The translations under genes were made by a program, and so were the position numbers. Shown piece by piece: positions 1 through 24,898 of a DNA stretch of 24,898 nt. The stretch is from the IMG/VR virus record IMGVR_UViG_3300020050_002145, one strand, 5' to 3'. Under the pieces are notes generated by a model, which searched no databases, was not told where the DNA came from, and saw only the letters and a list, made by a program, of their open reading frames with translations. How positions within the stretch are numbered: position 1 is the first letter of the stretch; each line of letters begins with the position of its first letter. Source of the stretch: an uncultured virus (IMG/VR IMGVR_UViG_3300020050_002145) (Duplodnaviria > Heunggongvirae > Uroviricota > Caudoviricetes).

Positions 1-23
1 TATTTGATAGTATGATATAGGGT

Positions 24-556
24 AATGTTCGGTAAGGCTTGGCGGTGTAATGTTGTCATAGTTGCTAATGTTCGTAGTGTTCGGTGCGGGAAAATGCAAT
101 GTTCGGTTATAAGTTATTGATATATAAGGGAAAAGGATAATGTTCGTAATGTTCGGTTCGATATTTAGGTTGGCGGGGTAAATTTAAGCAAAAAGGGAGG
201 TCAAGCACGTCGCTTCATTGTGACGTTGGGAAAAATAAATTTTGACCAAAATATGCGTTGGGTTACCGAACAATCGAACATTACAAAATTAATAGATTTA
301 GATAAGATATGATACGTTTTGATACTGATAAATGATGACATCTGATTACATCTATTACCTAATAGTATCGTAACCCTATATTGTTCGTAATGTTCTTATC
401 AAATCGTGACAGTACCGAACATTAGAACAATAGCAAACTTGATAATTGTTCGGTTAACTTAGTTTGTGCACTATATTGCATCGTGCTCCACACCGCTGCT
501 TCTAACACTGGCTTCAAAGAGTTAGTAAGCTTACTAACTAAAATGACAATTGTTCG
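24..556. repeat. Iteron-like cluster of about 14 copies of AWTGTTCG and close variants, in both orientations
   Basis: Plus-strand copies at 24-31, 67-74, 76-83, 98-105, 139-146, 148-155, 380-387, 389-396, 445-452, 549-556. Reverse copies at 267-274, 275-282, 416-423, 424-431. Several are tandem pairs 8-9 bp apart. The DNA is AT-rich and has no long ORF. Confidence 0.85.
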
Positions 557-602
557 GTACGCTCAACGTGCAGTCCGGCACACCGCTGCTTCAAACACTG
601 GC
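489..602. repeat. 24-bp direct repeat CACACCGCTGCTTC(T/A)AACACTGGC, two copies
   Basis: 489-512 and 579-602, one mismatch, 90-bp period. Confidence 0.9.
520..539. promoter_or_regulatory. Perfect 20-bp palindrome AGTTAGTAAGCTTACTAACT, copy 1 (putative protein-binding or recombination site)
   Basis: The sequence equals its own reverse complement, and an identical copy lies at 1598-1617. Function is inferred. Confidence 0.7.
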
Positions 603-628
603 ATCGTAGGTATACAAAAATTAAGACG

Positions 629-653
629 AAAAAAAAGCCCGCCGAAGCGGGCT
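629..653 (-). terminator. Rho-independent terminator
   Basis: Minus strand AGCCCGC-TTCG-GCGGGCT followed by a T tract, with a C(UUCG)G tetraloop, immediately downstream of the stop at 658. Confidence 0.92.
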
Positions 654-657
654 AAAA

Positions 658-864
658 TTAAGCAGTGACTTGCTTTGCAAGCTCATCTTGAAAACTAGGT
701 TTTTCATGAAAACAAATTAGATCATCTTCATCCATATCGTACATATAAACGGCTTGGTATCCATAACATACCATGTTGTAAATTTCCCAGATGTCTTTTT
801 CTTGATTTGCGAAAGCCGAGAATGAATTTCCTTTTGCATCGATGTAGTTGACTTTGTATTTCAT
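658..864 (-). CDS. Small hypothetical protein (68 aa, MKYKVNYIDAKG...), probable early gene
   Basis: ATG at 864 preceded by a GGAGGT RBS (872-877). The track start at 909 lies in or beyond the upstream terminator, so it was trimmed. Confidence 0.8.
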   Translation of the reverse strand: MKYKVNYIDAKGNSFSAFANQEKDIWEIYNMVCYGYQAVYMYDMDEDDLICFHEKPSFQDELAKQVTA

Positions 865-877
865 TTTTAACACCTCC

Positions 878-907
878 AAAAAAACCCCAGATATTTCTAT
901 CTGGGGC
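878..907 (-). terminator. Rho-independent terminator
   Basis: Minus strand CCCCAGATA-GAAA-TATCTGGGG-TTTTTTT, just downstream of the stop at 924. Confidence 0.9.
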
Positions 908-923
908 AAAGTTAAACAACAAA

Positions 924-1457
924 TTAAACTGCAGGAATCATTCCCTTGACTGTCTTAATAAGCTTGACTGTCTCGACTAAGTCGAATTCAGCATTCTCTA
1001 ACTTATTAAGTTTTGCTAGTACTTCATCAAGCTTGGCTTGAATCTTTTGCAATTCAGACTTGCTAGACTCTTGTGCTCCAGTACCATTATCTTCCATACC
1101 TGCAGCAACTCGTGCATCATGTTCAGCCTTTTTAAGCTTGCGCTCAACTAAACCTAACAGACTGCCGATTTCATTTTGCGCTAACTTTTTCTGAATCTTT
1201 TGATTCGCATCAAGAGTCTTGGTATCTTTCAATAACAAGTTTTGCTTGGCACTGCTAAAAGTTGAGACGATAATCGACTTGACTTGAGCACGAAGTTTTT
1301 CAGTCTCGCCGGTTTTGGTTTTGGCTAGATCAACTGAAGTAATACCATCAGCACTAAGTGAATCAGTAACTGAAGTCCACTTAGTTTCAAGCTTGTTGTG
1401 ATCCTTAATAGTTGCTGCTAAAACTTCTTGTGACTTCGCTGAAATTACTTTAGACAT
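924..1457 (-). CDS. Lys-rich helical/coiled-coil hypothetical protein (177 aa, MSKVISAKSQ...), probable early gene
   Basis: ATG at 1457 with a GAGGT RBS (1463-1467). It has its own promoter upstream and terminator downstream. No family recognised. Confidence 0.8.
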   Translation of the reverse strand: MSKVISAKSQEVLAATIKDHNKLETKWTSVTDSLSADGITSVDLAKTKTGETEKLRAQVKSIIVSTFSSAKQNLLLKDTKTLDANQKIQKKLAQNEIGSLLGLVERKLKKAEHDARVAAGMEDNGTGAQESSKSELQKIQAKLDEVLAKLNKLENAEFDLVETVKLIKTVKGMIPAV

Positions 1458-1515
1458 ATAACACCTCATTAAGATAATCGGAACATGTCGACATGACTTG
1501 TTGACCGATGTATGA

Positions 1516-1544
1516 ACTATAAACAAGTTAACACTAGATCGCAA
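1516..1544 (-). promoter_or_regulatory. Sigma70-like leftward promoter
   Basis: Minus strand TTGCGA (1544-1539), 17-nt spacer, TATAGT (1521-1516), with an AT-rich upstream tract; about 60 nt before the ATG at 1457. Confidence 0.7.
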
Positions 1545-1597
1545 TAGATAATCAAATTAAATTTAATCTGATATGATCTGATAAGATAATAAAATAA

Positions 1598-1617
1598 AGT
1601 TAGTAAGCTTACTAACT
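1598..1617. promoter_or_regulatory. Perfect 20-bp palindrome AGTTAGTAAGCTTACTAACT, copy 2
   Basis: Identical to 520-539. Sits between the divergent early promoter and the terminase operon. Confidence 0.7.
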
Positions 1618-1620
1618 ATG

Positions 1621-1773
1621 CCGAACCCACCGTATCCCGACCCCCCCAAATGGCGGGTAGGAGTCCCATGCTGTCTAGTATTACTAATATAAACAAACAA
1701 TGACCACCCCCCGTACCATAATATTATTTTGACAACATTGACCCCACCCCCCTCGATATAGGAAATGCCCCCC
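1621..1773. other. C-tract-rich non-coding segment upstream of the terminase (candidate packaging or genome-end signal)
   Basis: C runs at 1641-1647, 1704-1712, 1742-1752, 1768-1773, three of them preceded by (T)GA. Function is inferred from position only. Confidence 0.4.
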
Positions 1774-1814
1774 TATGTCTTTAGGTACCATGCCCTATTT
1801 AAAATTTTATTTTT

Positions 1815-2474
1815 ATGGTATCTTCGAGCCTTCGATACAGCATGGCTGTGTTTGCGACTATGATTAATGCTATCCCTGACTTAGGTGTTGAGTTGCCATT
1901 TGGTGATGTTGCGTTCCATGACTTAAAGGAACGTGCGGCTGCTGCATGTGCGACAATTGACTTACTAGTTGAGAATGGCTTACCTCCTGAGGTACTTGAA
2001 CCAACGGATGCTGATAAAGAACTTATTGCAGGAATACTGGAGTCCTTTGCAGAAGATGAGCAGAAGACTAACCAAGCGTTAACAACTACTAGGATGTCAA
2101 ACATGACACCGGCGGCATTAATCGGCGTACATGAAACACTGAAAGATTTTAGCCATGCAGTGGTTAAGAACGCTTTACAGATAAGACACCTTGTAACGAA
2201 CAAACTGATACTTGAAACAGCAAGCCCTGATCCAAGAGTACGGATACGTGCACTAGAATTATTGGGCAAGATTTCGGATGTAGGGTTGTTTACCGACAGG
2301 TCAGAAGTAACAGTTACGCACCGTTCAACAGACGAGCTACGAAATTCCCTGCGTGAAAAACTGCAGAGCTTAAAGCAACAAAATGATGTAACAGATGTAG
2401 AAGTAAAGGAAAGCGAAGAAACAGAAGAGCCTGAGTTCAATTTAGACGAAGAACTAGGATTACCAGATGCTTGA
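1815..2474 (+). CDS. Putative terminase small subunit (true start may be ATG 1842 or 1860)
   Basis: Overlaps the start of the large terminase. The C-terminal RIRALELLGKISDVGLFTDRSEV segment resembles the small-terminase oligomerisation region. Acidic tail. Confidence 0.65.
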   Translation: MVSSSLRYSMAVFATMINAIPDLGVELPFGDVAFHDLKERAAAACATIDLLVENGLPPEVLEPTDADKELIAGILESFAEDEQKTNQALTTTRMSNMTPAALIGVHETLKDFSHAVVKNALQIRHLVTNKLILETASPDPRVRIRALELLGKISDVGLFTDRSEVTVTHRSTDELRNSLREKLQSLKQQNDVTDVEVKESEETEEPEFNLDEELGLPDA

Positions 2475-4032
2475 TTCGGCTATGGCAGATGCACTATTAG
2501 ATATGTCCGATGAGGACATTGAAACGCTTTTGCAGAACTTCGATAAGTTCGATGCCGCAGAACAGCAAGAGATACTAGAAATTGCAGACACCCTAGCTGA
2601 AAGAAAGAAATCTGCTAGTGCTCGTAATGATTTAATAGAATTCTGTAAAGCTATGCAACCTGACTACAAGGTTGGTAAACATCATAGGATTCTGGCAGAC
2701 TTGTTAATGCAACTTGCTGAAGGTCGGCAGGATAGGGTATGCGTAAACATACCGCCTAGACATGGTAAGTCTCAACTTGTTTCTATTTATTTCCCTGCAT
2801 GGTTTATAGGGCGACAGCCTAATAAGAAGGTCTTAATGGTGTCACACACCACAGACTTAGCGGTAGACTTTGGTAGAAAAGTAAGGAACTTAATTGACAC
2901 AGACACGTACAGAAAAATCTTTCCAACAGTTACTCTTGCCGCAGACAGTAAGTCAGCAGGACGATGGAACACGAATGTTGGTGGAGAATACTTCGCCTGT
3001 GGCGTTGGTTCAGCGTTGGCTGGTCGAGGTGCCGACCTTTTACTTGTTGACGACCCGCACAACGAACAAGACATCATCAACGGAAACTTCGATGTATTTG
3101 ACAAAGCGTACGAGTGGTTCACATACGGAGCACGGACACGTTTAATGCCGGGTGGTAGGGTAGCAATTATCCAAACTCGTTGGCACTTAGATGATTTGAC
3201 AGGTCGTGTTTTAAAAGATATGGGGCTAAACGAAGCCGCCGACCAGTACGAAGTCGTAGAATTTCCAGCTATATTAGAAGTTAAGAAGAACGAAGAAATT
3301 GTAGAAAAAGCTCTATGGCCTGAGTTTTTTGACCTAGAAGCACTGCACCGTACTAAAGCCTCAATGCCACTGTTCCAGTGGAACGCTCAATACCAACAAA
3401 ATCCTACTGCCGAAGAAGCTGCACTAATTAAACGTGATTGGTGGAAGGTATGGAAAAAAGAAGACCCGCCATCTTGTGAATATATTATTATGTCGCTGGA
3501 TGCTGCAGCAGAGTCACATAACCGAGCCGACTTTACAGCCTTAACAACTTGGGGTGTGTTCTTCAACGAAGAGGCAAGCGCATACCATATAATATTATTA
3601 AACAGTATCAAGCGAAGGGTTGAGTTCCCAGAGTTAAAACGCCTAGCTTATGAAGAGTATGAAGAGTGGGAGCCGGACTCGTTCATAGTGGAGAAGAAGA
3701 GTTCAGGTGTTGCTCTCTATCAAGAGTTAAGACGTATGGGTGTGATGGTGCAGGAGTTCACCCCGCATCGTGGGACAGGCGACAAGATGGCACGACTAAA
3801 TTCTGTTGCAGATATTGTACAGTCTGGGTTGGTATGGGTTCCCGAGACACGGTGGGCAGAAGAGCTAGTTGAAGAGGTAGCAGGGTTTCCGTTCGTATCT
3901 CACGATGACTTGGTGGATGCTACCGTGATGGTGTTGATGAGATTTAGACAAGGCGGGTTCATACGTTTACCGACGGACGAGCCAGAAGATATTAAATACT
4001 TTAAGAGCCGTAGACACGGCGGGTACTACTAA
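2467..4032 (+). CDS. terL: Terminase large subunit
   Basis: Walker A VNIPPRHGKS, Walker B LLLVDDP, motif III IIQTRWH, YQQNP, and RNase H-like nuclease acidic motifs MSLDAA and HDDLVDA. Confidence 0.97.
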   Translation: MLDSAMADALLDMSDEDIETLLQNFDKFDAAEQQEILEIADTLAERKKSASARNDLIEFCKAMQPDYKVGKHHRILADLLMQLAEGRQDRVCVNIPPRHGKSQLVSIYFPAWFIGRQPNKKVLMVSHTTDLAVDFGRKVRNLIDTDTYRKIFPTVTLAADSKSAGRWNTNVGGEYFACGVGSALAGRGADLLLVDDPHNEQDIINGNFDVFDKAYEWFTYGARTRLMPGGRVAIIQTRWHLDDLTGRVLKDMGLNEAADQYEVVEFPAILEVKKNEEIVEKALWPEFFDLEALHRTKASMPLFQWNAQYQQNPTAEEAALIKRDWWKVWKKEDPPSCEYIIMSLDAAAESHNRADFTALTTWGVFFNEEASAYHIILLNSIKRRVEFPELKRLAYEEYEEWEPDSFIVEKKSSGVALYQELRRMGVMVQEFTPHRGTGDKMARLNSVADIVQSGLVWVPETRWAEELVEEVAGFPFVSHDDLVDATVMVLMRFRQGGFIRLPTDEPEDIKYFKSRRHGGYY

Positions 4033-4046
4033 GAGTAGGGGGGAGC

Positions 4047-4949
4047 ATGTCTAAACTAGACGACTTAATTAAATCAAGTGATACGCTGCGTTCATTGGCT
4101 AATACGTTTGGTATGAAGCAAGAGATAGAGGTGCCTCCAGAGTTACCATCCGCTGATTTAGGGGAAACTAAATATGGTCTTCTTGACCAAAACCCACTAT
4201 ACGCAGTACCCCGTTCAACTATACCTACAGACTTACCGCAGAATATTCGTGCATATAGAGCAGACCCTACTGGTAAATTTGGGGGTAAAGAAGGAATTGA
4301 AACCTTACCAATTAATCGTTTTTTAAAAGGTGGAGACCAATACCACCCACAAAACTTAGACCCTAAAACTTCTACTACATATACTGACCCATCTAAAGCG
4401 GTACAAGAAATATATCGCTACGCACGACTTGCGGGAGCCGCAGAAAAAGATGGACTACCTACAGTTTCTTCTCAAGAATTAGCTAGTTTTATTCTACAAG
4501 AAGGGCGGTCAGACGCAGGTATGAGTGGTGGTTCTTATGGCGGTAACTATGTTAATAAGCTTAAGAAAGATTTAACAAGTAAATATAATATTCCTAATGA
4601 AGATGTAAACTTTTTAATTACAGTAGCAGATAAAAAACGTATTGCAGATAAGCTTGGTATTTCATTTGCAGAAGCATGGAACGGCACAGGTAAGAGTATT
4701 GCAGGTAAAACAGGTAAAGATTATGCTAGAGAGATGGAAGGCACTTCTAAAATTGCTGAACATCCAAAAAATGCAGAGCTAATGGCAATAATCAAAAAAG
4801 GTATTGAAGATGGTAAAAAGCATGGGCTACCGTTAAACGAAAATGCGTATAAAGATTCTATATATAGTAAAAAGAAAGTTCCCTACAACGCAGGTGGCGG
4901 GGTGCAAATGCCAAATGACTACTCAGATGGTAACTGGAGGCTAATATGA
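4047..4949 (+). CDS. Hypothetical protein, possibly lysozyme/transglycosylase-like; carries the shared C-terminal tag
   Basis: 300-aa ORF with RBS. LASFILQEGR and FAEAWNGTG resemble the catalytic Glu helix and the AxYNxG motif of lysozyme-like folds (weak, by eye). Ends YNAGGGVQMPNDYSDGNWRLI. Confidence 0.5.
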   Translation: MSKLDDLIKSSDTLRSLANTFGMKQEIEVPPELPSADLGETKYGLLDQNPLYAVPRSTIPTDLPQNIRAYRADPTGKFGGKEGIETLPINRFLKGGDQYHPQNLDPKTSTTYTDPSKAVQEIYRYARLAGAAEKDGLPTVSSQELASFILQEGRSDAGMSGGSYGGNYVNKLKKDLTSKYNIPNEDVNFLITVADKKRIADKLGISFAEAWNGTGKSIAGKTGKDYAREMEGTSKIAEHPKNAELMAIIKKGIEDGKKHGLPLNENAYKDSIYSKKKVPYNAGGGVQMPNDYSDGNWRLI

Positions 4950-5785
4950 CTAAAGAAGAATGGGAAAAACTTACGCCATACATGAAACGTGTATTGTCAA
5001 AAGAAGGCGCATTCCCGAGCTTTACAGAAAAAGCTCCTGAAAAAGGACAGCCATACACCAATGTTGGAGTTATGAACTCCCCTGAATATACTATGGGTAT
5101 GACTTCAAATGTGGGAGGGTTTACTATAGACCCAGAAAAACCAGACTTACCTACTAGTGATCGTTCTACTATTAGAGTGTATAACAGAGAAGAGCAAGAG
5201 AAAAATCCAAAACAAGCGTTTGTAACTCGTGCACATGAAGCAGAACATGCGTTGGCGGGTCAAGGTTTAGGTAATCACGCAGAACTAAACCCTCTATGGG
5301 ACAAAATGACAGAAAATACTCGAAACTCTAGCAGAGGAGCTATTGTAGATCGTTTGGTAAAAAATTCTGATTATTTAGTAAATAATTGGGGCTTACGTCC
5401 TGAAGATGCAGATAGAGGATATTTTTCAAAACAAGTATTAAAGCGTAGAGATGGACATAACTTTTTGTATGAACAGTTGTCAACAATATCTGCGCTAGAA
5501 CAGCAAACAGGAAAACGATTTGTAGAAGACCCGTATGTACGTAAAAACATATTAAAGACTCCTGCAGAACGTGAAGCATACGAAGCACTAACAGGATTAC
5601 GTCAGACTAGACTAGACGCAAAAGATTTACCACCATACACTCGTCAGCCGGGTTCTACATCTATTAAGAGTGACCCAGATAACGCTGGAGTTTTAGATAA
5701 AGTTAAATCTATGCTTGGTTTTGAACAAGGCGGAGCTGTAAAAATGCCGGACGAGTATTCCAAAGGTAGTTGGAAGTTAATTTAA
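4946..5785 (+). CDS. Putative zincin-like metallopeptidase; carries the shared C-terminal tag
   Basis: HExxH motif (RAHEAEHALAG) with a possible third ligand Glu downstream (YEQLS). ATGA overlap with the upstream gene. Ends FEQGGAVKMPDEYSKGSWKLI. Confidence 0.55.
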   Translation: MTKEEWEKLTPYMKRVLSKEGAFPSFTEKAPEKGQPYTNVGVMNSPEYTMGMTSNVGGFTIDPEKPDLPTSDRSTIRVYNREEQEKNPKQAFVTRAHEAEHALAGQGLGNHAELNPLWDKMTENTRNSSRGAIVDRLVKNSDYLVNNWGLRPEDADRGYFSKQVLKRRDGHNFLYEQLSTISALEQQTGKRFVEDPYVRKNILKTPAEREAYEALTGLRQTRLDAKDLPPYTRQPGSTSIKSDPDNAGVLDKVKSMLGFEQGGAVKMPDEYSKGSWKLI

Positions 5786-5794
5786 GGACAGATC

Positions 5795-8233
5795 ATGGCA
5801 ACTAATATGATGGATAAGGGCTTGTACTCCGCCCCACAAGGTATAGAGCAGCTAGATAATCAAGATATGCCGGACTTTGAGATTGAGTCTGATGCACTAA
5901 ACATGCTCCCTGACGGTAGCGTAGAGGTAACTCTTGAAAAAGAAGCCGTAATGTTGGGCGACGAAGAGGGTGAGTTTGACGAAAATCTTGCTGAAAACAT
6001 GGATGAGGACGAGTTAAATCTTCTTGCATCCGAGTTAATCGAAGAAGTAGAAGCCGATATTAACTCACGTAAAGATTGGGCGGAAACATACGTCAGAGGA
6101 TTAGAAGTATTAGGCTTTAAATACGAACAACGTACTGAACCGTGGGACGATGCTTGCGGTGTTTACTCTACAGTGCTTGCAGAAGCAGCGATTCGCTTCC
6201 AAGCTGAGACTATGTCAGAGACTTTTCCTGCGTCAGGTCCTGTAAAAACTAAAATTATAGGTGTTATAGACAAGGTAAAAGAGGATGCAGCACGTCGTGT
6301 ACAGAACGACATGAACTATAAGCTCACCGAAGAGATGGTTGAGTATAGATCAGAGCATGAACGCATGTTATATAGCTTGGGTTTGGCGGGTTCATCGTTC
6401 AAAAAAGTATATTTTGACCCTACTTTAGGTCGTCAAGCAGCAGTTTATATATCTGCAGAAGACGTAATCGTGCCTTATGGTGCAGCACATATACAGTCAG
6501 CCGAGCGTGTTACACATGTGATGCGTAAAACTGAGAATGAGATGGCGAAACTGCAAGCTGCGGGCTTTTATCGTGAGATAGATTTAGGTGAACCACAGAG
6601 CTTTTTCACTGATATAGAGAAAAAGAAGGCTGAAGAAGGTGGATACACACTAACTGATGACAACAGATACACAGTTTATGAGATTCACGCCGATTTAGCT
6701 ATAGAAGGTATAGATGAGGACAAAGATTTAGACACTCAGCTTGCTAAACCTTACGTAGTAACTATAGAAGTAGGCACAGAAACTGTATTAGCTATTCGTC
6801 GTAATTGGAATCCGAAAGACGAGCTAAAATTAAAAGAAAATCATTTTGTACATTACGTATATATACCGGGATTTGGCTTCTATGGCTTGGGTCTTATCCA
6901 TATTATTGGTGGTTATGCTCGTGCGGGTACTTCTATCATTCGTCAATTAGTTGATGCAGGTACGTTATCTAACCTGCCGGGTGGTCTGAAGTCACGTGGT
7001 TTGCGTATTAAAGGTGACGATACGCCGATTGGTCCGGGCGAATTTAAAGACGTAGATATTCCGAGTGGGGCACTCAAAGACAACATCATGTTGTTGCCAT
7101 ATAAAGAGCCTAGTCAGGTTCTAGCAGCGTTACTTCAAACGATTACTGAAGAAGGTCGTCGTCTAGGTGCGATTAGTGACATGAACGTAAGTGATATGTC
7201 TGCCAATGCTCCTGTAGGTACAACTCTAGCTATCTTAGAGCGCACATTAAAACCTATGGCTGCAGTCATGGCACGTGTGCACTTCGCTATGAAGATGGAG
7301 TTCAAGCTTTTAAAGAACATCATTCGTGACTACACACCGAAAGAGTACGACTACAAGCCTGACGTAGACGAGGATCGTAAGACTAAGCAAGCCGACTATG
7401 ACATGGTTGAGGTTATACCTGTCAGTGATCCTAATGCTACAACGATGGCACAGCGTATTGTGCAGTATCAAGCAGCGTTCCAGATGGCGCAGTCTGCTCC
7501 AAACATCTATGACATGCCATATCTGCATAGACAGATGATAGAAATACTAGGTGTGAAGAACGTAGACAAGATTATTCCTAACTCTGCTGATCCAAAACCG
7601 AAAGACCCGATCTCCGAGAACATGGCAATACTGGTAAACAAGCCAGTAAAAGCGTTTATCTATCAAGATCACAAGGCGCATATAGCTACGCACACAGCGT
7701 TTATGCAAGACCCAATAATTGCACAGACTATTGGACAAAATCCTCAAGCTGCACAGATGATGGGTGCACTCCAAGCGCATATCGCAGAACATCTTGCGTT
7801 CGATTATCGTGTACGTATTGAAGAACAACTCGGTGCTCAGTTACCTGCCCCAGATGAAGAGATGCCAGAAGAGATAGAAGTGCAGTTATCTCGCTTGGTT
7901 GCCGATGCGGGTAGACAACTCACACAAACAAGTCAACAACAAGCTGCTCAACAGCAAGCACAACAGCAAGCGCAAGACCCACTGTTCCAATTGGAGCAAG
8001 CCAAGCTACAAATACAACAGCAAGAACAGCAACGTAAGGCTACTAAAGACCAAACTGACGCTGCGATTGCCGCACAGAAGCTACAACTGGACAAAGAACG
8101 TGTACAGATCGAGGCAGCTAAAGAAGGCACACGTGTTCAGTCCCAAGAACGTCAAGCAAACAACAGACTTAAGTTTGACGCATTGAAGATGTTGGCAACA
8201 CCAACGAAACAAAACCCACCGAAAGGTAGCTAA
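5795..8233 (+). CDS. Portal protein (P22-like, long Gln-rich C-terminal coiled coil)
   Basis: 812 aa, downstream of terL. Motifs LAEAAIRFQA, GSSFKKVYFD, PGFGFYGLGLIH, RQLVDAGTLSN. Q-rich helical tail. Confidence 0.9.
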   Translation: MATNMMDKGLYSAPQGIEQLDNQDMPDFEIESDALNMLPDGSVEVTLEKEAVMLGDEEGEFDENLAENMDEDELNLLASELIEEVEADINSRKDWAETYVRGLEVLGFKYEQRTEPWDDACGVYSTVLAEAAIRFQAETMSETFPASGPVKTKIIGVIDKVKEDAARRVQNDMNYKLTEEMVEYRSEHERMLYSLGLAGSSFKKVYFDPTLGRQAAVYISAEDVIVPYGAAHIQSAERVTHVMRKTENEMAKLQAAGFYREIDLGEPQSFFTDIEKKKAEEGGYTLTDDNRYTVYEIHADLAIEGIDEDKDLDTQLAKPYVVTIEVGTETVLAIRRNWNPKDELKLKENHFVHYVYIPGFGFYGLGLIHIIGGYARAGTSIIRQLVDAGTLSNLPGGLKSRGLRIKGDDTPIGPGEFKDVDIPSGALKDNIMLLPYKEPSQVLAALLQTITEEGRRLGAISDMNVSDMSANAPVGTTLAILERTLKPMAAVMARVHFAMKMEFKLLKNIIRDYTPKEYDYKPDVDEDRKTKQADYDMVEVIPVSDPNATTMAQRIVQYQAAFQMAQSAPNIYDMPYLHRQMIEILGVKNVDKIIPNSADPKPKDPISENMAILVNKPVKAFIYQDHKAHIATHTAFMQDPIIAQTIGQNPQAAQMMGALQAHIAEHLAFDYRVRIEEQLGAQLPAPDEEMPEEIEVQLSRLVADAGRQLTQTSQQQAAQQQAQQQAQDPLFQLEQAKLQIQQQEQQRKATKDQTDAAIAAQKLQLDKERVQIEAAKEGTRVQSQERQANNRLKFDALKMLATPTKQNPPKGS

Positions 8234-8427
8234 TGGCAAAAACTGTATTTGATGTCTTGGTAGACAAGATAAACGAACAAATCGAGATCAACCAAGAGGC
8301 TTTAGTCTCTGGTACGTGTCAAGATTTTGCTAAATATAAAGAATTGTGTGGCGTGATTCATGGTCTAGCGACTGCACGTAGAGAAATAAAAGACCTTGCT
8401 AAATATACGGAAGAAAACGATGACTGA
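8233..8427 (+). CDS. Small hypothetical phage protein (64 aa)
   Basis: TAATG coupling to the portal. Helical DFAKYKELCGVIHGL segment. Lies between portal and GroES. Confidence 0.8.
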   Translation: MAKTVFDVLVDKINEQIEINQEALVSGTCQDFAKYKELCGVIHGLATARREIKDLAKYTEENDD

Positions 8428-8821
8428 AATCGCTATTGCAACAGAATCAGGTGAAGTATCAACCTTGCCGGAAACAGCAGAACAGAAAGCCAAGCAATTA
8501 CCTCGCCCTTCTGGGTACAAGATTCTTTGTGCTATCCCAGATATTGAGGAGAAATACGAAAGTGGTTTAATTAAAGCCGATACTACGAAAAAACATGAGG
8601 AGATTCTTGCCACAGTTTATTTTGTTGTGTCACTAGGCCCTGATTGCTATACCGATACAGAACGCTACCCCACAGGTCCGTGGTGTAAGGAAGGCGATTT
8701 TATTTTGGTACGCCCACATACCGGCACCAGAATCAAGATTCATGGCAAAGAGTTCCGCATTATCAATGAAGATAGCGTGGATGGTGTTGTCGAAGACCCC
8801 CGTGGTATATCACGAGCATAA
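8420..8821 (+). CDS. groES: Phage-encoded co-chaperonin GroES/Cpn10
   Basis: LPRPSGYKIL, mobile loop EEKYESGLI, VVSLGPD, CKEGDFILV, GTRIKIHGKEFRIINEDSVDGVV match the Cpn10 pattern. Start trimmed to ATG 8420. Confidence 0.9.
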   Translation: MTEIAIATESGEVSTLPETAEQKAKQLPRPSGYKILCAIPDIEEKYESGLIKADTTKKHEEILATVYFVVSLGPDCYTDTERYPTGPWCKEGDFILVRPHTGTRIKIHGKEFRIINEDSVDGVVEDPRGISRA

Positions 8822-8831
8822 GGAGTAACAC

Positions 8832-9779
8832 ATGGCTGAAAACAATATGGAAAAAGTGGAATTTGAGTTCCCTGATCCTGATGCAAAAGAAAGTAAGAAA
8901 GTAGCAGCGGAATCTGACGATGACATTGAGATAGATGTCGTAGATGATACTCCGGCGAAAGACCGTAACAGAAAACCTGCTGATCCCCCACAAGATATAA
9001 CGGAGGAAGAACTAGGTGAGTATTCTGAAAAGGTTCGTAAACGGATACAACATTTTAGTAAAGGCTACCATGACGAGCGTAGGGCAAAAGAAGCCGCCTT
9101 TCGTGAACGTGAGGAAGCTGTTCGTATTGCCAAACTTGTTGCAGACGAGAATAAACGTCTCAAGGGTACGGTTAATAAGAACCAAGAGGCACTTCTTGAG
9201 CAAGCTAAACTTGCTGCTAGTTTGGAGTTGGAAGACGTCAAACGTGTGTATAAGCAAGCTTATGAAGCAGGTGATTCTGATGCAGTAGTAAATGCTCAAG
9301 AAGCGTTAACCGCTGCCAAAATGAAGGCAGAAAGAGTAAACAATTTTAAATTAAACACTTTACAAGAAAACGAAAATGAGGTACAACAGCCGCAATACGC
9401 TCCTCAGGCATACGTAGATGAGAAAGCTACCCGGTGGCAACAAACTAATCCGTGGTACGGCTCAGACGACGAGATGACCAGCTTTGCATTGGGGCTGCAT
9501 ACAAAATTGGTTAAACAAGGGGTAGACCCCCGAAGTGACGAATACTACGAGAAGATAAATTCTCGTATGCGCCAAGTGTTCCCAGAACAGTTTGATGATG
9601 GGGATCAAGAACTAACGGAGGAAGCTCCACGCCGTAGGAATGTCGTTGCGCCCGTGACTAGAAGTACAGCACCTAAGAAAATTGTGCTGACACAGACGCA
9701 AGTTTCAATCGCAAAACGGCTAGGTGTACCGTTAGAACTATACGCCAAACAGGTTGCTGAAGATATGAGGAAACAATAA
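8832..9779 (+). CDS. Putative capsid scaffolding protein
   Basis: Acidic N-terminus, long coiled coil, WQQTNPWY segment and a C-terminal helix-turn-helix (QVSIAKRLGVPLELYAK); located upstream of the capsid genes. Confidence 0.65.
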   Translation: MAENNMEKVEFEFPDPDAKESKKVAAESDDDIEIDVVDDTPAKDRNRKPADPPQDITEEELGEYSEKVRKRIQHFSKGYHDERRAKEAAFREREEAVRIAKLVADENKRLKGTVNKNQEALLEQAKLAASLELEDVKRVYKQAYEAGDSDAVVNAQEALTAAKMKAERVNNFKLNTLQENENEVQQPQYAPQAYVDEKATRWQQTNPWYGSDDEMTSFALGLHTKLVKQGVDPRSDEYYEKINSRMRQVFPEQFDDGDQELTEEAPRRRNVVAPVTRSTAPKKIVLTQTQVSIAKRLGVPLELYAKQVAEDMRKQ

Positions 9780-10228
9780 TGGCTGAAAATAAAGTAAACC
9801 GTGAACAACAAACCCGTGAAGCCGCCGTACGTAAGCGTTCTTGGCAACGTCCGGGTGGTCTCCCTGATCCAACACCGGAACCGGGATATAAATTTCATTG
9901 GGTACGTATAAGTACTCGTGGCGAAATGGATGCCACTAATGTGACCTCTAAATATGGAGAAGGCTGGGAACCTGTAAAAGCGTCAGATCATCCAGAGATT
10001 CAAGTTTTCCACACGGAAAATGATCGTTTCAAGGACAGCATTGTTATTGGCGGACTGATGTTATGCAAAACCCCATCTGAGTTTGTTGAGGAACGTAATG
10101 CTCATTATCGTGAGCAAGCCGATGCCCAGATGCGCTCAGTAGACAACAATTTTATGCGAGAAAATAACCCGATTATGCCTCTGTTTTCAGAGCGTAAATC
10201 TAAGGTTACTTTTGGCTCTGGTTCTTAA
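9779..10228 (+). CDS. Head-module hypothetical protein
   Basis: 149 aa, TAATG-coupled, lies between scaffold and capsid genes (GYKFHWVR, EGWEPV, GGLMLCK). Confidence 0.75.
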   Translation: MAENKVNREQQTREAAVRKRSWQRPGGLPDPTPEPGYKFHWVRISTRGEMDATNVTSKYGEGWEPVKASDHPEIQVFHTENDRFKDSIVIGGLMLCKTPSEFVEERNAHYREQADAQMRSVDNNFMRENNPIMPLFSERKSKVTFGSGS

Positions 10229-10244
10229 TTTTTTGGAGTAATTT

Positions 10245-11075
10245 ATGGCATATCCCGTTATAGATGCCCCTTACGGGCTACAGCCGGTCAATTTGATCGG
10301 AGGTCAGGTATTTGCGGGTTCTACTCGTGAATATCCAATCACTAATGGTTATTCTACGAACATTTTCTACGGTGATTACGTAGGTTTGTCTCGTGGTGAA
10401 ATCGTTCGCTTGTCTGTGTCTACTGGCACAGCAGGTAACCAAACTGGCATCTTTTTAGGATGTTCGTTTACCAACCCCGTCACAAAACAAAAGCAATTTC
10501 AACAATTCTGGCCCGCATCAACTGCGGCTGGTGATGCAGTAGCTATTGTTTCTGACGACCCTGATGCAGTTTTCAAAGGTGTTGTTTGCTCTGCTACTAC
10601 TGTTATTGCTTCTGGCGCTCGTGCCATGATCGGTCAAAATTTGGCAATGATCAACAATACAGGTAGTCTCGCATCCGGCAACTCTAGGAACGCAATCTTG
10701 GCCCCTACTGATACCCCTGCCACCACTTCTTCCTTGCCAGTTCGTGTGCTTGGTTTAGTGCCTGACACGGCTGTTTCTTTAGGTACGGCAACGTTTACTA
10801 GCATTTCTACTGCTACTGTGACCTGTTCGGCATTGCCGTTTGCGTTGCCAGTTGGCACTGATGTTGGTTCGCTGCTCTCGAACGGTCAATATATCAGTTC
10901 GGGTTCTTTTGTTGATACAGCGGCTTCTGCCGGTGCTACCTCGTTTATCTTGAATCAAGCTCCTGCCGCAGCTTTTGGCGCTAGTTCTACGCTTGTGTTT
11001 ATGCAGTATCCAGAGATTCTGGTCAAGATTAACTTTGGTCAGCATCAGTATTACGCTGGCACCAGCATCGCTTAA
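10245..11075 (+). CDS. Putative capsid decoration/cement protein
   Basis: GGAG RBS; beta-rich G/S/T/A composition; immediately upstream of the major capsid gene. Confidence 0.6.
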   Translation: MAYPVIDAPYGLQPVNLIGGQVFAGSTREYPITNGYSTNIFYGDYVGLSRGEIVRLSVSTGTAGNQTGIFLGCSFTNPVTKQKQFQQFWPASTAAGDAVAIVSDDPDAVFKGVVCSATTVIASGARAMIGQNLAMINNTGSLASGNSRNAILAPTDTPATTSSLPVRVLGLVPDTAVSLGTATFTSISTATVTCSALPFALPVGTDVGSLLSNGQYISSGSFVDTAASAGATSFILNQAPAAAFGASSTLVFMQYPEILVKINFGQHQYYAGTSIA

Positions 11076-11089
11076 AGGAGTAACATAAA

Positions 11090-11998
11090 ATGGCTATTTC
11101 ACGTGCACAACTACTTAAAGAACTCTTACCGGGTTTGAATGCCTTGTTTGGTATGGAATACAAACGCTATGGCGAAGAACACAAAGAAATCTACGAAACC
11201 GAGACTTCTGAGCGTTCATTTGAAGAAGAAACAAAACTGTCAGGCTTCACTGCAGCACCTGTTAAAAACGAAGGCTCTGCTATTCGTTACGACAATGCTC
11301 AAGAAGCATGGACAGCTCGCTACAACCACGAAACCATCGCTATGGGCTTTTCAATCACTGAAGAGGCTATGGAAGATAACTTGTACGACTCATTGTCCTC
11401 ACGTTATACAAAATCTTTGGCTCGTGCTATGGCGTACACCAAGCAAGTTAAAGCTGCAGCTATCCTGAACAACGGTTTTAGCTCTGCATTTACCTATGGT
11501 GACGGCGTTTCTTTATTCAGCACTGCTCATCCACTAGTATCTGGTGGTGTTAACAGCAACACTTTCACTACTCCTGCTGATTTGAACGAAACTTCTTTGG
11601 AAGCTGCCGTTATTCAGATCGCTGGTTGGACTGATGAACGTGGTCTGTTGATCGCTGCTAAACCAAAGAAGCTGATCGTTCCACCAAATCTGCAATTCGT
11701 TGCAACTCGTTTATTAGAGACCGAACTCCGTGTTGGTACAACTGATAACGACATCAACGCAATCAAGAACAATGGTTCGATCCCAGAAGGCTACACCATC
11801 AATCACTATCTGACCGACACAAACGGTTGGTTCTTGACCACTGATGTACCTAATGGCTTGAAGCATTTCGTTCGTATGCCTTTATCCACCTCTACTGATG
11901 GTGACTTCGATACAGGTAACGTACGTTACAAAGCTCGTGAGCGTTATTCCTTTGGTGTATCTGATCCATTGGGCGCATTTGCTTCACCGGGTGCGTAA
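11090..11998 (+). CDS. Major capsid protein (HK97 fold, Mu gpT-like family)
   Basis: 302 aa, strong AAGGAG RBS, codon usage of a highly expressed gene, followed by a terminator. Motifs GDGVSLFSTAHP, PKKLIVPP, YLTDTNGWFL, DFDTGNVRYKARERYSFG. Confidence 0.9.
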   Translation: MAISRAQLLKELLPGLNALFGMEYKRYGEEHKEIYETETSERSFEEETKLSGFTAAPVKNEGSAIRYDNAQEAWTARYNHETIAMGFSITEEAMEDNLYDSLSSRYTKSLARAMAYTKQVKAAAILNNGFSSAFTYGDGVSLFSTAHPLVSGGVNSNTFTTPADLNETSLEAAVIQIAGWTDERGLLIAAKPKKLIVPPNLQFVATRLLETELRVGTTDNDINAIKNNGSIPEGYTINHYLTDTNGWFLTTDVPNGLKHFVRMPLSTSTDGDFDTGNVRYKARERYSFGVSDPLGAFASPGA

Positions 11999-12013
11999 TT
12001 AGTAAAAACTGAG

Positions 12014-12037
12014 AAGGGACCTTCGGGTCCCTTTTTT
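12014..12037 (+). terminator. Rho-independent terminator after the capsid gene
   Basis: AAGGGACC-TTCG-GGTCCCTT-TTTT. Confidence 0.93.
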
Positions 12038-12053
12038 ATTTATTGGAGTAGCT

Positions 12054-12257
12054 ATGTCTGACTTTATACAGAAACAAATTGAGTCTTCAGAGCGTTTATA
12101 CAAAATGATGTTGGATGATCATAAAGAACGTATTGGAAAGATTACAGAAGCGTATAATTTGAGTGAAAGTCTTTTAAATAAATTAAAAGAGCGTGATGAA
12201 GAGATAGCAAAACTGCGCCATAAACTGAGCGTGTACGAAACACTAGAGCGCATGTAG
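12054..12257 (+). CDS. Small coiled-coil hypothetical protein (67 aa)
   Basis: GGAG RBS; heptad-like pattern LLNKLKERDEEIAKLRHKL. Confidence 0.75.
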   Translation: MSDFIQKQIESSERLYKMMLDDHKERIGKITEAYNLSESLLNKLKERDEEIAKLRHKLSVYETLERM

Positions 12258-12347
12258 CCTGTTTTTGATTTGTAATATTTGTGGTGTAGTATTAAATGGC
12301 AGTCGAGGTGGCTGTGGGCATGTTGTCATTTTAATACGGAGAATATT

Positions 12348-12587
12348 ATGAAAGTTAGAGTTACTTTTGAGTGCGATTACGATGAGTTGTTTGATACCTA
12401 CGAGTACGAAGAGTACGAAGAGTTTGAGGATGACGAAGATGACATCGAATACGATGAAGACGGTGTAGCTTGGTGGTTTGATGCAGAAGAAGAAATCTGG
12501 TATTTCTTTGATGAAGACGAAGATGATTGGTTTGAGTGGGACGAATCCGAGTACTACGACTTTGAAGATGAAGAAGTAGCTGCTTGA
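12348..12587 (+). CDS. Hyper-acidic, aromatic-rich mini-protein (79 aa)
   Basis: ATG 12348 with a GGAGA RBS at 12338-12342. 39/79 residues Asp/Glu, 21/79 aromatic. Followed by a terminator. Confidence 0.8.
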   Translation: MKVRVTFECDYDELFDTYEYEEYEEFEDDEDDIEYDEDGVAWWFDAEEEIWYFFDEDEDDWFEWDESEYYDFEDEEVAA

Positions 12588-12952
12588 TCTAAGGGGGCTT
12601 CGGCCTCCTTTTTCTTTTTCTGTAGCAATTCTGCGTCATGTAACTTTCTGTGGCAATTTGCACAAAGGACAATACAGCGTTCTTCTATTTCTTTTAACGC
12701 CCCTTTGTAATTTCCATTTGTAAGTAGCTTATTAACTTTTTTATTATCTTTTGCCCTAACAACATGGTGAAAATCAAAGGTAGCGGGGTGGTTTTCTCCA
12801 CACTGTACACACGATAAAGTCGCTTTGTATAGTCGCCATTTTTCCCTATATTTTTCTTTATTGGACTTAATAGTCGCTTTAATCTTAGCTGTATGTTTAG
12901 CGTAATGCCGTTTAGCTATCTCTTTTTTCTTTTCTTTATCTTTAACCGGCAT
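12554..12952 (-). CDS. HNH endonuclease (free-standing, antisense to the late operon)
   Basis: CVQCG...FDFHHV...CIVLCANCHRKLH is the zinc-binding HNH pattern; basic N-terminus; AGGT RBS. Confidence 0.9.
   Translation of the reverse strand: MPVKDKEKKKEIAKRHYAKHTAKIKATIKSNKEKYREKWRLYKATLSCVQCGENHPATFDFHHVVRAKDNKKVNKLLTNGNYKGALKEIEERCIVLCANCHRKLHDAELLQKKKKEAEAPLDQAATSSSSKS
12591..12613 (+). terminator. Rho-independent terminator
   Basis: AAGGGGGC-TTCG-GCCTCCTT-TTT directly after the stop at 12587; lies inside the antisense HNH ORF. Confidence 0.85.
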
Positions 12953-12980
12953 ACATACCTTGATTAAGTATGAAAAACGC

Positions 12981-13008
12981 TTGCATTCTATATTAGATAT
13001 GGTATAAC
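12981..13008 (+). promoter_or_regulatory. Possible sigma70-like rightward promoter
   Basis: TTGCAT, 16-nt spacer, TATAAC with a TGn extension. Spacing and -10 are imperfect. Would start transcription just before the structured leader. Confidence 0.45.
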
Positions 13009-13017
13009 AACAACATT

Positions 13018-13090
13018 CCGGGAACTCCGGTGTGTCAAATAGCCCCGGCTAGTAACATGCAAATTGACGCACTTAACTCGCATGTGAGGA
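13018..13090 (+). ncRNA. Structured RNA leader with three interleaved stems (double pseudoknot); candidate Mu-gpT-DE-like motif
   Basis: P1 CCGGG 13018-22 / CCCGG 13044-48; P2 GTGTGTCAA 13030-38 / TTGACGCAC 13064-72; P3 ACATGC 13055-60 / GCATGT 13080-85, abutting the GAGGA RBS at 13086-90. Confidence 0.6.
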
Positions 13091-13098
13091 TATATATT

Positions 13099-13575
13099 AT
13101 GGGTTTCGCTACACACCTAGGCCCTTGGCTGCTCGGTACTGTTAAAAATACAACCGGTACCACTTCTGGTTTAGTTCGCAATATGGGCGCAACTGTAGTC
13201 GCTCAAACTATTCCTGTAACTTTCACCACGTTTACTAATTCATTGACCGGCACTTTAGGTTCAATCCCTGCTGGCTCGTTAATTACTGGCGTTCAGATCA
13301 TTACGTCTACTGACTTTAGCTCCGCTACTACATTAAAGATTACTATCGGTGGTACTGATGTAGCTACAGCTTCTACTATTACTTCAACTGGCTTTATTAG
13401 TGTAACAATAGCTTCTACTTTCGCTGCTACCGCTGCTAATACTGGCACAACTGACGACTTGATTACTTACACAGCTACTGGTACTTCTTTAACTACTGGT
13501 GCTGCTACTGTTGTAATTCAGTATGTTGTTCGTGACTCTAACGGCAACGCTAACCCTACTGCTACTCAACAATAA
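13099..13575 (+). CDS. Putative virion structural protein (158 aa, Thr-rich beta protein, MGFATHLGPW...)
   Basis: ATG 13099 after a GAGGA RBS (track start 13030 trimmed); composition and position after the capsid gene. Confidence 0.7.
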   Translation: MGFATHLGPWLLGTVKNTTGTTSGLVRNMGATVVAQTIPVTFTTFTNSLTGTLGSIPAGSLITGVQIITSTDFSSATTLKITIGGTDVATASTITSTGFISVTIASTFAATAANTGTTDDLITYTATGTSLTTGAATVVIQYVVRDSNGNANPTATQQ

Positions 13576-13590
13576 TAGGGAGGCATCATC

Positions 13591-13869
13591 ATGATGCAAA
13601 CAGACGTTAAAAGTGCGGCAGCGGCAGCAAATGCGACGACCACTATTTTTGGTGGTCCCACACGCATCAAAGGCATATCTATTAGCTATTCTACTGGTGC
13701 AACGGTTGTTTTAAACGACGGCACAGGCGGTACAGCGGTGTTCTCTTTTACTGCACCAGCGGCGGCGGGTTCTATCTACATGATGTTCCCCGGAGAAGGC
13801 ATTAAATGTAACTCCAACGTTTCTGCTGTGGTAAGCGCAACGACTACGGCGGTTGTGTTCTATGGCTAA
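13591..13869 (+). CDS. Small beta-rich putative virion protein (92 aa)
   Basis: GGGAGG RBS; pattern PTRIKGI...FPGEGIKC...VVFYG. Confidence 0.7.
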   Translation: MMQTDVKSAAAAANATTTIFGGPTRIKGISISYSTGATVVLNDGTGGTAVFSFTAPAAAGSIYMMFPGEGIKCNSNVSAVVSATTTAVVFYG

Positions 13870-14107
13870 GTCACCAGCATGGCAGAGAAAAGAAGGCAAG
13901 AACCCCGCTGGGGGTTTGAACGCCAAGGGGAGAGCCTCCGCGAAAAAGCAAGGCATGAATTTGAAAGCTCCCCAGCCGGAAGGCGGCTCAAGGAAAGAGT
14001 CGTTCTGCGCCCGTATGTCAGGTATGAAAAAGAAGCTTACATCTGCGAAAACAGCAAATGACCCGAATAGCCGCATCAATAAATCTTTGAGGGCGTGGAA
14101 ATGCTAG
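13862..14107 (+). CDS. Small basic phage protein (81 aa, MAKSPAWQRKEGK...SFCARM...SLRAWKC)
   Basis: ATG 13862 overlaps the upstream stop. I recall this as a recurrent phage family of unknown function (not verified). Confidence 0.75.
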   Translation: MAKSPAWQRKEGKNPAGGLNAKGRASAKKQGMNLKAPQPEGGSRKESFCARMSGMKKKLTSAKTANDPNSRINKSLRAWKC

Positions 14108-14280
14108 ACCAACACGAAACAACTAAATACGCAGTTGATGCGTTATCTTTTATGACAGTACTAGGTACACTGATGGAAGCACTTCCAGCTATTGCGGCAT
14201 TATTTACTATCATCTGGACTGGTATACGTATCTGGGAAACCAAAACTGTTCAGAAATTTATACACAAGGACAGATCATGA
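14101..14280 (+). CDS. Small membrane protein, putative holin
   Basis: Hydrophobic stretch ALSFMTVLGTLMEALPAIAALFTIIWTGIRIW and a basic C-terminus. Confidence 0.55.
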   Translation: MLDQHETTKYAVDALSFMTVLGTLMEALPAIAALFTIIWTGIRIWETKTVQKFIHKDRS

Positions 14281-15200
14281 AACGCAAAATGAAAAAGTTT
14301 AACGAAGGTGGTAAGACCTACGAGCAAGAAGACGAAGGTATTTTTGGTGGCAAAGTAAATTACCGTGAAGATAAAGAAACAGGTAAAAAATATGTAGCTG
14401 GCAAGGCTAACCCTTTTGATCGTAATCCAGCAGAACAACGTTATTACTCTATGGATGACGTTAAGGGCAAACTATCTGGTTTGTTCGGTGGTAAGAAAGA
14501 AGATTCTTCGTCATCTAAGTTTGACGAATTAGAGTCAGTAGGTGGCGCAGGTCGTCGCCCTCGTACTATTGAAGAACAGATTGGTCGTAAAGCAGAAGAT
14601 AAACCTGCTAAGGGTATTGCTTCTAACTTTAAATCTTCTGAACCTAAATTTGAGCGTAATGACAATGAGAAGAGCCTACCTGATGTAAAGAAAGCTGCTC
14701 GTAAAGATAAAGGTGCTTCTGATGATAGAAAATCTTTAGGCGACAAAGCTAATCGATTACCCGGCAACGCAGCTGATAAGGATAAAAAAGTCACTCTACT
14801 ACCCGGTAGAGGGGATGATAAAAAGTCTTTAGGTGAAGGCGCTACCCGTATGTCATCTGAGTCAGTGGGCGACGCAAATAAATCGTCCGCGTACTATAAA
14901 AAGCCAGAAAAGAGCGAGAAAAAAGGCTTTAGTACTAAGATGGGAAAAACTAATGAAGAACGTGAAGCCCAAGCTAAAGCTAACCGTGAAGCGTTATCAG
15001 AATCTGTTTCAGGTATATCTAAATACTTCCGTAACCCGTTTACTGAAGAAAGAGAATATAAAAAGGATAAACCTTTTACCAGAAATTTAAATGCTAAACC
15101 TACTGCCGACCAGATGAAGAAAATGGCTAAAGGCGGTACAGTAAAATCAGCGTCAGCTCGTGCAGACGGCTGCGCTATAAGAGGTAAGACTCGTGCCTAG
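14277..15200 (+). CDS. Lys-rich low-complexity protein with GG tags and a DGxAxRGKT tail
   Basis: 307 aa, ATGA overlap. N-terminal KKFNEGG, internal DD(R/K)KSLG repeat, C-terminal KKMAKGGTVKSASARADGCAIRGKTRA. Confidence 0.8.
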   Translation: MKRKMKKFNEGGKTYEQEDEGIFGGKVNYREDKETGKKYVAGKANPFDRNPAEQRYYSMDDVKGKLSGLFGGKKEDSSSSKFDELESVGGAGRRPRTIEEQIGRKAEDKPAKGIASNFKSSEPKFERNDNEKSLPDVKKAARKDKGASDDRKSLGDKANRLPGNAADKDKKVTLLPGRGDDKKSLGEGATRMSSESVGDANKSSAYYKKPEKSEKKGFSTKMGKTNEEREAQAKANREALSESVSGISKYFRNPFTEEREYKKDKPFTRNLNAKPTADQMKKMAKGGTVKSASARADGCAIRGKTRA

Positions 15201-15627
15201 CGTTAGTAAGAAGCAAGAAAAGTTTATGCAAGCGGTGGCTCACAACCCTAAGTTTGCAAAAAAGGCGGGTGTTCCGCAAAGTGTGGGTAAAGAGTTCACT
15301 AAATCAGGAGGCGGTATGGTTACAAAAATGAATCCCGGCATGACGGCAATGATGAAGAAAAAAGCTCCAGCTAAGAAAATGGCAAAGGGTGGCTATGCTG
15401 ATGGCGGTATGCCAATGGTTATGAAAGACGGTCAAAAGGTTCCAGCATTTGCAGCAGACGGCAAAGGCAAGATGGCTAAAGGCGGTATGGCTATGAAGAA
15501 GATGGCTGGTGGCGGTTTAGCTGCTGGTCACAAAGCAGCTGACGGTGTTGCTTCTAAAGGCAAAACTAAAGCCGCCATGCCAAAGATGGCTGGTGCTAAA
15601 AACATGAAAAAGGGTGGGTACTGCTAA
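15193..15627 (+). CDS. Basic Met/Lys/Gly-rich protein with five [MY]xxGG repeats
   Basis: GTG start with GAGG RBS; MAKGG, YADGG, MAKGG, MAGGG, MKKGG; also ADGVASKGKTKA. Confidence 0.8.
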   Translation: MPSVSKKQEKFMQAVAHNPKFAKKAGVPQSVGKEFTKSGGGMVTKMNPGMTAMMKKKAPAKKMAKGGYADGGMPMVMKDGQKVPAFAADGKGKMAKGGMAMKKMAGGGLAAGHKAADGVASKGKTKAAMPKMAGAKNMKKGGYC

Positions 15628-15902
15628 TGATGGCCTCGCGCGGTATGGGTGATATTAACCCTTCCAAAATGCCCGGTGGGAAAAAGAAAGCCCGTCGGGA
15701 TAACACCGACTTTACTAAATATAAAGAAGGTGGAAAGGTTAATGCTGCTGGTAATTACACGAATCCCGGTCTACGTAAGAAGATTGTGTCTCAAGTAAAA
15801 GCCGCAGCAACGCACGGTACAGGCGCAGGTCAGTGGTCAGCACGTAAAGCTCAGCTTGTTGCTAAGAAATATAAAGCAGCAGGTGGAGGATATAAAGATT
15901 GA
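15627..15902 (+). CDS. Basic protein, N-terminal half of a DUF5872-like domain
   Basis: NYTNPGLRKKI...GQWSARKAQL...YKAAGGGY; also YKEGGKV. Family name is from memory. Confidence 0.7.
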   Translation: MMASRGMGDINPSKMPGGKKKARRDNTDFTKYKEGGKVNAAGNYTNPGLRKKIVSQVKAAATHGTGAGQWSARKAQLVAKKYKAAGGGYKD

Positions 15903-16132
15903 AAGCGCCGCAACAATCGCTTAAAAATTGGGGAGACCAGAAATGGACAACCAAAAGCGGAAAGCCATCGTCAAAGACAGGAGAGCGTTATCTCCCAGAA
16001 AAGGCGATAAAAGCACTAAGCCCCGCCGAGTATGCAGCCACAACGAAGGCAAAGCGAAAAGGCAAGGCAGCAGGTAAACAGTTTGTTAAACAGCCGAAAG
16101 GCATTGCAAAGAAAACAGCGGGGTATAGATAA
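15899..16132 (+). CDS. Basic protein, C-terminal half of a DUF5872-like domain
   Basis: TTG start in a TTGA overlap, GGAGGA RBS; QSLKNWGDQKWTTKSG...ERYLPEKAIKALS. Confidence 0.7.
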   Translation: MKAPQQSLKNWGDQKWTTKSGKPSSKTGERYLPEKAIKALSPAEYAATTKAKRKGKAAGKQFVKQPKGIAKKTAGYR

Positions 16133-16968
16133 TGGCTAAAGTAAAAAAGATGGCATTTGGCGGTATGGGTAGTATGGCTGCTGGTATGGGTGCGTCTAGA
16201 CCCGGTATGAGAACTCCTATGGGTGGATTGGGCGGTAATCGCCCTCCTGCTGGCGCTAATTTGATGCAGAGGTACAACAACCCAACTGCACAGCCGGGAA
16301 GTCCACCTTCTACATCACAATCTAATATGCAGCAAATGCAACAAGCGCAACAAATGGCTCAATTAAGAGGTGCAATGGGCGGCAATCAACTTCCGGCTGG
16401 CGCTAACTTAATGCAAGCGTACCAAGCGAAGCCCGGTCAAGGCGCTGGTGTACCAGATTATGCTAAACCTTATATGGCACAAGCGGGCCAACCTACCTCT
16501 CCTCCTGCACCTAAACTTGCTGGTATGGGTGCTTTTATGAAAAAAGGCGGTAAGGTTAAAGCTTATGCTAAAGGCGGCGACGTTCAATCTGAAAGCAATA
16601 AAATGACTAAAAAAAGTACACCAAAACAAATTGCAGACGAAATGGAAACCGAGCAAAACTATCCTGTTTTGAATAAATATAACAAGATTGCAAAAGCAGT
16701 AGATAGAATGGACGAGGGTCCCGGTAAACAAGTAGCAAGAGGCGCAGTTTTGGCAGGTACGGTTCCGGCAGGAGTTGCACAAATTGGACACTCGCTTATT
16801 ACTGGAAAAAGAGGTAGAAGTAAAGAAGACACAGACGAGCTTGAGCGCGAAATTGGGCGTGGTCAACGTGCCGAAAAGAAAGCAAAGGGCGGCGCAATTA
16901 AATCGTCTGCTTCATCGCGTGGTGACGGATGCGCTCAACGTGGTAAGACTAGAGGACGGATGGTGTAA
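16132..16968 (+). CDS. Low-complexity (G/M/Q/P/A) protein with GG tags and a DGxAxRGKT tail
   Basis: 278 aa, TAATG-coupled; MAFGG, MKKGG, YAKGG, KAKGG; ends SASSRGDGCAQRGKTRGRMV. Confidence 0.8.
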   Translation: MAKVKKMAFGGMGSMAAGMGASRPGMRTPMGGLGGNRPPAGANLMQRYNNPTAQPGSPPSTSQSNMQQMQQAQQMAQLRGAMGGNQLPAGANLMQAYQAKPGQGAGVPDYAKPYMAQAGQPTSPPAPKLAGMGAFMKKGGKVKAYAKGGDVQSESNKMTKKSTPKQIADEMETEQNYPVLNKYNKIAKAVDRMDEGPGKQVARGAVLAGTVPAGVAQIGHSLITGKRGRSKEDTDELEREIGRGQRAEKKAKGGAIKSSASSRGDGCAQRGKTRGRMV

Positions 16969-17711
16969 TGGCATATTCTACAAGCACAACTGCGTTTAAC
17001 CCAGACCTCAACGAGATATTCGAAGAGGCTTTTGAGCGTTGTGGCTTGGAATTGCGTACAGGTTATGACTTCCGTACTGCGCGTCGTAGCATGAATTTCT
17101 TGACGGCTGACTGGGCTAACAAGGGAATTAACTTATGGACTATCGAAGAAGGTTCGATAAACATGGTACAGGGGCAGACTACTTATGATCTACCTGATGA
17201 CACCGTTGATTTGGTGGAGCATGTTATCCGTACTTCTTCCGGACAGGGTCCTAACCAGACAGACCTCAACATTACTCGGATTAGTGTATCCACCTACTCA
17301 ACCATACCAAACAAAGAAGCACAAGGAAGACCCATCCAAGTCTGGATTAATAGACAGTCAGGACAAAAGATAGGTTCAAATTTAGAATCTGCAGCAAAGC
17401 ATCCGCAGATTAATGTGTGGCCTGCTCCAGACCAAGGCACGGAAGAACAACCGTTTTATGTCTTCTACTATTGGAGAATGAAACGTATATACGATGCAGG
17501 TACAGGCACTAACGTGATTGATATTCCATTCCGTTTCTTGAATTGTTTAGTTGCTGGCTTGGCGTACATGATTGCAGTAAAGAAACCTGAAGTTGATCCA
17601 GCGCGTACTATGGCGTTGAAAGCTATGTATGACGAGGCTTGGGAATGGGCGTCAACTGAAGACCGCGAGAAGGCGGCGGATAGACTTGTTCCTCGTGAAA
17701 TGTTCTTCTAA
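16968..17711 (+). CDS. Putative head-tail adaptor / tail tubular protein
   Basis: IFEEAFERCG...ARRSMNFLTADWANKGINLW, YSTIPNK..QGRP, VWPAPD, PFRFLNCLVAGLAY resemble podovirus adaptor proteins. Confidence 0.7.
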   Translation: MAYSTSTTAFNPDLNEIFEEAFERCGLELRTGYDFRTARRSMNFLTADWANKGINLWTIEEGSINMVQGQTTYDLPDDTVDLVEHVIRTSSGQGPNQTDLNITRISVSTYSTIPNKEAQGRPIQVWINRQSGQKIGSNLESAAKHPQINVWPAPDQGTEEQPFYVFYYWRMKRIYDAGTGTNVIDIPFRFLNCLVAGLAYMIAVKKPEVDPARTMALKAMYDEAWEWASTEDREKAADRLVPREMFF

Positions 17712-17713
17712 TC

Positions 17714-18121
17714 ATGGGTAATAGGTTTGCAAGCGGTAAGAATTCGATTGCAGAGTGTGACCGCTGCGGGTTTCGTTACAAGTTAAAAGAGTTAAAGAAG
17801 CTCACGATTAAGACTAAGCAGATACAGATTAAAGTATGTAAAAACTGTTGGGAGCCTGATCAGCCACAGTTACAATTAGGTATGTATCCGGTTGATGACC
17901 CACAAGCAGTACGGGAACCACGCCCAGATACAAGCTACTATCAGTCAGGCTATACAGGATTGCAGTTAACTACTAATACTGACTTTGGTGATCCGGGCGG
18001 TGGTAGTAGGGTGTTTCAGTGGGGATGGTGGCCTGTTGGTGGAGCGAGTGCTAACGATGCAGGTTTAACACCTAATAACTTATCAGTACAATGCTTAGTA
18101 GGAACAGTAACAATTTCTTAG
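17714..18121 (+). CDS. Zinc-ribbon phage protein
   Basis: CDRC...CKNC followed by EPDQPQ and REPRPD. Confidence 0.75.
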   Translation: MGNRFASGKNSIAECDRCGFRYKLKELKKLTIKTKQIQIKVCKNCWEPDQPQLQLGMYPVDDPQAVREPRPDTSYYQSGYTGLQLTTNTDFGDPGGGSRVFQWGWWPVGGASANDAGLTPNNLSVQCLVGTVTIS

Positions 18122-18130
18122 GAGTAGGAC

Positions 18131-18304
18131 ATGAAACACGACGATATGGCAAAAGACAAACCGATGATCAAAAAGATCGCGGGTCAAGAAGTTAAAAAGC
18201 ACGAGAAGAAAATGCACCACATGAAAAAAGGTGGCGTAACTTCTATGGACATGAAAAAAGTTGGTCGTAACATGGCGCGTGCTAATAATCAACGGAGTCG
18301 CTAA
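18131..18304 (+). CDS. Small basic protein (57 aa) absent from the ORF track; carries MKKGGV
   Basis: Hand translation MKHDDMAKDKPMIKKIAGQEVKKHEKKMHHMKKGGVTSMDMKKVGRNMARANNQRSR*; GGAG RBS at 18121; TAATG-coupled to the next gene. Confidence 0.85.
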   Translation: MKHDDMAKDKPMIKKIAGQEVKKHEKKMHHMKKGGVTSMDMKKVGRNMARANNQRSR

Positions 18305-18573
18305 TGGCTAAGTTTTCACAAAAGGTAATGGGCAAGGAAGTCGGTAATGCCGCTGTCTATGCTAAACCACACAGTATGTCTGGAGGCCCTATGGTCATGA
18401 AGAAAATGGAAGACCCTAATAAGTTAGCTGCTAATCAGATGACTAGGAAAACTGCTACGCCACGCGTAAGCGCTGGCGATCCTGCTGCGGATAATGTAAA
18501 GACTGATGGCATGAAGATTCGTGGTACAGGCGCAGCTACTAAAGGTGTAATGGCACGCGGTCCAATGGCTTAA
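18304..18573 (+). CDS. Small basic protein (89 aa) ending IRGTGAATKGVMARGPMA
   Basis: Coupled start; tail resembles the DGxAx[RK]G motif of neighbouring genes. Confidence 0.8.
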   Translation: MAKFSQKVMGKEVGNAAVYAKPHSMSGGPMVMKKMEDPNKLAANQMTRKTATPRVSAGDPAADNVKTDGMKIRGTGAATKGVMARGPMA

Positions 18574-18582
18574 GGAACATCT

Positions 18583-19254
18583 GTGACATATACGGAATTA
18601 ACCGCCGCAATTATTAACTACACACAAAACAGCGAATCTACATTCGTTGCTAATATTCCTGTGTTTGTTAAACAGGCTGAAGATCGTATTTATAATTCTG
18701 TGCAGATTCCTGCTCTTCGTAAAAATGTCACAGGTACTACTACGAATAACAACAGATATTTATCATGTCCTAATGATTTCTTATCTGTGTTTTCTATATC
18801 CGCTTTAGATCAGACTACGGGTTATTTTGAGTTCTTACTTAATAAAGACGTTAACTTTATTCGTGCTGCGTATCCAAACCCATCAGAGACAGGGTTTCCT
18901 AAGTACTATGCTCTGTATGGTCCTACGGTAGTTGACGGGACTATCACGACTGAATTAAGTTTTATTATTGGACCTACACCTAGCGGTGGTTATAGTTTGG
19001 AATTGAATTATTACTACTACCCAGAGTCAATTACTACAGCGCAAACTTCATGGCTTGGTGATAACTATGACCCAGTATTGTTATATGGCTCTTTACGAGA
19101 AGCTTACCTGTTTATGAAGGGTGAGCAGGACATCATTACGTACTACGAAAAAATGTATCAAGATGCGCTTGGTCAGTTGAATCGTTTAGGAACTGGTCTC
19201 GAGCGTGGTGATGCATACCGTGATGGTCAGGCTAAGATTAAGGTTAATCCATAA
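18583..19254 (+). CDS. Second putative adaptor / tail tubular protein
   Basis: GTG start with AAGGA RBS; TYTELTAAIINY, FVKQAEDRI, GFPKYYA, IGPTP, TSWLGDNYDPVLLYGSL. Confidence 0.7.
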   Translation: MTYTELTAAIINYTQNSESTFVANIPVFVKQAEDRIYNSVQIPALRKNVTGTTTNNNRYLSCPNDFLSVFSISALDQTTGYFEFLLNKDVNFIRAAYPNPSETGFPKYYALYGPTVVDGTITTELSFIIGPTPSGGYSLELNYYYYPESITTAQTSWLGDNYDPVLLYGSLREAYLFMKGEQDIITYYEKMYQDALGQLNRLGTGLERGDAYRDGQAKIKVNP

Positions 19255-19679
19255 TGCCATTAGTACAAGGTCAGACGTTAAGCTTTAGAAGCGACATCGT
19301 GCAAGGCGAACAAGACCTATCTGCCGATACGTTATATATGGCTTTGTATACAGGTTTTGCTACGTTGGGTCCTACTACGGCTGCATATACAACAGAGAAT
19401 GAAGTAGAAGGTACAGGCTATGACGCTGGCGGAGTTGAAATTACAGGCGTGACTATTACCTCAGATGTAAATACAAATACAGTTTATATAGACTTTAATA
19501 ATGTATCTTGGCCCGGTGCCGCATTTACTGCGCGTGGCGCGTTGATATATAACAGCAGTAAGAGTGATAAGTCGGTAGCTGTATTGGACTTTGGTTCAGA
19601 TAAGGTGTTTACTGCGGCAAGTAATACTGTAGTCATGCCTGTTAATACAGCGTCATCAGCTCTTTTAAGATTTGTTTAA
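19254..19679 (+). CDS. Putative tail structural protein (141 aa)
   Basis: TLYMALYT, NEVEGTGYDAGG, TARGALIYN, VAVLDFGSDK; lies in the tail module. Confidence 0.65.
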   Translation: MPLVQGQTLSFRSDIVQGEQDLSADTLYMALYTGFATLGPTTAAYTTENEVEGTGYDAGGVEITGVTITSDVNTNTVYIDFNNVSWPGAAFTARGALIYNSSKSDKSVAVLDFGSDKVFTAASNTVVMPVNTASSALLRFV

Positions 19680-19688
19680 GGAACGATT

Positions 19689-20195
19689 ATGTTAGCAAAC
19701 AAGAGTAGTTTTGGTGGAGTGTTCACGGCTACATGCTATGACAAAGACGGTAACCTAAAGTGGGCGGAAGAGTTTCCTAACTTAGTAGTCAATGTCGGTT
19801 TACAGTTTATAAACCAGCAAGTGTTCTTGGCATCAAACTACACGGCTTCATGGTACATGGGTTTAGTAAATACTGGAGCTACATACAACGCTGCAAATAC
19901 TATGTCAGCACATGCCACATGGACAGAGAACACAGATTACTCGCAAGCTACTCGTCCGTTGATAGTATTTACTACCCCTACCACTGCTAACCCTTCTGTA
20001 GCTACATCAGACGTTGTGACTTTTACTATTAATGCTAACGCAACTATTGCGGGTGCTTTTATAACTACTAGCAGCACAAAAGCTGGCACTACAGGAACTT
20101 TGCTTTCAGTGGGTAATTTTACGGTTGGTGATAGAGGACTAGTATCTGGTGATACTTTGAACGTAACTTATACTTTCTCAGCTACAGCGGCTTAA
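19689..20195 (+). CDS. Putative tail structural protein (168 aa)
   Basis: NLVVNVG, ATIAGAFI, GDTLNVTYTFS; lies in the tail module. Confidence 0.65.
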   Translation: MLANKSSFGGVFTATCYDKDGNLKWAEEFPNLVVNVGLQFINQQVFLASNYTASWYMGLVNTGATYNAANTMSAHATWTENTDYSQATRPLIVFTTPTTANPSVATSDVVTFTINANATIAGAFITTSSTKAGTTGTLLSVGNFTVGDRGLVSGDTLNVTYTFSATAA

Positions 20196-20198
20196 TGA

Positions 20199-20624
20199 AT
20201 GTTTGGACTTACACCATTTGCAACAGTACCGTTTTCTACGGTTAGCCTTGGCGGGGTATTTGCTGCGTCTGTTAATGAATCAGTAAATGTAATAGATCAG
20301 TATGTAGGCAATCTTGTACTTAACGAAGACATAGCTGAAGTGTTAGGAGTGTTTGATGCATTTAACGCTCAGATAAATTTTGTAACCCAGCTTTCAGACG
20401 CACTAGATATAGAAGATGCATATAACGGTCAAATTGATTTTTTAATTGCCGTTAACGAAGCTGCTGGTTTTACTGACAGTTTTTTTGGAATAAAGTTGTG
20501 GGAGCCACCAGATACAAGTTCTAACTCATTATGGACAAACATAAATAATCCTCAAGGTAATGGGTGGACGACTATAAACACATCGCAGAATATTACGTGG
20601 ACTGACATAACAAGTACTGGATAA
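20199..20624 (+). CDS. Repeat-built putative tail protein (4 x 20-aa and 4 x 11-aa repeats)
   Basis: Periodicity read directly from the translation; see findings. Confidence 0.7.
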   Translation: MFGLTPFATVPFSTVSLGGVFAASVNESVNVIDQYVGNLVLNEDIAEVLGVFDAFNAQINFVTQLSDALDIEDAYNGQIDFLIAVNEAAGFTDSFFGIKLWEPPDTSSNSLWTNINNPQGNGWTTINTSQNITWTDITSTG

Positions 20625-20633
20625 GAGGATGTA

Positions 20634-22412
20634 ATGGCCTTAGTTTTATTAGATCGTGTAAGAGAATCGACTACCACTACTGGTACAGGTACCATTACGC
20701 TTGCTGGGGCTGTTGCTGGATTTCAATCGTTTTCTGCCATTGGTAATGGAAATCAAACTTACTACACAATAACTGATAGTACTGCTGGAACTTGGGAAGT
20801 TGGTATTGGTACATACACTTCGTCCGGCACTACACTATCAAGAACTACAGTTTTATCATCATCAAGTGGTGGCTCATTAGTTTCTTTTGCTGCTGGGACT
20901 AAAGATGTATTTGTTACTTACCCAGCAGGGCGTTCAGTCTACAAAGACACAGCCAACACATATACCGTACAGCAAGCATTTGATGCGCTAACAGCAAACT
21001 CAATTGCGCTGACCACAGGCACAATTACTACTGCCCCAGTCTCCAACACAGACATTGTTAATAAGCAGTACGCAGACGCTATTGCGTCTGGTATTCACTT
21101 CCACGAAGCAGTGGCATTGGCTACTACGGTAGCCTTACCAGCAAACACATATAACAATGGTGCATCTGGAGTAGGGGCTACGCTTACAGCAACCGCTAAT
21201 GGCGCTCTTTCTGTGGATTCAACACTTACTATTGTTGCAGAACGCATACTTGTAAAAAATGAAGTTGCTGGAGCAAACAACGGTGTTTACACGGTCACTC
21301 AGGTTGGTTCTGCTGGAACGCCATACATACTGACTCGTGCTACAGATTTTGATACCGTTGGTACTGGAGTTGACCAGATTGACGAGGGTGACTTCTTTTT
21401 AGTCACGAGTGGTGTAGCTAACGTAAATACCGCTTGGGTACAACAGACTGCGCCTCCAATAACGATTGGTACAACGGCAATTGTTTTCCAGCAGTTTTCC
21501 GCACCTATTACGTACACGGCAGGTACAGGTTTAAACGAGTCGCCAGCATATACATTTAATATTGCCAATACAGGCGTGACTGCCACCACTTATGGTTCGG
21601 GTTCTCAGGTTCCAGTATTTGCAGTTAACGCACAAGGTCAGCTAACAACAGTTACTAATACATCGATTGCTATAGCTGCTGGTGCGGTATCTGGCTTGGC
21701 TGCTTCAGCTACTACGAATACAACCGATGCGGGGAATATATCAACTGGCACGTTGCCATCAGGTCGTTTAATTGGTGGATATACGCAGGTTACAGGTGTT
21801 GGTACATTAACGGCTGGTACGTGGAATGCTACTACTATAGATTCAGCTTACGGCGGTACAGGGTTTTCTACATACACAACTGGCGATTTAATTTATACGT
21901 CTGCTACTAACACACTAAGTAAACTTCCAATTGGATCAACTAATCAAGTTTTAACAGTAGTTGGCGGTGTGCCTGCTTGGGCAGCTAGTACGGGTGGGGT
22001 TACATCATTCCAGACCTCGTTAAATGGTTTAACTCCTAGTACAAGCACAACAGGCGCAGTTACTTTAGCAGGTACATTAGGTGTTTCAAGTGGGGGTACT
22101 GGGCAAACATCGTATACAGATGGGCAGTTACTAATAGGTAATAGCACAGGCAACACGTTGTCCAAAGCTACACTAACCGCTGGCTCTAATATTACAATTA
22201 CGAATGGCTCTGGGACTATTACGATTGCCTCAACAGGCGGTGGTGGTAGCGCAAACCCAGAAGCAACGAATGGTATCTATGTAAACTCAAACACAATATC
22301 ATCTAACTATACTGTAGCAACTGGGTTTAATGGCATGAGTTCTGGCCCTGTAACAATTAATAATGGCATAACTGTGACGGTAGCAAATGACTCCCGTTGG
22401 GTAGTTTTGTAA
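20634..22412 (+). CDS. Tail fibre protein (mosaic, 592 aa)
   Basis: T/G/S/A-rich; DIVNKQYAD, RILVKNE...NGVYTV...LTRATDFD, two GGTG..Y..G.L repeats, C-terminal GPVTI...RWVVL module. Confidence 0.8.
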   Translation: MALVLLDRVRESTTTTGTGTITLAGAVAGFQSFSAIGNGNQTYYTITDSTAGTWEVGIGTYTSSGTTLSRTTVLSSSSGGSLVSFAAGTKDVFVTYPAGRSVYKDTANTYTVQQAFDALTANSIALTTGTITTAPVSNTDIVNKQYADAIASGIHFHEAVALATTVALPANTYNNGASGVGATLTATANGALSVDSTLTIVAERILVKNEVAGANNGVYTVTQVGSAGTPYILTRATDFDTVGTGVDQIDEGDFFLVTSGVANVNTAWVQQTAPPITIGTTAIVFQQFSAPITYTAGTGLNESPAYTFNIANTGVTATTYGSGSQVPVFAVNAQGQLTTVTNTSIAIAAGAVSGLAASATTNTTDAGNISTGTLPSGRLIGGYTQVTGVGTLTAGTWNATTIDSAYGGTGFSTYTTGDLIYTSATNTLSKLPIGSTNQVLTVVGGVPAWAASTGGVTSFQTSLNGLTPSTSTTGAVTLAGTLGVSSGGTGQTSYTDGQLLIGNSTGNTLSKATLTAGSNITITNGSGTITIASTGGGGSANPEATNGIYVNSNTISSNYTVATGFNGMSSGPVTINNGITVTVANDSRWVVL

Positions 22413-22421
22413 GGAAAAAAT

Positions 22422-23465
22422 ATGACGACTACATACAACAATAATCTACGTATTGCAGAGATTGCTACAGGCGATCAGGCAGGTGTTTGGGGAACTACTA
22501 CCAATTACAACCTTGCAACTCTTCTAACAGAGGCTATTTCTGGTTTTTCACAAGTATCGGTAACATCTTCGGCGCAAGCCTTGGTCTCTACCGACGGTAC
22601 ATCTGACCAAGCAAGGCAAGCTGTTATTGAGCTAATTGGTACGCCCGGTAGTAACTTTTATATATACGCTCCACCAGCAAACAAGATATACATATTTAAA
22701 AACTCAGTAACAACTTATACGGCAACTATTAGAGTAGCGACAGCAAGAAACGGCACTACACAATCTGGGGCTACAGAAATATCAATACCATCCGGTAGAA
22801 CAGTAATAGTTTATACAAAATCTAGTGGTACACCTAGCATATATGAAGCAATAAATAGTATTGCGGGCGACTTCTTAGTTAACGGTGGACTTGCTGTTGG
22901 CGGTAATGGAGCATTTGCCGGTACTGGCGGAGTAACACTACCTGTTGGCACGACACTACAACAAGCTGGCAGTCAAGGGACTATTCGATACAATACTACT
23001 TTGTCAAGATTTGAAGGTTATAACGGCACTGTGTGGGATGGTATTGGTGGCGGCGGTGGGGCAGGTGGTGGAGCTACAGGCGGTGGACAGAATCAAGTGT
23101 TTTACGAGAATGACCAAGCTGTAACCGTTAGCTATACCATTCCAGCCTCAACAAACGCCATGACAGCCGGTCCTATTACTGTAAATACAGGGTTTGCAGG
23201 TACAGCCACAATAAGCAATGGCTCGACTGGCGAAGGTAATATTTTAAGCGTAATAACAAGAACGGCTGGCAAGTTGTATATTGGCACGATTATTGAAGGT
23301 ACTGGGGTTCCGGCTAATACAACTATAGTGGCTTTTGGTACGGGTACTGGTGAGGCGGGAACTTATACGGTTAGTAACTCGGCTACATTGCTAACAGCAT
23401 TTGCACTTACAACGACAGTGGCGGTCACAATCACTTCTGGTTCTAATTGGGTAGTAGTAGGTTAA
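22422..23465 (+). CDS. Tail fibre-like protein (347 aa)
   Basis: GDQAGVWGTTTNYN N-terminus, LPVGTT...GTIRYNTTLSRFEGYNGTVW motif, poly-Gly hinge, terminal GPITV...NWVVVG module. Confidence 0.75.
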   Translation: MTTTYNNNLRIAEIATGDQAGVWGTTTNYNLATLLTEAISGFSQVSVTSSAQALVSTDGTSDQARQAVIELIGTPGSNFYIYAPPANKIYIFKNSVTTYTATIRVATARNGTTQSGATEISIPSGRTVIVYTKSSGTPSIYEAINSIAGDFLVNGGLAVGGNGAFAGTGGVTLPVGTTLQQAGSQGTIRYNTTLSRFEGYNGTVWDGIGGGGGAGGGATGGGQNQVFYENDQAVTVSYTIPASTNAMTAGPITVNTGFAGTATISNGSTGEGNILSVITRTAGKLYIGTIIEGTGVPANTTIVAFGTGTGEAGTYTVSNSATLLTAFALTTTVAVTITSGSNWVVVG

Positions 23466-23474
23466 GGAGCAATA

Positions 23475-24353
23475 ATGTCTACGATCATAACAGCAGGTAA
23501 TGCAACAAATAACGGTGCGTCATTACTTAGCGCAGCCGACGGCATACTTGAATTTAAAACAGGTTCAGGTGCAGGTACTACAGCGTTAACACTATCAACT
23601 TCACAGATTGCTACATTTGCAAGTTCAGCGTCTGTGCTAGGTAGTTTAACTGTTACCGGAACTTTAAATGCAAACGGTGGCGGTACTATTAAATCTGGTA
23701 CTGTTGTAACAACTACGACTACATCATTTACTGGCGCAACTTCTGGCGCAAGTACAACATTAACTGCTTCAAGTGTTACAGGAACTATTCAAGTTGGTCA
23801 GGTTATTGCAGGTACTAATATTGCTGCTGGTACAACAATTACCGCATTAGGCACTGGCACAGGTGGTGCAGGTACATACACAATTAGTCCAATTTCAACA
23901 GGTACAGTCAGCGGAACAATTACTGTTGTTGGCGTAGATTTTCTTAGCATACCGTCTAGCACTAAACGTATTACTATAATGTTTAATGGCGTTAGTATAA
24001 GTTCCACTGCTAACCTACTTGTTCAGGGCGGTGTTGGTGGAACTATAGATAGTACGGGATATGTAAGCACTAGTACAGGAACGAGTGGCAGTGCTGGTGG
24101 CACAGCATCAAGTACAGCCGGATACGTTATAAGAGGTACTTCAGGAGCTATCTCATTAAGTGGTCACATGGTGTTAACTTTACTTGGAAGTAATATATGG
24201 GTAAGTTCTCATGCTTGTAGTTTTGATGGTTCTTCTAGTAGTCTTTTTGGTGGAGGTACAAATACTTTTTCTGGAACATTAGACACTATTAGAATTACTA
24301 CAACAAGCACAGACACATTTGATGCAGGTTCAATCAACATACTTTACGAGTAA
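23475..24353 (+). CDS. Tail fibre / receptor-binding-like protein (292 aa)
   Basis: T/S/G-rich; C-terminal domain [17 protein letters not shown]...[21 protein letters not shown]. Confidence 0.7.
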
Positions 24354-24363
24354 GAGGTAAAAC

Positions 24364-24792
24364 ATGGCTGTAGCTATTAGTTCAGCGACCGGTATCAGTG
24401 GCGCACCAATCATTTATGAAAACTCAACGGTATCCGCTACGGCTGCTGGAGGTACGATTAACTTTGATGCGTTGACTCAGTCCGTATTGCAATACACAAC
24501 AAGTGCTTCTGGCAACTGGACGCTAAACATTAGAGGTAGTGGCACAACTTCGCTAAACACTTTGATGGCAACAGGGCAGACTGTTACTGTTCTTTTCATG
24601 GCAGCTCAGGGTGCTACTGCATACTACAACAACGTCTTACAGATTGACGGAACCACAGTCACTCCTAAATGGCTAAACGGTACAGCTCCAACAGCGGGTA
24701 ACATAAACAGTACTGACGTATACACATACGCCATTATAAAAACAGGTGGCGCTACATATAACGTTTTTGCTTCACTAGTTAAGTTTGCGTAA
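24364..24792 (+). CDS. Tail fibre-associated beta-sandwich protein (142 aa)
   Basis: GAGG RBS; TINFD..TQSVLQYT, QGATAYY, PKWLNGTAPTAG, DVYTYAIIKT. Confidence 0.7.
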   Translation: MAVAISSATGISGAPIIYENSTVSATAAGGTINFDALTQSVLQYTTSASGNWTLNIRGSGTTSLNTLMATGQTVTVLFMAAQGATAYYNNVLQIDGTTVTPKWLNGTAPTAGNINSTDVYTYAIIKTGGATYNVFASLVKFA

Positions 24793-24801
24793 GGAATAGT
24801 T

Positions 24802-24898
24802 ATGCCATTACTAGGAAAATTTGGTACAGCCACTTCTAGAGCCTTTGGATTTAATGGCGGTGGTACTGCTACCGTGCCTATCCCTGTACCCCCCGGCA
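24802..24898 (+). CDS. 5' part of the next tail gene (MPLLGKFGTATSRAFGFNGGG...), truncated by the window edge
   Basis: AAGGA RBS, ATG 24802, frame open to the end of the window. Confidence 0.7.
   Translation, partial: MPLLGKFGTATSRAFGFNGGGTATVPIPVPPG

Follow-up and report, generated by a model that had tools for sequence, protein, structure and literature searches.

Organization of the locus

The window analyzed here, a stretch of 24,898 nucleotides, is the last part (positions 62001–86898) of a virus record of 86,898 bases. It covers a head and tail module from a tailed phage, with terminase, portal, and capsid genes present. The major capsid protein gene (11090..11998, + strand) matches Pfam PF25209 (E = 1.4e-14), the Mu-like gpT family PF10124 (E = 6.3e-10), and phrog_371 (major head). 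Following it are an intrinsic-terminator-like hairpin detected by a terminator scan (12011..12036, + strand), two small ORFs, a second terminator, an HNH endonuclease gene on the − strand (12554..12952; phrog_3106, E = 2.8e-16), a promoter-like site, the leader described in this work, and the ATG at 13099. The HNH gene belongs to an insert of ~1 kb that separates the capsid gene from the leader.

The promoter-like site (12981..13008, + strand) consists of a −35 element at 12981–86 and an extended −10 element at 13000–08, and its spacing is kept in homologues. An initial annotation of this DNA had placed a possible promoter just upstream of the leader. In agreement with it, a −10-like hexamer lies at most 16 nt 5′ of the first helix, P1, in 187/203 homologous leaders, and a TTG −35 element is present in all 48 loci that have an insertion between the leader and the capsid gene; a consensus scan, however, missed the site, whose −10 hexamer ends in C. 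We infer that transcription starts near 13015, ~3 nt 5′ of P1. No terminator-like site was found on the + strand between the promoter and position 14100.

Architecture of the leader

All elements of the leader lie on the + strand. P1 (13018..13048) comprises five Watson–Crick pairs, 13018–22/13044–48, and forms a 5′ pseudoknot, its 3′ strand being the loop of a second hairpin, P1b. P2 (13030..13072), with 9 bp including one G-U pair (13030–38/13064–72), closes a three-way junction. P3 (13055..13085; 6 bp, 13055–60/13080–85) forms a 3′ pseudoknot and ends, as already noticed in the sequence, at the Shine–Dalgarno (SD) element GAGGA (13086..13090) of ATG 13099. The junction is completed by the 3-bp stem of P1b (13040..13051; 13040–42/13049–51), which is the counterpart of the inner hairpin of Rfam family RF03012, and by a lone pair, U13053–A13062 (13053..13062), which closes the loop containing the 5′ strand of P3. 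The linkers are three single purines. Both junction loops pair with flanking bases, that of P1b with the 5′ end of the message and the other one with bases touching the SD. P1 and P1b may stack to form one 8-bp helix. The initial annotation gave the coordinates of P1, P2, and P3 exactly but described the three helices as mutually interleaved; P1 and P3 each cross P2 and do not cross each other, which makes two pseudoknots. At two junction positions, the window departs from the consensus with compensation (a GU/AA variant).

Two local hairpins had been proposed to compete with P1. The first, P0 (13018..13030; 13018–21/13027–30), is a conserved alternative, being found in 174/203 leaders compared with 9.4 in shuffles and in five compensated forms. 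It excludes P1 and clips the end of P2, with which it shares its 3′ end, and its commonest form is a palindrome. By nearest-neighbor energies, P0 and P1 differ little (−5.5 versus −7.0 kcal/mol). The second, at 13040–13051, is largely not a competitor: its outer three pairs, which are P1b, coexist with P1 in 62/62 aligned leaders with perfect covariation, and only the fourth, nonconserved pair of the window would compete.

Judged from one sequence, the pattern exceeds chance only moderately. With a loose descriptor of three helices, the leader site was matched on the + strand of the window and one further site on the − strand, and there were two matches in 12 Markov strands of window length. 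The nested minimum-energy fold, in a model that does not include pseudoknots, was no better than shuffles (z = 0.38, −0.12, and 0.08).

Covariation in homologous leaders

Homologues were gathered by a search with the downstream protein and by a search with the RNA core, which listed at least 600 and at least 120 matches, respectively. After duplicates and cut ends were taken out, 281 leaders became 208 distinct ones, in sets that were chosen by sequence patterns and include near relatives. A four-helix descriptor fits 203 of these 208, and all 203 have the five Watson–Crick pairs of P1. The five that do not fit are L027, which has capsid-gene sequence in the place of the leader, and L070, L079, L214, and L222, in which P2 is bulged or P1 is missing.

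We aligned 62 distinct leaders, chosen by eye as motif-like from the first 80 loci, with MAFFT from sequence only. Two-sided changes occurred in 18/22 pairs, 83% of the cells pair compared with 30 to 43% in slid controls, and 0/500 shuffles scored as high as the alignment in pairing or in covariation. Further pair types were no more numerous than in shuffles (32 versus 35), a reflection of how MAFFT misaligns the registers of P1 and P2. P1 is paired at all five positions in 62/62 leaders, P1b is likewise paired in 62/62, and P2 is paired in 59 to 62 of 62 per position. All nine P2 pairs show two-sided changes, and the middle pair of P1b is UA in 25 leaders, AU in 23, and CG in 14. Besides the ATG, only one column of the 62-leader alignment is fully invariant.

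Changes were also placed on a tree of the downstream protein for the same 62 loci, with columns from a pairing-guided fit, which favors structure. Partner positions changed on the same branch in 23/23 events for P1, 18/18 for P1b, 95/167 for P2, and 65/111 for P3, against a background mean overlap of 0.16 over 924 other column pairs. The lone pair emerged as the top unexpected column pair, with 6/6 same-branch events, and across the 203 leaders, it is C-G in 189, U-A in 13, and unpaired in one. P0 was weak in this test (13/52) and is missing from 29/203 leaders, with some lineages lacking it. Overall, the stems for which the initial annotation had called for a covariation check proved to be conserved and covarying, and the leader is a genuine, strongly conserved doubly pseudoknotted RNA that extends to the ribosome-binding site. 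This is settled by the comparison of homologous leaders, not by the single-sequence statistics.

Two divergent loci represent natural deletion variants that would be of use as controls, as L209 (2923–3003) has no P1 and L070 (1338–1419) fits P1 poorly.

The reading frame from GTG 13030 is open in the window, and translation from it had been named as an outcome that would speak against a structured RNA. This translation is not kept, with an in-frame stop present in 176/203 leaders, and leader lengths fall in all three frames (78/65/60 among the 203), indicating that the leader is noncoding.

The protein encoded downstream of the leader

The gene at 13099..13575 (+ strand) encodes a protein of 158 aa that is, as predicted from a profile match, a capsid cement (decoration) protein homologue. 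Of the PDB entries, 7EEL ("Cement (decoration) proteins") was matched by a 94-sequence profile at E = 8.2e-6 and 7DN2 ("Cement protein gp15") at E = 0.0044; the match was weaker with smaller profiles. The protein alone had no Pfam or PHROG match at E = 0.01, and tblastn against annotated GenBank phages gave no match. Pfam, PHROG, and the protein atlas provided no family name, although phrog_486 ("virion structural protein") was matched weakly in 11/42. Nor was a recognizable RNA-binding family found in the cement protein.

Ig-like cement proteins form trimers on the capsid surface, and their N-terminal arms touch the capsid protein (PMC9698820, in part). The present protein resembles those of 7EEL and 7DN2 in that the profile match spans residues 41 to 147 of 155 and the gene follows the capsid gene. 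It differs in that the N-terminal 40 residues lie outside the match, and the likeness is one of sequence profiles. The protein has a conserved N-terminal arm, M-x-x-x-T-x-x-G-P.

Relation to Mu-gpT-DE

The initial annotation suggested that the leader is the Mu-gpT-DE motif (RF03012) or an analogue and recommended an Rfam scan. RF03012 presumably originated in Weinberg et al. 2017. Its model has 53 positions and nine pairs, ends in the SD and AUG, and is typed in Rfam as "Gene; sRNA." The term "gpT" does not occur in the main text of PMC5737381.

The scan did not place the leader in the catalogued family. No Rfam 15 family was found at the leader in the window, in the 11900–13300 stretch, or at 20 homologous loci, and RF03012 had no match in the window or the whole record at E up to 10. 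None of the 20 homologous loci reached the RF03012 gathering cutoff of 49 bits; the best overlap with a homologous leader scored 11 bits and came from the SD and AUG only. As a positive control, 18/20 pattern-picked loci scored 59 to 75 bits. In the reverse test, 62 RF03012-like loci were searched with model R1 of the present leader, and none was matched at E up to 10.

A related core was nevertheless found. RF03012-like leaders were collected with a consensus taken from the cmscan output, which gave 120 pattern matches, 48 of which were chosen by eye as motif-like; their invariant outer stem was set by the search pattern and carries no covariation. One core descriptor without P1 fits 195/208 present leaders and 89/90 RF03012-like leaders, compared with 3/624 and 1/270 shuffles (4/894 in total), the descriptor having been designed on the same leader sets. 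Both RNAs have the order outer stem, A, hairpin, AC, loop strand, GA, outer 3′ strand, and loop partner. They also share the junction letters, which are upper-case in Rfam's own consensus; in the 203 present leaders, the A and AC that flank the inner hairpin are found in 194 and 184, respectively, and the GA before the outer 3′ strand in 189. The two RNAs occupy the same slot, preceded by the capsid terminator and a −10 box and followed by the next gene; 82/92 RF03012-like leaders start 14 to 16 nt (~15 nt) after the first base of the −10-like box. The present leader also has the location by which RF03012 is known, 3′ of a Mu gpT-like capsid gene (PF10124) and before the next start. The capsid genes of the RF03012-like loci are homologous to that of the window (55–84% identical), and the downstream families overlap, as cement homologues make up 21/62 full-length genes and members of one further family are found behind either RNA.

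Comparing the two builds, the inner hairpin of the present leader has 3 bp, is completed by the P1 pseudoknot, and faces the competing P0, whereas that of RF03012-like leaders has 7 to 8 bp and no P1. The present P2 is variable and 9 bp long, whereas that of RF03012-like leaders is nearly invariant and pairs the SD. The outer 4-bp stem of RF03012, with the SD as 3′ strand within ~53 nt, is absent from the present leader, in which the 3′ strand of P2 lies 27 to 35 nt and P1 73 to 84 nt 5′ of the AUG. Finally, the present fold stops at the SD, whereas P3 of RF03012-like leaders pairs the start codon. L209, which has a long P2 and P3 but no P1, is intermediate between both builds. These comparisons indicate that the present leader is not RF03012 as defined but a more elaborate variant on the same core, and this form is absent from Rfam 15 and thereby uncatalogued there.

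RF03012-like loci (L089–L207) are of interest in themselves, as Mu-gpT-DE pairs its own SD and start codon. In 48 RF03012-like leaders, P2 pairs over the SD and P3 over the start, and a register-free helix of 4 to 7 bp over the start was found in 48/48. A G-C/C-G switch in P3 tracks codon 2 (24 GC, 12 CG, and 12 unpaired). The Rfam structure line for RF03012 includes neither P3 nor the lone pair. Mu-gpT-DE itself therefore looks like a cis-acting pseudoknotted leader, not an sRNA. Part of the extra pairs may already be in print, since the CaCoFold re-analysis lists 9 to 11 annotated and 12 to 13 predicted pairs for RF03012 (PMC7657543, in part).

Among the papers listed in literature searches, none describes the present leader. 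Short core motifs were not found in four tables of Fremin 2023 (PMC10690425), which may contain no sequences, and the motif may be among the 10,006 candidates of that study.

Association with an exchangeable slot after the capsid gene

The leader had been proposed to remain attached to the downstream gene rather than to the capsid gene, and the distances agree. P1 lies 73 to 84 nt from the AUG in 203/203 leaders, whereas the distance from the capsid stop codon to the leader ranges from ~50 to 1520 nt (≤250 nt in 136/184 loci and >250 nt in 48/184). When the RNA core was searched first, an SD-preceded start followed 41 to 47 nt after the core in 119/120 matches listed (35–72 nt were allowed), and 76 of the 119 starts among these listed matches belonged to homologues of the 13099 gene. 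The leader is single copy in 39/40 records, and no record had two. With respect to the SD core, P3 overlaps it in 47 of the 203 leaders, abuts it in 32, and ends 1 to 3 nt short of it in 124.

None of 24 RNA runs contained half of the sequence words searched for, and the four that were compared with the window gave contigs of relatives only. One RNA-library contig of a relative spans 13026–13331 across the start codon, although contigs do not prove one transcript.

In the motif-first sets, 50/117 full-length genes behind either RNA type are cement homologues, and the rest fall into 16 other families, most of which carry an N-terminal T-x-x-G-P arm; no named function was found for these 16. We mapped RNA type and gene family on capsid trees restricted to loci with at least 240 capsid residues. 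On the tree of 89 loci, RNA type changes 3 times versus 37 times for the downstream gene family, and cement versus other changes 16 times compared with 29.6 when shuffled; on the tree of 180 rows, RNA type changes 4 times. The difference between 3 and 37 changes implies that the RNA is part of the capsid module, where it serves a slot for interchangeable surface proteins. By these comparisons, the post-capsid slot is an exchangeable capsid-surface module.

The slot, for example at L093, L095, L097, L304, L305, and L316, accommodates at least 17 unrelated protein bodies of 69 to 248 aa, mostly with one N-terminal arm.

Proposed function and alternative explanations

Comparison of homologues supports the earlier proposal that the leader is most likely a cis-acting translational regulator, one that would control initiation of the slot gene. 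It has a trait of operators of the gp32 and S15 type, a structured RNA at the initiation region of the downstream gene. The reading that we favor, at about even odds of being right, is a cis translational operator gated by a protein ligand, either a conserved protein of the head or the shared arm at the N terminus. The leader would be the entire 5′ untranslated region of a capsid-surface-protein transcript starting ~3 nt before P1. During transcription, P0 would form first and keep P1 open, giving a translatable state, whereas the fully knotted state, with P3 at or on the SD, would hinder 30S loading. A protein recognizing the shape of the junction could shift the balance to the knotted state. 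Candidates for it are a conserved head component or the N-terminal arm of the surface protein when there is no capsid to bind, and the surface protein would then be made in step with capsids.

Two observations narrow the ligand. Gene bodies are swapped behind an RNA that follows the capsid lineage, which makes a conserved head component or the N-terminal arm the likely ligand, and the presence of the same RNA before unrelated gene bodies disfavors the cement domain as an autogenous ligand. The ligand is thus probably not the cement domain. As for the direction of control, the RF03012 build pairs the SD and AUG, so the folded state points to OFF. However, P3 pairs no SD base in 156/203 leaders, including the window, so blocking would rest on steric effects there, and initiation can equally be helped by a helix immediately 5′ of an SD. 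The absence of P0 from 29 leaders, its weak tree support, and the complete lack of P1 in L209 also count against a protein-gated operator.

A ligand-free element is possible, though we give it clearly less weight than the operator. The leader would then set a fixed or kinetically timed translation rate and/or shield the 5′ end from decapping and RNase E, keeping a late message stable. Such a role would fit the fact that P0 and P1 both pair bases 3 to 4 nt from the inferred start, the scarcity of invariant bases, and the exchangeable gene body, and T4 has ligandless SD-sequestering and translation-enhancing structures (PMC3014915, in part). A plain hairpin would suffice for this purpose, however, leaving the conserved junction, the lone pair, and the three purine linkers in two sequence-dissimilar families unexplained.

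More doubtful still is a two-state switch of new architecture, with both junction loops knotted to the flanks, that senses the capsid assembly state or a small ligand and of which RF03012 and the present leader would be two builds in one widespread family. In such a switch, the toggle between P0 and P1 at the 5′ end would gate folding of the knot on the ribosome-binding site. If true, no earlier ligand-gated RNA is known to fix how much surface protein is made per capsid, here via the shared N-terminal arm of interchangeable genes.

We regard it as unlikely that the leader is a riboswitch-like sensor in which the junction forms the pocket for a small molecule or ion and P3 serves as expression platform. 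The compact junction with its conserved purines, the pseudoknot at the ribosome-binding site, and the alternative P0 would suit a sensor, but few bases are conserved, the window departs from the consensus at two junction positions with compensation, the RNA occurs only before one phage structural gene slot, and no Rfam 15 riboswitch model matches.

An independent RNA that merely shares the promoter, be it an sRNA, a packaging-type RNA, or a self-cleaving ribozyme, is less probable again. The leader has its own promoter, occurs once and beside the capsid gene, and has its relative RF03012 typed as an sRNA, all of which is compatible with independence, and double pseudoknots occur in ribozymes. 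On the other hand, the fold runs into the SD and AUG with no + strand terminator-like site up to 14100, the RNA contig of a relative crosses the start codon, no catalytic core is conserved, and no ribozyme model of Rfam 15 matches. Lastly, chance helices or a coding sequence from GTG 13030, for which the open frame in the window, the two control-strand matches, and the unremarkable folding energy might speak, are refuted by the comparative data, namely covariation, in-frame stops, and the lack of a frame preference.

Comparison with known phage leaders

The protein-gated operator would have a precedent in T4, whose gp32 represses via a leader pseudoknot (PMC3014915, in part). Both are pseudoknots in a phage mRNA leader 5′ of the ribosome-binding site, and protein-dependent repression is in the present case proposed only. 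The gene 32 operator is a two-stem knot 67 nt upstream, followed by an unstructured A/U track, and belongs to the gene of a DNA-binding protein, whereas the present leader is a junction with two knots that lies directly against the SD of a gene for a virion surface protein.

The soc gene of T4 is a capsid decoration gene. T4 soc, e, and 49 carry helices that sequester the SD or AUG (PMC3014915, in part), and the scaffolding protein of P22 is autogenously regulated (PMC5529062, in part). With the present leader, these systems would share the post-transcriptional control of late or head-assembly genes. In T4 soc, e, and 49, a late promoter inside the helices removes them, whereas the inferred start of the present transcript lies 5′ of the whole fold. 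On present evidence, the leader is not a new kind of system.

With this analysis, an orphan catalogued as "sRNA" becomes a testable family of cis regulators in at least two builds. The fold is complete and backed by covariation, with the lone pair and the competing hairpin included, and the range of candidate ligands is narrower. Little work has addressed the way in which phages match the supply of decoration protein to the number of capsids. The leader is very common in uncultured aquatic phages, as judged from the numbers of matches listed, and it is small enough for reporter, probing, and structural work.

Other features of the window and the record

Homologues of the HNH gene occur in 18/48 loci with more than 250 nt between the capsid stop codon and the leader versus 0/136 loci with shorter gaps. 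Located between the capsid terminator and the leader promoter, these free-standing genes are in reverse orientation in 17 of 18 cases, and this interval is a homing-type insertion hot spot. Within the insert of the window, a 79-aa ORF (12348–12587) with its own terminator encodes an extremely acidic product rich in Asp, Glu, Trp, and Tyr; it has no Pfam or PHROG match and, as a guess, could be a putative DNA-mimic-type protein.

Further downstream, inside the structural operon, a 61-aa ORF (14095–14280) with two hydrophobic stretches and a charged tail looks holin-like by eye. The regions 14277–16968 and 18131–18573 contain a series of small basic ORFs rich in Met, Lys, and Gly, with a common short K-G-G motif, which are probably internal virion proteins.

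The record as a whole carries two terminase–portal–capsid modules that are 66 to 94% alike (about 3,400–24,000 and 63,800–86,900), and it probably joins a genome of ~62 kb to the start of the head module of a related phage as an assembly artefact. A leader copy at record positions 12660–12747 was considered as a paralogue and rejected, the record probably being a join of two related phages. In the genome collection, there were four matches, in metagenome-assembled genomes of different taxa. The first module of the record has an exact 121-nt duplication within its cement gene (12889–13009 = 13110–13230).
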